The notes under the pieces: generated by a model
What the model was told of the DNA's origin: nothing
Databases searched by the model: none
What the model saw: the letters and a program-made list of their open reading frames with translations, nothing else
Shown: one piece after another, positions 1-64,000 of the stretch
Layout of the letters: each line of letters begins with the position of its first letter
Numbering within the stretch: position 1 is the stretch's first letter
Position numbers and translations under genes: made by a program
Assembly: GCA_963809425.1 (NCBI GenBank)
Contig: CAWEJK010000002.1
Location: 193,254-257,253, forward strand
DNA from: Thermoanaerobaculia bacterium
GTDB lineage: Bacteria > Acidobacteriota > Thermoanaerobaculia > UBA5066
Reading direction: 5' to 3'
Length of the DNA stretch: 64,000 nt

Positions 1-159
1 CGTGACGCCGGCGCCGGCGACGATCTCGCGGACGGACGTGGCCGCGTAGCCGCGGCGGGTGAAGAGCTCCGAGGCGGTGACGAGGAGCCGCTCGCGCGCG
101 GGCAGCGTTCGCGCAGGCACGCGTCGGGAGCTGGAGGCGGATCGAGGCGGTGCGGGCAT
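1..159 (-). CDS. TetR/AcrR-family transcriptional regulator, N-terminal HTH part only (gene runs off left edge)
   Basis: Own reverse-strand translation from ATG at 159: MPAPPRSASSSRRVPARTLPARERLLVTASELFTRRGYAATSVREIVAGAGVT. This is a typical TetR HTH. Absent from the ORF track because it is truncated. Confidence 0.7.
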   Translation of the reverse strand, partial: MPAPPRSASSSRRVPARTLPARERLLVTASELFTRRGYAATSVREIVAGAGVT

Positions 160-174
160 TCGTGACTTGAGGGT

Positions 175-190
175 ACTACCGACCGGTAGT
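175..190. promoter_or_regulatory. Candidate TetR operator: palindrome ACTACCG-AC-CGGTAGT
   Basis: 7-bp perfect inverted arms 16 nt upstream of the TetR start, in the divergent intergenic region facing the dehydrogenase gene. Confidence 0.35.
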
Positions 191-337
191 TAAACCTCTC
201 ATACGGCCAAGCGCCAGTCAAGGTTTCGGGCCTATGCCTCCCTCGGGCGGAAGAACTGCGCCGGCGAGCCGCAAGTCGCTGATGCACCTGCGTTACAGGC
301 ATGTCCGGGCGGGAGCGTACAGACTCGGGCCGGAGGG

Positions 338-1471
338 GTGCGTATGTCTCGCTACCGGATCGCCTGGCTCCCGGGGGACGGCGTCGGCGTGGAAGTCATG
401 GACGCGACGCGCCTCGTCCTCGACGCCGTCGGCCTCGACGCCGAGTACCCGCACGGTGACATCGGCTGGGAGTTCTGGTGCAGGGAAGGCGACGCGTTTC
501 CCGCCCGGACGATCGAGCTCCTGAAGAACGTGGACGCCGCGATGTTCGGCGCGATCACGTCCAAGCCGTCGAAGGCGGCCCTCGACGAGCTTGCCCCGGC
601 GCTGAAGGGCAAGGGCCTCCTCTACCGCTCGCCGATCGTGCGGATGCGGCAGCTCTTCGACCTCTACGTCTGCCTGAGGCCCTGCAAGGCCTACGCGGGG
701 AACCCGCTCAACTTCAAGGAAGGCCTCGACCTCGTCGTGTTCCGCGAGAACACCGAGGACCTCTACGCGGGCGTCGAGTTCTCGCCGGTCCCGCCGGAGC
801 TCTCGCAGACTCTCGCGAAGCTCGCGCCGGCTTTCGCGCCGTTCAAGGGCCTCCGGCCGGACGACTACGCGGTCTCCTGCAAGATCAACACGCGCAAGGG
901 CTCCGAGCGCATCGTGCGCGCCGCGTTCGAGTTCGCGCGGACGAACAAGCGGAAGAAGGTCACGGTCGTCCACAAGGCGAACGTCGTCCGAGCCTCGGAC
1001 GGCGTCTTCCTCGAGGAGGCGCGCAACGTCGCGAAGGGGTTCCCGGAGATCGCGACGGACGAGGCGAACGTCGACGCGATCTGCATGTGGCTCCTGAAGA
1101 ACCCGGCGAACTACGACGTTCTCGTCGCCCCGAACCTCTACGGGGACATCATCTCGGATCTCTGCGCGCAGATGGTCGGCGGCCTCGGGTTCGGCTGCTC
1201 CGGAAACATCGGCGTGAAGCTCGGCGTGTTCGAGCCGTCGCACGGCTCGGCGCCGAAGTACACGGGGCAGAACAAGGTCAACCCCCTCGCGACGATCCTC
1301 GCCGCGAAGATGATGCTCGACTGGCTCGGCGAGAGCGAGAAGGGCCGCGCCGTCGAGGCCGCCGTCGCGGAGGTCGTCGGGGACGGGAAGGTCCGCACGT
1401 ACGACATGGGCGGCGCCTCGACGTGTCTCGAGATGGGGCAGGCCGTGGCCCGCGCGCTCCCGAAGGCCTGA
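338..1471 (+). CDS. Isocitrate/3-isopropylmalate/homoisocitrate dehydrogenase family protein
   Basis: 377 aa. N-terminus YRIAWLPGDGVGVEV, and NLYGDIISDLCAQMVGGLG plus GSAPKYTGQNKVNP motifs of beta-decarboxylating dehydrogenases. Followed by the dehydratase subunits. Confidence 0.88.
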   Translation: MRMSRYRIAWLPGDGVGVEVMDATRLVLDAVGLDAEYPHGDIGWEFWCREGDAFPARTIELLKNVDAAMFGAITSKPSKAALDELAPALKGKGLLYRSPIVRMRQLFDLYVCLRPCKAYAGNPLNFKEGLDLVVFRENTEDLYAGVEFSPVPPELSQTLAKLAPAFAPFKGLRPDDYAVSCKINTRKGSERIVRAAFEFARTNKRKKVTVVHKANVVRASDGVFLEEARNVAKGFPEIATDEANVDAICMWLLKNPANYDVLVAPNLYGDIISDLCAQMVGGLGFGCSGNIGVKLGVFEPSHGSAPKYTGQNKVNPLATILAAKMMLDWLGESEKGRAVEAAVAEVVGDGKVRTYDMGGASTCLEMGQAVARALPKA

Positions 1472-1476
1472 AAGGA

Positions 1477-2787
1477 ATGACGATGAAGAAGACGAAAGTG
1501 GGTGCGACCGTCGTCGAGAAGATCCTCGCGCGGGCGTCCGGGAAGGACGCCGTGCACGCGGGTGACGTCGTGGAGCCGCGTGTCGACCTCGCGATGTCGC
1601 ACGAGAACGCCGCCCTCGTGATCAACCAGTTCCAGGAGATCCACGAGGGGACGGGCGTCGCCGCGAAGCCGTGGGATCCCTCGCGAATCGCGATCATCTT
1701 CGATCACCGCGTCCCGGCCGAGTCGGCGAAGACCGCCACGAACCAGAAGAACGTGCGCGCCTTCGTCGCCGCGCACGGGATCGCGAAGTTCCACGACATT
1801 CGCGGCGACACGGGCGGCATCTGTCACCAGATCCTCCCCGAGTGCGGCTACGTGCGGCCCGGAATGGTCGTCGTCGGGACGGATTCGCACACGACGAGCC
1901 ACGGCGCGCTCGGCGCGTTCGCGTTCGGGATCGGAGCCACGGAGATGGCGAGCGCCTGGGCGCTCGGCGTCGCCGTGAACATCGAGGTGCCCGCGACGAT
2001 CCGCGTCGAGGTCTCGGGGACCTTCGCGCACCGCGTCGGCCCGAAGGACCTCATCCTCCACCTCGTGGGCCTCCTGACCGCGCAGGGCGCGAACTTCCGC
2101 GTCCTCGAATTCGCGGGCGACGCGATCGCGCGGCTCTCGACCTCGGGCCGCCTCGTCCTCTGCAACATGTCCGTCGAGGCGGGCGCGACGTCCGGCATCG
2201 TGCCGGCCGACGCCGAGACGGTGCGCTACCTGCGCGAGGAGGCGGGCGTGACCGATCCGCTCGATCTCGTGACGAGCGATGCCGATGCGATTTTCGAACG
2301 GACGATCACCCTCGACATCTCGGAGCTCGAGCCCCTCGTCGCGTGCCCGCACACCGTCGACAACGTGAAGCCCGTCTCCGCCGTGGCGGGCACGCCCGTC
2401 CAGCAGGTCGTGATCGGGTCGTGCACGAACGGGCGGCTCGACGACCTCGCCGAGGCCGCGGGCATCGTGAGGGGCCGGCACGTGGCGGCCGGGACGCGCA
2501 TGCTCGTCTTCCCGGCCTCCGCGAGGATCTACGCCGAAGCGATGCGGCTCGGCTATCTCGCCGACTTCATGGCCGCGGGAGCGGTCGTCATGAACTCGGG
2601 CTGCGGCCCCTGCCTCGGGATACACGAGGGCGCGCTCGGCGACGGCGAGACGGCGATCTCCACGACGAACCGGAACTTCAAGGGGCGGATGGGAAACCCC
2701 GACGCCGAGGTCTACCTCGCGTCGCCCGCCGTCGCGGCGGCTTCGGCCCTCACGGGCGTCATCACGGACCCGCGGAAGGAGAGCTGA
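1477..2787 (+). CDS. Aconitase-family dehydratase large subunit (3-isopropylmalate dehydratase / homoaconitase type, LeuC-like)
   Basis: Starts at ATG 1477 (MTMKKTKVGATVVEKIL) inside the longer listed ORF. Contains VVGTDSHTTSHGALGAFAFGIG, GSCTNGR and CGPCLG Fe-S cluster motifs. Confidence 0.9.
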   Translation: MTMKKTKVGATVVEKILARASGKDAVHAGDVVEPRVDLAMSHENAALVINQFQEIHEGTGVAAKPWDPSRIAIIFDHRVPAESAKTATNQKNVRAFVAAHGIAKFHDIRGDTGGICHQILPECGYVRPGMVVVGTDSHTTSHGALGAFAFGIGATEMASAWALGVAVNIEVPATIRVEVSGTFAHRVGPKDLILHLVGLLTAQGANFRVLEFAGDAIARLSTSGRLVLCNMSVEAGATSGIVPADAETVRYLREEAGVTDPLDLVTSDADAIFERTITLDISELEPLVACPHTVDNVKPVSAVAGTPVQQVVIGSCTNGRLDDLAEAAGIVRGRHVAAGTRMLVFPASARIYAEAMRLGYLADFMAAGAVVMNSGCGPCLGIHEGALGDGETAISTTNRNFKGRMGNPDAEVYLASPAVAAASALTGVITDPRKES

Positions 2788-2788
2788 G

Positions 2789-3337
2789 ATGGCTCGCGCG
2801 AAGAAGGCGGACAAGATCCGCGTCAGAAAAGTCGAGGCGGTACGCGTCATCCTGAGCCTGGGCGACGACGTGTCGACGGACGTCGTCTATCCGGGGCGTT
2901 TCATGGCGACCGTCCTCCCGGCGGAGACGCCCGCGTACGCGTTCGCGGACCACGCGGCCTTCCAGGCGGCCGTGAAGGCGAAGTCCATCCCGCCGGGCGC
3001 CATCATCGCGGCCGGGAACAACTTCGGCTGCGGCTCCTCGCGCGAGCAGGCCGCGTCGTGCCTCAAAGGGCTCGACGTCGTCGTCGTGGCGAAGAGCTTC
3101 GCGCGCATCTTCCTGCAGAACGCGATCAACCTCGGGCTCAAGGTGGTCGTCGCGCCGGGCTTCGCGGCGGGCGAGGGCGACGAGATCGTGTTCGAGGGAG
3201 GGTGCGTCGAGAACCGCACGAAGCGCACGGCGTTCGACATCACGCCGCTCCCGACGGCGCGGCAGGCCATCATCGACGCGGGAGGCCTCGTCCCCTACAC
3301 GCGGGCGCGGCTCGTCGGCGCGGCGGCCCGAACCTGA
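2789..3337 (+). CDS. Aconitase-family dehydratase small subunit (LeuD-like)
   Basis: 182 aa. Contains GNNFGCGSSREQAASCLKG, the swivel-domain motif. Immediately follows the large subunit. Confidence 0.88.
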   Translation: MARAKKADKIRVRKVEAVRVILSLGDDVSTDVVYPGRFMATVLPAETPAYAFADHAAFQAAVKAKSIPPGAIIAAGNNFGCGSSREQAASCLKGLDVVVVAKSFARIFLQNAINLGLKVVVAPGFAAGEGDEIVFEGGCVENRTKRTAFDITPLPTARQAIIDAGGLVPYTRARLVGAAART

Positions 3338-3341
3338 GCGC

Positions 3342-5213
3342 TCAAGCGGGGGCTCCCTCGCCCCCGTGCGCCGCCGGGGGGAACGATCCGGATTCAGGAG
3401 CGTTCTCGGCCGTTTCGTCGTAGAGGCCTTCCAGCACGTCGCGGTAGCGCTGCTCGACGACGCGGCGGCGGACTTTCAGGCTCGGCGTCAGCTCGCCCGT
3501 CTCGATCTTCAGCTCCGCCGGCAGGATCGCCCAGCGGCGGATCGCCTCGTACCGCGCGAGGTGCGCGTTCACGTGCTCGACGTGCCGGCGGATGAGCTCG
3601 ACGACCCTCGCGTCGCGCACGAGGTCCGCGTAGGACGCGTCGCGAATACCCTCGGCGCGGGCCCACGCGAGAAGCTCCTCTTCGGAGAGGCTGATGAGCG
3701 CGGTGCAGAAGCGCCGCCCCTCGCCGTGCAGGAGAGCCTGGGCGATGACGGGCGTCTCGAGCTTCAGCTTTCCTTCGACGTGCTGCGGCGCGACGAACTT
3801 TCCTCCCGAGGTCTTGATGAGGTCCTTCTTCCGGTCGGTGATCGTGAGGTGGCCCGCGGCGTCACGGGCTCCGATGTCGCCCGTGTGGAGCCAGCCGTCC
3901 GCGTCGAGGGCGCGCGCCGTTTCGTCGGGGAGCCCGTAGTACCCGCGCATCACCCCGCGGCCGCGGAGGAGGATCTCGCCGTCTTTCGCGAACGAGACCT
4001 CGATGCCGGGAATCGGGAGCCCGACGGTGCCCCAGCGGTTCCGGTCCGGGAGGTTGGAGACGGTCATCGCCGTCGATTCCGAGAGGCCGTAACCCTCGAG
4101 AACCGTGAGGCCGAACGCGGCGAAGAACTCGGTGAGCTCCTTCGCGAGGGCGACGCTGCCGCAGATGAAGAACCGGAGGCGCCCGCCGAAACGCCGGCGG
4201 ATCTTCCCGAAGACGAGGGCGTCGGCGAGGCGCCGCCGCGCTTCGAGAAGAGCCCCGACGGTCCGGCCTTCGTTCCGGCGCCGCGCGACCTCGGTGCCGA
4301 TGCCGAGCGCCCACCGGAAGATCGCGGCCTTCGCCTTGCCGCCCGCGAGCACCTGCTCGAGGATCTTGGCGTGCACCTTCTCGAAGATGCGCGGGACGAC
4401 GCAGACGAACGTGGGCTTCACCGCCGCGAGGTTCGCCGCGATGCGGTCGGGGCGGCCGTCGACCGCCGTGGGAAAGCCGAAGCCGATCCCGAGGGTCACG
4501 CACACCTTGCCGAAGACGTGCGCGAGAGGGAGCCAGAGAAACTGCAGGTCGGAAGGCCCCAGGAGGCCCAGCGAGCCGATCGACTCGATCTCGAACAGCC
4601 AGCAGTCGTGCGGCAGCTCGACGCCTTTCGGACGGCCCGTCGTCCCGGACGTGTAGATGAGCGTCGCGAGGTCGGACGGCCCGGCGGCCCCCGCGGCGGC
4701 CTCGTATCCGCCGGGATGCTCCGCGTCCCACGCGCGGCCGAGAGCCGCGAGGTCGAGAAGGGACATCGCGTCTCCCGGAAGGCCCGCCGACGCGTCGAAG
4801 AGAACGAGATGGTCGAGGCAGGGGAGCGCGTCCCGGCGACTCACGATCCGCCGAGCCTGGGCCGCGTCCTCGGCGAAGACGATTTCGGCCCGCGAGTCGG
4901 TCAGGATGAAGGAGGTGTCCTCCTCGGTCGAGACGGGGTAGACGGTCGCGGTGACGCCGCCCGCGCAGGCGACCGCGAGATCCGCGAGGATCCACTCGAG
5001 GCGCGTGCCCGACACGATGGCCACGCGGTCGCCCGGCGAGAGTCCGAGGGACAGGAGCCCGCAGGCCAGGTCGCGGACGCGCGAAGCGGTCTCGCGCCAC
5101 GACAGGCTCTTCCACAACCCGTCCTCGGGGTGGAGAAACGCGGGCGCGTCCGGCGTGGCGGTCACGCGGGCGAAGAAGAGATCCGGGATCGAACGGTACG
5201 GGGGCGGCCTCAC
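3342..5213 (-). CDS. AMP-dependent long-chain acyl-CoA synthetase/ligase
   Basis: 623 aa. AMP-binding signature LIYTSGTTGRPKGVELPH and GWLHTGDIG. GTG start overlaps the stop of the upstream glycosyltransferase (GTGA). Confidence 0.88.
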   Translation of the reverse strand: MRPPPYRSIPDLFFARVTATPDAPAFLHPEDGLWKSLSWRETASRVRDLACGLLSLGLSPGDRVAIVSGTRLEWILADLAVACAGGVTATVYPVSTEEDTSFILTDSRAEIVFAEDAAQARRIVSRRDALPCLDHLVLFDASAGLPGDAMSLLDLAALGRAWDAEHPGGYEAAAGAAGPSDLATLIYTSGTTGRPKGVELPHDCWLFEIESIGSLGLLGPSDLQFLWLPLAHVFGKVCVTLGIGFGFPTAVDGRPDRIAANLAAVKPTFVCVVPRIFEKVHAKILEQVLAGGKAKAAIFRWALGIGTEVARRRNEGRTVGALLEARRRLADALVFGKIRRRFGGRLRFFICGSVALAKELTEFFAAFGLTVLEGYGLSESTAMTVSNLPDRNRWGTVGLPIPGIEVSFAKDGEILLRGRGVMRGYYGLPDETARALDADGWLHTGDIGARDAAGHLTITDRKKDLIKTSGGKFVAPQHVEGKLKLETPVIAQALLHGEGRRFCTALISLSEEELLAWARAEGIRDASYADLVRDARVVELIRRHVEHVNAHLARYEAIRRWAILPAELKIETGELTPSLKVRRRVVEQRYRDVLEGLYDETAENAPESGSFPPAAHGGEGAPA

Positions 5214-6409
5214 GACAGACCTTCCGATCCAGCGTCCGCACCCTGCGGCCGGCCCGGCAGCGGCTGCGCGCGGCGGAGATGCAACGCTTCGTCGAACGCG
5301 GCAAGCGTGCCGCGCGCGGTCTCATCCCAGGTAAAGCGCGCGGCCTGCCGGAGGCCGGCGGCGCGCATCCTCGCTCGCATGCCGTCGTCGGCGAGGACAC
5401 GCGCGATGGCGGCCGCGGCATCGTCCTCATCGTGCGGATCGAACCAGGCGGCCGCATCGCCCGCCACCTCGGGTAACGACGAGGCGCGCGCGCAGATCAC
5501 CGGACAGCCGAGCCGCATCGCTTCGAGCACCGGGAGGCCGAAACCTTCGTACGTCGACGGCATCACGAAGGCCGTCGCCTTGCGATAGAGCACGGCGAGA
5601 TCACGGTCGCTCACGAAGCCGAGCGTGAGCATCCAGGGGGCGCTCGCGTGCCGGGACCTGAAACGACGGCGTGGACCGGCCAGGACGAGGCTCGCCCGGG
5701 GATTCGCGGCGACGACGCGCTGCATGGCGCGGGTGAGGAGCGCGTGGTTCTTGCGCCGATCCGCAGCGCCGACCGCCAGCACGAAGGGCTCGCGCACGCC
5801 GAGGCGCTCGAGCGTCGAAGCGTCATCGCCGACCGGCGGCACCACGAAATCATCCGCGGCCTGCGGCACGATTCGAACGCGGTCGCGCGGAAAGCCGAGC
5901 AGGCGCCGTATTTCGTCCGCCGTGAACGACGAGACGGCGATGATGAGCGTCGCCCGGCGCGCGGTGACCGTGTAACGGCGCCGCAGGAGGAAGTTCTTCC
6001 AAGCCCTGCTCCAACGCGGATCCGGCAGCGCGAGGGGCGCGACGTCGTGCATCGTCACCACCACGGCGCCCTGCGGCGGCACGGGGCCCGTCACGTTCCA
6101 CGGATACCAGAACACGTCGGCGGACGACTTCCGCAGCTCGCGCGCGTGGAGCACCTCCGTGCGTCCGCGGAGCGCCGGGTCGGACGCCACCGCGGCCGCG
6201 AGCCGCTCGACGTCGCGCCGGTTCTTCGTGAACACGGCGAGGCGAAGCTCGGGGCGCAAGGCCACGAGCCGCGGCAGGATCGCGCGCACATAGCGTCCAA
6301 CCCCGCGCACGTCGCGCAGGAGGCGCGTGCCCTCGACGGCCACGGAATATGCCTCCACCACGCAAAAGTTAGATCCTCGGCACCGAACCGGGCAAGGTGT
6401 AAGACGCAT
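5210..6409 (-). CDS. Glycosyltransferase family 1 (GT4-type)
   Basis: C-terminal part of listed ORF 5210..7753. Contains FVMPSTYEGFGLPVLEAMRLGCPVI (EX7E region). Start uncertain: ATG 6409 or GTG near 6358-6361. The upstream part of the long ORF is antisense to the PLP gene and Arg/Asp-rich. Confidence 0.8.
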   Translation of the reverse strand: MRLTPCPVRCRGSNFCVVEAYSVAVEGTRLLRDVRGVGRYVRAILPRLVALRPELRLAVFTKNRRDVERLAAAVASDPALRGRTEVLHARELRKSSADVFWYPWNVTGPVPPQGAVVVTMHDVAPLALPDPRWSRAWKNFLLRRRYTVTARRATLIIAVSSFTADEIRRLLGFPRDRVRIVPQAADDFVVPPVGDDASTLERLGVREPFVLAVGAADRRKNHALLTRAMQRVVAANPRASLVLAGPRRRFRSRHASAPWMLTLGFVSDRDLAVLYRKATAFVMPSTYEGFGLPVLEAMRLGCPVICARASSLPEVAGDAAAWFDPHDEDDAAAAIARVLADDGMRARMRAAGLRQAARFTWDETARGTLAAFDEALHLRRAQPLPGRPQGADAGSEGLS

Positions 6410-6448
6410 TAGGTGCGCCGCAGCCCCGAAAGGCCTAAATTCACCGGT

Positions 6449-7777
6449 ATGAGCACATCCTCGCCCTCCCTCGTCCTGCACGGCGCCGCGCGCTTCTCGT
6501 TCTGGGACTGGTGGGTCGACCGCAAGACCCGCTGGGTGCGCGACGAGGTCCGCCAGCTGGACGAGGGAGTGTTCCGGGCGCTCGCGGCGGGCACGGGCCT
6601 CCCGCCCATCCACCAGCGCTCGATGTTCCCCTTTCACAACGTCAAGGACGGGGCCGACCGCTTCCTCGGGATGTCCAAGGGCGGCGAGCGGCCCTACGCG
6701 CGCATCTACACGCGCCTCGGCAACCCCACCTCCGAGTACCTCGAGCGCGTCCTCTTCCGCCTCGAAGCGCAGCACGTCATCGAGAAGGCGCTCGCCGTCG
6801 ACGAGAAGGAACCGACGATCGGCTGCCTCATCTTCGGCTCGGGCATGGGCGCGATCTCGACTCTCCTCCTTTCGCTGTTGAAGGCCGGCGACGCCGTCCT
6901 CGCGGGCAACATCTACGGCTGCACGGACAGCCTGCTCCGAAACATGTCGAAGTACGGCGTCGGGGCCGTCTTCTGCGACACGGGCGACACCGGCGACGTC
7001 GCGCGCCGCCTCGAGGAGCACGCGAACGTCGCGGCCGTCTTCCTCGAGTCGCCCGAGAACCCCACGCTCCGCCTCTGCGACATCGAGGCGATCTCGCGCC
7101 TCACCGAGGCGCGCGGGATTCCCCTGATCGTCGACAACACGTTCTGCTCGCCGTACCTCCAGCAGCCGTTCCGGCTCGGCGCGGACTTCATCGTCCATTC
7201 CCTCACGAAGTTCATCAACGGCCACTCGACGTCCGTCGGCGGCGCGCTCCTCGGGCCGTTCCGCTTCCTCAAGAACGACCTCTTCCCGTGGTACAAGGAC
7301 CTCGGCGCGACGCCGTCGCCCTTCGACTCGTGGCTGAACTCGATGACGATCCAGTCCCTCGCCGTCCGCCAGAAGGCCCAGAGCGAGAGCGCCGCGACGA
7401 TCGCGGCTTTCCTGCGCGGTCACCCGAACGTCGCGCGCGTGACGTACCCGGGTTTCCACGATTTCCCGCAGAAGGACATCGTGAAAAAGCAGATGCGCGA
7501 CGGCGGCTCCCTCATCTCGTTCGAAGTGAAGGGTGGCGCCGCCGCCGGCGAGAAGCTCATGAACTACCTGGCCCGCAAGGACGTCCCGATGGAGCTCGCC
7601 GTCAGCCTCGGGGGGGCGATCACCTACGTCGAGCAGCCGGCCTCGATGACGCATGCCGTCGTCCCCGAGGCCGATCGCCTGGCCCGTGGTATCACGCCCG
7701 GCCTCATCCGGATGAGCGTGGGGCTGGAGGGGCCCGAGATCCTGATGGAGCACCTCGACCGAGGCCTGGACCTCTGA
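6449..7777 (+). CDS. Cys/Met-metabolism PLP-dependent enzyme (methionine gamma-lyase / cystathionine gamma-synthase / O-acylhomoserine sulfhydrylase family)
   Basis: YTRLGNPT and the PLP-lysine motif HSLTKFINGHS. Start taken at the second ATG (MSTSSPS); ATG 6413 is also possible. Confidence 0.82.
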   Translation: MSTSSPSLVLHGAARFSFWDWWVDRKTRWVRDEVRQLDEGVFRALAAGTGLPPIHQRSMFPFHNVKDGADRFLGMSKGGERPYARIYTRLGNPTSEYLERVLFRLEAQHVIEKALAVDEKEPTIGCLIFGSGMGAISTLLLSLLKAGDAVLAGNIYGCTDSLLRNMSKYGVGAVFCDTGDTGDVARRLEEHANVAAVFLESPENPTLRLCDIEAISRLTEARGIPLIVDNTFCSPYLQQPFRLGADFIVHSLTKFINGHSTSVGGALLGPFRFLKNDLFPWYKDLGATPSPFDSWLNSMTIQSLAVRQKAQSESAATIAAFLRGHPNVARVTYPGFHDFPQKDIVKKQMRDGGSLISFEVKGGAAAGEKLMNYLARKDVPMELAVSLGGAITYVEQPASMTHAVVPEADRLARGITPGLIRMSVGLEGPEILMEHLDRGLDL

Positions 7778-7797
7778 AATCCGACGCGGAGGAAGCC

Positions 7798-8271
7798 ATG
7801 CCGAACGAGGACCACGCGAACGTCCCCGTCATCCCTCCGGTTCTCTTCGGGCTCGGCATCGGGGCGGGTTTCGCGCTGCAGCGGCTCGTTCCCGTCCGCC
7901 TCGTCCCGCCCTCTCTCGAAGGTCCCGCTTGCTTCGCGGGCTCGGCGCTCGCCCTCCTCGGCCTGGCATTCGGGGGCGCGGCGTTCGCCACGTTCATGAG
8001 GGCGCGGACGACGCCGCACCCGAATCACCCCGTGAGCGCCCTCGTGACGTGGGGGCCGTACCGCGTCTCGCGCAACCCGATGTACGTAGGGGCCTCGGCC
8101 TTCACGGCGGGGATCGCGCTCGTCGCGAACACGCCGTGGGTCCTCGCGGCGCTCCCGCCCGTGTGGCTCGCGCTCCGCCGCCTCGTGATCGACCGCGAGG
8201 AGGCCTACCTCGAGCGCAGGTTCGGGGACGCGTACCGGACCTTCACGGCGCGCACGCGCCGCTGGCTGTAG
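7798..8271 (+). CDS. Isoprenylcysteine carboxyl methyltransferase (ICMT)/phospholipid methyltransferase family membrane protein
   Basis: 157 aa starting at ATG 7798 within listed ORF 6511..8271. Contains TWGPYRVSRNPMYVG...EEAYLERRFGDAY motifs and multiple hydrophobic segments. Confidence 0.75.
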   Translation: MPNEDHANVPVIPPVLFGLGIGAGFALQRLVPVRLVPPSLEGPACFAGSALALLGLAFGGAAFATFMRARTTPHPNHPVSALVTWGPYRVSRNPMYVGASAFTAGIALVANTPWVLAALPPVWLALRRLVIDREEAYLERRFGDAYRTFTARTRRWL

Positions 8272-8282
8272 GCGCCGCCGGG

Positions 8283-9446
8283 TCAGAACGCCCGCAGGCC
8301 ATCCACGATCGGGCGCCGCGCGGCCCGCACGGCGGGAACGATCGCCGAGAAGACGCCCACGACGAGCGCGACGCCGGCCGCGAGGGCGACGACCTCGGGG
8401 AAGATCTTCATCCCCGCCGCAAAAGGCGACATCCGCGTCTCCATGAGCGCGCCCTTGAGGCGGGATAACGCCGCGACGAACAGGAGGAAGCCGAGGCCGC
8501 CGCCGACGCACGCGAGGGCGAGGCTTTCGCCCACGACAAGGCCGACGATCCGCGCGCGCGAGAAGCCGAGCGTCCGGAAGACCGCGACCTCGACGACGCG
8601 CTCTCGCACGGCGAGCGCCATCGTGTTTGCGGCGATGAGGATGACGACGCCGATGATGACCACGCCCATCGCGGTCAGGAGGAGCTGGACGTTCCCGAGG
8701 AGCGAGACGAAGCCCATCGTGAAGGCGTTCTCGCTCTCCGTCTTCGTCGGGGCGGGCGAGTTCTCGAAGAAATCGTCGATCTGCTTCGGGAGGCGCTCGG
8801 CGCAGGCGGCGTTCGCGCAGCGGGTCCACACCGTCGAGACGTTTCCGCGGAAGGGCGGGTACGCCTCCTCGAGGTACGCGCGGTGGAAGAAGATGCTCGC
8901 GGAGTTCTCGTACGGAAGGCTGTAGACGCCCTGGACCGTGAACGTCAGGTCCACGGGGTAGAGCGTCCCGGTGATCGTCACGCGGTCACCGATCTTCCAG
9001 CCATACTTCTTCACGATCGCGATGCCGACGAGGCCGCCCGCCCGATCCCTCTTCCAGGCCTCAGCCGACCCTTTCACGATCGTCGCGTCGTCGAAGACCC
9101 GGAGGAATTGCTCGGGGTCCACGGCGAAGCGCGGGAAGACGTTCCCCGCGCTCGCGTCGCGGTAGAGGCCGCCGAGGCGATCGATCGGCGTGATCGCGCG
9201 GACACCTTCGAGCGGGCCGATCTTCGCGAGGACGGCGTACGGGAGCGGTGTCGTGAGACCGACCTTGTGGCGCGTCACGAGGCGGTAGAGGCCGCGCTCG
9301 CGCGCCGGGTCCGGAAGGTTCAGCGTCCTCAGGAAGGTCGCCATGAACGCGACGAGGAACACGGGGAACAGCACCGAGCCGACGGTCAGAAGCGTCCGCG
9401 TCTTCTTGCGGAGAAGGTTTTTCAGGATGAGAGGCAGGAACCGCAT
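8283..9446 (-). CDS. ABC transporter permease, FtsX/MacB-LolE-like
   Basis: MRFLPLILKNLLRKKTRTLLTVGSVLF N-terminal TM segment, a large periplasmic loop and a C-terminal FtsX-type 3-TM bundle. No cognate ATPase gene is adjacent. Confidence 0.8.
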   Translation of the reverse strand: MRFLPLILKNLLRKKTRTLLTVGSVLFPVFLVAFMATFLRTLNLPDPARERGLYRLVTRHKVGLTTPLPYAVLAKIGPLEGVRAITPIDRLGGLYRDASAGNVFPRFAVDPEQFLRVFDDATIVKGSAEAWKRDRAGGLVGIAIVKKYGWKIGDRVTITGTLYPVDLTFTVQGVYSLPYENSASIFFHRAYLEEAYPPFRGNVSTVWTRCANAACAERLPKQIDDFFENSPAPTKTESENAFTMGFVSLLGNVQLLLTAMGVVIIGVVILIAANTMALAVRERVVEVAVFRTLGFSRARIVGLVVGESLALACVGGGLGFLLFVAALSRLKGALMETRMSPFAAGMKIFPEVVALAAGVALVVGVFSAIVPAVRAARRPIVDGLRAF

Positions 9447-9492
9447 CGGGTCAGCCGGCGCGGAATTATGAGGCACTACAATCGCCAGCGGG

Positions 9493-12400
9493 ATGTCCGG
9501 CGACTTCGTTCACCTTCACCTCCACACGCAGTACTCCCTCCTCGACGGCGCGAACCGGCTCAAGGACCTGATCAGGCAGGTCAAGTCGTCGGGCATGGAC
9601 GCCGTCGCGGTGACGGACCACGGAAACATGTTCGGGGCGTACGAGCTCCAGACGTCCGCGCTCGAGGCGGGGATCAAGCCGATCCTCGGCGTCGAGGCGT
9701 ACGTCGCGCCGGGCTCGCGCTTCGACCGCGAGAGCGTGAAGACGCTCGACGGCGAAGGGAGCAACTATCACCTGACGCTTCTCGTCGAGACTCCCGACGG
9801 CTACCGGAATCTCGCGCGGCTCGTGTCGGAGGCGTTCCTGTCCGGCTTCTACTACAAGCCCCGGATGGACTGGGAGCTCCTCGAGAAATACCACGAGGGA
9901 ATCATCGCGCTGTCCGGGTGCCTGAACTCGGAGGTCTCGAAGCGGCTCCGGATCGGCGACTACGAAGGAGCGAAGAAGACGGCTCTCAGGTACCGCGACC
10001 TCTTCGGGAAGGACCGCTACTTCATCGAGATCATGGATCACGGTCTTCCCGAGCAGAGGCAGATCCTGCCGGACCTCCTGAAGCTTTCGTCGGAAACCGG
10101 CATTCCGCCGGTCGCGACGAACGATTCGCACTACCTGACCCGCGACGACGCGGCGGCGCAGGACGTCCTCCTCTGCATCGGGATGGGGAAGACGCTCAAC
10201 GACACGAAGCGGATGCGGTTCTACAACTCGGAGTTCTACGTCAAGAGCGCCGAGGAGATGCGCGACGTGTTCCGCCCGTACACGCTCGAGGCGGTGCGGA
10301 ACACGGCCGCGATCGCCGAGCGTGTCACGCCGAGCGTCATCGTGGATACGGGCCTGAAGATCCCCGCGTTCCCGGTCCCGGGAGGGGAGCAGACGCCCGA
10401 GGCGTATCTCGAGGATCTCGCGAAGGAGGGTCTCGAGCGCCGCCTCGAGCCGCAGCGCGCGGCGTTCGCGGACGGCACGGCGAAGAAGACGCGGGCGGAG
10501 TACGACGAACGCCTCACCTGGGAGCTGTCCGTCATCCGGAAGATGGGCCTCTCGAGCTACTTCCTCATCGTCTGGGACTTCATCAAGTACGCGAAGGACC
10601 AGGGGATTCCCGTGGGTCCGGGGCGGGGGAGCGCCGCCGGCTCGCTGGCTGCGTACGCGCTCAGGATCACGGACGTCGACCCGCTCACGTACGACCTGCT
10701 CTTCGAACGCTTCCTGAACCCGGACCGCATCTCGATGCCCGACATCGACGTCGACCTGTGCGAGCGCCGCCGCGGCGAGGTCATCGAGTACGTGCGCACG
10801 AAATACGGGCGCGAGAACGTCGGCCAGATCATCACGTTCAACTCCATGAAGGCGCGGGCCGTGATCCGCGACGTGGGCCGCGTTCTCGACGTGCCGCTCG
10901 CCGAGATAAACCGACTCTGCGCGCTCATCCCCGCGAATCCCGGAAAGCCGACGATGCTCGCCGAAGCGCGGCGGGACGTGCGGGAGCTGGCGGACGCGCT
11001 CCGGGACAACGAGACCTACCGGCGCCTCTTCGACCTCGGCGAGCGCCTCGAGGGCGTGTCACGGCACGCGGGCGTCCACGCGGCCGGCGTCCTCATCGCC
11101 CCGAAGCCTCTGGTCGAGTACCTGCCGCTCTACCGCAACAGCAACGACGAGATCACGACGCAGTTCGAGATGAAGTCGGTCGACCGGATGGGCCTCCTGA
11201 AGATGGACTTCCTCGGGCTCATCACGCTGACGATCCTCGACGACGCGCTGCGTTTCGTGGAGAAGAAGGACGGCAAGCGCCCGGACGTCGACGCGATTCC
11301 GCTCGACGATCCCGAGGTCTACAGGCTCTTCGCGGACGGGCGGACAGACGGGATCTTCCAGTTCGAGTCCTCGGGGATGCGCGACCTCCTCCGCCGCGTG
11401 AAGCCCGAGGTCTTCGACGACCTCGCGGCGCTCAACGCGCTCTATCGCCCGGGGGCGCTGGACGCGGGGACGGTCGAGGTATACATCCAGCGGCGCCGGG
11501 GAACGAAGTTCGAGTACCCGCTGCCGCAGCTCGAGCCGATCCTCCGCGAGACGCACGGCGTCCTCGTCTACCAGGAGCAGGTCATGCTCGCGGCGCGGGT
11601 CGTGGCGGGCTACACGCCGGGCGAGGCGGACAAGCTCCGGAAGGCGATCGGCAAGAAGGACGAGGCGCTGCTCAAGGCCGAGGGCGACAAGTTCATCAAG
11701 AAGTCCGTCGCGAACGGGACTTCGAAAAAGAAGGCAGAAGAGCTGTGGGCCCTCATCCTGCCGTTCGGCCGGTACGGCTTCAACAAGTCGCATTCGGTCG
11801 TGTACGCCCTCCTCGCGTACCGCACGGCGTGGATGAAGGTGCACTACCCCGTGGAGTTCCTCGCGGCCACGCTGACGGCGAGCTCGGGGAGCTCGGACGA
11901 CGTCGTGAAGTACGTGAACACGTGCCGGGAGATGAAGATCCCCGTGCTGCCTCCCGACGTGAACGCCTCGGATCTCTCGTTCGCGCCGGACGGCCCGGCC
12001 ATCCGCTTCGGGCTCGGGGCCGTGAAGGGGGTCGGGGAAGGCGCCGTCGCGTCGGTACTCGCGGCGCGCGCCGGCGACGGGCCGTTCAAGTCCCTCACGG
12101 ACTTCTGCTCGCGCGTCGACCTTCGTCTGAACAACAAGAGGGTCATCGAGGCGCTCATCAAGTCCGGCTGCTTCGACTCGCTCGGGAAAAGTCGCGCGGC
12201 GTTCCTCGACGGGCTCGACCATGCCGTCGACGTCGCCGCGGCGGCCCGCGAGGCCGCGGCGTCGAGCCAGAGCCTGCTCTTCGACGTTCCCGAGGAGACG
12301 CAGGTCGAAGACGACTTTCCCGACAAGCCGGAGTGGAGCGTCGACGAAAAGATCCGCTACGAGAAGGAGACGCTCGGCTTCTACATCACGGGTCATCCGC

Positions 12401-13038
12401 TCGCGCGCTTCGAGGACGAGATCCGGATGTTCGGCGACGTGACGTGCGAGACGCTGCGCGATCGTCTCGACGCGCCGGTGAAGCTCGTGGGCCTCGTCGG
12501 CGCGATCAAGAAGAACCAGATCAAGAAGGGGCAGAACGAAGGAAAGATGATGGCGAAGGCGGTCGTCGAGGATCTGACCGGCTCCGTCCCCGTCACGGTC
12601 TTCGCGAGCCTTCTCGAGCGCGTGGGCTCGTGGCTCGCGCCGGGGAGGGCCGTCCTCGTGACGGGAACCGTTCGCCTGTCCATGTCGCCGGGCGGCGGGA
12701 CGCACGATGCCTCCGAGGGCGAAACGGCCGGCGTTCCGATCGAGGTCATCGCACGCGAGATCCAGCCGCTCGAGGGTATGCGCGAGCAGGCCGCCCGGGA
12801 GGTGCTGATCTCTCCCTCGAACTTCGACACCTTCGACGAATCTGCGATGGGGGAGATTCTGAGAAGGTACCCCGGCTCGATGCCCGTCTTCCTCGAGATG
12901 AGACGCTCGGGCCAATTCGAGGCGCCCCTGAAGCTCTCTCCGAGGTTCTGGGTCCGGCCGACACCCGATTTCACGGCGGATCTCGAGAAATTGCTCGGGC
13001 CGAAATCCGTCCGCTACTCCTACCCGACGTCTCCGTGA
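9493..13038 (+). CDS. dnaE: DNA polymerase III alpha subunit
   Basis: 1181 aa. PHP domain (FVHLHLHTQYSLLDGA), GPGRGSAAGSLAAYALRITDVDP, and OB-fold C-terminus. Confidence 0.97.
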   Translation: MSGDFVHLHLHTQYSLLDGANRLKDLIRQVKSSGMDAVAVTDHGNMFGAYELQTSALEAGIKPILGVEAYVAPGSRFDRESVKTLDGEGSNYHLTLLVETPDGYRNLARLVSEAFLSGFYYKPRMDWELLEKYHEGIIALSGCLNSEVSKRLRIGDYEGAKKTALRYRDLFGKDRYFIEIMDHGLPEQRQILPDLLKLSSETGIPPVATNDSHYLTRDDAAAQDVLLCIGMGKTLNDTKRMRFYNSEFYVKSAEEMRDVFRPYTLEAVRNTAAIAERVTPSVIVDTGLKIPAFPVPGGEQTPEAYLEDLAKEGLERRLEPQRAAFADGTAKKTRAEYDERLTWELSVIRKMGLSSYFLIVWDFIKYAKDQGIPVGPGRGSAAGSLAAYALRITDVDPLTYDLLFERFLNPDRISMPDIDVDLCERRRGEVIEYVRTKYGRENVGQIITFNSMKARAVIRDVGRVLDVPLAEINRLCALIPANPGKPTMLAEARRDVRELADALRDNETYRRLFDLGERLEGVSRHAGVHAAGVLIAPKPLVEYLPLYRNSNDEITTQFEMKSVDRMGLLKMDFLGLITLTILDDALRFVEKKDGKRPDVDAIPLDDPEVYRLFADGRTDGIFQFESSGMRDLLRRVKPEVFDDLAALNALYRPGALDAGTVEVYIQRRRGTKFEYPLPQLEPILRETHGVLVYQEQVMLAARVVAGYTPGEADKLRKAIGKKDEALLKAEGDKFIKKSVANGTSKKKAEELWALILPFGRYGFNKSHSVVYALLAYRTAWMKVHYPVEFLAATLTASSGSSDDVVKYVNTCREMKIPVLPPDVNASDLSFAPDGPAIRFGLGAVKGVGEGAVASVLAARAGDGPFKSLTDFCSRVDLRLNNKRVIEALIKSGCFDSLGKSRAAFLDGLDHAVDVAAAAREAAASSQSLLFDVPEETQVEDDFPDKPEWSVDEKIRYEKETLGFYITGHPLARFEDEIRMFGDVTCETLRDRLDAPVKLVGLVGAIKKNQIKKGQNEGKMMAKAVVEDLTGSVPVTVFASLLERVGSWLAPGRAVLVTGTVRLSMSPGGGTHDASEGETAGVPIEVIAREIQPLEGMREQAAREVLISPSNFDTFDESAMGEILRRYPGSMPVFLEMRRSGQFEAPLKLSPRFWVRPTPDFTADLEKLLGPKSVRYSYPTSP

Positions 13039-14006
13039 GCGAGAGCGGCGCGTCCGCGTCCGGGTTCGATGCCGAAGACGTCGGCGTCCAGCTCGCGCGC
13101 GCCGGCGAGGTCGCCGACAGGCGCGAGGTCGGCCTCTGGCTCGTCGGAGGCGCCCTGCGCGACCTCCTCCTCGGGCGGCCGCTGCGTGACGTGGATCTGG
13201 CCGTCGAGGCGGCAGCGGCGAACGCGCTGGAGCTCGCGGCACGCCTCGGCGCCCTGCCCGGATGGGCGCTCGAAAAGACGCACGTTCGTTTCGGAACCGC
13301 GACCCTCCGGGCGCCGGGCGGACTTCGCGTGGACGTCGCGTCGACCAGGCGGGAGGAATATCCGGCGGCGGCCAGCTTGCCGGTCGTGACCGGCACGACG
13401 ACGATCGAGGAGGATCTCGGCCGCCGGGACTTCACGATTCATGCGATGGCGCGGCGGGTCGCACGCCGGGGCCTCGTCGGGCGCGTGCTCGATCCCTTCG
13501 GAGGACGCGAGGACCTCGCGGCGAAGAAGCTCCGCCTCCTCCATGCGAAATCCCTCGTCGACGACCCGACGCGCGCGTACCGCGCGGTGACGTACGCGGC
13601 ACGGCTCGGGTTCGCGTGGGACGAGGAGTTCCACAAAGCTCTGAAGGCGGCTCGGCGCGCACGAGCATTTCAGGCGCTTTCGGGGGACCGAATGAGGAGG
13701 GGAATAGAAGAGATTTTCTTAGAAAGTGAATGGGAGCGGGCGGTCCGCCTCGCGAGTGACCTCTCGTTGTTTGGCGACACCCTTCCGGGCTGGACGGGCC
13801 CCCTCTTACCTTCTAAGAAAATTCCGGCTGAGTTGATGGCTTCGGCACTCGTCGACGCATCACGTACCGTGGATGTGCGGCTGAAACCGGAAGAAATCTG
13901 GCGTCGGCTGCTCGAGCCGCTGCCGCCGCCCGAGCGCGCCGCCGTCGCGTCACGATTGAACTTCCCGAAGGCCCTGAGGCGTGCCGCGGAGGTGGAACCT
14001 CGATGA
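13035..14006 (+). CDS. tRNA nucleotidyltransferase / poly(A) polymerase family protein (CCA-adding-enzyme-like)
   Basis: GTG 13035 overlaps the dnaE stop. Contains LVGGALRDLLLGRPLRDVDLAV and RRDFTIHAM head-domain motifs. Carries an in-frame copy of the repeat element. Confidence 0.8.
   Translation: MSESGASASGFDAEDVGVQLARAGEVADRREVGLWLVGGALRDLLLGRPLRDVDLAVEAAAANALELAARLGALPGWALEKTHVRFGTATLRAPGGLRVDVASTRREEYPAAASLPVVTGTTTIEEDLGRRDFTIHAMARRVARRGLVGRVLDPFGGREDLAAKKLRLLHAKSLVDDPTRAYRAVTYAARLGFAWDEEFHKALKAARRARAFQALSGDRMRRGIEEIFLESEWERAVRLASDLSLFGDTLPGWTGPLLPSKKIPAELMASALVDASRTVDVRLKPEEIWRRLLEPLPPPERAAVASRLNFPKALRRAAEVEPR
13712..13824. repeat. Low-GC inverted-repeat element copy, in frame inside the CCA-like CDS
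   Basis: F arm GATTTTCTTAGAAAGTGAATGGG (13712-13734) and R arm CCCTCTTACCTTCTAAGAAAATTC (13801-13824). Near-identical to the arms at 16579 and 19220. Confidence 0.75.
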
Positions 14007-14758
14007 CGGCAAGCGCGCTCCTCCGCGTCCTTCTCGCGGCGGCGCCCGTCGCGACGCCCGTCGTGACGCCGATCCCGGCGGCCACGCCGCTTCCGACACC
14101 GACGCCCGAGAAGCGTGATCCGCACCTCGTCGCCGCTCTCGAGTCGAGGCAGGGGCTCGGCATGGAGCGCGTGGCCCTCTTCGACGACGGAACCCTCGTC
14201 CGCGTTCGCGGATTCCGGGGCGAGCGGATCGTCGACCGCAAGGCGCTCGCGCCCGAGGAGGTGGCGGTCGTACGCGGAATCTGCCTCGAGGCGCTCGCGG
14301 TGCGGGCGAAAGACGTCGACGACCCCGGCCGATCGGTCCTCGGTGACGCCGGCGGCCGGCGGATCACGCTCGAAATCGTCGATCCGGCAGGGGGATCCCG
14401 CCTGTACGCGTACGACGATCTCGCGGCGCTTCCTCTGGCCCTGGGGAGAGCGCGGGGGGCGCTGGAGGACCTGCGAGGCCGATTCGAGAAGCAGGATCTC
14501 GCCGAGACGAAGTGGGACACGGGGAATCTCAAGCCCGGGACGTTCCTGCGCCGGCGGTCCGACGGGGTGTGGTACCGCGTCGTTCACGACGACGCCCTTG
14601 ATCACGATTTCGAGCTCGAGGAGCTCGCCTCGGAAGGGGAGCAGGGAAGCAACAAAATGAGGATCTTCGTGTACCGCGGCGACCTGCCGCGACTCTTCGA
14701 GGATCCCTCCGTGGCCGGGTCGCGGCCACCGGAGTCGTCGCCGGCGAAGAGGCGCTGA
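14003..14758 (+). CDS. Hypothetical exported protein
   Basis: 251 aa. ATGA overlap with the upstream stop. Hydrophobic N-terminus followed by a Pro/Thr-rich linker. No family recognised. Confidence 0.55.
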   Translation: MTASALLRVLLAAAPVATPVVTPIPAATPLPTPTPEKRDPHLVAALESRQGLGMERVALFDDGTLVRVRGFRGERIVDRKALAPEEVAVVRGICLEALAVRAKDVDDPGRSVLGDAGGRRITLEIVDPAGGSRLYAYDDLAALPLALGRARGALEDLRGRFEKQDLAETKWDTGNLKPGTFLRRRSDGVWYRVVHDDALDHDFELEELASEGEQGSNKMRIFVYRGDLPRLFEDPSVAGSRPPESSPAKRR

Positions 14759-14760
14759 AC

Positions 14761-15330
14761 GTGTTGCGCGTCACGGGCGGCGCGTGGCGCGGACGGAAGC
14801 TCGAGGTTCCCGAGGGCATCCGCCCGACGACCGAGCTCGCACGCAAGGCGGCGTTCGACATTCTCGGACCGGCGATCAGGGGCGCGCGCGTGCTCGACGC
14901 GTGCGCGGGCTCGGGAGCGTACGGTCTCGAAGCGCTCTCGCGAGGCGCGGCGCACGCAACATTCGTCGAGTCTGACCGGCAGGTTGTGAGAATCTTGAGG
15001 GGGAATGTGGAACGTCTCGGTGCGGGGGAGCGGGCTCTCGTCGAAGAGACGTTCGTGGCCCGTTTTTCTTCGATGGGTGAAGAGAGCGGGAGGCCCGCGC
15101 CGGCGTCGAGGCGTCCCTCGTTCGACGTGGTGTTCCACGATCCCCCTTTCAAGGAAATCTCCGAACCCGACCTTCAGCTTCTCTTGCCTCTCGTGCGAGC
15201 CGGGGGCTGGTTGATCCACGAGCGAGGAGACGACGAGGTCCATCGGCCGATGGGGCTGGCGCCCGCCGACCGCCGCCGCTACGGCAGGACCCGCTTCCTC
15301 ATCTTCCGCCCCGGATTTTCCGCCCCGTGA
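14761..15330 (+). CDS. rsmD: 16S rRNA (guanine966-N2)-methyltransferase
   Basis: [51 protein letters not shown] and [10 protein letters not shown] motifs. Confidence 0.88.
15062..15162. repeat. Element-like arm pair inside rsmD
   Basis: F arm GTTTTTCTTCGATGGGTGAAGAGAGCGGG (compare 44861 ATTTTCTTCGAATGGTGAAGAGAGATCGGG). R arm CCCCCTTTCAAGGAAATCTCC (compare 16664). Confidence 0.5.
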
Positions 15331-15331
15331 C

Positions 15332-15359
15332 GCGCGGAGCGTCCTGTTAAACTCCGCGC
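15332..15359 (+). terminator. GC-rich hairpin just after the rsmD stop (possible terminator or metK leader structure)
   Basis: GCGCGGAG-N12-CTCCGCGC. No U-tract follows. Confidence 0.25.
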
Positions 15360-15391
15360 TTCGCCGCATAGCGGCTTTGGAGCATAGAAAC

Positions 15392-16558
15392 ATGGGCAAG
15401 TACCGCAGTCTCTTCACGTCCGAATCCGTCACCGAGGGCCATCCGGACAAGATCGCCGACCAGATCTCGGACGCGATCCTCGACGCGATCCTGAAAGACG
15501 ATCCGATGGGGCGTGTCGCGTGCGAGACGCTCGTCACGACGGGGCTCGCGCTCATCGCGGGCGAGATCACGACGAAGACGTACGTGGACATCCCGGGCAT
15601 CGTGCGGGAGACGATCAAGGACGTCGGGTATACGCGCGCGAAGTACGGCTTCGACTACGAGACGTGCGCCGTCATCTCGACGATCGACAAGCAGTCGCCG
15701 GACATCGCGCTGGGCGTCGATACGGGAGGGGCGGGCGACCAGGGCCTCATGTTCGGGCTCGCCGTGCGGGAGACCGAGGAGCTCATGCCGCTTCCGATCA
15801 CGCTCGCGCACAAGCTGACGATGCGCCTCGCCGAGGCCCGAAAGTCGAAGTCGCTCGAGTGGCTGCGTCCCGACGGCAAGAGCCAGGTCACGGTCGAATA
15901 CGAGGGCGACCGCCCGGTGCGTGTCGAAGCCGTCGTGATCTCGACGCAGCACGCGGAGTCGGTCCCGACCCCCGAGCTGCGTGAGGCGATCCGCGAGGAA
16001 ATCATCCGCCCGGTGGTTCCGGCGGCCCTCCTCGACGACAGGACGAAGTTCCACATCAACCCGACCGGCCGTTTCGTCACGGGCGGTCCCCAGGGCGACA
16101 CGGGTCTCACGGGCCGGAAGATCATCGTCGACACGTACGGCGGCTACGGGCGGCACGGCGGCGGCGCCTTCTCGGGCAAGGACGCGACGAAAGTGGACCG
16201 GTCGGCTTCGTACATGGCGCGTTACATCGCGAAGAACATCGTGGCCGCCGGCCTCGCCGACAAAGTCGAGGTCCAGCTCGCCTACGCGATCGGGGTAGCG
16301 GACCCCGTGTCCGTGTACGTGGACGCCTTCGGAACGTCGAAAGTCGACGTCGAGACGCTTTCGAAGCTCGTCCGCGAGCACTTCGCGCTCACGCCGCGGG
16401 GGATCATCGAGGCTCTCGACCTGAGGCGACCGATCTTCCGCAAGACGGCGGCCTACGGACACTTCGGACGCAACCTCCCCGAGTTCACGTGGGAGCGCAC
16501 CGACAAGGCCCCGGCGCTCGCGGCGGCGTTCGGGGCGACGGTGCCCGCGACCGCCTGA
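15392..16558 (+). CDS. metK: S-adenosylmethionine synthase
   Basis: [34 protein letters not shown] and GGGAFSGKD motifs. ATG 15392 has GGAG 10 nt upstream; the listed TTG 15377 is less likely. Confidence 0.96.
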
Positions 16559-16750
16559 AGAAAAAGGATTCGGATTAGGATTTCTTAGAAGGTGAATAGG
16601 GCTGGGGTCACGCCTCCGCCCGAAGCACCGCCGGCCCGGAGTGCGACGGCGCCTTGGATCTTTACCCTTTCTAAGAAATCTCCTTTCCCTCTTCCTCTTC
16701 CTCTTCCTTTCCTCTTTCTCTTCTTCCTCTTCTCTGTCTTCTGTTTTCCA
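16559..16750. repeat. Low-GC inverted-repeat element, canonical intergenic copy plus a 70-nt CT tract
   Basis: F arm GATTTCTTAGAAGGTGAATAGGG (16579-16601). GC-rich core. R arm CCCTTTCTAAGAAATC (16665-16680). Polypyrimidine run at 16681-16750. Confidence 0.85.
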
Positions 16751-16773
16751 TCTATCAATTCTGCGCGCAGTTA

Positions 16774-16801
16774 ATATCACTCTTACGTGATGTCATGATA
16801 T
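16774..16801. promoter_or_regulatory. Candidate operator for the ArsR-type regulator: ATATCAC-N6-GTGATGT and ATATCA...TGATAT inverted repeats
   Basis: ttaATATCACtcttacGTGATgtcaTGATATaaa sits directly upstream of the regulator start (GTG 16811). TATAAA lies 6 nt before the start codon. Confidence 0.4.
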
Positions 16802-16803
16802 AA

Positions 16804-19116
<2,313 letters not shown>

Positions 19117-19266
19117 GAGAACTACCGAGAGGAAGAGAAGAGGAAGATCTTCTTAGAAGGTAATAGGTCCGGGGAGCGCGGCCGTCGCATCGAGGCGCGG
19201 CCGCGACGCCTTGAACGGGCACCTTCTAAGAAATCTTTCTTCTCTTTTCTTTCTAAAGAAATCCCG
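19117..19266. repeat. Low-GC inverted-repeat element, canonical copy between convergent ahcY and lptFG
   Basis: GA-rich tract plus F arm GATCTTCTTAGAAGGTAATAGG (19146-19167). GC core. R arm CACCTTCTAAGAAATC (19220-19235) plus CT-rich tract. Extra half arm TTTCTAAAGAAATCC. Confidence 0.85.
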
Positions 19267-19275
19267 GTCCCTCTC

Positions 19276-21630
19276 TCAGGTTCTGACTCCAAGGAGACCC
19301 CACGCCGCCCCGAGACCGAAGAACACATTCGGCGCCCAGGCGGCGAGGAGGGGAGGAATGGCTCCCTGCTCTCCGAACGAGACGAGGAGCGCGGAAAGGA
19401 ACAGGTAGGTCAGGCCGAGGAACAGGGCGACGCCGACGCCCGCGACGGCGCCGCGCTTCCCGTACGCGAAGGCGAAGGGGAGTCCGACGAGCGTCAGGAG
19501 CAGAGCGGACGCCGCCGCTGCCGTCTTCTGGTGCAGCCCCGTCGCGAGCATTGCGGTGCCGGCACCCGCCCGGCGCCGCACCTCGATGAAGCGCGCGAGC
19601 TCGCGATAGGTCATCTGGCGCGGGTCGGCCTGGCCGGCGGCGAAACCGGCCGCGGCTTCGGGCGCTTCGATGAAGAACGGGCCGTCGCGCCGGATGGCGA
19701 GGGCATGGCCCTCGGTGAACGTGCGGATCCAGCCGTCTTCCGCGAAGAGGCCCTTCCCGGGGGCGAGGCGTGCCCGCGCCGCATCGAAACGGGAGACGAG
19801 CCTCCAGGTCGACGGATCGATCTGGAGGACCGACACGGCGGTGGCCATGCGGGAGGCCGGCTCGTAAGCGTCCGCGGAATAGAAACGCCCCGCGTCGCCG
19901 CGGAACCAGGCGCCACCGACGCTGCTGACCGGAGGCGCCTGTCCTTTCAACAGAAACCTGAGTCGATCGGCTTCCGAGGCGGCCGTGGGGACGACGCGCT
20001 CGGCGAAGACGAAGAGGAAGCCTCCGGCGATCACGGCGAGGACGAGGATCGGGGCCGTCGTCCGGTAGAGAGAGACGCCGTGCGCGAGAAGGGCGGTCGT
20101 CTCGGCTGAGCGCACGAGGCTCGCGATCGTGACGAGGGCCGCGACGAGGAAGGCGAACGGCACGATGGTCAGAATGATCGGGGAGAGCGACGCCTGGACG
20201 TAGCGGAGGATCATGGAAATCGGCGGCCGATGTCGAGCAATGTCGTCCGAAATCTCGAGGTAGTCGATCAGCACGTAGAGGATGGCGATCGAGGCCACGA
20301 CGAGGGCGAAGGTGCCGAGGAATCGCCTCGCGATGTATCGGTCGACGAGAAGGAGGCCCGGCAGGGAAGAGCGGCGGCCGGTCGTCGTGACCGGGCGTTC
20401 GGAGAGGGCAGGGGCGGCGCCCGGGCGGGACCCGCTGCCCTCGAAACGCGCGGCGAGAGGCGCCGATTTGAACAGGGCGAAGATGCTCTTGTCGCGCCGC
20501 ACGCGAGCGAGGGCATAGGCGCCGAAGGCGAGCAGCAGGAGATTCGGCAGCCACATGGCGAGGCCGGGCGACATGCGGCCCTCGATCGCGCGCGCCTCGC
20601 CGGTCGCGAGGAGGGCGTAGTAGAGGAGGACGATCCCGATGGACACCGTGAACCCGGCCGCGCGGCCTCCGCGCCTGTTGACGATTCCGAGGGGGAGCCC
20701 GATCAGACCGAAGACGAGGCAGGCGGCAGGTAACGCGAATTTCTTGTGGACCTCCGTCAGGGCGAGCCGGCGGTCCTCCGGACGGCGCGTCCGCGCGCCG
20801 GCGCGCTCGAGAAGCTCGCGGAGGGTCTGTTCCCGGATCTGCTTTTCGGAGACGCCCAGCGTCGGCCCGTTGTCCTGCAGCACCATGCGCTGCCGCGAGA
20901 ACGACGTGACGTCGTACCGTCGGCCGTCCTCGGCGATGTGGTGTCGCTCGGCGTCCTCGACGCGAAGCCACAAACGGCCCTGGTCCTCCTCGAGCTCGAG
21001 CCAGCCGCGGCGCGCGAGCGTCAGCTGCGCGCCTTCGGGATTGGACCGGTCCGAGATGATGAGTCCGGTGAGCTCACGGCGGTCCGGGGACGCCCCTTCG
21101 GCGTAGACGCGGAGGCCGGCGATCTCCGGGCTGAATACGCCGGGCTGGATTCTCTGGGCGAACGCAAAGCTCGAGAGGCGGAGCTTCATCGCGTAAAGGA
21201 GATGATTCGTGCGCGGTACGACGGCGAGCATCAGGACGAGCGTCACGCCCGCGGTCGCGGCGGCAAGGGCTCCGATCGGGCGGTAGAGCACGAGGAGATC
21301 GACGCCCGACGCCCGAAGGGCGGTCAGCTCGGAGTCGGCCGAGAGGCGGCCGATCCCGATGAGAAGCCCGAGAAGAAACGCGATGGGCAGCGTGAGGACC
21401 ACGATGTGCGGCAGAGACAGCGCGACGACGACGGCGGCTTCCGCAAACGGGCGTTCGCTCTGAACGAGGAGCTCGGAGAACTGCACGAGGCCGCGCACGG
21501 CCATGAACCCGGTATAGGCGAGAAAGCCGACGACCGTGGGCCCGGCCACCTCCTGAAAGACGTACCGGTTCAGGCGCGAGAGCACGCCGGATCGTAGCCG
21601 AACAGGCCGCTTTCCCAGGCCCAAACGCAA
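19276..21630 (-). CDS. Fused LptF-LptG lipopolysaccharide export permease (two YjgP/YjgQ modules in one ORF)
   Basis: 784 aa. The first module begins LNRYVFQEVAGP and the second LVDRYIARRFLGTF. Each has a 6-TM pattern with a periplasmic beta-jellyroll insert. Listed TTG start is uncertain. Confidence 0.8.
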   Translation of the reverse strand: MRLGLGKRPVRLRSGVLSRLNRYVFQEVAGPTVVGFLAYTGFMAVRGLVQFSELLVQSERPFAEAAVVVALSLPHIVVLTLPIAFLLGLLIGIGRLSADSELTALRASGVDLLVLYRPIGALAAATAGVTLVLMLAVVPRTNHLLYAMKLRLSSFAFAQRIQPGVFSPEIAGLRVYAEGASPDRRELTGLIISDRSNPEGAQLTLARRGWLELEEDQGRLWLRVEDAERHHIAEDGRRYDVTSFSRQRMVLQDNGPTLGVSEKQIREQTLRELLERAGARTRRPEDRRLALTEVHKKFALPAACLVFGLIGLPLGIVNRRGGRAAGFTVSIGIVLLYYALLATGEARAIEGRMSPGLAMWLPNLLLLAFGAYALARVRRDKSIFALFKSAPLAARFEGSGSRPGAAPALSERPVTTTGRRSSLPGLLLVDRYIARRFLGTFALVVASIAILYVLIDYLEISDDIARHRPPISMILRYVQASLSPIILTIVPFAFLVAALVTIASLVRSAETTALLAHGVSLYRTTAPILVLAVIAGGFLFVFAERVVPTAASEADRLRFLLKGQAPPVSSVGGAWFRGDAGRFYSADAYEPASRMATAVSVLQIDPSTWRLVSRFDAARARLAPGKGLFAEDGWIRTFTEGHALAIRRDGPFFIEAPEAAAGFAAGQADPRQMTYRELARFIEVRRRAGAGTAMLATGLHQKTAAAASALLLTLVGLPFAFAYGKRGAVAGVGVALFLGLTYLFLSALLVSFGEQGAIPPLLAAWAPNVFFGLGAAWGLLGVRT

Positions 21631-21636
21631 CGTCCG

Positions 21637-21650
21637 ATAATATTTATTAT
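21637..21650. promoter_or_regulatory. AT-only palindrome ATAATA-TT-TATTAT in the lptFG upstream region
   Basis: 14-bp perfect inverted repeat. On the coding strand, TATTAT lies 6 nt upstream of the listed TTG start. Confidence 0.3.
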
Positions 21651-21713
21651 GTTAAATTCTAGAGACCAGTCGCCTGAAAACATAAGGTGGGAGTCAAGGG
21701 AGGGTCCGCCGGG

Positions 21714-21791
21714 GATTTCTTGGAAAGGAAGAAAGAAAGAGGAAAGACTCCCTCTTGATTCTCTTTCTTTCTAAGAGGTCTTCTTCTTCGC
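21714..21791. repeat. Short core-less variant of the inverted-repeat element, overlapping the parB stop
   Basis: GATTTCTTGGAAAGGAAGAAAGAAAGAGGAAAGA / TCTCTTTCTTTCTAAGAGGTCTTCTTC. The parB TAG stop (21771-21773) lies in the R arm. Confidence 0.6.
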
Positions 21792-22676
21792 TTTCGCCTT
21801 CACGAACCGGCCCTGGGTTTCGAGGTCGATGTCCCCCGCCTCGATTCGGCGCGCGAGATCTCGGATCGCATCGAGAATCTCGTCCCTCTTGTGGAGACGC
21901 CCCTTGAGCACGACGCTCACTCTGTAGTTCCGCTCCGCGGGAGTGAAGTCGAGCGTGTACGCCTTTCTGAGTCCTCCGAGCTTCGTACCGGTCCCTCGGC
22001 GCGCGTCCTTCTTCGCCTCTCTGAGAACGTCCCGGCTCACCCCGCCGCCGCTCGCCATCGCTGCGACGGCGGCGAGCATGAGGTCCTCGTCCTTCAGGCG
22101 GCCGAGCTCGAGGAGGAAGGATCGCGAGCCGATGTCGGCGCGCCGACACTCCGTCTGGACGCGATCCGGGAGCCGCCCGATCGAGAGCGCCTCGGTGATC
22201 GTGACGCGCGATTTCCCGACGGCATCCGCGATCTGTTCGTGTGTGTATCCGTGGCGTTCCTGGAGCGCACGGTAGCCCTCGGCCTCTTCGAACGGGCTGA
22301 GATCCTTGCGCTGCAGGTTCTCGACGAGCGCGATCTCGAGCAGCTCGTTGTCCGGAACGTCCATCTCGATGCACGGAATCTCCGCGAGGCCGGCGTCCAG
22401 CGCGGCGCGGAACCGGCGCTCTCCGGAGATGATCGTGAATCGACCGTCGCCCCTCGGGCGGACGAGGATGGGCTCGAGGACGCCCTTGTCGAGGATGGAC
22501 TTCGTGAGCTCGGAGAGATCTCCCATCGCGCTCCGGGGCTGATCCGGATTCGCCTCGATGAGGTGAATGGCGATGCGGCGCCCCACCGGAAGCTCATCCG
22601 CGCGGACGAGCTGATCGACGAAGTGAGAGTCGTGACGCATACGCGAGGATTCGGGGAGGCCGCGGCGCTTAGACAC
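21771..22676 (-). CDS. parB: Chromosome partitioning protein ParB/Spo0J
   Basis: LEPILVRPRGDGRFTIISGERRFRAA and LVENLQRKDLSPFEEAEGY motifs, plus the HTH QIADAVGKSRVTITEAL. Confidence 0.92.
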   Translation of the reverse strand: MSKRRGLPESSRMRHDSHFVDQLVRADELPVGRRIAIHLIEANPDQPRSAMGDLSELTKSILDKGVLEPILVRPRGDGRFTIISGERRFRAALDAGLAEIPCIEMDVPDNELLEIALVENLQRKDLSPFEEAEGYRALQERHGYTHEQIADAVGKSRVTITEALSIGRLPDRVQTECRRADIGSRSFLLELGRLKDEDLMLAAVAAMASGGGVSRDVLREAKKDARRGTGTKLGGLRKAYTLDFTPAERNYRVSVVLKGRLHKRDEILDAIRDLARRIEAGDIDLETQGRFVKAKAKKKTS

Positions 22677-23430
22677 GGGAAAGAATCTCCTCCGTCAGGC
22701 TGTAGTACTCGAGCGCGCCCGACGAACGCGGAGCGAAGCTGAAGATGGATTCTCGATACGCGGGCGATTCCTCGAGTCGTATGGACTTCGAAATCGTCGT
22801 CTTGAAGAGCTTCTCCTTGAACACCTGATGGATCTGACCCTGGATGTCTTTTCCGAGCGTCGTGCGCTTGTCGTGGAGAGTGATAACGACGCCGAGGATC
22901 TGGAGATTCGGGTTCGGACGGCTCTTGATCTTCTCGATCGTCTCGAGCAGATCGTCCGTGCCCTCCAATGCAAAGTAGGACGACTGGATCGGAATCAGGA
23001 TGTGGGTGGAAGCGACGAGCGCGTTCACCGTGATCATGCCGAGCGTGGGCGGGGTGTCGATCAGGATGGCGTCGTACTCCCCTGACTCCCTGACGACCTG
23101 AAACTTGTCCTTCAGCCTGAAGTGACCGTCGATCTCCCCGAGCAGCTTGGACTCGACCTTCGCGAGCGAGATGCGCGCAGGCGCGACGGTGAGCTTCGGG
23201 ATCTTCGTGGGCTTGATGATGTCGAACACGGACGCGGTCGAATCCGTCAGGACGTCGTACATCGATTTCTCGACATCCTTGCGGTCGAGGAAGGACATTG
23301 TGGAATTGCCTTGCGGGTCCAGGTCGACGAGCAGGGTCCGGAGACCTTTTTGGGCGAGCGCAGCGGCGAGGTTGATCGCCGTCGTGGTTTTTCCCACGCC
23401 GCCCTTCTGATTCGCAACGGTGATGATCAT
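22669..23430 (-). CDS. parA: Chromosome partitioning ATPase ParA/Soj
   Basis: Deviant Walker A: IITVANQKGGVGKTTTAINLAAALA. Confidence 0.93.
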   Translation of the reverse strand: MIITVANQKGGVGKTTTAINLAAALAQKGLRTLLVDLDPQGNSTMSFLDRKDVEKSMYDVLTDSTASVFDIIKPTKIPKLTVAPARISLAKVESKLLGEIDGHFRLKDKFQVVRESGEYDAILIDTPPTLGMITVNALVASTHILIPIQSSYFALEGTDDLLETIEKIKSRPNPNLQILGVVITLHDKRTTLGKDIQGQIHQVFKEKLFKTTISKSIRLEESPAYRESIFSFAPRSSGALEYYSLTEEILSRV

Positions 23431-23505
23431 GCGCTGGAGTCGCGGATGATACGGAGGGTGCGCGGGCGCATCAAGGAAGAATCGCTGCGTCGCGCGCCAA
23501 GAACG

Positions 23506-23991
23506 CTACATCCGGTACTTGCCGAGTGTGTCCGGATCCGCTTCCTCGAGCCACTTTCGGAGCCGCTCGGAGTTCTGCGCCTCCGAGGTGTCTTCCCCGC
23601 TGCGGCTTTTTTCAAGAACCGATTCTTCCACGAATACCGGCGCGGCCAGCCGGAGGGCCAGAGCAATCGCATCGGAGGGCCGGCTGTCGACGAGCAATTC
23701 CCGGTTCGCGACACGGAGGTGGATCTGCGCGTAGAACGTGTTTTCCTTGAGGTTGTTGATGACGACCCTCAGGACGTCGCCATCGATCTGCGTGATGAGG
23801 TTCTTCAGAAGGTCGTGCGTCATCGGCCTGGGCGTCGTGACGCCCTCCATCTGGAGAGCGATCGCATTCGCTTCGAAGATGCCGACCCAGATCGGAAGAA
23901 AGTTCTTTTCATCCGCATCGCGCAGGATCACGACCGGCATGTTCGCGATCGGGTCCACGATAAGGGCCTTGACCTCCATCCTGACGCTCAA
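23506..23991 (-). CDS. Bifunctional nuclease domain protein (DUF151/BFN family)
   Basis: 161 aa. Contains PVVILRDADEKNFLPIWVGIFEANAI...RPMTHDLL...DSRPSDAIALALR. TTG start with AGGAGA 7 nt upstream. Confidence 0.75.
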   Translation of the reverse strand: MSVRMEVKALIVDPIANMPVVILRDADEKNFLPIWVGIFEANAIALQMEGVTTPRPMTHDLLKNLITQIDGDVLRVVINNLKENTFYAQIHLRVANRELLVDSRPSDAIALALRLAAPVFVEESVLEKSRSGEDTSEAQNSERLRKWLEEADPDTLGKYRM

Positions 23992-24011
23992 ACAGAGTTC
24001 TCCTAAGACTC

Positions 24012-24040
24012 AATCTAGGTAGTAAGGCGCTCGAATGCAA
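24012..24040 (-). promoter_or_regulatory. Candidate sigma70-type promoter for the BFN-parA-parB operon
   Basis: Coding strand reads TTGCAT-N17-TAGATT, about 20 nt upstream of the SD and TTG start. Confidence 0.35.
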
Positions 24041-24083
24041 GGCACGGTCCGCAGAGGAATGTTCTCGCCAAACGTTAACTTCT

Positions 24084-24240
24084 TTTCTTAGAATGGTTTA
24101 TAGAAGATTTTCGCGGCCCGAAATGAGCTCGGGACTCGAGTCCGAGACACCCATCCGAACGACATTCGAAGAAATCCCCTCTTCGGTCTTCTCCTCGATC
24201 TTTTCTTCGGTCTTTTTCTCGGTCCTGCCCTGTCTTCTTC
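24084..24240. repeat. Low-GC inverted-repeat element copy forming the 3-prime end of the miaB ORF
   Basis: F arm TTTCTTAGAATGGTTTATAGAAG. Core has a perfect GGACTCGAGTCC palindrome. R arm CATTCGAAGAAATCCCC (24163-24179). CT-rich tract runs to about 24240. Confidence 0.75.
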
Positions 24241-25564
24241 CGAGCAGAGAATTCGGAAATCCCCGGTCGATCCGTACGTCGACGAGCGTCCCGGGGGCGA
24301 GATCGGGTCCGTCCAGAATGTTCACGACGCGGCCGCAGCGCGATCGGCCGGAGCTGTTGCGCCTCTTGCGGTCGAGGCCTTCCACGAGCACCTCGAGCGT
24401 CTGTCCCTCGAGGGCGCGGTTCAGGCCGCGCTGGACGTCCTGCTGGAGCGCCTCGAGCCGCACGAGGCGCGAGGAGGCCTCCTGCGGCGTCACGTCGTGC
24501 TCCCACCGAAGCGCCGCCGTTTGCGGGCGCGGCGAGTACGTGAACGAGAAGACGCCGGCAAAGCGCACCTCTTCGAAGAGGGACAGAGTTTCGGCGAAGT
24601 CGGCCTCCGACTCGCCCGGGAACCCCACGATGACGTCGGTCGAAAGCGCGAGGCCGGGAACCGCCGAGCGGATCCGCCCGACGAGGTCGAGGTATTCCCC
24701 GCGCGTGTACTGGCGTTTCATGCGCCGGAGAACGGCGTCGGAGCCCGACTGCACGGGCAGGTGAAGCGCCGGAACGACCGCGGGCGTCTCGCGCATCGCG
24801 ACGACGAGCCGGTCCGTGAAATCGCGCGGGTGGGAGGTCACGAAGCGCAAGCGCCGGATTCCTGGGATGGCACCGACCGCGCGCAGGAGGTCCGCGAGAT
24901 CCTCGCCCGTCTCGGGATCGCGGAACGCGTTCACGGTCTGGCCGAGAAGCTCGATTTCGATCGCGCCGCCCTCCACCAGGGAACGCGCCTCCTCGACGAC
25001 GTCGCGGAGGCGACGGTTTCGCTCGCGCCCCCGGGTGCGGGGAACCACGCAGAACGTGCAGTTCTTGTTGCAGCCTTCGATCACCGTGATTCCCGCGCGG
25101 TACGACACCGCGTGCGCGACGGCGCCGGGCGTGTAGACGACCTCGTCCGGGTCGAAGCCGGTCTCGCAGGGCCGGTCACCCTCTTCGTCGACGCGGCGCA
25201 GCACCGACGGGAGGGCCTCGATTCGCCCGGTCCCGAGCACGAAATCGACGTGGGGAAGCCGCTCCAGCAGGCTCTCCCCTTCCTGCTGCGCCACACAGCC
25301 GCACACGCCGAGGACCGTCCCCGGGCGCTCGCGCTTCATCTTCGCGAGACGGCCGATCCGGTCGTAGACCTTCTGCTCGGCCTTGTCGCGCACCGAGCAG
25401 GTGTTGAGGAGAACGACGTCGGCGTCCTCGGCAGACGAGGCCTCGACGATTCCCTGCCGCCCGAGCAGCCCGACGAACCGCCGACCGTCGAGCACGTTCA
25501 TCTGGCAGCCCCACGTCTCCACGAAGACGCTCCGGGCCGGACCTGCTCGCGGAGGCACCTTCAC
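24098..25564 (-). CDS. miaB: tRNA-i6A37 methylthiotransferase (radical SAM, MiaB family)
   Basis: VFVETWGCQMNVLD, the radical-SAM CNKNCTFCVVP motif, and a TRAM domain. The last ~45 aa (GRTEKKTEEKIEEKTEEGISSNVV...) are read from the repeat element. Confidence 0.9.
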   Translation of the reverse strand: MKVPPRAGPARSVFVETWGCQMNVLDGRRFVGLLGRQGIVEASSAEDADVVLLNTCSVRDKAEQKVYDRIGRLAKMKRERPGTVLGVCGCVAQQEGESLLERLPHVDFVLGTGRIEALPSVLRRVDEEGDRPCETGFDPDEVVYTPGAVAHAVSYRAGITVIEGCNKNCTFCVVPRTRGRERNRRLRDVVEEARSLVEGGAIEIELLGQTVNAFRDPETGEDLADLLRAVGAIPGIRRLRFVTSHPRDFTDRLVVAMRETPAVVPALHLPVQSGSDAVLRRMKRQYTRGEYLDLVGRIRSAVPGLALSTDVIVGFPGESEADFAETLSLFEEVRFAGVFSFTYSPRPQTAALRWEHDVTPQEASSRLVRLEALQQDVQRGLNRALEGQTLEVLVEGLDRKRRNSSGRSRCGRVVNILDGPDLAPGTLVDVRIDRGFPNSLLGRRQGRTEKKTEEKIEEKTEEGISSNVVRMGVSDSSPELISGRENLL

Positions 25565-25583
25565 TTTGAGAGCTTAGCAGCAA

Positions 25584-25697
25584 GGAGAAAGAGAAGAATC
25601 GGGGGCGAGGCCGCGAGTCGCGCCGGAACGCCGCCCAGCGACGAGACGCGCAACACCTTCTAAGAAATCCTCGGCCTCATATCTTCTATCTTGGCTC
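25584..25697. repeat. Inverted-repeat element copy with degenerate left arm, between miaB start and upstream gene stop
   Basis: GGAGAAAGAGAAGAATCGGGGG ... GC core ... CACCTTCTAAGAAATCC (25654-25670) ... ATCTTCTATC. Confidence 0.6.
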
Positions 25698-25699
25698 TA

Positions 25700-26423
25700 C
25701 TATCGCAGCCAGCCGGGCGGGGCATTCGACTTCCGTGCGTCCTCGGAAAGGTCGTCGAGAACCCTTCGGGCGTCTTCGAGCTCCTGCCGGGCCTTCGTGA
25801 GGTCCTCGCGGGACCGGTCCCACGCAGGCTTGACGACCGCATCCCGGCGGTTGCCGTCGCTCATCGCGTAGAAGTCGTTCTCGAGTTGCTTCGTCTTCGT
25901 CTCGAGGTCGCGCACCCGGGCCTCCCCGTCCGTGACGAGGGCCTTCTGGTGAGCCACGAGCGTCCTCCAGTCGGCTTCGCTCCGGCCCTTGTCGTCGCGG
26001 GCGACGTCGGGAGCGCCCGGGGTGGGAGTCGGCGAAGCCGCGCCGCGCGCGGCCTTCCCCTGCGCGGTCCTGGCGGAAGCCCCCTTGCCGGACGTGCCCT
26101 TGCCCGATGCGGGTGTCGGGGTCGCGCCCTTCAGGAGATTCTCGTTCGTGATCGTGCCGAGGGACTTCTTCGGGGGCTTCTCCTTCCGATTCTCTTTCGA
26201 CTGCTTGACGACGTCGGCGAGAGAGCTGCCGCGTCCGGCGCCCGGAATCCCGGCCTTTCCTCCGGACAGGACCGACGAGGTCGGACCCGGAGTCGGCGTG
26301 GGCGTGAGCGAGGTCGCCGAAGCCGGAGTCGGTTCCACGTCTCAGGCCGGACAGCGCGGGCTCCTGAGCGTCCGCCCGAATGAACGCGAGACCCGCGAGG
26401 ACGAAAAGCGAGGCACACTTCAT
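25700..26423 (-). CDS. Secreted low-complexity/coiled-coil protein, reading frame broken near 26340
   Basis: ATG 26423 overlaps the cupin stop (ATGA) and encodes the signal peptide MKCASLFVLAGLAFIRADAQEP. The plausible mature part (TPTPTPGP...KQLENDFYAMSDGNRRD...) is in another frame (listed ORF 25700..26338). Length 724 nt = 3n+1. Confidence 0.55.
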
Positions 26424-26803
26424 GGCTTGGACGTCCCTTCCCGCCCGTAGCGGTCCTCGAGCCTGACGACGTCGTCGAGCTCCGGCGTCGAGACTTCGAC
26501 GAGAAGGCAGTCGGCGCCCGCCGCATACATTCGGTGGCGCGTTCCCGGGGTCACGTGAAAGTTCTCTCCGGGGGCCAGCCGAAGGTCCGCTCTCTCGCCC
26601 TCTGTCTCGACCTCGAGTCCGAGCGTTCCTTCGAGCACGTGGATCGTCTCTTCCTTGCGGTTGTGGTACTGGAACGAGAGCGACTCGCCCGCGCGGATCA
26701 GGATCAGCTTTCCGGCGTAACGCCCGGTTTCCGCGAAGATCCGCTCCTCGCCCCAGGGCTTCGGGACGATCCGGGGACCGCGGGAAGAGAGCCGATCGCT
26801 CAT
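26420..26803 (-). CDS. Cupin domain protein (mannose-6-phosphate isomerase type II C-terminal-like)
   Basis: 127 aa from ATG 26803. Contains KPWGEERIFAETGRYAGKLILIRAGESLSFQYHNRKEETIHVLEG and PGTRHRM. Confidence 0.75.
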   Translation of the reverse strand: MSDRLSSRGPRIVPKPWGEERIFAETGRYAGKLILIRAGESLSFQYHNRKEETIHVLEGTLGLEVETEGERADLRLAPGENFHVTPGTRHRMYAAGADCLLVEVSTPELDDVVRLEDRYGREGTSKP

Positions 26804-28578
26804 GCGCGCACCCCGGCGCCGTTTCTCGCGAGGTCGCGCATCTCCTGCTCGAGAAACGCCGACACCTCGTCGGCGGTCGAGAGCGAGAGCGCGGCGCGCG
26901 CGACGCGCTCGGCATCCTGGATCGAGACCCCGCGCAGGAACTCCTTCACGACGGGGACCGTGCGGGGCCCCATCGAGAATTCGCGGATTCCGAGCCCGAG
27001 GAACAGGATGACGAGAGCGGGATCCGCGGCCATCTCGCCGCACACGGAGAGCGGTTTCTTCGCGTGGAGGGCGGCCTCGGCGACGCGCGCGACGAGGCGG
27101 AGCACCGCCGGATGCGTCGGCCGGAAGAGGCCCGAGACGGTCTGGTTCGCGCGATCGACGGCGAGCGTGTACTGGATGAGGTCGTTCGTCCCGAGAGCGA
27201 GAAAATCGACCTCCGGCGCGAGCAGGTCGGCGGTCATCGCCGCCGACGGAACTTCGATCATGGCTCCGAGCGGGATGTCGTCGGGCACGGGGATCCCCCG
27301 CTCGAGGACGTCTTCGCGCGCTTCCTTCAGGAGAGTCCGCACGCGCCGGATTTCTTCGACTCCCGAGACCATCGGGACGAGGATGCGCAGGTTCCCCCCG
27401 ACCGCGGCCGCGAGCAGCGCGCGCAGCTGCGTCGAGAACATCTCGGGCCGCGCGAAGCAGAGCCGCACGCCCCGAAGACCGAGGACCGGGTTCGGCTCGT
27501 CGGAGCCGATCAGGTGACGGGCACCCTTCTTCCCGCCGAGGTCGTACGTGCGGATCACGACCGGGCGCGGCGCGAGCCGCTGGATGACTTCGCGGTAGGC
27601 GGCCGCCTGCTCCTCCTCGGACGGGAACTCGGTCCCCTCCTTCGAGAGGTACAGGAACTCCGACCGGAACAGACCGACGCCGTCGGCGCCGTATTCGATG
27701 ACGTCTCCTACCTCGCTCAAGAGCTCGATGTTCGCGCGCACGGTCACGTCGGCGCCGTCCCGCGTGCGGGTCGCTCCGCCGTGGCTGCGCTCCTTGAGCG
27801 ACCGTTCGTGCCGGGCTTCCTGATCGCGCCGGTTCCGGAACAGGGCAATGACGTCTTCGGACGGCTCGCGCCAGACGATTCCGTCGCGGCCGTCCACGAC
27901 GACACGATCGCCTTCTCCGACTTCGGCGAGGAGCTGAGGGACCCCGACCACCGCGGGAATGCCGAAGGAGCGCGCGAGGATCGCCGCATGGGACGTGCGC
28001 CCGCCGCGCTCGGTCACGAAGCCGACGACCCGGTCCCGCGGAATGCGCACGGCGTCGGACGGCGTGAGCTCGTCCGCGACGAGGACGATCGCCTCGCCCA
28101 CCAGGTCCTCCATCCGGAGGCGCGAGTTCTCCTCCCCGCCGAGATGCTTCTTCAGCGCGCGCGCGACGTCGTCGATGTCGGCGGCGCTGTGGGCGAAATT
28201 CTCGTCCGGGATGCTCCGGAAGCGCGCCATGAGGTCGGCGGTGGTCTGTGAAACGGCCCACTCGGCGTTCGCTTTTTCGTGCGCGATCCGCCGTTCGATC
28301 GGGCCGAGGAACGTGCGGTCCTTCAGGAACAGGGCGTGCGCGTGAAAGATCCCCGCGTACTCCGAGCCGAGACGCTCCTTCACGTGGCGGGCCGTGGACT
28401 CGATCTCCTCGGCGGCGGCATCGGAGGCCCGGCGGAACCGCTCGATCTCGGACTGGATCTCCTCGGGCTCGAGCGTCCGCTTCGGCGAGGAGTCTTCCCG
28501 CGAGACCCACAGGACGGCCCGTCCGACGGCGATGCCGGGAGAAACGGGAATGCCGGTCAGCGAAAGGGGGCGCTTCAC
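26800..28578 (-). CDS. ptsI: Phosphoenolpyruvate-protein phosphotransferase (PTS Enzyme I)
   Basis: 592 aa. Contains GGRTSHAAILARSFGIPAVVG (active-site His) and FLALGTNDLIQYTLAVDR. Confidence 0.95.
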   Translation of the reverse strand: MKRPLSLTGIPVSPGIAVGRAVLWVSREDSSPKRTLEPEEIQSEIERFRRASDAAAEEIESTARHVKERLGSEYAGIFHAHALFLKDRTFLGPIERRIAHEKANAEWAVSQTTADLMARFRSIPDENFAHSAADIDDVARALKKHLGGEENSRLRMEDLVGEAIVLVADELTPSDAVRIPRDRVVGFVTERGGRTSHAAILARSFGIPAVVGVPQLLAEVGEGDRVVVDGRDGIVWREPSEDVIALFRNRRDQEARHERSLKERSHGGATRTRDGADVTVRANIELLSEVGDVIEYGADGVGLFRSEFLYLSKEGTEFPSEEEQAAAYREVIQRLAPRPVVIRTYDLGGKKGARHLIGSDEPNPVLGLRGVRLCFARPEMFSTQLRALLAAAVGGNLRILVPMVSGVEEIRRVRTLLKEAREDVLERGIPVPDDIPLGAMIEVPSAAMTADLLAPEVDFLALGTNDLIQYTLAVDRANQTVSGLFRPTHPAVLRLVARVAEAALHAKKPLSVCGEMAADPALVILFLGLGIREFSMGPRTVPVVKEFLRGVSIQDAERVARAALSLSTADEVSAFLEQEMRDLARNGAGVRA

Positions 28579-28598
28579 CCCGTTATCTTAACCGCGGC

Positions 28599-28868
28599 TC
28601 AGTCGGCTTCGTCGAACTTGCGGTCCACGAGGTCGCGGAGCGCGGCGAGCGCCTGCTCTTCGTCTCTCCCCTCGGCGCGCACGACGAGCGGCGTGCCCTT
28701 CCCCGCCGCCAGGAGCAGGAGGCCGAGGATGCTCTTGCCGTCCACTTCGTCGCCGTCGCGCGCGAGGGTGATCTTCGCGTCGAACGAGGCCGCCGTGTGG
28801 ACGAGCTTCGCCGCGGCGCGCGCGTGCAGGCCGAGGCGGTTCTTGAGCGTGAGGGTCTGCTCCTTCAT
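28599..28868 (-). CDS. ptsH: Phosphocarrier protein HPr
   Basis: 89 aa from ATG 28868. LGLHARAAAKLV (His15 region) and GKSILGLLLLAAGKG (Ser46 region). Confidence 0.9.
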   Translation of the reverse strand: MKEQTLTLKNRLGLHARAAAKLVHTAASFDAKITLARDGDEVDGKSILGLLLLAAGKGTPLVVRAEGRDEEQALAALRDLVDRKFDEAD

Positions 28869-29311
28869 CGCCGGGACCCTCCCGGAGGGCCTTCGACGAG
28901 CTCGGCCGCGGCCACGATCGCCCGACGCCCGCGCTCCACGAGCGTGTGGGCGATGTCGCGGGGGCTCCTGCCCTCGCGCGCAAGGCCGCGCGCCTTCACG
29001 ACCATCGGAAGGTTGATGCCCGAGACGATCTCGATCTTTCCCGGATCGAGGAACGCGAGCGCGAGATTCGACGGAGTGCCGCCGAACATGTCGGTCAGGA
29101 GCACGACGCCCTTCCCGCGATTCACCTCGGAGATCGCCTTCTCGAGCCTCCGGCTCGCGGCCTCGGGAGACTCGTCCCACGCGAGCGACAGGGCGCCGAT
29201 GTCGTCGGGCTCGTCGGGCTCGAGCATGCGGACGGTCTCGCGCAGGGCGTTCGCGAGAGGCCCGTGCGACAGGAGGAGGAGACCCACGAAGGGACCTGTG
29301 GAAATCGTCAT
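28865..29311 (-). CDS. PTS EIIA component, mannose/fructose family
   Basis: 148 aa from ATG 29311. Contains GLLLLSHGPLANAL...VVLLTDMFGGTPSN. Confidence 0.8.
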   Translation of the reverse strand: MTISTGPFVGLLLLSHGPLANALRETVRMLEPDEPDDIGALSLAWDESPEAASRRLEKAISEVNRGKGVVLLTDMFGGTPSNLALAFLDPGKIEIVSGINLPMVVKARGLAREGRSPRDIAHTLVERGRRAIVAAAELVEGPPGGSRR

Positions 29312-29313
29312 GC

Positions 29314-30183
29314 TCAGTCGAGCGCCTCGTCCCGGTGCGAGACGCGCACCGGATATCCCATGGCCCCGAAATCGCGCGCGAGCCGCTCCGCGACGTACAC
29401 GGACCGATGCCTGCCTCCCGTGCACCCGATTCCGATCGTGAGGTACGCGCGGTTCTCGCGCCGGTAGTTCGGCAGGCAGAACGCGAGGAAATCCCTCAGG
29501 CGGGTGTAGAAGGGCTCGGTCTGGTCCCCGGCCTCGATGAACCGCGCGACCTCGGGATCGCGCCCCGTCCGGCCCCTGAGGCGCGCCTCGAAATGCGGGT
29601 TCGCGAGAAACCGCACGTCGAAGCAGAGGTCGAGCGCAGCGGGGTGCCCGTGCTTGAACCCGAAGGAGATGAGCGAGACTGCGAGGATCCCGGGGTCTCC
29701 CGGATCCCGGAAGTGCTCCGCGACGGCGGCTCGCAGCTCGTGGACCGTCATCGCCGTCGTGTCGATCACGAGATCCGCCTTCTCCTGCACGTCGGCCAGA
29801 AGGCGCCTCTCGAACGCGACGGCCTCGCCGAGAGAGCGCCCGTCGGCGAGCGGATGAGGCCTCCGGGTCGCCGAGAACCTGTTCAGGAGCGCCCGGTCTT
29901 CGCAATCGAGGAAGACGACCGTGATCGGAAGCCGCTGGCGGAGCTTGTCGAGGAGGCCCGGAAAGCGCTCGGCGAAGTCGGGATTGCGGACGTCGAGCAC
30001 GACGGCGTTCTTCCGGCGCGGCATCCGGCCGGCGGCGACCTCGCCCGCGAACTCCTCGAGGAGGGAGAGAGGGAGGTTGTCGACCGTCGTGTAGCCGATG
30101 TCCTCGAGCGCGTGGGCGACGTAGGACTTTCCCGAGCCGGAGAGACCCGTTGCGACGACGAGGCGCGTCCCGCTCCCCGTCAC
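29314..30183 (-). CDS. rapZ: RNase adapter protein RapZ (YhbJ P-loop NTPase)
   Basis: GTG 30183 (GTGA overlap with the hprK stop). Contains VVATGLSGSGKSYVAHALEDIGYTTVDNLP and GIGCTGGRHRSV. Confidence 0.9.
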   Translation of the reverse strand: MTGSGTRLVVATGLSGSGKSYVAHALEDIGYTTVDNLPLSLLEEFAGEVAAGRMPRRKNAVVLDVRNPDFAERFPGLLDKLRQRLPITVVFLDCEDRALLNRFSATRRPHPLADGRSLGEAVAFERRLLADVQEKADLVIDTTAMTVHELRAAVAEHFRDPGDPGILAVSLISFGFKHGHPAALDLCFDVRFLANPHFEARLRGRTGRDPEVARFIEAGDQTEPFYTRLRDFLAFCLPNYRRENRAYLTIGIGCTGGRHRSVYVAERLARDFGAMGYPVRVSHRDEALD

Positions 30184-31202
30184 CGCGCCCTCTCGCGGGC
30201 CGTGAGCTTGCGCCGGACGCGTCGCGCGATCGTGAACCGATCGGAAGCCGCCTTCCGGGCGATCTCGTCGTGCACCTTCGCCGCGATCTCCCGCGCGGCG
30301 TTGAAGCCGCGCCTCTTCAGGAGCTGGTTGCGCGCGGCGATCTCGACGAGGAGGGCGACGTCGCGGCCGGTCGCGACCGGCATCCGCACGCGCGGCACGG
30401 CCACGCCGAGGATGTCTTCGAATTCCTCGTCGAGCCCGAGTCGGTCGACATTCTCCTGCTCGTTCCAGTCGGTCAGCTGGATCACGAATTCGACCGTGTG
30501 TCGTTCGAGGACTGCGGCGACGCCGAAGAGCATCGGAACGTTCACGATCCCGAGGCCGCGCAGCTCCATGTGATGCCGGATGAGCCCGGACGACGACCCG
30601 ATGAGGACGTCGTTCGGAAAACGCTGCACGACGACGAGATCGTCCGCGACGAGCCGGTGCCCGCGCTGGACGAGGGAGAGCGCACATTCGCTCTTCCCGA
30701 CGCCCGAGTCGCCGAGGAGGAGGGTGCCGAGGCCGCCGACCTCGAGGAGAACGCCGTGGAGGGTCGCGCGCGGCGCGAGCGATTCCTCGAGAAACGCGGT
30801 GAGGCCCTCGATGACGACGCTCGTCATGCGCGCGGTCTTGAAGAGCGGGATGCCGCGGCGCCGGCACAGATTCGTCAGGACCGAGCCCGGCTCGATTCCC
30901 TTCGTCACGACGACGCAGGCGAGAGGCAGCTGGGTGAAAGAGTCGAGGCGCTCCCTGGCCACGCTCCTGGACAGCGTTCTCAGGAAGTCGAATTCGCTCT
31001 TCCCGAGAATCTGGACGCGGTTCGGCTTCACGTAGTCCGTGAAGCCCGCGATGGCGAGGCCCGGCTTCTGCACGCGCGGCCAGTCGACCGGCCGATCGAG
31101 CCCCTTGTGCCCCACGACGAGCTCGAGGCCGAGCGAGGCGAGGGCGGGCGCGCACAGGTCGCCGGCGCGCACAAGAGGTTTCGTTTCGGCCGGATCTCGC
31201 AT
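30180..31202 (-). CDS. hprK: HPr kinase/phosphorylase
   Basis: 340 aa. Contains LLLGDSGVGKSECALSLVQRGHRLVADD and MELRGLGIVNV. Confidence 0.93.
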   Translation of the reverse strand: MRDPAETKPLVRAGDLCAPALASLGLELVVGHKGLDRPVDWPRVQKPGLAIAGFTDYVKPNRVQILGKSEFDFLRTLSRSVARERLDSFTQLPLACVVVTKGIEPGSVLTNLCRRRGIPLFKTARMTSVVIEGLTAFLEESLAPRATLHGVLLEVGGLGTLLLGDSGVGKSECALSLVQRGHRLVADDLVVVQRFPNDVLIGSSSGLIRHHMELRGLGIVNVPMLFGVAAVLERHTVEFVIQLTDWNEQENVDRLGLDEEFEDILGVAVPRVRMPVATGRDVALLVEIAARNQLLKRRGFNAAREIAAKVHDEIARKAASDRFTIARRVRRKLTARERAR

Positions 31203-31224
31203 CGCGTCTCGTTCTCCTCCCCGG

Positions 31225-31761
31225 CTACTCGGGGACGACGAGACCGAGCGTCCCGTCCTTGCGCCGGTACAGGAACCGCAGGGCGTGGTGGGAGGCCGGG
31301 TCGCGGAAGACGAGGACCTCCCGTCGCGAAGCGGCGAACGCCGTGAGGGCGTCCTCCTCGAACATCGCGCGCGGCGCCTGGGTTTCGCGCCGGGGTCCTG
31401 AATTCCGCGCCGGCCCGGCCGGCGGCTCCGCGGGCCAGGTCTCGGGATTCCGGACCGCCGAGGCGGCGCGCTTCTTGACGCCGCTCACCTTCGTCTTCGA
31501 CTTGACCGCCTGCGCGGAAATCCGGTCCATGACGTCCTGCGCCGCGGTTGCCTGGTCTCCGGCGCGGGCCGCGGCCGTGAGCGTGCCGTGGCGGCCGGCC
31601 ACCGAGACCTCGACTTCCAGATCCTTCTTGCCGGCCGTCACGACGACGCGCGCCTCCGCGTCCCCCGGCAGGGTGCGGCCGAGCTTCGCGAGCTTCGTCT
31701 CGACGATCTCGCGCAGGCGCGGGTGGAGGCGGACGTGCCGGGCGGTGAAGGTCGTCTTCAT
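31225..31761 (-). CDS. hpf: Ribosome hibernation promoting factor (long HPF, sigma-54 modulation protein family)
   Basis: 178 aa from ATG 31761. N-terminal S30AE domain and a C-terminal dimerisation domain (VLVFRDPASHHALRFLYRRKDGTLGLVVPE). Confidence 0.85.
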   Translation of the reverse strand: MKTTFTARHVRLHPRLREIVETKLAKLGRTLPGDAEARVVVTAGKKDLEVEVSVAGRHGTLTAAARAGDQATAAQDVMDRISAQAVKSKTKVSGVKKRAASAVRNPETWPAEPPAGPARNSGPRRETQAPRAMFEEDALTAFAASRREVLVFRDPASHHALRFLYRRKDGTLGLVVPE

Positions 31762-33398
31762 GGTTCCTCCTCGGGGACGGCCGGGGCCGTCTCGCCGATC
31801 TCCTCGGGCTCCGCCTCGTCCGGGCCGGCCCCGGAGGCGGTCTCGCCGACGCGGCGGATCGAGCTGGCCGGGATGCGGAGCTCCTCGCGATACTTCGCGA
31901 CCGTGCGGCGCGCGATGCGAATTCCGTCGCGAAGGAGCAGTTCCGCGAGGCGGGCGTCCGAAAGGGGGTGCGCGGGGTCCTCCGCTTCGACGAGACTCCG
32001 GATCTTGCCCTTCACGGCGAGCGAGGAAACGTCCTCCCCCACCGACGACGCGATCGCCGAATGGAAGAAAAACTTCATCGGGACGAGGCCTCGCGGCGTC
32101 GCCATCCACTTGTTCGAGACGACGCGCGAGACCGTGGATTCGTGCATGCCGATGTCCTCGGCGACGTCGCGGAGGACGAGCGGTTTCAGATGCGCGACCC
32201 CGTAGTCGAAGAAGTCGTGCTGCTTCTTCACGATCGACTCGGCGACGCGCACGATCGTGCGCTTTCTCTGGTCGAGGCTCTTGAGCAGCCACTGCGCCGC
32301 GCGCATCTTCTCCCTCAGGTAGCTCCTGCCTTCCCCGTCGAGGGCGCCGTCCCGCGCGAGGAGCATCCGGCGATAGAGCGCCGACACGCGAAGGCGCGGG
32401 AGGCCGTCGTCGTTGAACAGCACGACGTACTCCTCTTCGACCTTCACGACCGCCACGTCGGGCTCGACGTAGATCGTGCGGGAGGAGTCGTAGGCGCGCC
32501 CCGGCTTCGGGTCGAGCTTCCGGATCCACTCGTGCGCCTGCTGGATCTCTTCGAGCGGCACGTTCATCTGCCGCGCGAGGAGGGCGGCGGGTTTCGAGCC
32601 CAGCTCCGCGAAACGGTGCGTCACGAGCTCGACGAGGAGCGGCGTCGCGATGTTCGCGGCCCGCGCCTGGAGGAGGAGGATCTCGGCGAGATCGCGCCCG
32701 CCCACTCCGCACGGGTCGAATGACTGCAGGAGCGCGAGCGCCTTCTCCGCCGTCTCCATCGAGCACGGCATGGCCGCGCAGACCTCGGCGAGGCTGACGC
32801 GCAGACACCCGTCCGGGTCGACGTTGCCGATCAGGAACCCGCAGGCCTCCCGGACGCCGGGAGGGGCATCCGAGACGCCGAGCTGCTCGGTGAGGTGCGG
32901 CTCGAGGCCGGGCGGCGCGTCGGCCCGGTTTTCGAGCGAGAACTCCTCGGCCTGCTCGCTCATGCGGGGAGCCGTCGCCGTGCCGTCCATGTAGTCGCCG
33001 AAGTAAGCCTCGAGGTCGATGTCGCCGAGGGCGTCCTGCAAGGTCTCGGTCGGCGCGGCATCGACGACCGGTTCGGGAGCCGGCGCCTCGTGCATGGCGG
33101 CGGCAGGCTCCGGACCCCCGTCCGCGCCGTCGGAAAGCGCGTCGACGTTTCCGGGTCCGGTTTCCGGCGTCTCGGCGAGCTCGCGCTCGCGCGTCTCCGC
33201 GGCGCCGGAGTCCTCGTCGGGCGCTGCCGCGGCCTCCGGATCCTGCTCCTCGAGCACCGGGTTCGAGACGAGCTCCTGGTTCACGACGTCCTGCAGCTCG
33301 AGGCGCGTCATCTGCAGCAGCTTGATGGCCTGCTGCAGCGTCGGCGTCATGACGAGCCGCTGCGAGAGTCTCAGCGAGAGTTTCTGTTCGAGTCCCAA
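31758..33398 (-). CDS. rpoN: RNA polymerase sigma-54 factor
   Basis: 546 aa. Contains LKPLVLRDVAEDIGMHESTVSRVVSNKWMATPRG and the RpoN box ARRTVAKYRE. Confidence 0.96.
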   Translation of the reverse strand: MGLEQKLSLRLSQRLVMTPTLQQAIKLLQMTRLELQDVVNQELVSNPVLEEQDPEAAAAPDEDSGAAETRERELAETPETGPGNVDALSDGADGGPEPAAAMHEAPAPEPVVDAAPTETLQDALGDIDLEAYFGDYMDGTATAPRMSEQAEEFSLENRADAPPGLEPHLTEQLGVSDAPPGVREACGFLIGNVDPDGCLRVSLAEVCAAMPCSMETAEKALALLQSFDPCGVGGRDLAEILLLQARAANIATPLLVELVTHRFAELGSKPAALLARQMNVPLEEIQQAHEWIRKLDPKPGRAYDSSRTIYVEPDVAVVKVEEEYVVLFNDDGLPRLRVSALYRRMLLARDGALDGEGRSYLREKMRAAQWLLKSLDQRKRTIVRVAESIVKKQHDFFDYGVAHLKPLVLRDVAEDIGMHESTVSRVVSNKWMATPRGLVPMKFFFHSAIASSVGEDVSSLAVKGKIRSLVEAEDPAHPLSDARLAELLLRDGIRIARRTVAKYREELRIPASSIRRVGETASGAGPDEAEPEEIGETAPAVPEEEP

Positions 33399-33460
33399 TG
33401 CGTTGTCCGAAGCCCCGCTCAGGCGCAGGCCGCGCTGATTCTACCGCCGCGAGCCCGGAC

Positions 33461-34198
33461 TCAGTCGAGCCGGAACCGCTCGCCGAGATAGACGCGGCGC
33501 ACCTCGGGATCGCCGGAGAGTCCGGCGGGCGTTCCCGTCCGGAAAATGGCGCCCGCATGGATGATGTAGCCGCGGTCCACGATCGCGAGCGTGTCGCGCA
33601 CGTTGTGGTCCGTGATGAGGACGCCGATGCCGGCTGCCGCGAGATTTCGAATCACCTGCTGGAGGTCGAGGACGGTAATCGGGTCGATCCCGGCGAACGG
33701 CTCGTCGAGCAGGATGAATCGCGGCGAGAGCGTGAGGGCGCGGGCGATCTCGAGCCGTCGCCGTTCGCCGCCCGAGAGCGTGTCCGCGACCGCGTGGGCG
33801 AGGTGTGAGAGTTTGAAACGGTCGAGGAGGCCGTGCGCGGTCTCCTCGCGCATCGCCCGGCTTCCGGGGAGCGTCTCGAGAATCGCGAGGAGGTTCTCCA
33901 TCGCGGTCATCTTGCGAAAAACGGACGCTTCCTGCGGCAGGTACCCGAGTCCGCGTCGCGCGCGCCGGTACATCGGGAGCGTCGTGATGTCCTGCCCGTC
34001 GAGAAGCACGGAGCCGGCGTCGGGCGCCACGAGCCCCACGACGATCGAGAAGGTCGTCGTCTTTCCCGCTCCGTTCGGGCCCAGGAGTCCCACGACCTCC
34101 CCTCCGGAGACGAGGAGCGACACCCCGGCGACCACCGTGCGGCCGCGGTAGGCCTTCACGAGGTCGCGGGCCTCGAGCACGGCCGCGGCGGCGCTCAC
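33461..34198 (-). CDS. lptB: LPS export ABC transporter ATP-binding protein
   Basis: 245 aa. Walker [12 protein letters not shown], signature [15 protein letters not shown], and synteny with rpoN. Confidence 0.92.
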
Positions 34199-34632
34199 GA
34201 GCTCTCCGGTTTGAGAATCGTCTCGGTGGGCACCGACCCATCCGTCTCCACGTCCACCTGAGAGCTCTTCTGCCGGAACGTCAGGACCGCGCCGGTCGAG
34301 CGGTTGCCCTTCCCGTCGAGAGCCGTGGCGGGCGCGCCCTCCAGCGTGACCGCTTCGGTCTGCGGACGCCAGATCGCTTTCGTGCCCTCGCCCCTGCGGT
34401 GCTGCGCGCGATCTTCGACGACGACGGCGCCCCGCGCCTCCGTGTATTCGATCGTGCGGTCCGGGGCCAGACGGATGTCCGTCACGTCGGAGCTCATCGT
34501 GAAGATTCCGGACGTCATCGTCGCATGACCCTCGAGGCGGACGAAGCGCTCCTCTTCCCGGTGGATGAGGACGTCTCCCGACGCGTTGACGGTCTCGCTC
34601 GGGCGGCCGCCCGGCGGCAGTCGCGTCCCATT
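34195..34632 (-). CDS. OstA/LptA-like C-terminal segment without its own start codon (probably continuous with the upstream LptC-like ORF)
   Basis: The frame is open upstream of the listed ATG 34518 (...[44 protein letters not shown]...). It meets the upstream frame at an A5 run (T5 on the plus strand, 34631-34635). Confidence 0.55.
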
Positions 34633-36248
34633 TTTGGCGTCTTTACGGGCGTCGTCTCGCGCCGGAAGAACGCCTGGACCTTCTGCTCGGCCCGCATCGT
34701 CTTCGCGGCGTCGTCGAGCTCGAGCGTGCCGCAGCGCAGAACGTTCTCGTTCTGCCAGGCGCGCACCGAGCCCGCGAGGACGAGCCTCGACGTTCGGGTC
34801 AGAAGCTTCAAGGTGTCGGACTCGGAGAAAAAGGGGCTCTTCCCGTCACCGCCGAGAAAGCCGCCTCGGCCGGGCCCCGACCCTGGCGCGTACGAGGCCT
34901 TCACGGTCCCCGCGGCGTCGAGGCGCTCCTCCCGCGCGTTCCACGACAGCGATCGGGCCGTGATCGCGCCGCGCTCGTCGTGGTAGCGCGCGGGGACGTC
35001 GGACTCGCCCGAGAAGACGGCCGTGTCGTCCCGCCCGCGCAGCGTGCCGTGCGGAGCCTTCAGCGTGGCCCTCTTCCCGTCGGTCAGCTCGACACCGTTT
35101 TCGAACGTCGCCGTCTCGATCGAGCGGCCATCCGGCAGGAAGAGGACCCGGGCGAAGCCGGCGGTGAGCGTGCGCAGCCCCGAGCCGGCGGGTCCACCGG
35201 CCCGGCCGGATTCGGCGGCGTCGAGCCGATTGGCCACGGTGAGCTCGCGGAAACCCCCGTTTTCGAATCTCCCCGAGAAATGCGGCGCCCGCGCGCGGCG
35301 CGCGCCCGCGGTGCCCGACGTGATTGACGCTCCGGCGGGGCCGAGGTCGAGCCTCGCGAGACCCGGGGCGCCCCCGTCGGCTTCGAGACCGGCCGGTTGT
35401 CCGGACGCGTCGACCCGCATCTCGAGGGCGTCGCCCTGCGCCGTGAGCGCGGCCGGCGGCTGCCCCGATTCAGGAAGGACGAGGAGGAAGGCGCCCGTCG
35501 TCGCCCGGAGCCGGCTTCCGTCGGGCTCGGCGAGCCGGGAGACGCTTTCGCTCCGGAGGATGAAGCGGTCGGTCTTCAGGACGGCGCCGCCCGTCGCGTC
35601 GAGCCTTCCGTCGCGGGAGACGACGACCCGCGGCGCGGCCAGATCCACGGCGCGCCCGCCTTCGGCCCGCCCGCCGAGGTGCGCGTCGCCGTCGAGCACG
35701 AGATTTCCGTCCCTGACGCCGAGCTTCCCGGAGGCGGCGCGGGCCACGAGCGCGCCCCGAAGCGCCGTGACGGGTCCCTCAGACGCGAGCTCGCGGCGCG
35801 CGGGATCGTAGCGGAACGAGGCGGCCGAGAGGCTCGTCTCCTCGCCCTCGATCTTCACCCCGTCGAAGACGCGGAAGGCCCGCGAGCCCTCGATCATCTC
35901 GGCGCGCGGCGCTCGCACCGAGATCGCCCGTTCGCCGGCTCCCTCCCGCGACTCGAACACGACGTCCTTGAGTCGGAAGATCTTCTCCCCCTTTTCCTCG
36001 AACCTGACGGCTTCCGTGGCGCGAACGCGATACCGGCCCTCGGAAGCCCGCGTCTCGTCGTACTGAAAGTCACGGAAGCGCATCGTGTCGCGCTTCCCTC
36101 CGGATTCCTTCAGGAGCGTTTCGGCGACCGGATCGCGGACGCCCTCCGTCCGCGCTCCGGGCTTGCGGTAGGAGAGGACGACGAGGAGCGCGAAGCCGAC
36201 GACGAGGGCGAGGATCGCCGCCCGGATCATCCGCCGAAAGCGCGTCAT
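34515..36248 (-). CDS. Membrane-anchored LptC/OstA-like periplasmic protein (extended)
   Basis: ATG 36248 (ATGA overlap with the recJ stop). TM anchor [21 protein letters not shown]. Repeated beta-rich OstA-like segments. The final ~38 aa of the listed frame are Arg-rich junk after the A5 run. Confidence 0.65.
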
Positions 36249-38005
36249 GGCGCCGCCGGCGCGAGGTCGACGATCGTGAGCGAGGGCCGGCCCGTGAAAG
36301 AGTCGATCGCGAGGTTCGCGGCTACGTCCAGGCGTCCGGCGCGCGCGGCCGGCGGGATGTCGGCGAGCGTCCAGCCCACGGCTTCGAGGCGCCGCCCGCT
36401 GGACGCGAGCGAAACGCGGAGCCCACGTTCGCCGACGGCGCGGCCGCGGCCGTCCCACTCGAGGCCGCGGAACCCGAGAAGCGGCTTCGGATTCTCCTGG
36501 CCGTGCGGCTCGAAACGCTCGAGGGCGCGCGCGAGCGGGTCGTCCGCCTCGGGGGCCTCCACTTCGGTGTCGACGAACAGCTCCTCGGTCCACTCGTCAT
36601 CGTCGCGCGCCGCCGCGAAGGTGTCCCGCAGGTCGTCGCGAAAGGCCTCGAAGGACGCGGCCGGCAGCGTGAGGCCGAGCGCGGCGGCATGACCGCCGAA
36701 CTCTTTCGTATAGCGCCGCGCCACGGGCGCGAGGCGCTCGAAGAGCGGCGTCTTCCCGTAGCTGCGGCCGCTGCCCGACACGACGTCTCCTTCGCGGGCC
36801 AGGAGCAGCACGGGCCTGGCCAGCTCCTTCGCGACACGGGACGCGGCGATTCCCAGAACGCCGCGGTGCCAGCCGTCCGCGGCGTCCCCCGCCTCGACCA
36901 CGATGGCGTCGCGCGCCGCGTCGAAACCGCCGGCGAGCCGCGCGAGCACGAGGTCGACGACGCCCTGCTGGACGGAGCGGCGCTCGTCGTTCGCCGCCTC
37001 GATCTCCCCGGCGAGAATCTCCGCCCGGGCGGCATCGGCCGTCGTGAGCAGCTCGAAGGCGCGCGCCGCGTGGTCGAGCCGCCCCATGGCGTTCAGCCGG
37101 GGCGCGATGCGAAACGCGACTTCACGCGTGGAGGGCGCGCGCCCGGCGGGAACGCCCGCACGCCGGAGGAGAGCCGCGAGACCGGGAGCCCGCGGGTCCG
37201 CGAGTCCCTCGAGGCCCCAGGACACGAGGACGCGGTTCTCGCCCGTGAGGGGGACCATGTCGGCGACGGTCGAGATTGCCGCGATCTTCGCGAGAGAGGC
37301 GAGCCAGCGGCGGCGGCCCGCTGCGTCCACGCCCACGCGCTCCCCCGAGTGGATGAAGAGAGCCTCGGCCAGCTTCCACGCGAGGCCGGCGCCGCACAGC
37401 TCCTTGAAGGGATACCGGCAGCCCGGAAGCTTCGGATCCACGAGCACCGCGCCGTTCGGCAGCGCGGCCGGTGGCAGGTGATGATCCGTCACGATGACGT
37501 AGACGCCGCGGCTCGTGGCCTCGGCCACGGTCTCGACCGCGGTGATCCCGCAGTCGACGGTCACGATGCCCTCCGGCTCGTGCTCTTCGAGCGCGCGCCG
37601 GAGCGTCGACGCCCGAAGGCCGTAGCCGTCCTGGAGCCGGTGCGGAATGAAGGGCCGCGCGTCGGCTCCCAGCTTCCGGAGGACCGTCGTGAGAATCGCG
37701 AGCGCGCCGACGCCGTCGCAGTCGTAGTCCCCGAAAACGACGATGCGCCCGCCGCGCCGGGCGGTGGCCGCGAGGAGCTCCACGGCGGCGGGCAACCCTG
37801 CCATCGCGAAGGGATCGTGCAGCGCGTCGGGGGCGGGCGCGAGATGCGTGCGCGCCGCGTCGACGTCTTCGAAGCCGCGCGCCGCGAGGACGCGGGCCGC
37901 GGGCGCGGGCAGGCCGAGCTCCCGGATGAGGCGGTCCGCCGCATCCAAACGCTGGGGCCGAAGGTGGCGCCGCACGAGGCGCGGCGCGCGCGCCCGGGCG
38001 CTCAC
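36245..38005 (-). CDS. recJ: Single-stranded-DNA-specific exonuclease RecJ
   Basis: 586 aa. DHH motifs ([20 protein letters not shown]) and a DHHA1 domain. Confidence 0.92.
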
Positions 38006-38951
38006 GCGTTCTCCCAGGCCCCCATCGCGCGGAACTTCGCGTACCGCGCCTCGAGCAGCTTTTCGAGCGGAAGGTGCGCGAGGCGCTCGAGCCGCCCCTC
38101 GATCGCGCGCCCGACGGTGTCGATGACCGCGACCGGGTCGGCGTGGGCGCCGCCCGAAGGCTCGCGCAGCACCTCGTCGATGACGCCCAGGGCCTTGCAG
38201 TCCGCCGCCGTCAGCCGCATCGCTTCGGCGGCCTCCTTGGCGCGGGCCTGGTCTTTCCAGAGAATCGCGGCGCAGCCTTCGGGCGAGATCACGGAATAGA
38301 CCGAGTGCTCGAGCATGAGGACGGCGTCGCCGATTCCGATCCCGAGCGCTCCGCCGGAGCCGCCTTCGCCGATGACGGTCGCCACGATCGGGGTGCGAAG
38401 GCCCGACATCTCGAGGAGATTCCGGGCGATCGCCTCCGCGACGCCCCGCTCCTCGCTTTCGAGGCCGGGAAACGCGCCCGGCGTATCGATGAACGAGAGG
38501 ACGGGCTTGCCGAACTTCTCGGCGAGCTTCATCACCCGGAGCGCCTTGCGGTAGCCCTCGGGGCGCGGCATCCCGAAGTTGCGCCGGATCTTCTCCCGCG
38601 TGTCGCGGCCCTTCTGGTGTCCGATCACGGCCACGGGGCGCGCCCCCAGAAGCCGAAGCCCGCCACGATCGCCGGATCGTCCGCGAAGGCCCTGTCGCCG
38701 TGCCATTCCACGAAATCCCGGATGAGGATGCGCACGTAGTCGAGCGTGAACGGCCGGTTCGGGTGCCGCGCCACGAGGGTCTTCTGCCAGGGCGTGAGGT
38801 TTTCGTAGATCTCGCGGGACAGCTTCTGGAGCTTCTCCTCGAGCTTCTCGACCTCGCGCTCGCGGGCGGGGCTCTCCGCGAAGCTCTTCAGCTCCTCGAG
38901 CCGTCGCTTCACGCGCTGGATCGGCTCGTCGAACTGAGCCTCGTTCGCCAT
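38002..38951 (-). CDS. accA: Acetyl-CoA carboxylase carboxyltransferase alpha subunit, frame broken by an apparent 1-nt deletion
   Basis: N-terminal part ([14 protein letters not shown]...[13 protein letters not shown]) is in the frame of listed ORF 38625..39275. The rest ([33 protein letters not shown]...) is in the frame of 38002..39729. Junction at 38656-38669. Length 950 nt = 3n+2. Confidence 0.85.
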
Positions 38952-39015
38952 GCGGAGACTGTAGCAGAGGCCTCCTCCCGTTGCTCGACGGCGGCGGCGT
39001 TTCGGGGCAAGCTTC

Positions 39016-39056
39016 GAAGAGGAAGAGAAAGAGATTCTTAGAATGGAAGAGATCGG
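39016..39056. repeat. Solo F arm of the inverted-repeat element, containing the methyltransferase start codon
   Basis: GAAGAGGAAGAGAAAGAGATTCTTAGAATGGAAGAGATCGG. Compare 24084 and 44861. Confidence 0.65.
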
Positions 39057-39993
39057 AACCCTCGCGGACACGGAACTGGTCTGTCCCGCTTGTCGCGGCG
39101 CGCTTTCGAGGTCCCCCTCCGCGCTCGGGTGCCGGTCCTGCGGCCGTTCGTTTCCCGTCGACGACGGCATCGCGGATTTCGCCGAGGGGCGGTACTTCGT
39201 CGACCATCCGGATCCGAACGCGCTCTCCGAGAACGTCCGCCGGGGAATGGCGAACGAGAACGAGGGCCGCCGCATCGAGGATTACTACCTCCCGATCCTG
39301 CGCGCGGCCGGCACGCGGCGCGTCCTCGATTCCGGCTGCGGGAACGGCGAGGCGGTCGACGTCCTTCGGGGCGCCGGTTTCGATGCGTGGGGGCACGATC
39401 TCTCGGCGTTCCGCAAATGGCAATGGCGGTTCCGGACGCACCGCGAGCGGCTCGTCGTGGCGGACGGACTGAAGCTGCCGTTTCCGGACGGGTACTTCGA
39501 CGCCGTGATCTCCTCGGGCGTTCTCGAGCACGTCGGCGTCTCCGAGCGAGGCGGACCCGCGATCTACGAAGTCTCGCCGGTCCCTGATCGCGACGAGAAA
39601 CGGCGCGCCTTCCTCGCGGGCCTCGCGCGCGTGCTCGCCCCCGGCGGCGTCCTCTATCTCGATTTTCCGAACGGCGCATTCCCCATCGACTTCTGGCACG
39701 GGCCGACGGCCGGCGGGGCCCGGTGGCATTCACGTGTCGAAGGATTCCTTCCGACGGTGCGGGAGCTCCGCAGGCTCGCGGCGCGCCTGGATCCCCCTCT
39801 TTTCGTCTCCGTGCGCTCGCCGCACCGCCGGCTGCGCTTCAACCAGGTTGGCGCGCACTGGTACGGGCGCCTCTTCCGCGCTCCGATGGCGGGCTTCTAC
39901 GCGATGACCGCGGTTAGAGGCTTCACGTGGCTCGCCTCGACCCCGCTGAATCCCTACCTGACCCTGTCGCTTCGCCGACGGGTTTCTGGCTGA
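39043..39993 (+). CDS. Class I SAM-dependent methyltransferase with N-terminal Trm112-like zinc ribbon
   Basis: CPACRG...[17 protein letters not shown], then [10 protein letters not shown] and [13 protein letters not shown]. Confidence 0.75.
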
Positions 39994-39997
39994 AGCC

Positions 39998-41188
39998 GTG
40001 GTCGGAATCTCCCGCCGCAGGTTCCTCTCCGGGTCCGCCGCGACGGCGGCTCTCTTCGGCGCGGGCCGCAGGCCCGTTCTTTCCGAACGATCCGACCCGT
40101 CGCGCCCGCGCCGCACCGGGCTCACGCACGTCGTCGTCGCGATGATGGAGAACCGCTCGTTCGACCACCTGCTCGGCTGGCTGCCCGGCGCGGACGGGCG
40201 GCAGGCCGGGCTCGTCTACACGGACGCGAAGGGCGTCCCGCACGCGACCCACCCGCTGGCACCCGACTTCCAGGGCTGCGGGCACGCCGACCCCGACCAC
40301 TCGTGGACCGGCGGGCGCGTCGCGTTCGACGGCGGTGCCTGCGACGGATGGCTCCGCGCCGGTGCGAACGACGACTTCGCGATCGGCTACTACGCGCAGG
40401 CCGACCTCCCGTTCTTCGGTCAGGCCGCGCTCGACTGGACCGTCTGCGACCGCTACTTCGCGCCGATCATGGGACCGACCTTTCCGAACCGCCTCTACCT
40501 GAACGCGGGCGTGACGGACCGCCTCGAGAACACCGGGGACCTCTGCACGCTCCCGACGATCTGGGACCGGCTCCAGGATGCGCGCCTCGAAGGCCGCTAT
40601 TACTCCTCGTCGCTCCCTTTCTCCTTCCTTTCGCTCTGGGGCTCGAAGTACCGGCCGATCACCCGGTCGTACGACGAGTTTCTCGAGGACTGCGCGAGCG
40701 GACGTCTCCCCGCGGTCGCGTTTCTCGACGCGCCGAGCGAGGGCGAGGGCACCGGCGAGTCCTCCGACGACCATCCGTTCGGGGACGTCCGCGCCGGCGA
40801 GGCCTGGCTCGCGGGGACGTACCGCGCCGTCACGTCATCGCCGGCCTGGCCGCACACCCTCCTCGTGATCACGTTCGACGAGTGGGGCGGGTTCTTCGAC
40901 CACGTGCCGCCCTCCGTGGCTCCCGACGTCGAACCCGCGTACGCGCTGCGCGGCTTCCGGGTCCCGTGCCTCCTCGTCTCGCCCTGGACGCGATACGGGG
41001 GCGTCGTCAGCCGGACGTTCGACCACGCGTCGATTCTCCGCATGATCGAATCGCGCTGGAGCCTTCGTCCGCTCTCCGTCCGCGACGCCGCCGCGAGCAG
41101 CCTCGCCGACGCGCTCGACTTCTCCGATCCCGATTTCTTCGTGCCGGACTACGCCGTCCCACCGCTCGTGTCCGTGCGCTGCCCCTAG
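39998..41188 (+). CDS. Tat-exported phosphoesterase family protein (phospholipase C / acid phosphatase AcpA family)
   Basis: Twin-arginine signal SRRRFLSGSAATAALFGAG. Contains VVVAMMENRSFDHLLGW, GPTFPNRLYL and VITFDEWGGFFDHV. Confidence 0.85.
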   Translation: MVGISRRRFLSGSAATAALFGAGRRPVLSERSDPSRPRRTGLTHVVVAMMENRSFDHLLGWLPGADGRQAGLVYTDAKGVPHATHPLAPDFQGCGHADPDHSWTGGRVAFDGGACDGWLRAGANDDFAIGYYAQADLPFFGQAALDWTVCDRYFAPIMGPTFPNRLYLNAGVTDRLENTGDLCTLPTIWDRLQDARLEGRYYSSSLPFSFLSLWGSKYRPITRSYDEFLEDCASGRLPAVAFLDAPSEGEGTGESSDDHPFGDVRAGEAWLAGTYRAVTSSPAWPHTLLVITFDEWGGFFDHVPPSVAPDVEPAYALRGFRVPCLLVSPWTRYGGVVSRTFDHASILRMIESRWSLRPLSVRDAAASSLADALDFSDPDFFVPDYAVPPLVSVRCP

Positions 41189-43587
41189 AGAAGGTTCTGC
41201 GGGTCGACGTCCAGGCGCGGCGGCTGCGGTAACGCCGCGAGGAGGCGTCCGGCCTCGGCGATGGCCTCGCGGCGTTCGGCCTTGATGACGAGGTGGTAGC
41301 GCCAGAGGCCCTTCAGGCGCTCGAGCGGCGCCGGTGCGGGCCCCAGGATGCGGATCTCCCGGGCGACGTCCGCCGACGCGAGGGCCGTGAACGCCGCGCC
41401 CGCCGCGCGATGGGCCTTCGGCAGCTCGACGTCCACGAAGAGCGCGAGGAGGAGATGCGTGTACGGCGGGTAGCGGAACGCCTTCCGAAAACGCAGCTCT
41501 GCCTCGGCGAACGCGGGATGGTCCTGCTTCACGGCGGCGCGAATCGCCTCGTGATCGGGCCGGGACGTCTGGACGGCGACGAGCCCCGGCCTCTCCCCGC
41601 GGCCGACGCGTCCCGCCGCCTGCGTGACGAGCTGGAACGTCCGCTCGGCCGAGCGGAAGTCGGGGAACGAAAGGAGCGCGTCGGCGTCCAGGACGGCCAG
41701 AGCCGTCGCATTCGGAAAGTCGTGCCCTTTCGCGACCATCTGCGTCCCGAGCAGCGCCTGCGAGCGCCCCGCCTCGAAATCCTGGAGCACTCCCGCGGCA
41801 CCGCCGCGCCGCGCCGCCGCATCGCGGTCGAGAACGGCATAGGGGATTCCGGGGAAGCGCTCTTCGAATCTGTCGGCCAGGCGCTCCGTGCCGAAGCCGA
41901 TGGGCTGGAGCGCGTCCGCGGCGCACTTCGGGCAGGCAACCGGGCGGCGAATTTCGTCGCCGCAGTAGTGGCACAGGAGCCGCTCGTGCCGGCGGTGGTA
42001 CGTGCGCGCGACGGAGCAGTTCCCGCAGCGAAAGTCCTCGCCGCACGCGCGGCAGAGGAGGCTGGGCGAGAACCCCCGCCGGTTGAGGAGGAGGATCGCC
42101 TGCTCTCCCCTCTCGAAGCACGCCGTGAGGATCTCCGCGGTGCGCGCGGCGAGGAGGACGCGCCCGTGATCGCCTTCGCGGGCCTTCTCCTCCCGGAGAT
42201 CGACGACCTCGACCTTCGCCCGCGGGCGGGCCCCGGGGCGGTCGGGCAGCGCGAGGCGCGGCAGGCGGCCCTCGCGCGCGGCGCGCTCCTGCTCCATGGA
42301 CGGCGTGGCCGAGCCCAGGACGAGCGTCGCGCCCTCCTCGTGGGCGCGCACGCGCGCCACGGCGCGGGCGTCGTAGCGCGGCGACTCCCCTTGCTTGTAG
42401 GCGGCGTCGTGGGCCTCGTCGACGACGATGAGGCCGAGCTCCGGCAGCGGCGCGAAGACGGCCGAGCGAGGGCCCACGACGGCATCGACATCCCCCCGTC
42501 GCGCGCGCTCCCATTCGGCGGCGCGCTCGCCGTCCGAGAGGCCGCTGTGGAGAAGGGAGATCCGGTCTCCGAAGCGCGCCACGAGCCGCCTCACGAGGGC
42601 CGGAGCGAGCGCGATCTCCGGTACGAGGAGGATCCCTCGTTTTCCCGCGTCCCGCGCGGACTCGAGCGCCGCGAGGTAGACCTCGGTCTTGCCGCTGCCC
42701 GTCACGCCGTCGAGGAGGAATTCCATCGGCGTGCGCCCGCGGACGCTTTCGGAGATCGTCTCGATCGCCGCCCGCTGCGCTTCGGTGGGCACGGGCCGCC
42801 TGTCCTGGTCGGAGGCTCCGACGTGCAGGCCGATGTTCGTGCGGCGTTCCGTCTCGATGGCCGCGACGAGACCCGCCTTCGCGAGAGCGGAAACCACGGC
42901 GGTGGTGCCTCCGGCCTCACGCATCTCTGCGATCGAGGCGGGCCGGCCGAGGGCGAGGAGCCGGGCGTGCAGGGCGCGGCGCTTCGGCGCACGCGAGAAG
43001 GCCGGGTGATCAGCCGGGGCCGGGCGCGCGACCCATGCCCGGTCGGACGGAGCCGCGGCGGCGCGAAGGCTCTCGGAGCGGATCCGCGCGAGGCCCCCCG
43101 CGACGAGCAGCTTGAGTGCCGACGGCAGGCCCTTCCGCCCCACGCGTTCCACGAGATCGGTCAGGCGGGCTTCTCCCTTCTCGAGAAGCACGGCGAGAAT
43201 CCCGCCGGCGACGCCGTCGGTCCGCGCGCCGACGGCGCCGGGCGTCGGCACGAAGACGGCTTCGGAGGCGCGGAGCAGCCGGGCCGGGACCGCCGCGCGC
43301 AGGAGCTCGCCCGGCGGGACGACGTAATAGGCGGCCGCGCGCACGAGGACCTCGACGAGACGCCCGGAGAGAAACGGCGCGTCGTCGAGCGCCGCCACAA
43401 CGTCGCGTTCCACCGCGCCGTCGGGAGCGGGCGGCGGGTCGAGCGAGACGACGATGCCGGTCGCGAGCGCGCTTCCGAACGGCGCGGCGACACGCGCGCC
43501 CGGGATCAGAGGTCCGACATCCTCCGGCACCCGGTAGCTCGGCAGTCCGGGAAAGTGGTTCGGAAGGAGAAGCGCGACGCGCGTCAG
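41185..43587 (-). CDS. priA: Primosomal protein N-prime (replication restart helicase PriA)
   Basis: Contains LLDGVTGSGKTEVY, DEAHD and the Cys-rich zinc-binding region CRACGEDFRCGNC...CHYCG...CPKCA. The conserved N-terminus VALLLPNHFPGLPSYRVP has no in-frame ATG/GTG/TTG nearby. CTG 43587 overlaps the upstream TGA. The upstream part of the listed ORF is Arg-rich. Confidence 0.88.
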   Translation of the reverse strand: MTRVALLLPNHFPGLPSYRVPEDVGPLIPGARVAAPFGSALATGIVVSLDPPPAPDGAVERDVVAALDDAPFLSGRLVEVLVRAAAYYVVPPGELLRAAVPARLLRASEAVFVPTPGAVGARTDGVAGGILAVLLEKGEARLTDLVERVGRKGLPSALKLLVAGGLARIRSESLRAAAAPSDRAWVARPAPADHPAFSRAPKRRALHARLLALGRPASIAEMREAGGTTAVVSALAKAGLVAAIETERRTNIGLHVGASDQDRRPVPTEAQRAAIETISESVRGRTPMEFLLDGVTGSGKTEVYLAALESARDAGKRGILLVPEIALAPALVRRLVARFGDRISLLHSGLSDGERAAEWERARRGDVDAVVGPRSAVFAPLPELGLIVVDEAHDAAYKQGESPRYDARAVARVRAHEEGATLVLGSATPSMEQERAAREGRLPRLALPDRPGARPRAKVEVVDLREEKAREGDHGRVLLAARTAEILTACFERGEQAILLLNRRGFSPSLLCRACGEDFRCGNCSVARTYHRRHERLLCHYCGDEIRRPVACPKCAADALQPIGFGTERLADRFEERFPGIPYAVLDRDAAARRGGAAGVLQDFEAGRSQALLGTQMVAKGHDFPNATALAVLDADALLSFPDFRSAERTFQLVTQAAGRVGRGERPGLVAVQTSRPDHEAIRAAVKQDHPAFAEAELRFRKAFRYPPYTHLLLALFVDVELPKAHRAAGAAFTALASADVAREIRILGPAPAPLERLKGLWRYHLVIKAERREAIAEAGRLLAALPQPPRLDVDPQNLL

Positions 43588-44240
43588 ACGCGCGCCCTCG
43601 GCTTCTGATCGGGGGTCTCCTCGGGCACGTCTTCGTCCGCGGGGTCGTTCCGCACCGTCGGCTCGTCGGCATCCACGAAACGCTTCTCCGCGGGCTCCCA
43701 GCGCCAGCGGCGCGTCGGGTCCAGCCCGAGGTCCGGCGTGATGATGAGGAGCGAGCGCTCGATCGTGAGGTCGCCCGCGCCGAGAGAGATCGCGCGCTCG
43801 ACCCAGATCGGAGTCTGGAACGTGCCGTCCCCCGCGCCGAAGAACACGGCCACGTGGAACCACGGGCCGCCGGATCCCTTTCCCACGAAGGCCTGCGCGA
43901 AGTCCAGCCGGCCGTCGCCGTCGAGATCCCCGCGAACGAAGAACGGGTGATAACCCCCGTAGACCTCTTCGAGGTCGCGGCGCTCGTCCGACTCCGCCGC
44001 GTCGCCGTCCTCGGCGGCCCGCACCGCAAGCCCGTCTTTCGCGAAGGTCTCGAGCGCGTGCTCGACGGCGAGCCGCTCGACGCTCGTCCGGCCCGACGCG
44101 TCGAGACCCCGCGCTTCGGCGCTCGACGCCTTCATCGCGGGCTTCGCCGGCTTCGGAGCCGGCTTCGACAGAAGGAAGGCGGCGGCGGTCGCGCCGGCGA
44201 CCGCGAGGGCCGAGAGGACGTAGCGAATGCGCACGCTCAC
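43584..44240 (-). CDS. Hypothetical exported protein with FG-GAP/VCBS-like Ca-binding motif
   Basis: GTG 44240 (GTGA overlap with the udg stop). Signal-like IRYVLSALAVAGATAAAFLL, and GDLDGDGRLDFAQ. Confidence 0.55.
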   Translation of the reverse strand: MSVRIRYVLSALAVAGATAAAFLLSKPAPKPAKPAMKASSAEARGLDASGRTSVERLAVEHALETFAKDGLAVRAAEDGDAAESDERRDLEEVYGGYHPFFVRGDLDGDGRLDFAQAFVGKGSGGPWFHVAVFFGAGDGTFQTPIWVERAISLGAGDLTIERSLLIITPDLGLDPTRRWRWEPAEKRFVDADEPTVRNDPADEDVPEETPDQKPRARV

Positions 44241-45070
44241 GGCTGCTTCCCCTTCCGCGCCGGCGCGTCGATCCCGAGCCGCGCGAGCACCGCGAGCAGA
44301 TCCTCCCACGCGTCCTTTTTCTGGGCGGGCTGGCGGAGGAGGTACGACGGGTGAAGAGTCGGCATCACGGGGATGCCTCGATAGCTCCCCCATTTGCCGC
44401 GGAGGCGCGTGATGCCCTCTTCGGTTTCCAGCAGGAAGTGCGCGGCGAATTTGCCGAGCGCGACGAGCACCTCCGGCTTCACGAGATCGATCTGCCTTTC
44501 GAGGTAGCCGCGGCAGGCGGCGATCTCGTCGGGCTCCGGATTCCGGTTCTCGGGCGGACGGCACTTCAGGACGTTCGCGATGTAGACGGACGAGCGCGGC
44601 AGCCCCATGCCGTCCTCGATCATCCGCGTGAGAAGCTGGCCGGCGCGCCCTACGAACGGGACGCCCTGCGCGTCCTCGTCGGCCCCCGGAGCCTCGCCGA
44701 TGAACATGATCCTGGCGCTGGACGAGCCGTCCGCGAACACCGTCTGCTTGCGGGTTTTGCACAGCCGGCATGTGACGCAGGAAGAGACTTCTTTTGCTAA
44801 AGACTGCAGCTCCAGGGCCGAAGCGCGTCGAGCGGAAGGCGAAGCGGCGGGAGACGGCGCATTTTCTTCGAATGGTGAAGAGAGATCGGGAAGCGCCGGC
44901 GCCGCAGGGGACGCGCCTGCGGGCTTGCCCGCCGCCCTATTAACCTTCAAAGAAATCTTCTCTTTCTCTTCGAACCTTGCATCAAGGTAAAGCTCCGCCA
45001 CGCCGAGGTCGCGATAGTAGGCGAGGGTTTCCCGAAGCGCGTCGGAGCCGGGGGGCCGCGCGGGGGTCAC
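44237..45070 (-). CDS. Uracil-DNA glycosylase, family 4, with N-terminal extension containing a repeat element
   Basis: CRLCKTRKQTVFADGS...IMFIGEAPGADEDAQGVPFVGRAGQLL...HPSYLLR. Confidence 0.88.
   Translation of the reverse strand: MTPARPPGSDALRETLAYYRDLGVAELYLDARFEEKEKISLKVNRAAGKPAGASPAAPALPDLSSPFEENAPSPAASPSARRASALELQSLAKEVSSCVTCRLCKTRKQTVFADGSSSARIMFIGEAPGADEDAQGVPFVGRAGQLLTRMIEDGMGLPRSSVYIANVLKCRPPENRNPEPDEIAACRGYLERQIDLVKPEVLVALGKFAAHFLLETEEGITRLRGKWGSYRGIPVMPTLHPSYLLRQPAQKKDAWEDLLAVLARLGIDAPARKGKQP
44861..44972. repeat. Low-GC inverted-repeat element copy, in frame inside the udg N-terminal region
   Basis: F arm ATTTTCTTCGAATGGTGAAGAGAGATCGGG (44861-44890). GC core. R arm CCCTATTAACCTTCAAAGAAATCTTCTCTTTCTCTTCG (44935-44972). 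Confidence 0.8.
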
Positions 45071-45077
45071 CCGAAGA

Positions 45078-45308
45078 TCACTCGGTCGGGAGCAGGTCGA
45101 CGGCCGCGATCTCTTCGACGGCCGGTTCGGGGGACGCGAGCTGCCAGCGCACGAGGTCGGCGTTCACCTCTTCGAGAGCGACGCGGGTGACCTTCGCGCG
45201 TTTGCTTTCGATCTTCGGGCGCGCGCCCTGGACGAGCTGCTCGGCCCTCCGGGAGACGATGTGAACGAGGCGGAACTTCGACTCGACGTTCGGCGGAAGC
45301 TGCGACAT
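45078..45308 (-). CDS. rpoZ: DNA-directed RNA polymerase omega subunit
   Basis: 76 aa from ATG 45308. Contains SKFRLVHIVSRRAEQLVQGARPKI. Follows gmk, the classical gene order. Confidence 0.85.
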   Translation of the reverse strand: MSQLPPNVESKFRLVHIVSRRAEQLVQGARPKIESKRAKVTRVALEEVNADLVRWQLASPEPAVEEIAAVDLLPTE

Positions 45309-45331
45309 GAAGAGATTGTCCTCCGTGAGAT

Positions 45332-45955
45332 TCAGGGCGCGAAGGTCCTGAGGATCGATTCGAGGCGTTCGCGCCGGCGGCCCTTGCCCGCCCGCCGCGC
45401 CACGAGGATCGAGCGAAGCTCGTCCACCGCGGTCTCCAGATCCTCGTTGATTATCGCATAGTCGAACTCGCCCCATTCCTCCATCTCCTTACGGGCCGCG
45501 GCGAGCCGGCGGAGAACGGCGTCCGGGGCGTCGGACCCCCGGGCCTTGAGCCGTTTCTCGAGGACCTCGCGCGAGGGCGGGAAGACGATCACCTTGACGG
45601 CCTCGGGCACGTGAGAACGGACCTGCCGGGCCCCCTGGACGTCGATGTCGAGAAGAACGTCGATTCCGCTTGCGAGGCGCGGCTCGACCTCTTCGCGGGA
45701 GGTGCCATAGAGGTTGCCGTGCACGACCGCCCACTCCAGGAAGCCGCCGCGGGCCTCGATCGCGCGGAACGCGGGCTCGTCGACGAAGTGGTACTCGACT
45801 CCCGTACGCTCCCCGGCCCGCGGAAGCCGCGTCGTGTGGGAGACGGAGAAGTACAGGGAGGCCCCGATCCGGGGATCCCGGAGAACGCGGTGAATCAGGG
45901 TCGTCTTTCCAGCCCCCGAAGGCGAGGAGACGATGAACAGGTCGCCACGGCTCAC
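45332..45955 (-). CDS. gmk: Guanylate kinase
   Basis: LFIVSSPSGAGKTTL and TTRLPRAGERTGVEYHFV. Confidence 0.94.
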   Translation of the reverse strand: MSRGDLFIVSSPSGAGKTTLIHRVLRDPRIGASLYFSVSHTTRLPRAGERTGVEYHFVDEPAFRAIEARGGFLEWAVVHGNLYGTSREEVEPRLASGIDVLLDIDVQGARQVRSHVPEAVKVIVFPPSREVLEKRLKARGSDAPDAVLRRLAAARKEMEEWGEFDYAIINEDLETAVDELRSILVARRAGKGRRRERLESILRTFAP

Positions 45956-45965
45956 TGCGGTGCTC

Positions 45966-46842
45966 TCATTCGACGTTCTGGACCTGTTCCTTGAATGCTT
46001 CGAGATCGGATTTCAGGTCGAGGACGATCCGTGTGGCGCCCGTTTCCCGGACCTTGGATCCCGAGGTATTCACCTCGCGGTGAATCTCCTGCACGAGATG
46101 GTCGAGGCGGCGGCCGACGGGCCCACCAGCGGCGAGAAGGCGCCGCAGCTCGACGAGGTGCGTCTTGAGGCGGTCGATCTCTTCGGTGATGTCGGCGCGA
46201 TCGGCGAGGAGGGCGACCTCCTGGACGAGCCGGGCCTCGTCGAGCGCCACCCCCGCCGCCAGCTTCGCGATGCGCTCGCGAAGGGCGACGGCTATGCGCT
46301 CGGAGATGCCCGTCCGAGCCACGTCGAGCGACGCCACCCCTTTGTCGATTCGCTCCAGGATTTCTTTGAAGGTGAGAGAGAGAGCGGCCCCCTCGCGCGC
46401 CCGTGCGGCGTCGAAGTCCTGGAGCGCCTGTTCGACGAGCGAGACAAGAGACTCCTCGAATGTGGTATCGGGCGCGGCGCCGGCGTCGTCCGTCGCACGC
46501 ACGACCCCCGGCAGCGCGAGAAGGTCCCTTGCGGAGAGATCCGCCGGTAATCCCCTTTTCGAAGAATCCTCTCTCCATTCCCTCGCGTAATTTTCCGCCG
46601 CTTCCATGTCGATGCGGGCCGTTCCCGAGGCGCCCGCGGGCTCGCGTGGTCCGGATCAGGACGTCGACGTGCCCGCGCGCCACGACCTTCCCCACGGCCC
46701 GGCGGACGGCCGGCTCCGAGGCGGCGTATTCGTCGCGCAGCTTGATGGCCACGTCGAGGAATCGGTGGTTCACGCCGCGGATGACGACCGAGACGTCCGT
46801 CCCGTCGGGAAGTGTCGCCGCCGCGCGGCCGAATCCGGTCAT
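45966..46842 (-). CDS. YicC-family stress-induced protein, frame broken between 46610 and 46655
   Basis: N-terminus MTGFGRAAATLPDGTDVSVVIRGVNHRFLDVAIKL is in the frame of listed ORF 45952..48933. The C-terminal DUF1732 part (ITEEIDRLKTHL...EIHREVNTSGSK) is in listed ORF 45966..46607. Length 877 nt = 3n+1. Confidence 0.8.
46358..46582. repeat. Element-like F and R arms inside yicC (wide spacing)
   Basis: GGATTTCTTTGAAGGTGAGAGAGAGAGCGG (46358-46387) and CCCCTTTTCGAAGAATCCTCTCTCCATTCCC (46552-46582). Confidence 0.45.
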
Positions 46843-46847
46843 CGATT

Positions 46848-48752
46848 TCACGGTGCGTTGCTCCCCGCCTCCGGCGCGCCGCCCGGCGCTTCGAAAACCT
46901 GGAGGTCGTGAAGGCGACGATACATCCCCCCGGCCGCGAGCAGGTCCGCGTGCCGCCCGCGCTCCACGATCCGGCCGGCGTCGAGGACGACGAGCTGGTC
47001 GGCGCGGCGGACGGTGGAGAGCCGGTGCGCGATGACGAGGACGGTGCGCCCCGCCATCAGGCGTTCGAGGGCTTCCTGCACGGCGCGCTCGCTCTCGGCA
47101 TCGAGCGCCGACGTCGCTTCGTCGAGGACGAGGATCGGCGCGTTCTTGAGGAGAGCGCGCGCGATCGCGAGCCGCTGTCGCTGACCGCCCGAAAGGCGGG
47201 CGCCGGCCTCGCCCACCCGCGCGTCGATTCCTTCGGGGAGCGCGTCCACGAAGGAGAGCGCGTTCGCCGCCGAGAGGGCGGCGCGCACGTCGCCGTCCGA
47301 CGCGCCGGGGCGGCCGTAGGCCACGTTGCGCCGGATGCTTTCGTCGAAGAGGACCGTCTCCTGCGTCACGAGGCCGATCTGCGCGCGCAGGGAAGCGAGC
47401 GTCGCTCCCCGGATGTCCGTCCCGTCCACGAGCACGCGGCCGGCCGTCGGATCCATGAAGCGCGGCAGGAGGCTCACGAGCGTGGACTTGCCGCCGCCGG
47501 ACGGCCCGACGAGAGCCGTCACCGATCCGCGCGGGAGAACGAGGTCGACGTCCACGAGGACGCGGAGCCCGCCGCCATAGGAGAACGACACGTTCTCGAA
47601 GCGAATCTCCCGTCCGAACGGGCCGAGCGGCCGCGCCGCGGGCGCGTCGGCGACGTCGTTCGGGGCGTCGAGCACCTCGAAGAGGCGGCGTGCCGAGGCG
47701 AGCGCCTGCTGGAGCGCCAGGTTCGTCCGGGTCGCCCGCTTGAACGGCTGATACATCATCGCGAGTCCGACGCCGTACGAGATGAACGTGCCGAGCGTCA
47801 TCTTCCCCGCCGCGATCCGCGTCGTCGCGTACGCGAGGAGAAGGAGGAACGCGAGGACGGAGGCCGTTTCGACGAGGGGCGACGCGAACGCCATGACGCG
47901 CGCGCCCTTGCGCGCGAGGCGGAACGTCCGCTCGTTCACCTCCGAGAAGCGCTCGCTCTCCCACTCTTCGGCCTCGTAGGCCTGGACGACGCGGGCCCCG
48001 CGAATCGTCTCCGACAGGACGCCCGTGAGGTCGCCCATGCGTTCCCGCGCCGCGCGCGAGAGGACGCGCAGGCGCTTCGCGATGAGGACGACCGGGACCA
48101 CGATCGCGGGAGTGATGAGGAGAGCGACGAGCGTGAGCTGCGGGGAGAGCGAGACGACGACGACGGCGAGAACCGCGAGCGTCGCGAGCGACTGGACGAG
48201 GTCGGCGAGGTCGGTTCCGAAAAGGCTCTGGATGCGGTCGACGTCGCCCGTGACGCGCGCGATGAGGTCTCCGGATGGGTTCCGGGCGAGGAAAGCCCCC
48301 GACTGGCCGAGGATCTTCTCGTAGAGCGTCTTCCGGAGGTCGCGGACGAAGGCGAGTCCGACGGCGTTGAACCGGTATTCGGCCACGAACGCGCAGACGT
48401 TCTTGAGCAAGAAGGCGGTGAACAGGAGGAGCGGCAGGACGAAGACGCGCGTCGCCGGCTTGACGCCGAGAGCGGACTCGAGCGACGCGAGGCCGGCGTC
48501 GAAGGCTCCGGCGATCGCGGTGCGCCGCACGACGGACTTTTCGCCCACGACGGACCCGAGGCCGGGCGTCTCGCCGGCGTGGGCCATCACCGCCGTTCGC
48601 GCCTCGGGCGTGAGAACCTGATCGAACAGCGGCCCGAAGAGGTACGTGACGAGACCCGTGAAGACGGCGACGCCGACCATCGCGAGGATCGCCGCGACCG
48701 CGGCGGCCCGGTGCGGGCGGAAGAGCACGAGGAGCCGCCGGAAGTCCCTCAC
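46848..48752 (-). CDS. msbA: ABC transporter permease/ATP-binding fusion, lipid A export MsbA-like
   Basis: GTG 48752 (GTGA overlap with the lpxB stop). 6-TM domain. Walker A GPSGGGKSTL, LSGGQRQRLAIARAL and LVLDEATSALD. Adjacent to lpxB. Confidence 0.85.
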   Translation of the reverse strand: MRDFRRLLVLFRPHRAAAVAAILAMVGVAVFTGLVTYLFGPLFDQVLTPEARTAVMAHAGETPGLGSVVGEKSVVRRTAIAGAFDAGLASLESALGVKPATRVFVLPLLLFTAFLLKNVCAFVAEYRFNAVGLAFVRDLRKTLYEKILGQSGAFLARNPSGDLIARVTGDVDRIQSLFGTDLADLVQSLATLAVLAVVVVSLSPQLTLVALLITPAIVVPVVLIAKRLRVLSRAARERMGDLTGVLSETIRGARVVQAYEAEEWESERFSEVNERTFRLARKGARVMAFASPLVETASVLAFLLLLAYATTRIAAGKMTLGTFISYGVGLAMMYQPFKRATRTNLALQQALASARRLFEVLDAPNDVADAPAARPLGPFGREIRFENVSFSYGGGLRVLVDVDLVLPRGSVTALVGPSGGGKSTLVSLLPRFMDPTAGRVLVDGTDIRGATLASLRAQIGLVTQETVLFDESIRRNVAYGRPGASDGDVRAALSAANALSFVDALPEGIDARVGEAGARLSGGQRQRLAIARALLKNAPILVLDEATSALDAESERAVQEALERLMAGRTVLVIAHRLSTVRRADQLVVLDAGRIVERGRHADLLAAGGMYRRLHDLQVFEAPGGAPEAGSNAP

Positions 48753-49906
48753 GCGCGACTCCCCGGCGGGACCGGCCGCAGAGCGGCGAGAAGCGCCTCG
48801 GCCGTCCGGCCCGGCGCGCCGGGAGGGCCCAGCTCCGCCAGGCCGCTCGCGAGCCTCGCGCGCGTCCGGGCAACCAGGTCGGGATCCTCGAGGAACGCGG
48901 CCGCCTCGGCGGCGATGCGCACCGGATTGGCATCGCCCTGCAGCAGCTCGGGCACCGCGGCGGTCCCCGATCCGTCGTCGCTCACGAGATTCGCCATCGC
49001 GACGAAAGGGACCCTCACGATCCGGCTCGCGAGCCAGAACGTCAGAGGATGCACGCGGTAGACGACGACCATGGGGACGCCCGCGAGAAGTCCTTCCACC
49101 GTCGCGGTCCCGGACGCCACGAGCACGACGTCCGCGGTCGCGAGGAGAGCGAGGTGCGGGCCCGTCACGACGCGCCACAGCGCGAGGTCCCCGCCGACCA
49201 CGTCGTGCAGGAGATCCAGCGGAATCGAGTCGGCCTGAACGACGACGATCTCGAGGTCGGGGTGACCCCCGCTGAGGCTCCGCACCGCGTCCCGCAGGAC
49301 GGGCAGGTTGCGGCGGATCTCCTCCGTGCGGGACCCCGGCATCAGGACGACGCGCCGCACGCCCGGGGCCGGCGGCTCCGCCGGGACGGCGAACTCCAGG
49401 GCGGCCCGATCGACGAGCGGGTGACCCACCCACGTGACCCGCTCACCGAGCCCACGGGCGTCCCACCAGCGCTTTTCGAAGCGGAACAGGACGAGGACCG
49501 CGCGTCCGAGGCGGGCGATCGCCTGCGCGCGGGAGCTGCGCCACGCCCACACCTGGGGCGAAACGTAGAAGACGACCGGAATCCCCGCCTTCGCCAGCCG
49601 ACGGGCGAGCGGAAGATTGAAGTCCGGAGAGTCCACGAGAACCGCGGCGTCGGCCTTCTGCGCCGCGGCTTCCTTCACGAGCGTCCGGATGAGCCGTCGC
49701 GCGAAGCGCAGCTTCGAAAGCGCCTCGACGAGGCCGACGACCGCGAGGTCCTTCTGGTGCGCGACGAGACGCATGCCCTGCTCCCGGCAGCCCTCGCCCC
49801 CGACTCCGAACGCGGCGAGAGAGGGTACCCGCTCCTTGAGTGCCGCGAGGAGAGTGCTCGCGTGCTGGTCGCCCGAAACCTCCCCGGCCACGACGAGGAG
49901 GTTCAA
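48749..49906 (-). CDS. lpxB: Lipid-A-disaccharide synthase
   Basis: NLLVVAGEVSGDQHAS and YVSPQVWAWR motifs. Probable TTG start at 49906 overlapping the upstream TGA. The upstream part of the listed ORF is Arg-rich. Confidence 0.9.
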   Translation of the reverse strand: MNLLVVAGEVSGDQHASTLLAALKERVPSLAAFGVGGEGCREQGMRLVAHQKDLAVVGLVEALSKLRFARRLIRTLVKEAAAQKADAAVLVDSPDFNLPLARRLAKAGIPVVFYVSPQVWAWRSSRAQAIARLGRAVLVLFRFEKRWWDARGLGERVTWVGHPLVDRAALEFAVPAEPPAPGVRRVVLMPGSRTEEIRRNLPVLRDAVRSLSGGHPDLEIVVVQADSIPLDLLHDVVGGDLALWRVVTGPHLALLATADVVLVASGTATVEGLLAGVPMVVVYRVHPLTFWLASRIVRVPFVAMANLVSDDGSGTAAVPELLQGDANPVRIAAEAAAFLEDPDLVARTRARLASGLAELGPPGAPGRTAEALLAALRPVPPGSRA

Positions 49907-50034
49907 CGCGACACCGCCTGAAACAGGAACCCGAGGGCGACCGCGCACCCCACGAGTCCGAGAAGGGTCTTCAGGAAGAAGCGGCACCCGTCTCTCGGAT
50001 CGTCCTTCCAGAGCAGGGCGGCGAACGCGGCCAT
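49903..50034 (-). CDS. Small hydrophobic protein (start uncertain; frame open up to 50082)
   Basis: Own translation: (VSDHFPLFVLLAAL)MAAFAALLWKDDPRDGCRFFLKTLLGLVGCAVALGFLFQAVSR. The stop overlaps the lpxB TTG. Not in the ORF track. Confidence 0.35.
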   Translation of the reverse strand: MAAFAALLWKDDPRDGCRFFLKTLLGLVGCAVALGFLFQAVSR

Positions 50035-50082
50035 GAGCGCCGCAAGGAGAACGAAGAGCGGGAAATGGTCGGAAACGAGCGC

Positions 50083-50352
50083 TCACGCGCGCCTCCCGGA
50101 AGCGCGCTCGAACACGTCGAGGACGAGGAGGAGCTGCATGATCGCGGCGACGAGGAGAAACGTGCGCCCGTATTCGTACGTGGCCGCCGACGGATTCCGG
50201 GGCTCGAGGAGAATTCCCGCGAGGGCGGTCGCGAGGACGACGGCGAAAAACGCGCCGCCGCGGGCTTTCAGGCCGAGCAGGAAATGGCCGAGCCCGGGAA
50301 GGACGGCCGAGGCGAGCACCAGGAGGGCGATCGTCCCGCCCGGGCGTTTCAC
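50083..50352 (-). CDS. Small membrane protein
   Basis: GTG 50352 (GTGA overlap with the HIT stop). Sequence VKRPGGTIALLVLASAVLPGLGHFLLGLKARGGAFFAVVLATALAGILL... has 2-3 TM segments. It is the tail of listed ORF 50083..50838. Confidence 0.5.
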   Translation of the reverse strand: MKRPGGTIALLVLASAVLPGLGHFLLGLKARGGAFFAVVLATALAGILLEPRNPSAATYEYGRTFLLVAAIMQLLLVLDVFERASGRRA

Positions 50353-50838
50353 GGACGGCGGGCGAACGCGGCGGCGAGCCTCGTTCGCGTCGCCCCGAGC
50401 TCCTCGGGAATCGTCCGCGTGGCGCCGAGGACGGTCAGGAAATTCGTGTCGCCCTCCCAGCGAGGGACGACGTGCAGATGCGCGTGGTCCGCGACGCCCG
50501 CGCCCGCGCTGCGGCCGATGTTGAGACCCTCGTTGAAGCCGTCGGGCCGATACGCTGCGGCCAGGATCTCCTCGGCGGCCGCGGCGAGGTCGAGAAGCTC
50601 GTGACGCTCCGCCGGGGTCATCGCGGAGAGCGACGCGCGGTGCGCGAAAGGAGCGATCATCAGGTGCCCGTTCGTGTACGGGTACCGGTTCAGAGCGGCG
50701 AACACCGCCTGACCCCGGTGAACGATGAGACCGTCCTCGTCCGTGCGGCCCGGAAGAGACGCAGAACAGACACCCTTTCACGGGCTCGCCGGCGCCCGTC
50801 AGGTAGGCCGCGCGCCACGGCGTGAAAAGCGACTCCAT
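50349..50838 (-). CDS. HIT-family nucleotide hydrolase/transferase, frame broken by an apparent 1-nt insertion
   Basis: N-terminus MESLFTPWRAAYLTGAGEPVKGCLFCVSS is in one frame. GRTDEDGLIVHRGQAVFAALNRYPYTNGHLMIAP...HAHLHVVPR is in another. Junction at the C3 run 50749-50751. Length 490 nt = 3n+1. Confidence 0.8.
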
Positions 50839-51233
50839 CAGCCCGGGCCGGCGCCCGGATCCCGTGTCCCCGGCACGCCGGGAGGGGCGGAGGGCGCGGA
50901 AGCTTCGGGAGTCGACTGGTTGATGAGCTCCTTCAGCTTCTTGCCCGGCTTGAAGTACGGCACCCGTTTCGGCGGCACCATGACCTTCACGCCGCTGCGC
51001 TTGGGATTCCGCGCGATCCTGGCGCCCCTCTGGCGCAGCCGAAAGCTGCCGAATCCCCGGAGCTCGATCTTCTCGCCCGACCGCAGAGAGGCGATGATGC
51101 CGTCGAACACCGAGTCGACGATGATCTCCGCCTGCTTTTTCGTCAGGTCGGTGGCGTGGGCGACCTGCTCGACGAGGTCCGCCTTCGTCGTCGTGCCATC
51201 CGCGCGGCCTACCACAGAAAGAAGACGTTCCAT
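50838..51233 (-). CDS. HU/IHF-family DNA-binding protein with Pro-rich C-terminal tail
   Basis: TKADLVEQVAHATDLTKKQAEIIVDSVFDGIIASLRSGEKIELRGFGSFRLRQRGARIARNPKSGVKVMVP-like core. Start is ATG 51233 or GTG 51215. Confidence 0.85.
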   Translation of the reverse strand: MERLLSVVGRADGTTTKADLVEQVAHATDLTKKQAEIIVDSVFDGIIASLRSGEKIELRGFGSFRLRQRGARIARNPKRSGVKVMVPPKRVPYFKPGKKLKELINQSTPEASAPSAPPGVPGTRDPGAGPG

Positions 51234-52117
51234 CCGCCCCCCACCGGTGCGCCCGACAGCAGGCGCCCCGTCCACGTCGATTCCGAAGGTCCCGTCAGGA
51301 GTTCGATGAGTCCCGGCCTCGAGGGCCGCGGATGCCAGACTTCCGCGGGCAGGGAGAGGTGCCCGAGGCGCGCGGCGCGGTCGACCGCGTCGCGGTAGTC
51401 GCCGATCTCATCGACGAGTCCGAGCGCAAGCGCCTCCTCCCCCGTCACGACGCGCCCATCCGACATGTGGGCGAGCGCATCGGGCTTCAGCCGGCCTTTG
51501 CGGCCTTCGGCCACGGCCGTCTGGAACTGCAGACGCAGCCTCTGGATGAGGTCTTCGAAATACTTCCTCTCCTCGTCCGAGAGCGGCCGGGACGGGTTGC
51601 CCGCGTCCTTCAGCGCGCCGCTCTTGAGCGTGACCGCGCGGACCTTCGCCCATTCGAGGAGATCCCCGTAGTTCATCCACTGCATGATGACGCCGATGGA
51701 TCCGGTGATCGTGCCGGGGTTCGCGACGATGTGGTCGGCCGCCACGGCGGCGTAGTACCCGCCGGAAGCGGCGACCGATTCCATCGAGACGACGACCGGC
51801 TTGCCCGTCTCCCTCTTGAAGCGGCGAATCTCGCTGAAGAGCTCCTGCGACGCGGCCACGCCGCCGCCGGGCGAGTTGATGCGCACGACCACGGCCTTCA
51901 CGCCGGGCGCCGTCTTGAACTTCGCGAGCATGTCGCGGAAGCGATCCGCGGACAGGATGATCCCCTCGATGTCGACGACACCCACGCGCCCGCCGAGGGC
52001 GAACGACGGCGCGCCGACGCCGCGCGGCGAGAACACGAGAGCGACGGCGCAGACGAGCAGCAGCAGAAACGCGAAGGCGGCGGCCGCGACGATCCAGGCG
52101 ACGGTGGAGCGCTTCAC
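51209..52117 (-). CDS. sppA: Signal peptide peptidase SppA (36K type)
   Basis: N-terminal TM segment. Contains VVVRINSPGGGVAASQE and ASGGYYAAVAADHIVANPGTITGSIGV. Confidence 0.9.
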   Translation of the reverse strand: MKRSTVAWIVAAAAFAFLLLLVCAVALVFSPRGVGAPSFALGGRVGVVDIEGIILSADRFRDMLAKFKTAPGVKAVVVRINSPGGGVAASQELFSEIRRFKRETGKPVVVSMESVAASGGYYAAVAADHIVANPGTITGSIGVIMQWMNYGDLLEWAKVRAVTLKSGALKDAGNPSRPLSDEERKYFEDLIQRLRLQFQTAVAEGRKGRLKPDALAHMSDGRVVTGEEALALGLVDEIGDYRDAVDRAARLGHLSLPAEVWHPRPSRPGLIELLTGPSESTWTGRLLSGAPVGGGWNVFFLW

Positions 52118-52155
52118 GCGGTCATTCCCCGGACGCGATCACGGCTGCGCTCCGC

Positions 52156-53874
52156 TTACTCGTGCGGGTCGGTCCCGGCCGGAACCGGCTTCTCGACCGC
52201 TTCCGCCGTGCTGTTTCCCGCCGGTTCGGCCGGCGCGTGGGGCGCGTCCCTCTCGGGCTGCTCCACGTCGCGGGACGAAAGCCCGATGCGCTGCTCGGCC
52301 GGCTCGATCCGGAGCACGCGGACGCGCACGGCGTCGCCTTCCGCATAGTGGGAAGACGGCTTCTCCCCGCGCGCAAGCGGCGTCTCGGAGACGTGCATGA
52401 GCCCTTCGAGGCCCTCGGGCAGCCGCACGAAGACGCCGAACTCGGCCACTTTCGCGACGGTGCCGTCGACGACGTCCCCGGGCTGGTGCTTCGCGGAGAA
52501 TTCTTCCCATTCGTTCGGGCGGAATTCCTTGATCGAGAGGCTGATCCGCCGGTTCTCGACGTCGATCGCGGTGAGGACCGCCTGCACTTCGTCGCCCTTC
52601 TTGAGAACCTCGGACGGGTGCTTCACGCGCCGGCCCCAGGACATGTCGCTCACGTGGATGAGGCCGTCGATTCCTTCCTCGATCTCGACGAAAGCTCCGA
52701 AGTCGGTCAGGTTGCGCACGGTGCCCTGGATGCGGTCTCCGATGTGGTACTTCTCGGCGAGCTGCTCCCAGGGGTTCGGCTCCGTGGCGCGGAGCGACAG
52801 CGACAGCCGCCGCGTCTCGGGGTTCACGTCCGCGATGACCGCCTCGATCGTGTCGCCGACGTTCAAGAGCTTGGACGGGTTCTTGACCCGTTTCGTCCAG
52901 GACATCTCGCTCACGTGGATGAGACCCTCGACGCCTTCCTCGAGCTCCACGAATGCGCCGTAATCGGTCAGGGAGACGACTTTTCCGCGCACGCGGGCTC
53001 CCACCGGGTAGTGAGCGGGCAGGTCGTGCCACGGGTCGGGCTTCAGCTGCTTCATCCCGAGGGAGATACGGCCCGTCGCCTCCTCGAAGCGAAGGACCTT
53101 CACGTCGACTTCCTGCCCCACGTGCACGGCGTCCGAAGGGTGCGCGAGGCGTCCCCACGTCATGTCCGTCACGTGCAGGAGGCCGTCGATTCCGCCCAGG
53201 TCCACGAACGCGCCGTAGTCGGTGAGGTTCTTGACGACACCCCTGAGCGTGCGGCCGTCCGCGAGAGCGTCGGACGCTTCCTTCTTCTTGACCTCGGCGA
53301 CCTCGTCGAGGATGGCTTTTCGCGACAGGACGATGTTGCCGCGCTTCTTGTCGAGCGAGACGACGCGGAACTCGAGCTCGCGACCCTTCAGGACGTCGAG
53401 GTTCTTGAGCGGGCGCGAGTCGGCGATCGACCCCGGCAGGAACGCGCGGACACCGATGTCGACCGAGAGGCCGCCCTTCACGCGCTCGAGGACGCGACCC
53501 CTGACGGACGCGTTCGTGGCGAACGCCTGCTCGACCAGGTCCCACGCCTTGCCGCGGCGGGCTTTCTCGTAGGAAAGCACGACGTAGCCGTTCGGTCCTT
53601 CGGTGCGCTCGAGCACCGCCTCGATCTCCTGCCCCGGATGGGGAAGGCGGTCGGCCGGCATGTGGTGGAATTCGGAGCGCGGAATCATCCCCTCCGACTT
53701 GTAGCCGATGTCGACGAGGATCTCGTCGGCCGTCACCTGAAGCACTCGGCCCCGGATGAGCTCACCCTCCTTGAGAGAGCGCTCGCTCTCGGCGAGAAGT
53801 CGCGCGAACTCTCCGTCCTGCGCGCCCTCATCGGCCCCCTGGCCGCCGTCGTTCTTCGGGTCCCTAGGCGACAT
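52156..53874 (-). CDS. rpsA: 30S ribosomal protein S1
   Basis: 572 aa. Six S1 repeats (G.V..LTDYGAFVEL..G.EGL.H.SE). Confidence 0.96.
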   Translation of the reverse strand: MSPRDPKNDGGQGADEGAQDGEFARLLAESERSLKEGELIRGRVLQVTADEILVDIGYKSEGMIPRSEFHHMPADRLPHPGQEIEAVLERTEGPNGYVVLSYEKARRGKAWDLVEQAFATNASVRGRVLERVKGGLSVDIGVRAFLPGSIADSRPLKNLDVLKGRELEFRVVSLDKKRGNIVLSRKAILDEVAEVKKKEASDALADGRTLRGVVKNLTDYGAFVDLGGIDGLLHVTDMTWGRLAHPSDAVHVGQEVDVKVLRFEEATGRISLGMKQLKPDPWHDLPAHYPVGARVRGKVVSLTDYGAFVELEEGVEGLIHVSEMSWTKRVKNPSKLLNVGDTIEAVIADVNPETRRLSLSLRATEPNPWEQLAEKYHIGDRIQGTVRNLTDFGAFVEIEEGIDGLIHVSDMSWGRRVKHPSEVLKKGDEVQAVLTAIDVENRRISLSIKEFRPNEWEEFSAKHQPGDVVDGTVAKVAEFGVFVRLPEGLEGLMHVSETPLARGEKPSSHYAEGDAVRVRVLRIEPAEQRIGLSSRDVEQPERDAPHAPAEPAGNSTAEAVEKPVPAGTDPHE

Positions 53875-53979
53875 GTACGCGTGCTCCTTCGCGGTTTGAT
53901 ATTGGGTCGCCTGGATCGCCTCGGGGCAAACGCTTAAGCGGCCGGAACCCTTGATGTTAGACGGGCGGGGGGAGGCCGG

Positions 53980-54666
53980 TCAACCGGGCGGCGGAACAGG
54001 CTGGCCGACGGCCGAAAGGACACGATCCACGACTTCCGTCACGGAAAGAGTCGAGGTGTCCAGCCGGACGTACGTCCCGTCGTCCGTGAGCGGCGAGTCG
54101 GCACGCGTCGCGTCCGCGTGGTCGCGCGCTACCATGTCGGCGAGCACCTGCTCGTAGGTCTGCGGCGAATTTCGCGCCGACAGCTCCGCGAACCGGCGGC
54201 GGGCCCGCACCGCGGGCGACGCCGTGAGAAAGAACTTGTGGGGGGTCTCGGGAACCACTTTTGTGCCGATGTCCCGTCCCTCGAGCACGCCGCCTCCCTC
54301 CAGGGCGAGGCTGCGCTGCATGCCGGCGAGCCGCCGCCGTACGCCCGGCACGGCGGAGACGGCCGAGGCGTATTTCGAGATGTCGGGTGTACGGATCTCC
54401 TTCGAGACGTCCTCCCCGTTCAGCCAGGTGCGCGCATCCTCGACGCTGCCGGTCACGCGGACGTCCACGCCCGAGGCGATCGCGACGACGGCCGCGTCGT
54501 CTTCGAGCGGAAGCGCGATTCCCTTGCGCTTCACGGCGAGTCCGACCGCGCGGTACATGGCGCCCGTGTCGAGGTACGGCACGCCGAGGCGGGCGGCGAG
54601 CGCCTTGCCGACCGTGGACTTCCCCACGCCCGACGGCCCGTCGATCGCGACGATGAGCGCGTTCAA
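53980..54666 (-). CDS. cmk: Cytidylate kinase
   Basis: IVAIDGPSGVGKSTVGKALAARLGVPYLDTGAMYRA. TTG 54666 overlaps the rluB stop (TTGA). The upstream part of the listed ORF is not protein-like. Confidence 0.9.
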   Translation of the reverse strand: MNALIVAIDGPSGVGKSTVGKALAARLGVPYLDTGAMYRAVGLAVKRKGIALPLEDDAAVVAIASGVDVRVTGSVEDARTWLNGEDVSKEIRTPDISKYASAVSAVPGVRRRLAGMQRSLALEGGGVLEGRDIGTKVVPETPHKFFLTASPAVRARRRFAELSARNSPQTYEQVLADMVARDHADATRADSPLTDDGTYVRLDTSTLSVTEVVDRVLSAVGQPVPPPG

Positions 54667-55490
54667 GCCCCGACTTTCGGGAGCGCGGTGGTGTTCGGCG
54701 TCCGCCGCGTCCCATGACGATCCGCCCTCGGGCGCGGCGGCGCCGGCCGGATCGCGCGCAGCGCCATGACCTCTTCGGGCGACAGGTCGCGGAAGGTGCC
54801 GGGAGGCAGCTTCGCGTCCCGGATCGGTCCGATCGCGACCCGGCGGAGCTTCGTGACGGGATGGCCGACGAGGTCGAACATGCGGCGCACCTGGCGCGAG
54901 CGCCCTTCGCCGAGCGTCACCTTGAGCCACGCGTTGCCGCCGGCACCGTGCTTCTCCGGAGTCGTTCTCTCGAGCTCGATGTCGGCGGGCGCCGTCCTCG
55001 TGCCGTCGTCGGGCAGCGTGACGCCTCTCCGAAGCCTCTCGAGCTGCGCGGGCGTCGGCACGCCGGAGACCTTGACCTCGTATTCCTTCCGGCAGCCGCC
55101 GGAGGGATGCGTGAGCTTGTGCACGAGCGGCCCGTCGTCCGTGAGGATGAGCAGCCCCTCGGACTCGACGTCGAGCCGGCCCACGGCCACGACGCGCTCG
55201 CCGACGCGTCCTTTCAGGAGCTCGAAGACGGTCGGGATGCCGCCCGGATCCTCGCGCGTGACGATGAGGCCCTTCGGCTTGTTCATGAGGATGTAACGCC
55301 GCGCGACCGCGATGCGCACGAGCTTGCCGTCCACCTTGACGTGATCCTTCGTGATGTCCGCCTTGACGCCGAGCTCCTTCACCTTGTGGCCGTTCACCGT
55401 GACCCGGCCCTCGAGGATGATCTGCTCGGCCGCGCGCCGCGAGGCGATGCCGGCGGCGGAGAGGATTTTCTGAAGTCGTTCGGCGGTCAT
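54663..55490 (-). CDS. rluB: Pseudouridine synthase, RsuA/RluB family, with S4 domain
   Basis: RLQKILSAAGIASRRAAEQIILEGRVTVNG and VAVGRLDVESEGLLILTDDG. Confidence 0.9.
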   Translation of the reverse strand: MTAERLQKILSAAGIASRRAAEQIILEGRVTVNGHKVKELGVKADITKDHVKVDGKLVRIAVARRYILMNKPKGLIVTREDPGGIPTVFELLKGRVGERVVAVGRLDVESEGLLILTDDGPLVHKLTHPSGGCRKEYEVKVSGVPTPAQLERLRRGVTLPDDGTRTAPADIELERTTPEKHGAGGNAWLKVTLGEGRSRQVRRMFDLVGHPVTKLRRVAIGPIRDAKLPPGTFRDLSPEEVMALRAIRPAPPRPRADRHGTRRTPNTTALPKVGA

Positions 55491-56080
55491 GGTTCTTCTT
55501 CTATCTTTTCTTCGACATTCTGCTCTGGGAACAGCTCGGTCTGCGCCGTGTTCGTCTCGACGCCGTAGAGCGCGTCGAGGTCCTCCGGGCGCGGGAGGTC
55601 CTTCAGGTCGGCCAGGCCGAAGTGAACGAGGAATTCCTTCGTCGTCTTGTAGAGGAACGGGGTCCCGACGACCTCCTTGCGGCCGGCCGTCGTGATGAGC
55701 TTCTTGTCGAGGAGGGTGCGCAGCGAGGACGCCGAGTTCACGCCGCGGAGCTCCGCGATCTCGGGCGCCGTGACCGGCTGCCTGTAGGCCACGATCGACA
55801 GCACCTCGAGGCTCGCGATCGAGAGCTTGTTCCTTCCTTCGAGCCCGAGCAGGCTGCGAACCGGCAGGTCGAATTCGTTGCGCGACACGAGGCGCGCGCC
55901 GCCGGCGACGCGGTCCACGCGCACGCCCCGCCCCTCGGCCTCGCAGGCCTTCTCGAGCGCGTCGAGCGCGACCTCGACCTCCGCCTTCGTGATTTCCGCG
56001 GCCTCGGCGAGCCGCTCGACGGTCGCGGGCTTGCCGGACGCGAAGAGCAGGGCCTCGAGGAGCGCGACGTGCGTCGTCAC
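55487..56080 (-). CDS. scpB: Segregation and condensation protein B
   Basis: GTG 56080 (GTGA overlap with the scpA stop). Contains LEALLFASGKPATVERLAE, LSIASLEVLSIVAYRQPVTAPEI and GTPFLYKTTKEFL. Confidence 0.9.
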   Translation of the reverse strand: MTTHVALLEALLFASGKPATVERLAEAAEITKAEVEVALDALEKACEAEGRGVRVDRVAGGARLVSRNEFDLPVRSLLGLEGRNKLSIASLEVLSIVAYRQPVTAPEIAELRGVNSASSLRTLLDKKLITTAGRKEVVGTPFLYKTTKEFLVHFGLADLKDLPRPEDLDALYGVETNTAQTELFPEQNVEEKIEEEP

Positions 56081-56889
56081 CGGTAGGCCTCCTCGTAGCC
56101 CTCGAGCGACGCCGATTCGCCCGTCGGGTCGAGATAGATCTCGTTGAACTCGCCGTCCTGCCGCGCGCGGACGACGCGGAGCCTCAGGAGCTCGAGGACG
56201 GCGAGGAAGATGGCAATCGCCTCGCCGCGACCGGAGAGCCCGCGGAACACGTCCGAGAGCGGCACGGGGCCGTTTCCGGCCTTCACCCGCGCGAGCATCT
56301 GCTCCATCTTCTCCTTGATGGAGAACTTCTGGTGGGCGATCTCCATCGAGGGCGGATGCTGAGAGCGGTACCGGTCGACGGCGCCCTTGAAGAAGGTCAG
56401 AAGGTCGAACAGAGAGACCTCCGAGAGGTCGGTCTCCTCGGCCTCCCCTTCCCCGGCGTCGACCCTCGCGGGCGGCCGGCCCCACAGCCCCAGCCGGACG
56501 GCCTCCATCTCGTGCAGCGACTCGGCGACACCCTTGTACTTGCGGTACTCGAGGAGGCGCCTCACGAGCTCGTCGCGCGGATCTTCCCCCGGCTCGCCCC
56601 CCCCGGCGGCCGCGCGCGGCAGCACCATCTGGGACTTGATGTGAAGGAGCATCGCCTCGACGTAGAGGAACTCGGCCGCGATCTCGAGGTCGAGCTCGAC
56701 CATGAGAACGATGTACTCGTGGTACTGCCGGCAGATGTCGGCCACGGGGAGATTCCGGAGGTCCACCTCGTTCTTGCGGATGAGGTGGAGGAGCAGGTCC
56801 AGCGGCCCCTCGAACATCGGCAGCTTCAGCGGGTAAGGCTGCATGAGGTCCGCGCCGGCCGGGACGGGGATGCGGATGCCTTCAGTCAT
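56077..56889 (-). CDS. scpA: Segregation and condensation protein A
   Basis: 270 aa. Contains LPMFEGPLDLLLHLIRKNEVDL and IAIFLAVLELLR. Confidence 0.9.
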   Translation of the reverse strand: MTEGIRIPVPAGADLMQPYPLKLPMFEGPLDLLLHLIRKNEVDLRNLPVADICRQYHEYIVLMVELDLEIAAEFLYVEAMLLHIKSQMVLPRAAAGGGEPGEDPRDELVRRLLEYRKYKGVAESLHEMEAVRLGLWGRPPARVDAGEGEAEETDLSEVSLFDLLTFFKGAVDRYRSQHPPSMEIAHQKFSIKEKMEQMLARVKAGNGPVPLSDVFRGLSGRGEAIAIFLAVLELLRLRVVRARQDGEFNEIYLDPTGESASLEGYEEAYR

Positions 56890-56890
56890 C

Positions 56891-56928
56891 GGAGAAGAGG
56901 GGATTTCTTAGAAGGTGAAGAGAGGCGA
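56891..56928. repeat. Solo F arm of the inverted-repeat element, filling the trpS-scpA spacer
   Basis: GGAGAAGAGGGGATTTCTTAGAAGGTGAAGAGAGGCGA. Confidence 0.7.
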
Positions 56929-56931
56929 CTC

Positions 56932-57927
56932 TCACAGCAGCCCCATCGCGTTCGAAACGCGTCCCATCGTTTCGTTCGCAATTTCTCTCGCCTTCTCGTT
57001 TCCCGCCTCGAGGACGTCTCTCACGTAGCCCGGTTTCGCGACGATTTCCGCCCGCTTCTGGCGCACGGGCTCCAGCGCGGCGTTCATGTTGCGGATGAGG
57101 TGCTTCTTGCAGTCCACACAGCCGCGCGCCGCCGTGCGGCACTCGGAATCCACCACCTTCTGCTCCTCGGGGGGCGAGTAGAGGACGTGGAACGGGAAGA
57201 GGTTGCAGACGTCGGGGTTCCCCGGGTCGGCGCGGCGCGCGCGGCCGGGGTCCGTGACCATGCTCATGACCTTCTTCTCGACGTCGGCGGCGGAGTCGGA
57301 CAGGGCGATCGTGTTGTCGTAGCTCTTCGACATCTTCCGGCCGTCGAGACCCGGCACCTTCGGGGTCGCCGTGTACAGTGGCTGCGGCTCGGGGAAGACG
57401 TCGCCGTAGAAACCGTTGAAGCGCCGGACGATCTCCCGGCATATCTCGAGATGGCTCTCCTGGTCCTTGCCGACGGGCACCCAGTGCGCACGATGGAGCG
57501 CGATGTCGGCCGTCATGAGAACCGGGTAGCCGAGAAAGCCGAACGTTCCGAGATCGCGCTCGCGGAGCTGCTCGATCTGCTCCTTGTACGTCGGCACGCG
57601 CTCGAGCCAGCCGAGCGGCGTGATCATCCCGAAGACGAGAGCCAGCTCCGCCGTCTGCGGAACGCGCGACTGCACGAAGATGACGGACTTCTCCGGGTCG
57701 AGGCCCACGGAGAGCCAGTCCGTCGCGGCCTCGAGCGAGGCGTGGCGAATCTGCGACGCGTCGGCGTAGTCGGTCGTGAGGGCGTGGAGATCGGCCACGA
57801 AGTACCGGCAGTCGTACTCCGCCTGCAGGTCCACCCAGTTCTTCACGGCCCCCCAGTAGTTGCCGAGGTGCACCCGGCCCGTCGGACGAAGGCCGGAGAG
57901 GACGATTTTCCTGGAAGGTCCGGCCAT
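56932..57927 (-). CDS. trpS: Tryptophan-tRNA ligase
   Basis: ATG 57927. HIGH-type VHLGNYWG and KMSKS motifs. The upstream part of the listed ORF is Arg-rich. Confidence 0.94.
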   Translation of the reverse strand: MAGPSRKIVLSGLRPTGRVHLGNYWGAVKNWVDLQAEYDCRYFVADLHALTTDYADASQIRHASLEAATDWLSVGLDPEKSVIFVQSRVPQTAELALVFGMITPLGWLERVPTYKEQIEQLRERDLGTFGFLGYPVLMTADIALHRAHWVPVGKDQESHLEICREIVRRFNGFYGDVFPEPQPLYTATPKVPGLDGRKMSKSYDNTIALSDSAADVEKKVMSMVTDPGRARRADPGNPDVCNLFPFHVLYSPPEEQKVVDSECRTAARGCVDCKKHLIRNMNAALEPVRQKRAEIVAKPGYVRDVLEAGNEKAREIANETMGRVSNAMGLL

Positions 57928-58568
57928 CAGGCCCTCAGCCACTGGATCACGAGGTTCTGCACGGGCCGCATGACGAACCCGAGCGCTCCCGTGAACATCG
58001 CCACGATCAGGATGATGAAGCCGAACCGCCGCAGCCAGATGATGGCGGGGAGCGCGGCAGCGGGCGCGAGGCTCTCGACGACGCCGAAGCCGTCCAGGGG
58101 CGGGATCGGCAGCAGATTGAAGATCGCGAGGGAGACGTTCACGAGAACCGAAAGGGCGAAGATGAGCGAAAGCGCGTACAGGGGGCTCGCTTTCGAGGGC
58201 ACCTCGCTGCCTTTGACGAGCTCGAAGGCGGCGCCGAACACGACCGCCAGCAGCAGGTTCGAGAGCGGCCCCGCCGCCGAGACGAGGAGGTTCGCCCGGC
58301 GCGGATTCGGGACGCCCCGGAGCGAGACCGGCACGGGGCGCGCCCAGCCGAAGACGGGCAGCCCCGAGAAGGCGAGCATCGCCGGGAACAAGAGGCTCCC
58401 GATCGGATCGAGGTGCTTGAGGGGATTCATCGTGATGCGCCCCAGGTCCCGTGCCGTGTTGTCGCCGCACTTCATCGCCACGTAGCCGTGGGCCGACTCG
58501 TGGAACGAGACGGCGAACAGCAGCACAACGATCTGGATGACGATTTCGAGCGTTTTCTGGGGGTCCAC
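57927..58568 (-). CDS. Site-2 protease family (M50) membrane metalloprotease
   Basis: 213 aa. HESAHGYVA (HExxH) and NLLPIPPLDG motifs. Multi-TM. Confidence 0.85.
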   Translation of the reverse strand: MDPQKTLEIVIQIVVLLFAVSFHESAHGYVAMKCGDNTARDLGRITMNPLKHLDPIGSLLFPAMLAFSGLPVFGWARPVPVSLRGVPNPRRANLLVSAAGPLSNLLLAVVFGAAFELVKGSEVPSKASPLYALSLIFALSVLVNVSLAIFNLLPIPPLDGFGVVESLAPAAALPAIIWLRRFGFIILIVAMFTGALGFVMRPVQNLVIQWLRA

Positions 58569-58628
58569 GGCGCCCTCGGGCGCGGATTCACCGCGCGGGC
58601 GCGGATGTTAACCCGGAACGAGAAGGCG

Positions 58629-60800
58629 TCAGTCTCCGGCCGGAAGATCGGCGGCGCGGAGAAGGAGGGGCGTGCGGAAGGGAGCGTCCGCGTTCCCCGC
58701 GAGGAGCCGCGAGGCTTCGTCGCGGGCGCGCTTCATCCAGGCGACGTCGCGGACGAGATCGCCCACGCGGAAGAGCGGCACCCCGCTCTGGCGCGTGCCG
58801 AGCGCGTCGCCGGGGCCCCGGCGCTTGAGGTCTTCCTCGGCCACCACGAATCCGTCGTCCGTCTTCTCGAGAACGGCAAGCCGCTCGCGCGCTTCGGGCG
58901 ACGCCTTCGTGCCGAACAGAAGCACGCAGCGCGAGGTCCGTTTCCCGCGCCCGACGCGTCCCCTGAGCTGATGGAGCTGGGCGAGGCCGAAGCGCTCGGC
59001 ATTCTCGATCAGCATGTAGGAGGCGTTCGGCACGTCGACGCCGACCTCGATGACGGTCGTCGCCGCGAGGACGTCGAGCCTGCCGGCCGCGAACTCCGCC
59101 ATCGTCCGCTCGCGCTCCTCGGGGGGAATACGGCCATGCACGACGCCGACACGTCTTCCGGGCAGGGCCCGGCGGACCTCCTCCACGTGCTTTTCGACCG
59201 CGCGCGCCTCGATCTTGTCCGACTCCTCTATGAGGGGGACGACGACGTAAGCCTGGCCCCCGGCCCGGATCTCGGCCTCGATCTCCCGGAACGCGCCGCC
59301 ACGCTCGGCCTCGGGGAGCACGCGCGTCGCGACGGGCGTCCTCCCCGGCGGTTTTTCGTCGAGCGTCGAGACGTCGAGGTCCCCGTAGAGCGTGAGCGCA
59401 AGAGAGCGCGGAATCGGCGTCGCGGACATCACGAGGAGGTGCGGCTTCTGGCCGGCCGTGTCGGCCCCGTCGGCTCTCACGGCCTTCGCCGAGAGCGCCG
59501 TGCGCTGGGCGACCCCGAAGCGGTGCTGCTCGTCTATGACGATGAGCCCGAGCCGCAGGAACTCCACGGGCTCCTCCAGGAGCGCGTGCGTTCCGACCAG
59601 CAGGTTGACGCGGCCGCCCGCGAGCTGGTCGAGGAGCGCGGCGCGGGCCTTCCCTTTGACGCGGCCCGTGAGTAGCGCGGGCACGAGCCCGGACTTCGCG
59701 AGCAGGCGGAAGATCGTCGCCGCGTGCTGCTCGGCGAGGATCTCCGTCGGCGCCATGAGGGCGGTCTGGTACCCGCATGCGGCGGCAAGGACGGCCGAGA
59801 GCACCGCGACGATCGTCTTGCCGCTCCCGACGTCGCCCTGGAGGAGGCGCCGCATGGGCGTGCCGCGCCGGAAGTCCTCGCCGATCTCGCGGATCACCCG
59901 CTTCTGCGCTCCGGTCAGCGCGAACGGGAGGAGAGCCTTGAGCCGCGCGCGGATGGCGTCGTCGGCGGCGAGGAGAGGAGCTGGATCGGCGGCGCGCGCG
60001 CGGCGCCGCCGTTGAAGGCCGACCTGGAACTCGAGGAACTCCTCGTAAACGAGTCGATGGAGATGGGGCGAGGTCCGCGAAGTCCAGGGCTCCGCGTCGG
60101 CCGTGCCGCCCGCACTGCCCGGGAAATGCGCCTCTCGCAGGGATTCGGAAAGAGACGGCAGCTTCGGACCCTCGCCTTTCCGGTCGTGGATGCGTTCCGG
60201 GAGACGGTCTGCAAAGTTTCTTAGAAGGTGATTGACGACTCGCCTCCGCATCCGCGGTGTGAGTCCGGGAAGCTTGCGGTAGATCGGCACGACCCGGCCG
60301 ACGGAGAGGGGATCCGTTCCGTCGAGCGAGCCGGCGCCGCCGCCCGCCCCTCCTCCCTCTTTCTCTTCACCTTCCAAGAATTCTTCTATCTGCGGGTTCT
60401 CCATGACGAGCCCGCGCCGATAGCGCGCGGCCTGTGTCGCCATTCCGTAGACCCAGAAGATCTTCTTCGGGACCATCCACCGCTGGAGGTATGGCTGGTT
60501 GAAGAAGACGAGGCGGAGAGAGCCCGAGCCGTCGTCGAGGATCGCCTCGAAGATCGTGAAGCCGCGGCGCCGCGTGCGAATGAGGCGCGCGGACAGGACC
60601 TCCCCTTTCACGGTGGTCGCCGGCCCCTCGGGCACGAGAGCCGAGATCGGCGCGATGCGCGTGCGGTCCTCGTAGCGGAACGGGAGGTGGAGGAGGAGAT
60701 CGAGCGCCGTCTCGACTCCGGCCTCGGCCAGCTCCTTCGCGCGCGCGGGGCCGACGCCCGGCAGCGTGGCAAGCGACGGGAGCGGCGGCGGCGGGAGGAT
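58629..60800 (-). CDS. recG: ATP-dependent DNA helicase RecG (start codon unresolved)
   Basis: LQGDVGSGKT, VIDEQHRFG and QLHQLRGRVGRG motifs. The conserved N-terminus LPGVGPARAKELAEAGVETALDLLLHLPFRYEDRT is encoded in frame upstream of the listed GTG 60635, but with no ATG/GTG/TTG. ATC 60800 or CTG is a candidate start. Confidence 0.9.
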   Translation of the reverse strand: MLPPPPLPSLATLPGVGPARAKELAEAGVETALDLLLHLPFRYEDRTRIAPISALVPEGPATTVKGEVLSARLIRTRRRGFTIFEAILDDGSGSLRLVFFNQPYLQRWMVPKKIFWVYGMATQAARYRRGLVMENPQIEEFLEGEEKEGGGAGGGAGSLDGTDPLSVGRVVPIYRKLPGLTPRMRRRVVNHLLRNFADRLPERIHDRKGEGPKLPSLSESLREAHFPGSAGGTADAEPWTSRTSPHLHRLVYEEFLEFQVGLQRRRRARAADPAPLLAADDAIRARLKALLPFALTGAQKRVIREIGEDFRRGTPMRRLLQGDVGSGKTIVAVLSAVLAAACGYQTALMAPTEILAEQHAATIFRLLAKSGLVPALLTGRVKGKARAALLDQLAGGRVNLLVGTHALLEEPVEFLRLGLIVIDEQHRFGVAQRTALSAKAVRADGADTAGQKPHLLVMSATPIPRSLALTLYGDLDVSTLDEKPPGRTPVATRVLPEAERGGAFREIEAEIRAGGQAYVVVPLIEESDKIEARAVEKHVEEVRRALPGRRVGVVHGRIPPEERERTMAEFAAGRLDVLAATTVIEVGVDVPNASYMLIENAERFGLAQLHQLRGRVGRGKRTSRCVLLFGTKASPEARERLAVLEKTDDGFVVAEEDLKRRGPGDALGTRQSGVPLFRVGDLVRDVAWMKRARDEASRLLAGNADAPFRTPLLLRAADLPAGD
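60216..60390. repeat. Element-like F and R arms inside recG (wedge/linker region)
   Basis: GTTTCTTAGAAGGTGATTG (60216-60234) and CCCTCTTTCTCTTCACCTTCCAAGAATTCTTCTATC (60355-60390). Confidence 0.5.
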
Positions 60801-60805
60801 GGCGC

Positions 60806-61591
60806 CTACGCCTTGCTGACCCGGAACGTGAGATCCACGAGCCCGAAGCGCGTGCGGTCTCCGTCCTTGATCGTCACCGGCTGGCCCGTGACGATGCGCG
60901 CGCCGTTCACGAAAGTGCCGTTCATCGTCCCGATCTCCTCGACGACCCTGAACTCGCCGTTTTCGTGGACGATTTTCGAGTGCCGGCGCGAGACGGACCT
61001 CTGCGTGTCGAGGTTCGCGAGATCGACGTCCGGTTTGATACCCGTGACGGGGTCGATCCGCCCCACGGTGGTTTCGCCGTCGCGGTTCAGGAAGAACTCC
61101 TCGCCGCCCGCGGATGCCACGAGCCGGAAGATGTCGTGGCGCTCTGCGACCTTCGAGAAGATGTCGGAGGAGCTCTCGTCGAGTGCCGGAGCCGCGCCCG
61201 TGGATTGCTCGAGGAGCTTCGTCGTCTCGCGCAGTCTCCGGGAGAGCTTGCGGAGCATCCGCACCGCGATCTCCGCGTTGTGCCGGAGCATCTCGTCGAA
61301 CGTCGACTGGTTGATCCGGACGAGCTCGACGTCCGTCTTCGCGCGCGCCGAGGCCGTGCGCGGCACGTCCTCGAGAATCGACATCTCGCCGAAGAAGTCG
61401 CCCTTCTCGAGCGTTGCGAGGAGCTTCTCCTCGCCGCGCCGGCTGCGCTTGATGACTTCGACGGAGCCGGACTGGATGACGTACATCTCGGTGCCGACCT
61501 CGCCTTCCTCGAAGATGGTCTGGCCGGCGGAAAAACGCGCGAGGTAGTCCGTGAACCCGCCCGGCGCCCCCGACTTGACGACGACCTTCAT
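60806..61591 (-). CDS. Cyclic-nucleotide-binding domain protein with C-terminal FHA domain
   Basis: cNMP-binding region: FEEGEVGTEMYVIQSGSVEVIK...GDFFGEMSILEDVPRTASARA. FHA region: TVGRIDP...VSRRHSKIVHENGEFRVVEEIGTMNGTFVNG. Start is ATG 61591 (MKVVVKS) or the listed ATG 61654. Confidence 0.8.
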   Translation of the reverse strand: MKVVVKSGAPGGFTDYLARFSAGQTIFEEGEVGTEMYVIQSGSVEVIKRSRRGEEKLLATLEKGDFFGEMSILEDVPRTASARAKTDVELVRINQSTFDEMLRHNAEIAVRMLRKLSRRLRETTKLLEQSTGAAPALDESSSDIFSKVAERHDIFRLVASAGGEEFFLNRDGETTVGRIDPVTGIKPDVDLANLDTQRSVSRRHSKIVHENGEFRVVEEIGTMNGTFVNGARIVTGQPVTIKDGDRTRFGLVDLTFRVSKA

Positions 61592-61689
61592 AGGCGCGGG
61601 AAGTTTATCCGAACCCGAATCGATTCGATGTGCGCCGCAGCCGGGGGTCTTCAAGAGCGATTCATCAGGGAGGGCGCGAGAAGGCCGAA

Positions 61690-62096
61690 GTGACTCGGGC
61701 CGGACGATAAGCCGGATTCTGTAACCGGTCGGCTCGCGCCTTCCGGCCGGCGGTCATTCCTCCAGGCCCGGCCTTTCGGACGGGCTCGAGCGACCGACCC
61801 GGTGACGTCGGCCGTGAAGCCGCGAGGGCGGGCGCCCCTTCCATCACCCTATTTGGTCTTGCTCCGCGTGGGGTTTCGCCTGCCGGTCCCGTTGCCGGAA
61901 CCGCGGTGCGCTCTTACCGCACCTTTTCACCCTTACCTGCGCCTCGCGGCGCGTCGGCGGTATGTTTTCTGTGCCACTTTCCTTCGGGTTACCCCGACCG
62001 GAATTTCTCCGGCACGCTGCCCGCGGGAGTCCGGACTTTCCTCCCCTCCTTCCGCCGAAGCGTCGAGAGCGGCGACCGCCTGTCCGGCCCGAGTCG
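61690..62096 (-). ncRNA. rnpB: RNase P RNA, bacterial type A
   Basis: Reverse strand contains GGAGGGGAGGAAAGTCCGGAC, GGCACAGAAAACATACCGCC, GGTAAGGGTGAAAAGGTGCGGTAAGAGCGCACCGC and ACAGAATCCGGCTTATCG. P1 pairing is ACTCGGGCCGGAC with GTCCGGCCCGAGT. Ends are approximate to within +/-5 nt. Confidence 0.93.
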
Positions 62097-62107
62097 TGTC
62101 GAGGATA

Positions 62108-64000
62108 TCAGTTGATGACGACCATCGGGACGTACGAGCCGTCCGACGTGCGCGAGCCCGCGCCGGGCCCGTCGTTCACGACGCCGTAGACGACGAAATC
62201 CGACGTGCCGGCCACGGGCCTCACGCGCACGTAGCCGTGCGCGATCCCCGCTCCGAAGAGAATGCCGTTCACCTGGGTCCATTGCCCGCCCGTGAGCGGG
62301 ATCGTGAGCGTCCGGACGGGAGCCGTGGAGCCGGTGTCCGCGTCGAAGACGTCGACGACGTACGCGACGGCGGCCGCGCTCCCGGCGCGGGCGTCGGCGA
62401 TCGCGAGGTTGCTGCGCACGTCCGCGTCCTGCCTGAGGCCGTACACCCAGGCCTCGCCCTTCGCGCGGACGGCCGACGCGACCGCCGGGTACGAGAGGCC
62501 GTACGAGCCGCCCACGGTCCCATCGGGGTTCGGGTTCGAGGTGCGGGCGAGCGCGACGGCGCCCGACACGAGGAGCGTGCCGCCCTGGTTACCCGTCGCG
62601 GGAATCGCGAGTCCGAGCCCACGCAGATAGGAGAGCGCGTTCGGCGTGACGAGCTGCTGGCGCGTGCCGAGCTGGACCGTCCTCGTCCCGCTCCCCTCGC
62701 CCGAGAATGCCGACGACGCCGTGTACGTGAGCGTGACTGTGACGGGCGCCGACGTGGGGTTCGTGAGCGTCAGGTCCGTCGTGAAGTGCGGGGGCCCCGG
62801 CACGTCGAGCAGGATCGGGATCAGGCCCTCCGTGGCGTTCGCGACGAGAAAGCTGCCGTCCGAGGTGCCGCCGCCCGCGCTGCCGCCGTCGTTCACGACG
62901 CCGTAGGCGATGAAGCGGTCGCTGCCAGCGGTCCGCCGCAGGCGCGCGTACCCGTTCGTCACGCCCGTCAACGTGTTGTTGAGGACCTGGTTGTACTGGA
63001 AGAACTCTCCCGGCTGGAGCGTGCGCGCCAGGGGCGCGCCCGCAAGCCCGCCGCTGTCGCCGTCGTAGAGCTGGATTTCGAGCGAGACGGGCCCCGACGT
63101 CGCGCCCGACGTGGGCCCGGGCGCGTGGACGACCGCGAGGTTGGAACGGAAGGACGCGTTCTCGCGCAGTCCGTAGATCCAGGTATCGCCGGATCCGTTC
63201 GCGCCTCCGGAAATCACGGCCGGCGCGAACAATCCGAAAGCCCCGCCCACCGAGGCCGAGAGGTTCGGCGTGGACGTGCGCGATCCGGCGAAGACCGAGG
63301 CGGGGTCCGTGACGCCGACGAACGTCGCAAAAAACGTCCCGAGCTTCGACGAACCGTCCGAAGGGAGCGTCCACCCGTTCGCGGCGAGGAACGCGATGAC
63401 GTCGGGAACGTAGAGCTGCCTCCCGGCAGGGAGCGTGCGGGCGACGGCCGGGCCTCCGGCGCCGGGGCTGCCGGAGGCCGGAACGTAGACGAGGATCAGC
63501 GTCGCGTCGGAGGCGCTCCGGTTCACCGCGACGAAATCCGAGGTGAAGTGCGACGAAGCCGCCCCGAAGACATCGAGGACGACCGGCGCCTGAACGACGA
63601 TGCCGGTCGGCGGCGTCGCCGCGACGCTTCCCACCGTCAGGAAGAGCGTGAGTCCGCGCGCGACCGAGCCGGACGTGGCCTGGAGATGAAGCGGGTACGT
63701 GCCTGCCGCGACCGCGCTCGTGGCGCTCAGGGTCAGCGTCGCGGGCTGCGCTCGCGAAAGGACGCCGGTCACGGGGTTCGCGGGATCTCCCGGCCTGAAC
63801 TCGGCCGTCACACCCGACGGAGCGCCGGCGAGGGTCACGGTGGCGACGGCGTCGCCGGCGGCGGCGCCGAGCTGGGTGAGCGCGAGATTCACGACGACGC
63901 TTCCGCCCGCCGAAAGAACCGGCGTCGCGGGGTTCGCCCCGAGCGTGAAGTCCGTCGAGGAGGGAGCGGGGGCCGAGAGCGCGAAGGCGAGCGCGGACGC
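62108..64000 (-). CDS. Large secreted repeat protein (Ig-like N-terminal repeats plus two tandem ~240-aa modules); 5-prime end beyond the window
   Basis: The frame stays open from listed ORF 62108..63892 to position 64000 (own translation ASALAFALSAPAPSSTDFTLGANPATPVLSAGGSVVV...). Internal duplication: W(I/V)YGLR..A..RSNLA and YGVVNDG..AG..TSDGS each occur twice. Confidence 0.6.
   Translation of the reverse strand, partial: ASALAFALSAPAPSSTDFTLGANPATPVLSAGGSVVVNLALTQLGAAAGDAVATVTLAGAPSGVTAEFRPGDPANPVTGVLSRAQPATLTLSATSAVAAGTYPLHLQATSGSVARGLTLFLTVGSVAATPPTGIVVQAPVVLDVFGAASSHFTSDFVAVNRSASDATLILVYVPASGSPGAGGPAVARTLPAGRQLYVPDVIAFLAANGWTLPSDGSSKLGTFFATFVGVTDPASVFAGSRTSTPNLSASVGGAFGLFAPAVISGGANGSGDTWIYGLRENASFRSNLAVVHAPGPTSGATSGPVSLEIQLYDGDSGGLAGAPLARTLQPGEFFQYNQVLNNTLTGVTNGYARLRRTAGSDRFIAYGVVNDGGSAGGGTSDGSFLVANATEGLIPILLDVPGPPHFTTDLTLTNPTSAPVTVTLTYTASSAFSGEGSGTRTVQLGTRQQLVTPNALSYLRGLGLAIPATGNQGGTLLVSGAVALARTSNPNPDGTVGGSYGLSYPAVASAVRAKGEAWVYGLRQDADVRSNLAIADARAGSAAAVAYVVDVFDADTGSTAPVRTLTIPLTGGQWTQVNGILFGAGIAHGYVRVRPVAGTSDFVVYGVVNDGPGAGSRTSDGSYVPMVVIN

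Follow-up and report, generated by a model that had tools for sequence, protein, structure and literature searches.

Directly downstream of metK (stop codon at 16556–16558), this Thermoanaerobaculia DNA carries an A+T-rich inverted repeat around a GC-rich core, and the same arms return elsewhere in the window, by which we mean the whole 64,000-nt stretch analyzed. What kind of repeat is this, and would it act as DNA or as RNA? Thermoanaerobaculia are abundant and nearly all uncultured, and to our knowledge nothing has been described about their genome dynamics. A literature search returned nothing relevant on the motif or on Thermoanaerobaculia repeats. Among known bacterial repeats, the REP unit is an imperfect palindrome of 20–40 nt with its own stem-loop and a GTAG (or CGTC) end; REPs also occur as head-to-head dimers and inside genes, many of the latter copies in replication/repair genes, and TIR repeat families flanking tyrosine transposases (TIRtrons) have been described, Acidobacteria included (PMC3733652).

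The element after metK and its copies in the window

The first-pass annotation had described 16559–16750 as a GA run, an F arm, a GC-rich core, an R arm and a CT tract of about 70 nt, and direct reading of the sequence returns the same layout:

16559–16576, + strand: outer purine-rich/(GGATTN)3 hexamer tract (direct reading)
16577–16602, + strand: F arm, AGGATTTCTTAGAAGGTGAATAGGGC (nhmmer E = 1.3e-5; exact motif match)
16603–16660, unstranded: GC-rich core, an unconserved passenger with no similar core in the data set
16661–16682, − strand: R arm (nhmmer E = 0.005)
16683–16752, + strand: outer CT hexamer tract, G-free, ~70 nt (direct reading)

As also claimed, the arms hold stop codons, which a direct reading places in all three frames. 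Each arm contains an invariant, A+T-rich 11-mer, TTCTTAGAAGG, and measures ~18–26 nt with its flanks, in a host genome of 69% GC. With up to two mismatches, GATTTCTTAGAAGG is matched 12 times in the window against 0.08 expected, a number reached by 0 of 100 shuffles. Near-invariant positions are confined to the arm in a profile built from 319 arms, and the arm consensus, GATTTCTTAGAAGGTGAA, has as its sole palindrome a 9-bp one (TTCTnAGAA) that is unable to fold.

Copies were detected by motif, regex and HMM searches, a generic repeat finder run on the whole window having given mostly GC-rich chance matches; gene calls came from a model of codon usage that had been trained on genes verified by Pfam. 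A profile HMM (nhmmer) trained on 334 arms recovered pairs at 13710/13825, 16577/16682, 19143/19239, 21711/21779, 24084/24179, 44861/44960, 46357/46556 and 60212/60383, and solo arms at 25672(−), 39034(+) and 56900(+). This amounts to ~1 locus per 5 kb, close to the one per 5–6 kb estimated at first pass. Regular chromosomal spacing is rejected, given that the HMM places no arm between 26 and 39 kb. Every recurring pair listed earlier was recovered except 15062/15142, where the match is very weak; this stretch lies in rsmD, whose Pfam profile covers the gene end to end, and the syntenic locus L085 has good arms at the matching place. It is probably a decayed copy of a real element. The earlier solo arms at 25654, 39016 and 56891 were likewise recovered, and the one at 35966–36004 is unsupported, having no HMM match. 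Arm separation, put at usually 80–120 nt, measures 50–95 nt start to start in tight pairs and 152–196 nt in loose ones. The other copies in the window are:

13710–13736, + strand: F arm inside a cca-like gene (tRNA nucleotidyltransferase/poly(A) polymerase family), encoding E-I-F-L-E-S-E-W and conserved in four species (nhmmer E = 4.7e-5)
13799–13825, − strand: R arm inside the same gene, encoding L-L-P-S-K-K-I, its 11-mer invariant in four species (nhmmer E = 3.4e-5)
15062–15161, unstranded: probable decayed pair inside rsmD (Cons_hypoth95 methyltransferase; weak HMM, E = 0.6 and 3.3)
19117–19275, unstranded: complete element (GA tract, arms, core, CT tract) filling the spacer of convergent ahcY and lptF/G; F arm 19143–19167, R arm 19220–19239 (nhmmer)
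21711–21779, unstranded: short degenerate element, with the parB stop TAG (21771–21773, minus strand) within the R arm
24084–24235, unstranded: element overlapping the 3' end of a MiaB-like gene; F arm 24084–24095, R arm 24165–24179, the R-arm TAG changed to TCG and the following CT tract translated as a C-terminal tail
25654–25672, − strand: R arm whose partner has decayed; the MiaB-like gene starts on one side of it and the next gene ends on the other
39013–39046, + strand: solo arm with a GA tract; the ATG (39043) of a Trm112p/methyltransferase gene lies inside the arm
44861–44960, unstranded: pair upstream of a UDG-family gene; F arm 44861–44882, R arm 44934–44960
46357–46570, unstranded: loose pair inside yicC; arm 46357–46380 encodes L-T-F-K-E-I-L-E on the gene (minus) strand, within the YicC sequence
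56900–56925, + strand: solo arm in the 42-nt spacer from the stop of a class I aaRS (Trp/Tyr family) to the start of scpA (E = 1.9e-5)
60212–60383, unstranded: pair inside recG; arm 60212–60234 encodes N-H-L-L-R-N-F (gene strand) at its native position, and arm 60363–60383 encodes E-F-L-E-G-E-E and adjoins a 13-residue insert

Distribution and turnover

The paired pattern occurs in at least 114 stretches of DNA, at least 108 of them from ~27 high-GC Thermoanaerobaculia/Acidobacteriota genomes. The arms are strongly enriched outside the window, on which the claim of a family depended, and the family spans the class Thermoanaerobaculia, not one genome; copy number per genome is probably in the hundreds. 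Outside the Acidobacteria the scan matched four loci of Bacteroidota, one of Cloacimonadales and a viral contig, all A+T-rich and free of GA/CT tracts; these either belong to a separate family or matched by chance. A plasmid collection gave no match. Rfam at gathering score returned only RNase P and nothing for the element, and at E up to 1 across 13.5–26 kb it gave no meaningful matches; the family is unnamed, as had been supposed.

After removal of self-matches, 152 pairs face inward and 6 truly outward. Start-to-start spacing of the inward-facing arms has its mode at 75–80 nt, within a distance range fixed by the scan pattern, and whole elements measure ~100–200 nt, which agrees with the MITE/REP-like layout of a dispersed inverted-repeat family recognized at first pass. 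A (GGATTC)n tract flanks ~50 arms in other genomes, and both the outer GA/CT tracts and the (GGATTC)n hexamer tracts differ in length among orthologues.

The element after metK had been presented as the defining copy. The whole element (16559–16752) is missing from the orthologous sites of L075 and L085, and L028 shows just an R arm and a CT tract there; it is a gain specific to the lineage, lacking in two related species, and not a founding copy. At the 25.6-kb site L106 carries no element, and in L041 the element is doubled. Copying between loci is visible in a 33-nt unit, CACCTTCTAAGAAACTTTGCAGACCGTCTCCCG, that is identical between recG of the window and elements in spacers of L002 and L053, with close variants of this arm-plus-flank unit in L019 and L084, and in two near-identical leader elements ahead of unrelated genes in L059. 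Arm units spread by two routes, insertion into spacers and short-patch replacement within genes, and once established they are kept constant.

At the metK insertion boundary, no target-site duplication is seen against the empty L075 and L085 sites (one clean boundary). TTCTTAAGAA-type empty sites have 0 occurrences, which rejects the idea that the arms are half of a target site plus a TA duplication. The autonomous partner envisaged at first pass did not turn up either: in 0.94 Mb of sampled loci no transposase lies inside an F...R pair with arms 0.5–4 kb apart, the sole case at that distance enclosing a MiaB-like gene, and no RAYT/TIRYT partner or arm-flanked partner protein was seen. No full-length consensus common to the copies was found.

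Cores and spacers

The DNA between the arms is a passenger, for which any GC-rich spacer, even native coding sequence, will serve. Cores range from 8 to ~200 nt and are unalignable; 100 of 171 have no match to any other core, and the matches that exist, overlapping calls at one site aside, are nearly all between different genomes, many of those checked being orthologous sites. Conserved arms with unalignable cores had been noted before, and no core in the window matches another. Four species keep the arms at the ahcY–lptFG site, around cores of ~8, 45, 55 or 95 nt.

Non-coding DNA makes up 13% of the sampled DNA and holds 60% of the arms. The median spacer without arms is 12–14 nt (divergent: 102 nt) and the median with arms 140–400 nt; since spacers without elements are only ~12 bases in the sampled regions, the elements constitute most of the intergenic DNA there, and gene callers and regulatory models for Thermoanaerobaculia must handle them. 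Co-directional spacers carry arms in 15% of cases, convergent ones in 27% and divergent ones in 23%, and the occurrence in all three alike indicates that the elements are not dedicated terminators or promoters. A promoter reading is also rejected because the arms face inward, are found after convergent genes and lie too near some start codons.

Arms inside genes

Genes with internal copies are the cca-like gene, yicC, recG and rsmD in the window, and hisA also carries arms. In-gene arms use every open frame, encoding FLEGE, FLRR and ISLKV one way and HLLRK, PSKK and TFKE the other. In the cca-like gene, third codon positions are invariant at 10/11 sites in the arms versus 72/220 outside (p = 1.7e-4), and in hisA at 8/10 versus 35/130 (p = 1.3e-3), with third-position identity among the compared species only 0.60–0.80. 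These frozen third positions indicate that the arms are constrained at the nucleotide level.

The arms also occupy native protein positions. The cca-like F arm aligns without gaps to LEKILEEKN of PDB chain 3h37 (the alignment covers the F arm only), the hisA arms lie at native positions compared with PDB 4wd0, and so does the recG R arm compared with PDB 9wm0 and 1gm5. Relative to solved homologues, indels at hisA, the cca-like F arm and the recG R arm amount to 0–2 residues, the F side of recG being the sole case with a 13-residue insert.

The arm pair as a proposed recognition unit

Three features are odd for bacterial repeats: an 11-mer identical across the class, a freely replaceable interior, and native coding sequence that is overwritten without change of length and whose synonymous sites are then fixed. 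Together they point towards a conserved factor that acts in trans and towards a mechanism of copying. Our leading, though tentative, reading is that the family is a dispersed REP/TIR-like element whose arm pair would provide the predicted recognition sites for a trans-acting factor, most likely on DNA. The functional unit would be a pair of inward-facing arms with a modal spacing of ~75 bp, and the two arms would jointly act as sequence-specific sites for a conserved factor, most plausibly a DNA-binding transposase-/recombinase-like protein of the RAYT/TIRYT kind. The predicted target of this putative protein is DNA, not a folded transcript. Slippage would lengthen and shorten the outer tracts, and purifying selection or concerted copying would keep the arms constant. 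We know of no transposase action that overwrites coding sequence without a change in length, which counts against a transposase-like protein.

The family is unlike an ordinary MITE, REP or structured RNA. With REP/REPIN and TIR–TIRYT systems it shares short conserved units mostly in inverted pairs with a less conserved spacer, hundreds of copies mainly in spacers near gene ends, the head-to-head dimer arrangement, and some in-gene copies that include replication/repair genes (recG here). REP sequences normally vary between related species, whereas here the 11-mer is class-wide and not species-specific. The arms are A+T-rich, with neither a self-folding GC-rich palindrome nor a GTAG/CGTC tag; the spacer is ~60 nt and unrelated among copies; copies inside genes take the place of native sequence and do not add 20–30 residues; and no RAYT or TIRYT partner accompanies them in the sampled loci.

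Rickettsia palindromic elements (RPE) resemble the family in being palindromic repeats that occur in spacers and in-frame in housekeeping genes and are retained at orthologous sites of related species. RPE copies, however, have a consensus over their full length and introduce an additional peptide segment, whereas here the arms alone are shared and the segment enclosed in hisA and the cca-like gene is native protein sequence. Correia elements (Neisseria) and ERIC/IRU (enterobacteria) are likewise intergenic, ~100–150 bp, bounded by terminal inverted repeats and conserved across relatives, and are able to supply promoters, processing sites or terminators; they differ in their conserved interior and TA target duplications, neither of which is seen here, where no empty target site was found. 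As in MITEs, terminal inverted repeats bound a unit of 50–500 bp, but with no target-site duplication at the one clean boundary and no full-length consensus. Integron attC sites also have conserved imperfect inverted ends around a center variable in length and sequence, and, were the site to fold, the one-base inequalities between arms would produce extrahelical bases; the family differs in having no RYYYAAC/GTTRRRY consensus, cassette array or nearby integrase, and it is flanked by housekeeping genes of mixed orientation.

Other readings

A more doubtful possibility is that the arm pair is a cis-element of a class-wide host system, with the inverted sites co-bound by a putative conserved protein that may serve self-DNA recognition, chromosome organization or recombination. 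The sites would then be actively written into the chromosome, housekeeping genes included, by short-patch replacement. The constancy of the 11-mer across ~27 species-level genomes fits such a host-level function, or drive, better than it fits a selfish transposon. If true, the family would be a paired, longer-range analogue of uptake sequences/HIP1 with its own copying mechanism.

It is unlikely that the element works at the RNA level, with F and R forming an invariant stem of 11–14 bp that GA:CU pairing lengthens and that encloses a variable loop. A putative sequence-specific RNase or RNA-binding protein would recognize this stem and set mRNA processing, stability or translation, for example with the Shine-Dalgarno-like AGAAGGUGA of the F arm sequestered. 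The F-then-R order holds on both strands, so that any transcript reads 5'-F...R-3' with the same stem, and the opposite arrangement is almost absent. In L029, L059, L065 and L098, the F arm is the ribosome-binding site and the R arm follows ~20 codons on. Many REPs function as RNA elements (PMC3733652).

Folding gives a divided answer. The arms pair in the minimum-free-energy folds of 4 of 7 window copies, and three copies are more stable than shuffles (z = -6.4 for the ahcY–lptF/G element, -2.4 for the whole element after metK, and -2.2), but the other four are not. The first-pass expectation of hairpins more stable than shuffled sequence therefore holds for three copies only. The label 'hairpin element' did not survive: core folds average z = -0.53 versus -0.30 in control DNA, and the F and R arms show no covariation. 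An invariant stem would by construction lack it, but at the single polymorphic arm position A-C mismatches are no rarer than G-U pairs (16 versus 11 pairs), and the arms are preferentially heterotypic (T3 with T4, G2 with G3), often unequal by one base. Unstructured cores and the lack of an Rfam match also set the family apart from structured RNA families. Divergent spacers are as rich in elements as convergent ones, and co-directional spacers show no orientation bias relative to transcription: a GGG/GGT asymmetry of 26 versus 9 overall falls to 9 versus 10 in co-directional spacers and is limited to in-gene copies, where we attribute it to stop-codon avoidance.

Quite unlikely is a genome-signature motif kept by molecular drive or host function, like DNA uptake sequences (USS/DUS) or cyanobacterial HIP1. 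A putative self-DNA machine (uptake receptor, repair or nucleoid protein) would prefer DNA carrying the motif pair, and point mutation and recombination would let the motif build up at any place that the protein sequence permits. This fits a short motif that is identical class-wide and in excess on both strands, that is embedded in native coding sequence in every frame, where its synonymous sites are frozen, and that is found as inverted pairs just past genes, with transposase, target-site duplication and shared core all not found; USS and DUS likewise lie within genes and form inverted pairs downstream of them. However, uptake sequences act as single motifs, whereas the unit here is an oriented pair even in genes (40 in-gene arms paired versus 28 solo), with spacing that peaks at ~75 nt in a distance range set by the scan pattern. 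The 33-nt arm-plus-flank units at unrelated loci indicate copying, not point mutation, hexamer tracts flank the motif, and the whole 190-nt element after metK appears as one insertion. We know of no competence in Thermoanaerobaculia, nor of any link of the family to competence or methylation.

A bidirectional termination module is very unlikely. In such a module three-frame stops would release ribosomes, and a hairpin would be followed by a G-free CT tract serving as a rut site or weak U-tract. The symmetric layout, in which transcription from both directions meets GA tract, arms and CT tract in turn, would suit it, as would the G-free tract after metK, the many arms that start 5–60 nt past stop codons, the 13 genes that end within an arm and the top rank of convergent spacers among the three types. 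But divergent spacers are populated equally, arms are directed at gene starts and gene ends with similar frequency (109 versus 115), ~27% of arms lie mid-gene, the cores are not hairpins, and many copies have no CT tract. Termination needs no invariant 11-mer, and the GC-rich hairpin plus U-tract at transcription-unit 3' ends expected of intrinsic terminators was not found.

An ordinary fossil MITE family of old non-autonomous insertions, with diverged cores and no present function, is just as improbable and already disfavored by the ahcY–lptFG cores, the hisA placement and the third-position data: its terminal-inverted-repeat layout of ~100–200 nt, presence/absence differences at orthologous sites and dominance of intergenic DNA in otherwise compact genomes would fit, but conservation of the arms far exceeds that of neutral sites in the same alignments, core length varies ~tenfold at one orthologous site with arms intact, arms lie in native coding sequence of unchanged length, and consensus, target-site duplication and parent insertion sequence were all not found.

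Gene parts supplied by the elements

The elements illustrate how repeats become a source of gene parts. Exapted roles include stop codons of upstream genes, a Shine-Dalgarno sequence with a start codon, and signal peptides, the R arm plus CT tract encoding signal-peptide-like leaders of several periplasmic proteins. A small-ORF or signal-peptide cassette is rejected as a general role, given that the stop-codon frame is not depleted upstream of genes (25 stop, 19 PSK, 14 LLR), and by eye arm spacing has no clear 3-nt periodicity; signal-peptide use is an occasional exaptation. The side on which the (GGATTC)n tract lies relative to transcription shows a weak trend (14 versus 5).

Results

The first-pass annotation described, from sequence alone, a dispersed low-GC inverted-repeat hairpin of MITE or REP appearance, in which a short conserved A+T-rich forward (F) arm faces its reverse complement (R) across a core. 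The repeat is real: in the window, which is bacterial DNA of 69% GC, GATTTCTTAGAAGG occurs 12 times at ≤2 mismatches against 0.08 expected, a number reached by 0 of 100 shuffled windows, and a profile HMM trained on 334 arms taken from other genomes recovers the pairs. The layout proposed for the copy 3' of metK (the metK element) is borne out by direct reading.

Arms and neighbouring features in the window
directly 3' of the metK stop (16556-16558): short purine run with three GGATTN hexamers
16577-16602: F arm of the metK element, AGGATTTCTTAGAAGGTGAATAGGGC
between the arms: GC-rich core, 58 nt
16661-16682: R arm, reverse complement of the F arm
about 70 nt, to ~16752: G-free CT tract
3' of the CT tract, 5' of 16811: A+T-rich promoter-like stretch
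16811: GTG start of an ArsR-methyltransferase fusion gene
13710/13825, 16577/16682, 19143/19239, 21711/21779, 24084/24179, 44861/44960, 46357/46556, 60212/60383: arm pairs found by the HMM
25672 (minus), 39034 (plus), 56900 (plus): solo arms found by the HMM

A solo arm annotated at 35966-36004 was not recovered by the HMM. At 15062/15142 the annotated pair scores marginally in the window itself; the corresponding stretch of L085, a syntenic locus of another genome, has good arms.

The arms extend class-wide. Scanning one genome for each of 185,579 species with TTCTTAGAARG-N55-85-CYTTCTAAGAA gave the paired pattern in at least 114 stretches; among the matches listed, 108 have 65-73% GC and come from ~27 genomes labelled Thermoanaerobaculia or Acidobacteriota and one probably mis-binned genome, which establishes enrichment beyond the window. 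On one 3.67-Mb contig the loci are distributed over its entire length. A+T-rich matches (Bacteroidota, Cloacimonadales and one viral contig) are without the flanking tracts and were set aside as a different family or chance. The repeat had no match in Rfam, whether at the gathering cutoff or with E relaxed to 1, nor in the plasmid collection or the searchable literature.

Arm anatomy was drawn from 319-349 arms. An 11-mer, TTCTTAGAAGG, is nearly invariant and includes the 9-bp palindrome TTCTnAGAA. Outward of it lie ~20 purine-rich nt, often a run of GAAGAG-like hexamers and in ~15% of arms (~50 arms in other loci) (GGATTC)n; inward follows GTGAAGAGGG or GTGA(A/G)TGGGG. Pairs face inward in 152 cases and truly outward in 6. 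The commonest spacings are 75 and 79-80 nt, with extremes of 24 and ~200 nt, the scan pattern having confined most of the sample to 66-96 nt. Partners preferentially differ by one base (a T-run of 3 with one of 4, or GG with GGG), and homotypic pairs of the commonest arm type are depleted. The (GGATTC)n arrays reach 5 or more hexamers beside one arm of many elements (in the window, 16566-16583), usually opposite an arm with a GAAGAG-type tract, and tend weakly towards the upstream side in co-directional spacers (14 vs 5).

The hairpin part of the description fared less well. Whole elements fold better than shuffles in three of seven window copies (z = -6.4, -2.4 and -2.2), the other four lying between -0.3 and +1.1, and the cores are no more stably folded than control DNA from close by (159 pairs; mean z -0.53 vs -0.30). 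F and R arms of a pair are no more alike than shuffled partners at any variable position, and at the only polymorphic position inside the arm, where the direction of transcription is known, 16 pairs would form an A-C mismatch and 11 a G-U pair. Fold scores, lack of F/R covariation and A-C mismatches all speak against a structured RNA or hairpin-core element.

Orthologous sites come from loci syntenic with the window, of which there are seven; in the six measured, third-codon identity to it is only 0.60-0.80. The spacer 3' of metK measures 34-44 nt in L075 and L085 and holds no element there, and L028 retains R arm and CT tract alone; the 25.6-kb site has no element in L106 and two in L041. Arms have therefore been gained and lost. 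Retained arms are conserved far beyond their surroundings: the ahcY/lptFG element has intact arms in all four species compared, around a core of ~8, 45, 55 or 95 nt in which likeness is confined to the ends. Two cases point to copying; otherwise, cores from the same genome are unrelated. Recurring at several places is a 33-nt unit, CACCTTCTAAGAAACTTTGCAGACCGTCTCCCG, present in recG of the window and also in intergenic elements of L002 and L053 downstream of unrelated genes, with close variants in L019 and L084; and L059 has two near-identical leader elements, before an S9/TolB-like protein and before an amidohydrolase. The search for an autonomous partner came back empty, no pair 0.5-4 kb apart enclosing a transposase in 0.94 Mb of sampled loci. 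The metK element boundary has no target-site duplication, and no empty TTCTTAAGAA-type sites were found.

The window's Pfam-assigned genes served to train a codon-usage model, with which genes were called in every locus.

Pfam-assigned genes of the window
DnaE, cca-like nucleotidyltransferase, RsmD, MetK, ArsR-methyltransferase, AhcY, LptF/G
ParB, ParA, BFN nuclease, MiaB-like enzyme, PtsI, Trm112-methyltransferase, UDG
guanylate kinase, YicC, ABC transporter, ScpA, class I aaRS, RecG

Coding sequence makes up 87% of the DNA in all loci, yet the non-coding 13% holds 60% of arms; ~27% lie mid-gene. Arm-free spacers have a median of 12-14 nt (102 nt if divergent) and arm-bearing spacers medians of 140-400 nt, so that elements constitute the bulk of intergenic sequence. 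Among convergent spacers 27% carry arms, among divergent ones 23% and among co-directional ones 15%; arms point towards a gene end in 115 cases and towards a gene start in 109. This distribution over spacers and genes rules out a dedicated promoter and disfavours a terminator role, and element location is indifferent to transcription.

Within genes, arms are superimposed on native protein sequence. The F arm in the cca-like gene encodes EEIFLESEW, gapless against LEKILEEKN of a Thermotoga enzyme (PDB 3h37). In hisA of five species, VEDFLEG aligns to LERALE- and THLLRKEGG to TRKAID--R, with the conserved GxARxxxG motif between these arm-encoded segments; in recG, NHLLRNFAD aligns without gaps to DQALDLLDT of the E. 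coli protein and the other arm adjoins a 13-residue insert. The yicC arm (46357-46380) encodes LTFKEILE on the gene's strand, which we take to be native sequence, presumably matching E. coli YicC. In-gene arms occupy every open frame, and constraint therefore acts on nucleotides. In the cca-like gene, 10/11 third codon positions within arms are invariant, compared with 72/220 outside them (p = 1.7e-4), and in hisA 8/10 compared with 35/130 (p = 1.3e-3); the arm codons TTA, AGA, CTA, AAA and ATT are rare, genome third positions being ~90% GC. In hisA of L013, L027, L062, L094 and L100, a CT hexamer tract of 0-45 nt has expanded within the coding region directly 3' of the R arm and adds a Ser/Leu/Phe-rich loop of species-dependent length.

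Some arms have been taken into gene boundaries. An arm contains the stop codon of 13 genes across the data set; parB likewise stops within an arm, and a methyltransferase gene has its ATG (39043) in another.

Elements as 5' leaders
L029, ~7300-7450, minus
L059, two sites
L065
L098
L012, ~3668-3850
L022, ~5000-5250

The F arm supplies the Shine-Dalgarno GGAGG and an ATG start in L029, L059 (twice), L065 and L098, where core, R arm (H-L-L-R-K) and CT tract encode a signal-peptide-like leader with an AxA-type end; the R arm gives its charged part, the CT tract reads as a Leu/Phe/Ser-rich hydrophobic run, and PD40 or amidohydrolase domains come next. In L022 a ZnuA domain begins at residue 63, directly behind such a leader. 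The leader-bearing periplasmic proteins are PD40/S9-like, amidohydrolase, ZnuA and X-Pro peptidase-like. As a general role, leader supply was rejected, the stop-codon frame not being depleted among arms upstream of genes (25/19/14).

Discussion

The repeat system is real, undescribed and spread through the lineage; it belongs to the REP/MITE kind, and the way it evolves is unusual. The constrained unit is the arm pair, not the interior, and what is constrained is its sequence as such rather than the ability of the arms to pair. Arm units are copied into new sites, by insertion as well as by replacement. In the simplest model, a conserved trans-acting factor would act on DNA and recognise the arms as paired sites. 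One rival is a stem at the RNA level that a sequence-specific protein would recognise, for which the three well-folding window copies could be cited and against which the A-C mismatches weigh; another is an uptake-sequence-like drive. A purely fossil MITE is disfavoured.

Closest in kind to these paired sites are head-to-head REP dimers and the TIR families linked with tyrosine transposases; among these, intragenic copies in repair genes, and TIRtrons in Acidobacteria, are on record (PMC3733652). We assign the repeat to no named family because the defining features fail: the arm unit is not self-folding, arms are without a GTAG/CGTC tag, copies have no common core, the metK boundary has no target duplication and the sampled loci have no visible partner gene. 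Known mechanisms do not explain a class-wide identical 11-mer, free core replacement, or coding sequence overwritten at constant length.

Other observations

A methyl-cycle cluster (15392-19116) comprises metK, an ArsR-family HTH fused to a SAM methyltransferase (16811-17776) and ahcY. A conserved palindromic stretch accompanies the fusion gene, and a TATAA box stops ~8 nt 5' of its GTG, which suggests a leaderless transcript. The sole Rfam match in the window is a bacterial class A RNase P RNA (61692-62091, minus; 266.9 bits).

Beside parAB, with the start of lptF/G on one side and the stop of parB on the other, ACGTCCGATAATATTTATTATGTTAAAT (21636-21663) looks like a chromosomal dif (XerC/D) site; its XerD arm, TTATGTTAAAT, is presumably identical to that of E. 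coli dif. This candidate is kept in L028 and L106. At 1-kb resolution no GC-skew switch is visible; a position at the terminus would fit with syntenic L085, which lies 1.72 Mb into a contig of 3.67 Mb.

Bacteroidota of 38-40% GC carry a different conserved hairpin-like repeat, GGTTCTTAGAAAGTTATTGCGG ... (~70 nt) ... TATAACTTTCTAAGAA, at L001, L024 and L091 (Cytophagales MAG) and L087 (Saprospiraceae MAG), with three copies in one MAG. It shares the core TTCTTAGAA with the arm family, by chance or convergence.

Follow-up and report, generated by a model that had tools for sequence, protein, structure and literature searches.

Only a few genome-wide DNA signals are kept in genes against codon bias, namely Chi, KOPS, the uptake sequences DUS/USS and HIP1, and each of them has revealed a piece of DNA-handling machinery. 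DUS/USS are maintained in Neisseriaceae and Pasteurellaceae by biased DNA uptake together with recombination, and we know of no uptake signal in Acidobacteriota. HIP1 of cyanobacteria is an 8-bp perfect palindrome of unknown function, without paired architecture or flanking tracts. The REP/BIME/REPIN repeats with their RAYT transposases are short and occur in great numbers at the 3′ ends of genes, often arranged as inverted hairpin doublets; REPs are extragenic, each one forms an imperfect palindrome rich in GC, and the spacers of REPINs are homologous to one another and covary. The attC sites of integrons have conserved inverted arms around a variable centre, span about 60–140 nt, carry the GTTRRRY/RYYYAAC box and are found in cassette arrays beside the integrase. 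In H. influenzae, the ORFs account for 86% of the genome and contain 65% of the USS, and intergenic uptake sequences form inverted pairs, from which a terminator role was proposed that is still contested (PMC2346458). Moreover, the RPEs of Rickettsia are palindromic repeats translated in frame, which housekeeping proteins tolerate, and the TIR hairpins of Correia elements are cut by RNase III (PMC10969869).

The element described here, which lies between the convergent genes ahcY and lptFG, is one copy of a previously undescribed dispersed repeat that is class-wide in Thermoanaerobaculia-type Acidobacteriota. In the repeat, two copies of a conserved 14–25 base DNA signal face inward around arbitrary GC-rich filler. 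The conserved entity is this unit, a purine tract followed by GATTTCTTAGAAGGTGAAGAGGG, and not the hairpin. The genome is sampled by a stretch of 64 kb, here referred to as the window, whose gene content is housekeeping only; neither a binding protein nor a competence gene was identified in it. In the bacterial literature, we found no paper with TTCTTAGAAGG or its complement, and nothing on Thermoanaerobaculia repeats.

The ahcY gene (adenosylhomocysteinase; 17773–19116, + strand; Pfam AdoHcyase on orthologues) ends with its stop codon at 19114–19116, and the gene of the fused lptF/lptG permease (19276–21585, − strand; Pfam LptF_LptG, E = 1.5e-142) ends with its stop codon at 19276–19278 (TCA on the + strand). 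The intergenic gap of 159 nt (19117–19275) is wholly occupied by the element, in agreement with an earlier note on this DNA, which had described a second copy of a repeated element with conserved arms, exactly filling the convergent gap. The outer purine (GA) tract of the left unit (19127–19148, +) corresponds to the purine-rich positions −20 to −1 in a logo of 177 units. It is followed by the left unit CTTCTTAGAAGGTA with an inner ATAGG (19149–19167, +), which has two mismatches to the consensus TTTCTTAGAAGGTG, and by the GC-rich core (19168–19219). Then come the right unit (19220–19233, −), a perfect 14-mer reading CACCTTCTAAGAAA on the + strand, and the outer pyrimidine (CT) tract (19234–19253, −), which is the right unit's purine tract on the minus strand. 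Both arms with their tracts, 19127–19167 and 19220–19253, are located as the note had claimed. An extra degenerate arm-like stretch, TTTCTTTCTAAAGAAATC, is found at 19246–19263. The GA tract abuts stop codons.

Positions 19117–19266 fold as RNA with −70.7 kcal/mol, compared with −47.0 ± 3.9 kcal/mol for 200 dinucleotide shuffles (z = −6.15; none of the 200 as low), and the minus strand of the same stretch reaches −66.2 kcal/mol (z = −5.44 against shuffles). The MFE structure of the element contains 52 pairs, with a stem of about 35–40 bp enclosing a 57-nt core, and the left arm matches the reverse complement of the right arm in 26 of 29 columns. The core forms a hairpin of its own (z = −2.3, measured on 19163–19219). 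A hairpin that is very stable on both strands and fills a convergent gap exactly could be a selected bidirectional terminator or insulator, as had been proposed, acting through the long stem with C/U-rich 3′ tails; alternatively, it could be an RNase III-type or 3′-end stabilising hairpin similar to those of REP and Correia elements. The inward orientation also puts the pyrimidine tract 3′ of the stem for either direction of transcription, and the cleavage of Correia hairpins counts for such a processing role. We consider this explanation improbable. In a consensus scan, no canonical GC stem with a U-tract was found at 19117–19275 or at any other element, and the 10 terminator-like matches in the 15 kb between 12 and 27 kb equal the shuffle mean of 10.0. 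The stem is followed by UAAAGAAAUCCC on the + strand and by GGUAGUUCUCC on the − strand, with no U-run. Single units in tandem gaps are found in the purine-rich RNA orientation in 15 cases and in the C/U-rich one in 6, which also weakens a role of the CT tract as a Rho rut site.

No Rfam family matched the element at the gathering threshold or at E ≤ 1; positions 19130–19249 gave only a sub-threshold match to a plant miRNA hairpin (23.9 bits vs 70), and RNase P is the only Rfam match above the gathering threshold within the 64-kb window. A search for tRNA and tmRNA found none. Stop codons had been reported in several frames of the gap, and five of the six frames are indeed closed, but the ahcY frame is open throughout and reads ...IFLEG...APSKKS...

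With at most one mismatch, TTCTTAGAAGG occurs 15 times in the 64-kb window against 0.12 expected occurrences. A profile HMM of the unit, trained solely on units from other genomes and then run on the window, found 13 units, about 1 per 5 kb of a purely housekeeping region, including both arms of the ahcY/lptFG element (19134–19171, +, E = 0.006; 19243–19220, −, E = 1.6e-4). Among the matches listed, the exact 16-mer is present at more than 70 loci of high GC content, spread over more than 20 assemblies of Thermoanaerobaculia/Acidobacteriota, and low-GC genomes gave single chance matches only. When GATTTCTTAGAAGGTG was scanned over one genome per species, at least 118 stretches matched, and about three quarters of those listed are high-GC Thermoanaerobaculia/Acidobacteriota MAG contigs, often with several matches per 8 kb. 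Viral contigs were rejected as carriers, since all 101 matches fall in low-GC contigs (all <50% GC) and are attributable to chance. Conservation in the logo of 177 units does not extend beyond about −20 to +25 around the 14-mer; a purine-rich tract leads into A-TTTCTTAGAAGGTG-AAgAGGG, after which only background is left. The unit is AT-rich and its only inner palindrome is the 9-nt TTCTnAGAA.

Unit density, which is biased at the loci of the pattern scan because these were chosen for carrying the 16-mer and unbiased in the window and seven syntenic loci, is 3.4/kb in convergent gaps, 1.2/kb in tandem gaps and lowest among gaps in divergent ones, compared with 0.15/kb in coding sequence; genes outside the window were called with our own GC3-based caller. 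This ranking of the gaps is in favour of a terminator, and the enrichment in intergenic DNA would also suit a mobile element. Within genes lie 90 of 178 units. A Shine-Dalgarno or start signal, or a promoter (AGGTGA; one TAGAAT variant), was considered and rejected, as the unit is orientation-neutral in genes and present in convergent gaps.

Several other copies are found in the window. The sister element after metK (16559–16750) has its units at 16581–16594 (+) and 16665–16678 (−), followed by a 70-nt G-free CT tract. One pair is located at the 3′ end of a miaB-like gene (24084–24174), whose last ~45 codons are element sequence, and another place (25584–25674, −) has an intact unit (25654–25667, −) with a degenerate partner consisting of the CT tract only. 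A pair of variant units, TTTCTTCGAATGGTG / AACCTTCAAAGAAA, lies downstream of gmk and probable rpoZ (44863–44955). Two pairs are intragenic, one in a PolyA_pol/CCA-like gene (13715–13820; EEIFLESEW ... PLLPSKK) and one in recG (60217–60381). Single units comprise one in the 42-nt spacer between a trpS-like gene and scpA (56904–56925, +; HMM), a variant inside yicC, antisense to the gene (46361–46378, +; HMM), and, in a divergent gap, a variant that overlaps the ATG of a gene for a Trm112-methyltransferase (39034–39051, +).

As to the arrangement of the units, 67 inward-facing pairs are 60–200 nt apart, against 8 outward and 8 direct pairs, and four of the 8 outward pairs are self-matches of the inner palindrome. 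The spacing of inward pairs has its mode at 62–92 nt from start to start and none is closer than 60 nt; the cores of pairs are at least ~48 nt long. By location, 30 of the 67 pairs are inside genes, 29 are between genes and 8 overlap a gene end. Pairs that face inward only and stop sharply at a minimum size are arranged as the ends of transposons are. A MITE-like or "pack-MITE"-like non-autonomous transposon is a serious rival explanation, although on the whole we find it rather unlikely. The units would then be TIRs for a transposase supplied in trans, and any segment between inward units above a minimal synapsis length would be mobilised, so that the cores need not be related. The two sites show no helical phasing at periods of 9.5–11.5, which leaves rigid looping by a protein unsupported. 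The attC sites are alike in having inverted arms around a centre that varies in length and sequence, but here the GTTRRRY/RYYYAAC box is absent and the elements are dispersed in core genes, not in cassette arrays. Abundant inverted doublets forming hairpins are also common to REP and REPIN; in contrast to these, about 50% of the units described here are in genes, the unit is AT-rich, and the spacers are unrelated and without covariation. No RAYT (Y1 transposase) gene was found in the 64-kb window.

Comparison of the cores bears directly on a transposon origin, as copies of a MITE should share internal sequence. None of the 88 within-genome core comparisons was homologous, the best local score being that of the between-genome background, and about 2100 between-genome comparisons showed no homology except at orthologous sites. 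The pairwise alignment suggested in the earlier note has borne out that the core is not homologous to that of the copy after metK (16595–16664), and also the view that such cores are unusual for simple MITE decay: they do not look like decaying copies of one MITE. Codon periodicity is 0.22 in intergenic cores, 0.43 in coding controls and 0.25 in ordinary spacers, which rules out captured gene fragments as the origin of intergenic cores and is a further point against the MITE-like explanation. A metagenome scan with a 22-mer taken from the young 16581 core yielded only two chance matches to unrelated coding DNA and recovered neither the same locus nor any paralogue, which is uninformative. The cores had also been described as self-complementary. 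This stands for the ahcY/lptFG copy (z = −2.3), which belongs to a minority, but not for the family, whose mean z against shuffles is −0.44 (intergenic −0.54, intragenic −0.25; 16581 core −0.1), and cores as conserved hairpins were rejected for it. That the cores are mostly not hairpins, with a z of only −1.5 even for the whole 16581 element, also speaks against a terminator.

The same is true of the arms. Arms match their partner within a pair no better than they match arms of other pairs (14-mer 0.811 vs 0.818; outer flank 0.32 vs 0.35; inner flank 0.38 vs 0.37), and no compensatory covariation was found between the two arms of a pair; pairing is thus not what is conserved. A terminator is disfavoured by the lack of covariation, and on the same ground a fold-back or template-switch origin, as well as selection of the hairpin, was rejected. 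Identity at orthologous sites is 84% for arms and 62% for cores. The unit is better conserved than the sequence between units.

Inside genes, the unit is read in its only open frames, xxT TTC TTA GAA GGT (FLEG, 28 of 40) and xCA CCT TCT AAG AAA (PSKK, 35 of 50). Coding units number 40 with and 50 against the gene strand, and coding singles 21 and 22, respectively; the unit is kept at the DNA level whatever the direction of transcription. We checked intragenic status by Pfam and PDB alignments for recG, the PolyA_pol gene, yicC and a lysA-like gene. The pair in PolyA_pol lies at the same codons in all five relatives that cover the gene, with length unchanged (seven were fetched, of which L119 and L125 fall short). 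Its left arm substitutes native residues (LEKILEE) without change of length, EEIFLESEW aligning gap-free with LEKILEEKN of T. maritima 3H37. In the codon alignment of the window and five relatives, ATT TTC TTA GAA is retained in five to six of the six PolyA_pol orthologues, and a unit in rsmD, read in another frame (ARFSSKGEE), is retained in six of six; the orthologues with retained units are 8–21% diverged in protein. The codons concerned are rare, TTA accounting for 0.3% of Leu, ATT for 9% of Ile, TCT for 4% of Ser and AAA for 14% of Lys, and the PolyA_pol pair holds two of the six TTA codons of all window genes. The unit is kept in genes against codon bias, and such long-term retention requires host-level selection or a continuing drive. 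As essential genes too retain the signal, it is neither a simple terminator nor an ordinary mobile element. Element-level selection cannot hold coding copies against codon bias for so long, which is an objection to the MITE-like explanation.

Whether units in genes add length gives evidence on both sides of that explanation. True in-frame insertions exist: of the two recG units, EFLEGEEKEGGGAGGGAG is an in-frame insertion of ~15 aa, and two loci, L026 and L045, have low-complexity in-frame inserts at the same place of a housekeeping gene of unassigned identity; the ~45 codons that close the miaB-like gene belong here as well. The other recG unit, NHLLRNF, aligns gap-free with DQALDLL of E. coli and with T. 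maritima RecG (PDB chains), and SPSKKSF in the LysA-like protein of locus L049 is gap-free against its best PDB match, BtrK (2j66_A). Many coding units, like that of PolyA_pol, substitute native residues without added length, contrary to what a transposon would do. The units also give rise to in-frame inserts in housekeeping genes and to ORF extensions that are spurious.

We recovered seven syntenic loci (L119–L125) through orthologues of the ArsR-methyltransferase, with the gene order dnaE-PolyA_pol-hyp-rsmD-metK-arsR/MT-ahcY><lptFG-parB-parA. At the ahcY/lptFG junction, where the window has its 159-nt element, L119 has 165 nt with an orthologous element, whose core is 85% identical over 40 nt and which shares the extra arm, there reading TTTTTCTAAAACAATC; apart from this, the core of the window is unique sequence. 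The orthologous sites of L120, L121 and L125 have no counterpart of the element, as the two stops share 4 nt (CTAG) in both L120 and L121 and lie 3 nt apart in L125. In L123 the gap is 21 nt with the GA tract only, in L122 it is 44 nt with GA and CT tracts only, and L124 has a 181-nt element with a different and longer core. The NJ tree is ((L120,(L121,(L119,window))),(L125,L122)),(L123,L124). The ahcY/lptFG copy is a dispensable ~160-bp lineage-specific insertion, gained in the ancestor of the window and L119, and separate gains or partial losses in other lineages give the simplest history. That L119 and L124 filled the site independently or retained it, and that L122 and L123 show remnants, is in favour of a terminator, but the relatives with overlapping stops or a 3-nt gap manage without a spacer. 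The metK element is absent in all seven relatives, L121 having a lone unit at that place, and it is therefore younger than the split from L119.

Presence and absence among close relatives at both ahcY/lptFG and metK/arsR is also what a mobile element would show, and so is the fate of the stop codons. The CTAG overlap became TAG...(T/C)(T/C)A with both stops kept. Since both stop codons keep their position, the insertion either duplicated the TA that they shared or brought one along. If the ahcY/lptFG copy was a transposon, it would have inserted at the TA common to the two overlapping stop codons, and the survival of both stops would imply a TA duplication. The junctions are strongly diverged, and no duplication is visible at metK. 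The elements have TIRs on a non-coding segment in the range of 50–500 bp, as MITEs do, and they resemble Correia/NEMIS and other MITEs in their size of ~100–190 bp, their intergenic preference, their presence and absence and a possible TA duplication, and in that transcripts contain a long hairpin of the TIRs, which in Neisseria serves as a substrate of RNase III (PMC10969869). However, copies of MITEs share internal sequence and always add length, whereas here the cores are unrelated, many coding units were written in place, orthologous copies are under long-term constraint and no cognate transposase was seen. In fact, no transposase was found between long-spaced pairs or in the 64-kb window; a search of the long-spaced pairs for an autonomous element found ordinary genes (rhodanese/MBL; a Xer-like integrase beside a glyoxalase protein; one unknown). 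RPEs are alike in being in-frame intragenic palindromic repeats, as in RecG and L026/L045, but they are full-length homologous insertions of ~150 bp that form families. Here only the arms of ~25 nt are common, and what several intragenic pairs enclose is native coding sequence.

Inverted sites that are conserved although their inserts are unrelated, with a minimum spacing compatible with synapsis and a location both between and within genes, could also be invertons, that is, inverted recombination sites of one global invertase with the cores as flipped cargo, including intragenic ones. Intragenic invertons are known in gut Bacteroidales (10.1101/2023.03.11.532203). Nevertheless, the core is collinear with its flanks in all eight orthologous comparisons, pairs occur about once per 10 kb and in housekeeping genes that inversion would destroy (recG, PolyA_pol), no invertase is nearby, and the cores are without promoter-like content. 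We regard invertons as extremely improbable.

Taken together, a bidirectional terminator or insulator is not supported as the primary function of the element: there is no canonical terminator, the element is dispensable, about half of the pairs (30 of 67) are intragenic, the arms are without covariation and the cores are mostly non-hairpin. The hairpin may instead be a by-product, with incidental insulation of convergent transcripts. Two near-consensus inverted units with GA/CT flanks would give a long hairpin as an automatic consequence. At ahcY/lptFG, the local effect is likely secondary, with a ~35–40-bp stem and a C/U-rich tail on either convergent transcript, and in the transcript this stem and tail may impede read-through or form an RNase III-type substrate.

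We tentatively favour, with somewhat less than even confidence, a DNA-level recognition signal kept by selection or by a conversion- or uptake-like drive, as for DUS/USS. On this reading, the unit would be a candidate site for an activity that recognises a specific sequence and binds or processes DNA there, maintained by host-level selection or, by analogy with DUS/USS, by conversion-type drive, and a pair would be two inward units around at least ~48 nt of arbitrary sequence. Uptake sequences appear to show the closest known behaviour. They are likewise short motifs with an orientation and with weaker flanks, vastly over-represented and taxon-wide; they occur on either strand, in permissive ORF frames and in intergenic DNA, with an excess in the latter; and their inverted intergenic pairs form hairpins at gene ends, with orthologous copies that persist (PMC2346458). 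The differences are that here pairs are strictly inward, with cores of at least ~48 nt instead of short loops, half of them are intragenic and there is no U-tract; moreover, the flanks are variable and GA microsatellite-like, and elements arrive whole, by insertion, each with a novel core. Three features are not accounted for by an uptake-type drive: the inward-only geometry with such cores (67 vs 8 vs 8), the 30 pairs inside genes, and the ~160–190 bp of new, unique GC-rich DNA at formerly empty sites. HIP1 is similar in that its motif is written in place in coding and non-coding DNA and kept at orthologous positions, but it has neither pairs nor flanking tracts, whereas the units described here are paired and have GA/CT tracts. 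A more specific version of the recognition-signal reading is that the unit is a self-recognition or uptake-type signal, that a protein reads two inward sites at least 60 nt apart, and that a conversion-type drive writes it into essential genes and seeds new intergenic elements; we think this doubtful and put it forward as a speculation.

If true, it would be the first DUS/USS-like system outside Proteobacteria. The finding concerns an abundant uncultured class of soil and sediment that has such a signal, in a paired geometry not predicted by known models. For practical use, the units are a sharp taxonomic marker for binning, and paired units explain many of the "long hairpins" flagged as terminators in scans of these genomes. 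The identity of the reader, be it a competence receptor, a recombinase, a transposase or a nucleoid protein, would open a new mechanism in Acidobacteriota.

The reading frame of ahcY is free of stop codons across the entire intergenic element that separates this gene from the convergent lptFG (19117-19275), and this open frame is the same one that is used for translation of the element copies lying within genes. Read-through of the ahcY TAG codon would append 53 residues (ENYREEEKRKIFLEGN...APSKKSFFSFLSKEIPVPL). In the miaB-like gene (24098-24235, minus strand), the adjoining element supplies, with its GA tract and arm, the codons for about 45 C-terminal residues beyond the TRAM domain (EKKTEEKIEEKTEEGISSN...), and the 3' end of this gene has therefore been redefined by the element. 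Within recG, a unit at 60330-60381 (minus strand) adds an acidic/glycine insert of about 15 residues, EFLEGEEKEGGGAGGGAG, which is located between the wedge and helicase domains and is absent from the RecG sequences of E. coli and T. maritima.

The long G-free CT tracts beside the elements differ in length from copy to copy, including one of 70 nt in the window (16681-16750) and a (CT)14 tract at 5531-5560 of L119, one of the seven syntenic loci from relatives (L119-L125). These flanking tracts look like slippage-prone microsatellites.

In the interval from the start of lptFG to the end of parB lies a dif-like site, GTCCGATAATATTTATTATGTTAAAT (21632-21657), with XerC/XerD-type arms flanking a 6-nt centre, and it is kept in all seven relatives. 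For a chromosome dimer resolution site, a location next to parAB is unusual. The same gap contains full element pairs in L119, L122, L124 and L125; the window copy at the parB 3' end is degenerate (TTTCTTGGAAAGG ... CTTTCTTTCTAAGAGG, 21716-21778), and the stop codon of parB falls within its arm-like TTCTAAG.

Elsewhere in the window, accA (38002-38951, minus strand) appears in the gene calls as a pair of overlapping ORFs that differ in frame, with Pfam ACCA matches at 3-100 and 107-310; the cause is either a frameshift or a mistake in the assembly. Among the relatives, dnaE receives two gene calls only in L124, where they are separated by a 327-nt gap (909-1236) that could represent an interruption or an in-frame stop. 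A bacterial class A RNase P RNA (61692-62091, minus strand; 266.9 bits) is the sole match at the Rfam gathering level within the 64-kb window.

A putative ArsR-type operator palindrome, ATATCAC..ACGTGAT..ATGATAT (about 16783-16806), stands directly upstream of the gene for an ArsR-HTH/SAM-methyltransferase fusion, and is conserved upstream of its counterparts in L119-L122. In every relative this fusion gene has metK on one side and ahcY on the other, an arrangement that suggests a SAM-cycle-linked autoregulated unit.

What the first reader, a model, noticed from the sequence alone, without database searches (positions are those of the whole stretch)
24098..24240. miaB reads ~45 codons into a repeat element before stopping in its far arm
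After the TRAM domain (…VDVRIDRGFPNSLLGRR) the ORF continues through the CT/GA tract, the R arm, the core (with a perfect GGACTCGAGTCC palindrome) and ends at a TAA in the F arm. The resulting tail is GRTEKKTEEKIEEKTEEGISSNVVRMGVSDSSPELISGRENLL. In the gene frame the consensus arm codon TAG is TCG (GATTTCTTCGAATG versus GATTTCTTAGAAGG). Similar Glu/Lys-rich peptides encoded by arms occur at the ScpB C-terminus (EQNVEEKIEEEP, 55491-55530), in UDG (RFEEKEKISLKVN) and in the LptC-like protein ([15 protein letters not shown], 35966-36004).
Basis: seen in the sequence. Interest (0 to 1): 0.6.

Follow-up and report, generated by a model that had tools for sequence, protein, structure and literature searches.

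The report
MiaB tail read from repeat element
The tRNA-modifying enzyme MiaB of this uncultured acidobacterium has about 43 extra C-terminal residues because its reading frame runs into a neighbouring genus-specific DNA repeat. The tail drifts like junk DNA and looks like a tolerated by-product, as already described for small repeats in other bacteria.

Summary
Observation confirmed. miaB (24098-25564, minus strand, 488 aa) continues about 43 codons past the end of the MiaB family model. It reads a 12-nt purine tandem repeat, an arm (GATTTCTTCGAATG), a GC-rich core, and stops at a TAA at the inner edge of the far arm.

Interpretation supported.
- MiaB ends 2-27 residues after its NSL motif in 14 genomes of two other families and 5 genomes of four sister genera. 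None has the element at this locus.
- Inside the genus the element sits at the same miaB/nuclease-gene spacer. In one clade the stop lies before or inside the near arm (ending ISSNG*). The other clade reads through to the far-arm block.
- A relative with 88% identity has the consensus TAG arm in frame, and MiaB ends exactly there.
- The tail is not a selected peptide. Differences from relatives fall evenly on the codon positions. The translated core is as diverged (43% identity) as the untranslated spacer (41%), while the arms keep 82-86%. AlphaFold confidence is below 50, and no homologue of the tail was found.

The closest precedent is Coxiella QMITE2-EnhC. The repeat family itself, which this scan has met before on this and other genomes, remains unexplained. 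Here it is restricted to one genus.

The parts
24230..25564 (-). MiaB proper (residues 1-445): UPF0004, radical SAM and TRAM domains
   Evidence: Pfam domains at residues 13-111, 160-329 and 384-443. TIGR01574 scores 437.9 bits (cut-off 355.3) over residues 13-442. PDB 7mjz aligns to residues 10-436. AlphaFold places the last TRAM strand at 440-444.
24101..24229 (-). C-terminal extension (residues 446-488) encoded by the repeat element and its purine tract
   Evidence: Translation. pLDDT below 50 for residues 448-488. No Pfam hit and no homologue at E<=0.01. GC3 is 0.64 against 0.87 in the body.
24183..24224 (-). 12-nt purine-rich tandem repeat (about 3.5 copies; ACCGAAGAAAAG-like on the gene strand), encoding TEKK/TEEK/IEEK/TEEG
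   Evidence: Tandem Repeats Finder: period 12, 3.5 copies, 80% matches. Its length varies among six species (62, 26, 50, 38, 32, 32 nt).
24163..24176 (-). Near arm GATTTCTTCGAATG, read as G-I-S-S-N; TCG stands where the family consensus has TAG
   Evidence: 18.9 bits. It is 86% conserved among six species while the core is 43%.
24113..24162 (-). Variable GC-rich core, translated; holds the chance palindrome GGACTCGAGTCC (24132-24143)
   Evidence: Cores of 159 elements are unrelated to each other.
24074..24112 (-). Far-arm block GAAAATCTTCTATAAACCATTCTAAGAAAAGAAGTTAAC, with TAA in all three frames (24100-24098 is the miaB stop; also 24090-24088 and 24077-24075); the arm 12-mer is 24084-24095
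   Evidence: 19.2 bits. Stops in all three frames in 14 of 16 species. 82% pairwise identity.
23999..24040 (-). Conserved promoter-like TTGCAT (24040-24035), 17 nt, TAGATT (24017-24012), and AGGAGA (24004-23999) in front of the downstream gene. It is not part of the element. It marks the element's limit.
   Evidence: Conserved across the genus and in sister genera; 76% identity. Its function is inferred. The consensus scan did not list it.
23506..23991 (-). Downstream bifunctional-nuclease-domain gene, syntenic with miaB throughout the order
   Evidence: PF02577, E 1.3e-41. Synteny.

Best explanation
The last ~43 residues of this MiaB are a by-product, not a working part of the enzyme. A genus-specific repeat lies between miaB and the next gene. 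It consists of two inward-facing arms, consensus RRR-ATTTCTTAGAAGG-TGAAGAGGG, around an arbitrary GC-rich core.

Shown:
- In one clade of the genus, miaB stops before or inside the near arm.
- In the other clade, which includes this genome, that stop is missing and the frame runs on.
- It can run on for two reasons. The purine tract has no T and the core is GC-rich, so stops are rare. This locus's near arm has TCG or TTG where the consensus TAG would stop it.
- It ends in the AT-rich far-arm block, which carries TAA in all three frames.
- The tail changes at the rate of untranslated spacer, with no codon-position pattern and many length changes.
- Two lineages have lost the long tail. One has a TAG arm and the other a deletion.

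Inferred:
- The stop was lost once, in the ancestor of the read-through clade.
- The tail is translated, floppy and harmless to MiaB.
- What selection preserves here is the pair of arms as a DNA or RNA word. Its reader is unknown, but is more likely a sequence-specific protein than arm-to-arm base pairing.
For: ORF and anatomy.

Native end of MiaB. Outgroup MiaB proteins end 2-27 residues after the NSL motif, and none has an arm nearby.

Same locus across the genus. In the tree, 8 species with the stop before or in the near arm are sister to 14 species (11 read-through, 2 cut by contig ends, 1 deletion), with 98/97 support.

Independent metagenome proteins show the same classes...ISSNG*, read-through, and short tails. 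In L039 the arm's own TAG is the stop.

Neutral drift:
- G000 versus G005: the tail has 25 differences in 117 nt, 7/9/9 by codon position. The body is 94% identical at positions 1+2 and 75% at four-fold sites.
- G000 versus L040: 9 differences in 81 nt, 8 of them non-synonymous.
- Six species: core 43%, spacer 41%, purine tract 48%, against near arm 86% and far block 82%.

Disorder: pLDDT below 50 for residues 448-488.

Stops: off-frames are open to the far block in about half the species. The far block has stops in three frames in 14 of 16 species.

Generality: 33 called genes stop in or at a paired element, 6 read through at least 80% of one, 11 use an arm's TAG as stop and 5 an arm's TAA.
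Against: All 11 complete read-through species in the genome sample stay open as far as an AT-rich arm: the far block, an earlier far arm, or in one species a second element's near arm. The purine-tract lengths of six species differ only by multiples of 3. Both facts could hint at selection for an open frame. The 12-nt repeat unit and shared ancestry explain them more simply.

The polarity of the change (stop lost rather than gained) rests on outgroup comparison, because the two clades are sisters.

Gene calls used for the census come from a home-made caller.
Confidence: 0.8

Rival explanations
1. Reading through the element is itself selected. Ribosomes crossing the element would keep it unfolded or unbound, or prevent premature termination. 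The three-frame stop block would release them just before the promoter of the nuclease/parAB genes.
For: All 11 complete species of the read-through clade are open as far as an arm. Purine-tract lengths in six species are all 2 mod 3. The far block has stops in all three frames in 14 of 16 species. Where the arm is TTAG, it is read in a frame without a stop (G010, G017).
Against: L039 stops at the near arm's TAG and G004 has a deletion with a 7-residue tail, so short forms persist. Half the genus stops before or in the near arm. The three-frame stop block is equally conserved where it is never reached by ribosomes (clade I). Off-frames are open about half the time from composition alone. The length steps follow a 12-nt repeat unit. 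The downstream gene has its own conserved promoter-like site.
Confidence: 0.08
2. The tail is a functional MiaB appendage, for example a charged Glu/Lys helix that helps bind tRNA or a partner.
For: The Glu/Lys-rich start of the tail recurs in several species. AlphaFold draws a short helix at 448-455.
Against: That helix has pLDDT below 50. Tail sequence and length are not conserved, and substitutions are spread over all codon positions. The tail is absent from all MiaB outside the genus. The Glu/Lys bias follows directly from the purine tract that flanks arms everywhere in the genome (74% purine).
Confidence: 0.04
3. A mobile MITE recently inserted into the 3' end of miaB and displaced its stop.
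For: The element has inverted arms, is about 100 nt long and is multicopy. The spacer is 58-179 nt in sister genera (10-70 nt in the other families) and longer, roughly 110-300 nt, where the element is present.
Against: The element is at the same locus in both clades of the genus, so it is old. The interiors of 159 copies share no similarity. There are no target-site duplications of 2-8 bp. No Y1 transposase was found. In the sister clade the stop precedes the element, so the insertion and the loss of the stop were separate events.
Confidence: 0.05
4. Artefact: an assembly or frameshift error hides the true stop.
For: The genome is a draft of 13 contigs and 88.5% completeness.
Against: Independent assemblies carry the same frame and the same stop: L040 at 91% identity, and L006 of G015. 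G005 keeps the same frame as far as its contig reaches. Ten species read into the element.
Confidence: 0.02

Closest known systems
Coxiella burnetii QMITE2 and EnhC, with QMITE1/2 overlaps of gene 3' ends (PMC5896051)
   Same: An indel links a gene to a neighbouring small inverted-repeat element. The element supplies the last 33 residues and the stop follows directly. Another strain has a stop just before the same element. Several housekeeping genes overlap elements by 1-50 bp at their 3' ends.
   Different: QMITEs are conventional MITEs: the copies are alike along their length, have direct repeats and are linked to IS1111. Here only the arms are shared, the interiors are unrelated, there is no target duplication, and the state is conserved across many species rather than differing between strains.
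Rickettsia palindromic elements (RPE), reviewed in PMC10969869
   Same: A multicopy palindromic repeat is translated in frame as part of housekeeping proteins and is tolerated. In this genome arms also lie inside ORFs, for example UDG.
   Different: RPEs are about 150 bp, have conserved sequence encoding a conserved peptide, and are inserted internally. Here the element-encoded peptide is conserved only over the 4-5 residues of an arm (ISSK, ISLK, FLEG), and the miaB case is a terminal extension.
REP doublets, BIMEs and REPINs with RAYT transposases
   Same: Short extragenic palindromic words, often in inverted pairs just after genes, hundreds per genome.
   Different: No Y1/RAYT gene in this genome. 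About 59% of arms fall in called ORFs. Partner arms show no covariation. The miaB copy folds no better than shuffles (z +0.78).
DNA uptake sequences (Neisseria DUS, Pasteurellaceae USS; from my own knowledge)
   Same: A lineage-specific 12-nt word, hugely over-represented on both strands, kept at orthologous places while the flanks drift, found inside genes in tolerated frames, and partly in inverted pairs.
   Different: Density is about 1 per 7 kb rather than about 1 per kb. Orientation is almost strictly convergent (156 to 8) at 30-250 nt spacing. No link to competence has been tested.

Membership tests
MiaB (tRNA i6A37 methylthiotransferase, TIGR01574) | Scores above the curated equivalog cut-off and better than the RimO and MtaB models | tested here: met
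   437.9 bits against a cut-off of 355.3. MtaB scores 288 and RimO 249, both below their cut-offs. The best PDB match is MiaB 7mjz, E 1.9e-84.
MiaB (tRNA i6A37 methylthiotransferase, TIGR01574) | UPF0004 + radical SAM + TRAM architecture with the CxxxCxxC cluster motif and the N-terminal cysteines | tested here: met
   Pfam domains. C165, C169, C172, C56 and C90 are invariant in 51 relatives. C20 is seen in WGCQMN.
MiaB (tRNA i6A37 methylthiotransferase, TIGR01574) | Methylthiolation of i6A37 in tRNA | not testable with these tools
   Needs tRNA nucleoside analysis.
MITE | Terminal inverted repeats | tested here: met
   164 convergent arm pairs; neighbouring arms are +/- in 156 cases and -/+ in 8.
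MITE | Copies homologous along their interior (descent from a master copy) | tested here: not met
   All-against-all BLAST of 159 cores gives only nested self-overlaps and a few 15-32 nt matches.
MITE | Target-site duplication | tested here: not met
   Direct repeats of 2-8 bp at offsets 0-11 are no more frequent than in shuffled pairings. The left flank is 74% purine and the right 26%.
MITE | Presence/absence polymorphism between close genomes | tested here: inconclusive
   At the miaB locus the element is present in both clades of the genus and absent from sister genera. G004 has a decayed or deleted copy. No other locus was surveyed.
REP/REPIN-RAYT | A Y1 (RAYT) transposase gene in the genome | tested here: not met
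   PF01797: no match in G000 (88.5% complete). The positive controls matched in 6 of 14 genomes.
REP/REPIN-RAYT | The unit or doublet forms a stable hairpin kept by compensatory change | tested here: not met
   Partner arms match no better than random partners (17.38 against 17.24 of 32 positions, z 0.8). The miaB copy has z +0.78. Cores fold only slightly better than shuffles (mean z -0.92).
RPE-like in-frame elements | The element encodes a conserved peptide module in many host proteins | tested here: not met
   Only the arm's 4-5 residues recur, and cores are unrelated.
DNA uptake sequence | A lineage-specific short word, strongly over-represented on both strands | tested here: met
   45-138 exact copies in 11 of 11 genomes of the genus. 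At most 2 copies in 140 other genomes of the class. At most 9 copies at up to 1 mismatch in five sister-genus genomes, against 276 here.
DNA uptake sequence | Biased uptake of DNA carrying the word by the competence machinery | not testable with these tools
   Needs uptake assays, and there is no cultured host.
Intrinsic terminator | A GC-rich hairpin followed by a T run, placed after genes | tested here: not met
   No terminator-like site in 23900-24300. Intergenic elements are spread over tandem, divergent and convergent spacers (42/12/11) about as the spacers themselves are, and 78 of 164 lie inside ORFs.

The most novel reading that the evidence does not exclude
The arms are the recognition word of an undescribed, genus-specific system that reads two inward-facing sites 30-250 nt apart. 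This would be a protein reading the sequence, not a hairpin, since partner arms do not co-vary. The word is kept by selection or by a molecular drive while everything between and around it drifts. Genes such as miaB can slide into and out of these sites freely, because the arms themselves end translation: two of three frames at a consensus arm, and all three at this locus's far block.
Probability: 0.4. Interest if true: 0.65.

Novelty: new member of a known kind. Interest (0 to 1): 0.3.

Why it matters
For annotation: MiaB proteins of this genus carry element-derived tails of 9-45 residues that should not be read as a new domain. More than 30 genes in this genome end in or at such elements.

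For evolution: the locus gives a clean natural series. The stop lies before the arm, at the arm's TAG, in the arm's extension, or at the far arm. This shows how AT-rich repeat arms set gene ends in a 69% GC genome where stop codons are otherwise rare.

For the element: translating a segment imposed no detectable constraint on it, while the arms stayed conserved. This sharpens the open question of what reads the arms.

Tried and rejected
- Exact look-up of the window's MiaB in public assemblies: not on record.
- Rfam: no family at 23400-24700.
- Hairpin reading of this copy: rejected. The RNA fold has z +0.78, and the near arm pairs with GAAAATCT rather than with the far arm.
- The palindrome GGACTCGAGTCC as a feature: rejected as chance and not conserved.
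- Invertible-segment idea (core flipped between species): no support. The three alignable core pairs all align forward.
- Terminator and promoter roles: no orientation preference among spacer types and no terminator-like site.
- Conventional MITE and REP/RAYT membership: failed on interior homology, target duplication and transposase.
- Selection for an open frame: considered. Off-frame openness, the 12-nt repeat unit and two short-tailed lineages make it unnecessary.
- 'TCG as a repair for miaB': rejected. TCG is ancestral at this locus, including where it is untranslated.

Full report
**What is there.** The minus-strand ORF 24098..25564 encodes a 488-residue protein. It is MiaB. Pfam finds UPF0004 (13-111), Radical_SAM (160-329) and TRAM (384-443). 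The solved Bacteroides MiaB (7mjz, 457 aa) aligns to residues 10-436, with 11 chain residues left. Residues about 446-488 therefore lie outside the family.

On the gene strand they are encoded by four stretches:
- a purine tract whose centre is a 12-nt tandem repeat (24224-24183);
- the arm GATTTCTTCGAATG (24176-24163);
- a GC-rich core;
- the first bases of an AT-rich block, GAAAATCTTCTATAAACCATTCTAAGAAAAGAAGTTAAC (24112-24074). Its first TAA (24100-24098) is the stop.

The TAA sits 2 nt inside the far 12-mer, not in it.

**The repeat family.** The arm word is far above chance. The 14-mer with up to 2 mismatches occurs 12 times in the window against 0.08 expected. The 12-mer with up to 1 mismatch occurs 276 times in the 3.52 Mb, 68.9% GC genome. 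A weight matrix finds 519 arms against 52 in the reversed-sequence control. The consensus is a purine run, ATTTCTTAGAAGG, then (T/G)GAAGAGGG. Neighbouring arms face each other 156 times and face away 8 times, giving 164 pairs with 31-251 nt between the 12-mers. The miaB arms are weak members (18.9 and 19.2 bits). Stronger copies at the same locus in relatives show the copy is genuine.

**Native end of MiaB.**
- In 14 genomes of the two other sampled families of the order, MiaB ends 2-9 residues after the (P/E/D)(N/H)SL motif. The bifunctional-nuclease gene (PF02577) starts 10-70 nt later, with no arm. A fifteenth genome, G036, instead reads on in frame into that nuclease gene (see the side observations).
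- In 5 genomes of the four sister genera of the same family, MiaB ends 6-27 residues after the motif. The spacer is 58-179 nt, again without arms.
- Among 120 database relatives with 66-91% identity, several named Thermoanaerobaculia by NCBI, tails vary from 4 to 45 residues. Arm-type peptides appear only in the closest ones.
- The tail alone finds nothing at E<=0.01 among 5.8 billion proteins.

**History at the locus.** Every sampled member of the genus has the element between miaB and the conserved promoter-like TTGCAT-17-TAGATT of the nuclease gene. A MiaB tree splits the genus in two, with 98/97 support for the second clade.
- In the first clade (8 species), miaB stops before the near arm, or reads the arm and stops in its inner extension (ATT TCT TCG AAT GGT TGA/TAA, giving ...ISSNG*). 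About ten metagenome clusters show the same ending.
- In the second clade (14 species), 11 complete genes read through the purine tract, arm and core, and stop in an AT-rich arm further on, mostly the far-arm block. Two are cut by contig ends. G004 has lost most of the element and ends ...GQVGSS.

With arm-free outgroups, the simplest reading is a single loss of the stop in the ancestor of the second clade. This polarity is inferred.

The near arm is TCG in both clades, including where it is untranslated. So TCG was not a repair made for miaB, and 15% of intergenic arms have C at that position. The effect of that base is nevertheless shown directly. In contig L039 (MiaB 88% identical) the arm is GGATTGCTTAGAAGG in the miaB frame, and the protein ends ...EIRIA at that TAG. 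G010 and G017 have TTAG arms read in another frame.

**Is the tail a functional peptide? No sign of it.**
- Against G005, the body is 94% identical at codon positions 1+2 and 75% at four-fold sites. The tail has 25 differences in 117 nt, split 7/9/9 over the codon positions.
- Against L040 (91% identical protein), 9 differences in 81 nt include 8 non-synonymous ones.
- Among six species of the read-through clade, mean pairwise identity is 43% for the translated core and 48% for the purine tract. The untranslated spacer has 41%. The near arm has 86%, the far block 82%, and the promoter-to-ATG stretch 76%.
- Tail GC3 is 0.64 against 0.87 in the body.
- AlphaFold2 on 51 relatives gives mean pLDDT 81.7, but below 50 for residues 448-488.

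**Why the frame stays open, and where it stops.** The purine tract lacks T and the core is GC-rich. In ten species the two off-frames contain only 7 and 10 stops in total and are open in about half the species. The far-arm block has stops in all three frames in 14 of 16 species, including the clade where ribosomes never reach it. Any frame that enters is therefore ended there.

Purine-tract lengths in six species (62, 26, 50, 38, 32, 32) differ by multiples of 3. This fits slippage of the 12-nt unit as well as it fits frame selection. L039 and G004 show that short tails persist.

**Genome-wide census.** This uses my own codon-usage gene caller: 3008 genes, 89% coding. It is crude and tends to over-extend 5' ends.
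- 33 genes stop in or at a paired element.
- 6 cover at least 80% of an element, as miaB does.
- 11 use an arm's TAG as stop, including parB in this window (21771-22676).
- 5 use an arm's TAA from the other side.
- Inside ORFs, arms lying in the frame where the consensus would be a stop carry C or T at the central base in 48 of 52 and 45 of 48 cases. Elsewhere A holds about 70%. The resulting peptides are ISSK, ISLK, ISSN, FLEG and FLRK, with Glu/Lys/Arg-rich upstream flanks.

Of its three examples, though, only UDG is arm-encoded.

**What the element is not.**
- Cores of 159 copies are unrelated to one another.
- There is no 2-8 bp target duplication, and the flanks are mirror-symmetric (74% purine on the left, 26% on the right).
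- No Y1/RAYT transposase was found.
- Partner arms match each other no better than random partners do (z 0.8).
- The miaB copy folds no better than shuffles (z +0.78). Cores fold only slightly better than shuffles (mean z -0.92 against -0.03).
- There is no Rfam hit and no terminator-like site.
- Intergenic copies follow the numbers of tandem, divergent and convergent spacers, and 78 of 164 pairs lie inside ORFs.
- The exact word is abundant in all 24 sampled genomes of the genus. It is at background level in 140 other genomes of the class, and in five sister-genus genomes even at one mismatch.

This argues for a genus-specific word read as sequence. What reads it is unknown.

**Comparison with the known.** The closest precedent for the finding itself is Coxiella burnetii. 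There an indel links enhC to a QMITE2 that supplies 33 C-terminal residues in one strain, while another strain has a stop before the element. Several housekeeping genes also overlap QMITEs at their 3' ends (PMC5896051). Rickettsia palindromic elements are the classic in-frame case (review PMC10969869). The miaB tail is a new member of that known kind. The element family differs from MITEs, REPs and RPEs in the features listed above.

**Earlier notes of this scan.** Earlier notes on this genome and on other genomes already describe the paired word and leave its function open. Their 'class-wide' distribution was not reproduced here.

**Limits.** The genome is a draft, 88.5% complete. The species compared are related, so counts across them are not independent.

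Noticed in passing
window 21767-21778 (arm) and parB 21771-22676 (-): ParB ends at the TAG of a repeat arm (GACCTCTTAGAAAGAA), with a partner arm at 21716-21727. It is one of 11 genes in the genome whose stop is an arm's TAG.
   Followed up: partly
window 25656-25667 (-): A strong arm (28.7 bits) sits in the spacer just upstream of the miaB start, without a clear partner. miaB is thus flanked by arms on both sides.
   Followed up: no
L030 (G036:C3:255246-257283): In one genome of another family of the order, miaB has no stop and reads in frame into the bifunctional-nuclease gene (615-aa ORF). This is either a possible natural MiaB-BFN fusion or an assembly error.
   Followed up: no
L043 (G123, sister genus), just after the miaB stop: A canonical terminator-like hairpin (GGGGCCGCCAGGCCCC followed by TTTTTCTTTCT) lies where the genus of the window has the repeat element. 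The nuclease gene's TAGATT promoter-like box is shared.
   Followed up: no
window 24012-24040 (-): TTGCAT-17 nt-TAGATT plus AGGAGA before the bifunctional-nuclease gene is conserved across the genus, and the TAGATT box is also kept in three sister genera. It is a likely promoter that predates the element.
   Followed up: partly
genome C9:273181-274305 (-), C11:141925-144543 (-), C13:109892-110614 (-), C13:144409-145023 (+), C9:214404-214691 (-): Five further called genes cover at least 80% of a paired element and stop at its far arm. By eye they look like a multihaem-cytochrome-like protein, a large alpha-2-macroglobulin-like protein, a FabD-like protein, a small protein ending ...QVFTF, and an ACT-domain protein. 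The last looks like arms laid over a real domain rather than an extension.
   Followed up: partly
window 44863-44955 (-), UDG-like ORF: A complete arm pair lies in frame inside the N-terminal part of a uracil-DNA-glycosylase-like ORF (EKISLKVN ... SSPFEEN). Both arms carry the stop-avoiding central base.
   Followed up: partly
miaB locus in relatives (L001-L037): The distance between the arm 12-mers stays at 66-68 nt in most species of both clades, although the core sequence is no longer alignable. The purine tract outside varies from 26 to 62 nt.
   Followed up: partly
G166 (sister genus), 8 sites: TTTCTTAGAAGT occurs 8 times, 7 on one strand, in a genome otherwise lacking the arm word. It may be part of some other multicopy sequence.
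   Followed up: no
G006:C15 and G007:C6 miaB loci: miaB matches are split over several frames, with TGA stops inside in G006. These are broken genes or indel errors in the assemblies.
   Followed up: no

Follow-up and report, generated by a model that had tools for sequence, protein, structure and literature searches.

REPINs are doublets of REP sequences that form hairpins and are mobilized by RAYTs (Bertels & Rainey 2011, PMC3116915). Their excision yields an asymmetric product in which a few terminal bases of the right end persist (PMC3116915). Rickettsia palindromic elements (RPEs; Ogata et al. 2000) are reviewed in PMC10969869 together with other intragenic MITEs such as ERIC, BOX and Correia elements. 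DNA uptake sequences are represented by the USS of Pasteurellaceae and the DUS of Neisseriaceae (Findlay & Redfield 2009, PMC2817400). Here we compare these systems with a family of paired repeat arms, one copy of which is part of a protein-coding gene.

The DNA analyzed is a window of 64,000 nucleotides with a GC content of 69%, and all positions given here are counted from its first letter. The names given to homologs of its UDG and AhcY assign it to Thermoanaerobaculia (Acidobacteriota), a poorly studied and mostly uncultured class. The repeat copy at 44861-44972 lies inside a minus-strand gene for a family-4 uracil-DNA glycosylase (UDG). The gene starts with a GTG 8 nt past the rpoZ stop codon, and the same rpoZ-UDG spacing is found in orthologous loci. 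Hallmarks of family-4 enzymes are present in the host protein, namely the UDG fold, the CxxC motif of the 4Fe-4S cysteine cluster and GEAPGADED, which contains the GEAPG motif. The match to PF03167 covers residues 114-258, and the alignment with PDB 1ui0 (Thermus UDGA) begins at residue 88 and places the start of the fold about 10 residues ahead of CxxC. Upstream of the element, the N-terminal motif MTPARPPGSDALRETLAYYRDLGVAELYL is nearly invariant among 36 orthologs and is also matched in distant Acidobacteriota, other classes included.

The original prediction, that the UDG reading frame contains a complete arm-spacer-arm copy whose translation product links the N-terminal motif to the family-4 fold, was borne out. 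The 277-residue frame contains ...RFEEKEKISLKVNRAAGKPAGASPAAPALPDLSSPFEENAP..., in agreement with the segment quoted earlier, and residues 33-70 are encoded by four successive pieces: a purine-rich tract, arm 1, a 52-nt GC-rich spacer and arm 2 (Table 1). On the plus strand, 44944-44957 reads CCTTCAAAGAAATC, which has one mismatch to the 14-mer CCTTCTAAGAAATC. In the gene frame the consensus TCT TAG AAG of arm 1 appears as TCT TTG AAG, so the predicted change of TAG to TTG is confirmed by the sequence and by its gene-frame reading. A second removed stop, which had been missed, is found in arm 2, where the consensus TTC TAA GAA appears as TTC GAA GAA.

Table 1. Positions of the UDG gene, its parts and the repeat arms in the 64,000-nucleotide window.
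Feature	Position	Strand	Remarks
Arm pair in cca/poly(A) polymerase-family gene	13713..13822	+	38.4 and 30.7 bits; flanks native coding sequence, no insertion
Arm pair, 21 nt past metK stop	16579..16680	.	Arms as in the consensus, stops retained; a long CT-rich tract follows
Arm pair between convergent ahcY and lptFG	19146..19266	.	With a third arm-like site; near-perfect hairpin, absent from relatives
Short degenerate arm pair, lptFG start to parB stop	21710..21784	.	One arm without TAG
Arm pair at miaB 3' end	24084..24176	.	Reading frame enters the pair (TAG to TCG) and stops within it
Solo arm upstream of miaB	25648..25669	.	33.7 bits
Intergenic arm	39028..39054	+	The methyltransferase gene at 39043 takes its ATG from ...AGAATGG of this arm
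Family-4 uracil-DNA glycosylase gene	44237..45070	-	277 aa; PF03167 E = 1.7e-39; PDB 1ui0 E = 4.5e-50
UDG catalytic fold, aa 88-258	44297..44809	-	Includes CxxC at 44768-44779
UDG arm 2 (R type in gene orientation), CTCTTCACCATTCGAAGAAAAT	44862..44883	-	Read SSPFEEN; 15.1 bits here, 21-26 in orthologs
UDG GC-rich spacer	44884..44935	-	Read as Ala/Gly/Pro-rich segment; no kinship to spacers of other copies
UDG arm 1 (L type), GATTTCTTTGAAGGTTAATAGG	44936..44957	-	Read ISLKVNR; weight-matrix score 33.2 bits
UDG purine-rich outer tract	44958..44974	-	Read FEEKEK; intergenic copies have the same GA-rich or CT-rich flanks
Conserved N-terminal motif of UDG, aa 1-29, ...LRETLAYYRDLGVAELYL	44984..45070	-	Predicted helix aa 11-21 (AlphaFold)
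Arm in yicC	46359..46380	-	Read LTFKEIL; 24.6 bits; length-neutral replacement of ancestral AALEAIL
Solo arm between trpS stop and scpA start	56902..56923	.	37.7 bits
Two arms in recG	60211..60387	-	Read EEFLEGEE and NHLLRNF; 30.7 and 28.5 bits

The repeat family is real and lies far above chance. It consists of AT-rich inverted arms of about 22 nt, with the consensus GATTTCTTAGAAGGTGAATAGG, around a non-conserved GC-rich spacer. With up to two mismatches allowed, the 14-mer was found 12 times in the window while 0.12 occurrences are expected. A weight matrix trained on nine intergenic arms only gives 19 sites of at least 15 bits in the window; in 496 kb of arm-free high-GC DNA its maximum is 16.7 bits, with no site reaching 18 bits. 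Agreement with the consensus arm is 21 of 22 positions for copies in the UDG orthologs. All three frames of the consensus L arm are interrupted by a stop, and the R arm contains one stop. Arms occur on both strands at a density of about 0.3 per kb, and counts of the 9-nt TTCTTAGAA are 11 per 64 kb here, 1 per 21 kb in L143 and 2 per 42 kb in L144 and L148 combined. A short core motif, TTCGAAGG, is shared with arm-free genomes and is not over-represented there.

At least five pairs are formed by the inverted ~22-nt arms, which in this respect resemble the terminal inverted repeats of MITEs. A classical MITE was nevertheless rejected, given that the internal sequence is not common to different copies: among 10 non-orthologous spacers none of the 45 pairs beat shuffled controls. 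Since the spacers of non-orthologous copies are unrelated, the conserved unit is the arm or arm pair and not a MITE-like whole, and the earlier description of the element as a unit with a shared core did not hold up. Nor are the spacers generally palindromic, only 3 of 17 folding better than their shuffles (z below -2). Neither the UDG copy nor the intergenic copies show a visible target-site duplication; they are old, and their flanks are low-complexity purine or pyrimidine tracts. The 64-kb window showed neither a transposase nor a RAYT gene. At Rfam gathering thresholds only RNase P was found in the window and no family corresponds to the element. In scans of viral contigs the two-arm pattern gave no matches and the single arm only random AT-rich ones. 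The idea of an inverton with the arms as invertase sites is unsupported, all orthologous spacers aligning in one orientation, and fixed-phase bridging by a protein was also rejected, as the spacing of 68-88 bp centre to centre shows no helical register.

Intergenic doublets sit just 3' of metK, ahcY, parB and miaB, flanked by purine-rich and pyrimidine-rich tracts. They fold via their arms as long hairpins, which a simple terminator scan misses; the one between ahcY and lptFG has a value of -55.2 kcal/mol (z = -6.5). The pair behind metK is absent from L143, L144 and L145 and partly present in L146, and the metK-arsR spacer measures 253 bp here and 246 bp in L146 versus 42-82 bp in the other three. 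For the ahcY-lptFG spacer the corresponding figures are 160 bp here versus -4 to 45 bp in relatives. Close relatives thus differ in the presence of intergenic copies, and the difference amounts to about 150-190 bp of additional sequence. Of the ahcY-lptFG spacer, L144 keeps only the outer tracts and ...AAATC, which is the last ~5 bp of the right arm. When the orthologous intergenic pairs of the window and L146 are compared, the R arm is identical at 16 of 16 positions and the spacer at about 70%. Inverted doublets with short conserved ends, a less conserved spacer and a predicted hairpin are also what characterizes REPINs.

Arms were also detected within other coding genes. In cca, EEIFLESEW aligns with EKILEEKNP of the Thermotoga protein (PDB 3h37) and with DEVLGEDDF of an arm-free genome. 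Exactly 28 residues separate the RR and PGW motifs in arm-bearing and arm-free proteins alike, and the arms flank a universally conserved helix-loop segment of unchanged length. The yicC gene product has ALSLTFEEIL where every outgroup has AL.AALEAIL, at the same length and with five nucleotide changes, all of them towards the motif; this arm scores 25-29 bits in all relatives. When recG is compared with arm-free relatives, NHLLRNF is found for ASLLDAV and QIEEFLEGEE for SYELEETDD, a difference of at most 2 residues. All six testable coding arms, two each in cca, yicC and recG, are therefore length-neutral or nearly length-neutral replacements of native sequence, which indicates that the family has a non-insertional route into genes. 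Arms that look as if they came with extra DNA are restricted to UDG and to the miaB tail, which is a C-terminal extension. Of all the leads in this study, the as yet unexplained route of arms into native coding sequence is the most interesting.

These findings bear on the in-frame stops. The original prediction listed seven arm stops converted to sense codons and held that intergenic copies keep theirs. All seven codons are at the places given, but the count mixes three classes. True conversions are those in UDG (TTG) and in the miaB tail (TCG); the codons in cca (TGG at 13731) and yicC (AAA and TCG) belong to native sequence; and those in rsmD (TCG at 15070 and AAG at 15151) are chance resemblances. 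Reading cca and yicC as inserted copies with converted stops is not tenable, as this is native coding sequence into which no stop ever came as part of a unit. The supposed rsmD arms score at most 13.3 bits, which is not above chance, and the one at 15151 lies within the catalytic DPPF motif. The left yicC arm that had been proposed (46554-46568) is likewise indistinguishable from chance.

Intergenic copies do keep their stops in 10 of 11 arms, the exception being the arm at 21710, which reads TTGGAA. The central TAG or TAA is also kept in three of four coding arms that are out of frame, versus none of four that are in frame (Fisher p = 0.004). Loss of in-frame stops from intact genes is partly a tautology. 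The statistic is informative because the out-of-frame coding arms and the intergenic arms serve as a control.

Conservation of the arms is also apparent at the nucleotide level. Among 12 UDG orthologs with a full doublet, synonymous codon identity is 0.82 in arm 1 and 0.87 in arm 2, whereas the spacer has 0.51 and the remainder of the gene 0.67; among six-codon windows, arm 2 ranks above the 95th and below the 99th percentile. Codons ending in A or T make up 49% of the UDG arms versus 14.7% of the rest of the gene, and 6 of the 10 conserved AT-ending codon columns are within the arms. Rare AT-ending codons are likewise retained at the arm site of yicC across orthologs. A covariation analysis of the 12 UDG doublets found no compensatory changes, the arm stem being kept only through conservation of the arms, and an RNA-structure constraint on the spacer is therefore unsupported. 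The arms themselves may be held by a DNA- or RNA-level constraint in addition to the reading frame.

Whether the UDG doublet arrived as an inserted unit is, in our judgment, an evenly balanced question. In such an event, a REPIN- or MITE-like hairpin module of ~117 nt (purine tract, arm, spacer and arm) would have inserted into a permissive linker, where it could be tolerated because the linker has no fold. Linkers are 25-34 residues long in the nearest arm-free orthologs (P0116/L147, P0119 and P0118) versus 68-82 residues in the arm-bearing clade, and what remains when the module is missing (the L081 type) is 28 residues, the outgroup length. This gain in length and the remainder of outgroup size favor unit insertion, as do the purine tract found with arm 1, the presence and absence of intergenic copies and the footprint-like allele of L144. 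The gain is suggestive and not decisive because more distant outgroups have linkers as long as the arm-bearing ones (51 residues in L113 and 73 in P0100) which are also rich in Ala, Pro and Gly. The claim that a ~37-residue segment was inserted is thus not proven, with outgroup linkers ranging from 25 to 73 residues and being unalignable, and with replacements at all six testable coding arms elsewhere. The intermediate state of an insertion is unexplained, because a consensus copy would bring two in-frame stops. The unrelated spacers of non-orthologous copies are also unexpected if whole units are copied.

A serious alternative, to which we give somewhat less than even credence, is that the arms were written into an existing long and unconstrained UDG linker by length-neutral substitution, as in cca, yicC and recG, so that the "core" is native linker. 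Such substitution could result from selection for a motif that acts in cis at the DNA or RNA level, or from a molecular drive similar to that of USS and DUS, and USS are known to spread likewise in coding regions (PMC2817400). The conserved native segment of unchanged length between the cca arms, the changes towards the motif in yicC and the NHLLRNF replacement in recG are direct precedents; arms in these three genes score 24-38 bits with a matrix derived from intergenic arms only, and orthologs retain rare AT-ending codons at the arm sites, yet point mutation would have had to assemble a rather long motif of ~22 nt. In the linker itself, distant outgroups match the "core" in length and Ala/Pro/Gly-richness, whereas the net gain of ~40 residues over the nearest arm-free orthologs coincides with the arms, and arm 1 is accompanied by the purine-rich outer tract as in the intergenic modules. 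Unrelated spacers, arm pairs directly 3' of genes and ~0.3 arms per kb on both strands fit substitution in place, but among close relatives the intergenic copies vary, with 150-190 bp of additional sequence and with alleles that resemble footprints. The strong differences in arm density among close relatives are also unexpected for a shared uptake specificity.

The later history of the UDG copy is clearer than its origin. In a neighbor-joining tree of catalytic-domain DNA, full doublets are present in every subclade of the arm-bearing group. Nested among them are alleles with arm 1 only, with arm 2 only, with both arms and no spacer (L102), with duplicated arms (L099, P0095 and P0241) and with neither arm (L081). 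The TTG of arm 1 and the GAA of arm 2 are common to all orthologous copies. Full doublets in all subclades, the nesting of partial alleles and the universal TTG and GAA point to a single old acquisition. The simplest reading of these sequences is that the ancestor of a Thermoanaerobaculia subclade acquired the doublet once in its UDG linker and that it was then inherited vertically. Both in-frame stops (TAG to TTG and TAA to GAA) would have been lost before the clade radiated, and the linker would have decayed later through in-frame deletions and duplications.

In a more distant clade, L269 (62% identity), R-type arms are found in the UDG linker and a full doublet in the 187-bp rpoZ-UDG spacer, with the UDG start codon falling within an L-type arm. 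In L145/L147, the nearest genome of the arm-free type (AhcY 83% identical), 42 kb of sequence contain no arms, and the UDG linker is short and likewise devoid of them. The original prediction would have been refuted by finding the segment in the UDG of a genome lacking the element, and in this nearest case it is absent. Among the matches listed from a contig scan with the UDG alignment, relatives appear only at 60% identity or below. At least 1.2 Mb of distant loci contain no arms.

The UDG copy is read as part of the protein and serves as a disordered linker. More than 25 orthologous DNA loci, recovered independently of gene calls, have linkers of differing lengths that are 100% in frame. AlphaFold with the ortholog alignment predicts a helix at residues 11-21, a confident UDG fold and a pLDDT below 50 for residues 28-73; this is the stretch encoded by the element, hence its assignment as disordered linker. 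We consider it very improbable that the element is untranslated, with UDG starting within or after it, at the arm 1 TTG or at a restart codon, and the upstream frame open by accident of GC-rich DNA. Between the element and CxxC there is no in-frame ATG, GTG or TTG, except for the TTG inside arm 1. This TTG, preceded by a purine-rich tract, could serve as a start codon, the gene as called in one database entry (P0090) begins within arm 1, and in clade L269 the start ATG is the one located in an L-type arm. However, the N-terminal 29 residues are conserved as protein well outside the clade, the frame is preserved across many independent indels and the start lies 8 nt after rpoZ at all close loci. 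That an AT-rich patch of the UDG linker resembles the genomic repeat by chance can safely be dismissed: arm 2 in the window scores only 15.1 bits, but arm 1 reaches 33.2 bits against the null maximum of 16.7 bits in 496 kb, the two arms have the canonical inverted arrangement and spacing, and the arms of orthologs are nearer to the consensus than those of the window.

In its architecture, the family looks most like a REPIN-type doublet. The ends of REPINs are ~71-110 bp apart, comparable to the 68-88 bp centre-to-centre spacing here; a single-stranded DNA or RNA hairpin is predicted; doublets and singlets both occur; and copies are found mostly just outside genes and are confined to one clade. 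The L144 allele may be likened to the asymmetric footprint of REPIN excision (PMC3116915). There are also clear differences. REPINs are extragenic, while these arms are also found in the coding sequence of UDG, cca, yicC, recG and miaB. Each REP is a palindrome, while these arms hold only the 9-nt near-palindrome TTCTTAGAA (TTCT-T-AGAA), and they do not carry the GTAG or CGTC tag as defined in PMC3733652. Spacers are not just less conserved but unrelated between copies, and no RAYT was seen within the window.

An in-frame repeat translated as a linker is a known kind of event. Like an RPE, the UDG copy is present in frame in a conserved gene whose function appears, from its sequence, to be retained. 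In the terms used in the review PMC10969869 for RPEs and other intragenic MITEs, it is a palindromic repeat of ~100-150 bp in frame in a conserved housekeeping gene, translated as an extra surface or linker segment compatible with function. The RPE consensus has an open frame and RPE copies are similar over their full length, whereas here the L-arm consensus is stopped in all three frames and similarity is limited to the arms. The other coding arms described here differ from RPEs in being length-neutral. A profile of the encoded peptide, searched against 1.84 billion representatives, matched only UDG clusters and two unrelated repeat proteins, with no other carrier family. The UDG copy provides a clean and phylogenetically resolved case outside Rickettsia of repeat DNA joining a housekeeping protein, one which displays acquisition, stop removal and later decay by in-frame deletion and duplication.

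With USS and DUS the arms have in common that they are a clade-specific, over-represented motif, that they occur on either strand with less than one copy per kb and that they form inverted pairs 3' of genes. As with USS and DUS, they enter coding regions by substitution and not by insertion, occupying residues under weaker constraint and reading frames free of stops. In contrast, the motif is much longer at ~22 nt, the intergenic pairs are 46-63 nt apart and come with extra DNA, and density varies strongly between close relatives. In three or more other conserved genes, native helices have been replaced by the same arms without a change in length, and the rare AT-ending codons of these arms are retained clade-wide. 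This is not a transposition pattern and suggests a selected cis-acting motif or a drive such as biased DNA uptake. As a speculative and rather doubtful extension, the ~22-nt arms may represent a functional or driven genomic signature motif of this Thermoanaerobaculia subclade, one that enters native coding sequence in a length-neutral manner (in cca, yicC, recG and possibly UDG) and is then preserved as nucleotide sequence despite strong GC3 pressure. It could be due to a molecular drive similar to that of uptake sequences, or to selection for a site in DNA or RNA that acts in cis and functions in the form of inverted pairs. If true, such a signature motif would be the first system of this kind described in Acidobacteriota and far longer than known uptake sequences.

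Arms of the family occur within the conserved native coding sequence of three genes, cca, yicC and recG (Table). Relative to arm-free relatives and PDB homologues, the length of the encoded proteins is unchanged or nearly so. Patches of ~18-25 nt in these genes appear to have been rewritten toward the arm consensus with AT-ending codons that are otherwise rare, a pattern for which transposition offers no explanation.

Family arms in native coding sequence (weight matrix trained on intergenic arms only) and the structured RNA of the window
Feature	Position	Strand	Score
Arms in cca	13713-13822		24-38 bits (range for the three genes)
Arm in yicC	46359-46380		as above
Arms in recG	60211-60387		as above
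RNase P RNA class A, bacterial	61692-62091	-	266.9 bits (Rfam)

In recG of this genome, an extra Gly/Ala-rich stretch of ~16 aa (KEGGGAGGGAGSLDGT, 60270-60330) lies beside an L-type arm. Since this stretch is shorter or missing in close relatives, a low-complexity expansion adjoins the arm. A surplus base in ACCACGCGAGCCCGCGGGC (46632-46650), where the expected protein reads ...RTTRPAGA..., divides yicC over two frames; YicC is intact in relatives (290-294 aa). Either the assembly is wrong at this point or the gene has recently become a pseudogene.

The linker of the family-4 uracil-DNA glycosylase (UDG) is a hot spot of in-frame duplication, besides deletion. Peptides of arm 1 and/or arm 2 are found in tandem duplication in some orthologues (P0241, P0095 and L099), for example as EISANVNR...KISLKGNR and FTFEEN...SPFEEN. 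A second AT-ending codon patch, TCT TTA GCA AAA GAA, was observed in the codons for LQSLAKEV (44795-44815), directly before the Cys cluster and not within the annotated arms, and is kept across orthologues.

Arms were also detected at start codons. The ATG of the methyltransferase gene at 39043 is provided by an arm variant ...TTCTTAGAATGG (39028-39054), the purine-rich outer tract of which is positioned like a ribosome-binding site. In parallel, the UDG of L269, a locus from a more distant clade in which this protein is 62% identical, has its ATG inside an L-type arm, TTCTTCGAATGGTGAGAAGG (L269 1590-1625), and a remodelled N-terminus, MVRRADPV.... The rpoZ-UDG spacer of this locus (L269 1430-1616) measures 187 bp vs 8 bp and carries two L-type arms in direct orientation with ~85 nt between them.

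No Rfam family besides RNase P RNA class A was detected in the window. An operator-like palindrome, TATCAC...N...GTGATA (16745-16805), conserved in relatives as TGTATCAC...GTGATACA, lies directly upstream of an ArsR-HTH/SAM-methyltransferase fusion gene located between metK and ahcY.

In L144, another relative, the ahcY-lptFG spacer (19117-19275 in the window) holds only GAGAGGAAGAGAAAGAGG-AAATC-TTTCTCTTC (L144 11345-11390), which corresponds to the outer purine/pyrimidine tracts together with the terminal bases of the right arm. This sequence may represent a footprint left by excision of the REPIN (REP doublet hairpin) type or, alternatively, a hairpin that was present before insertion.
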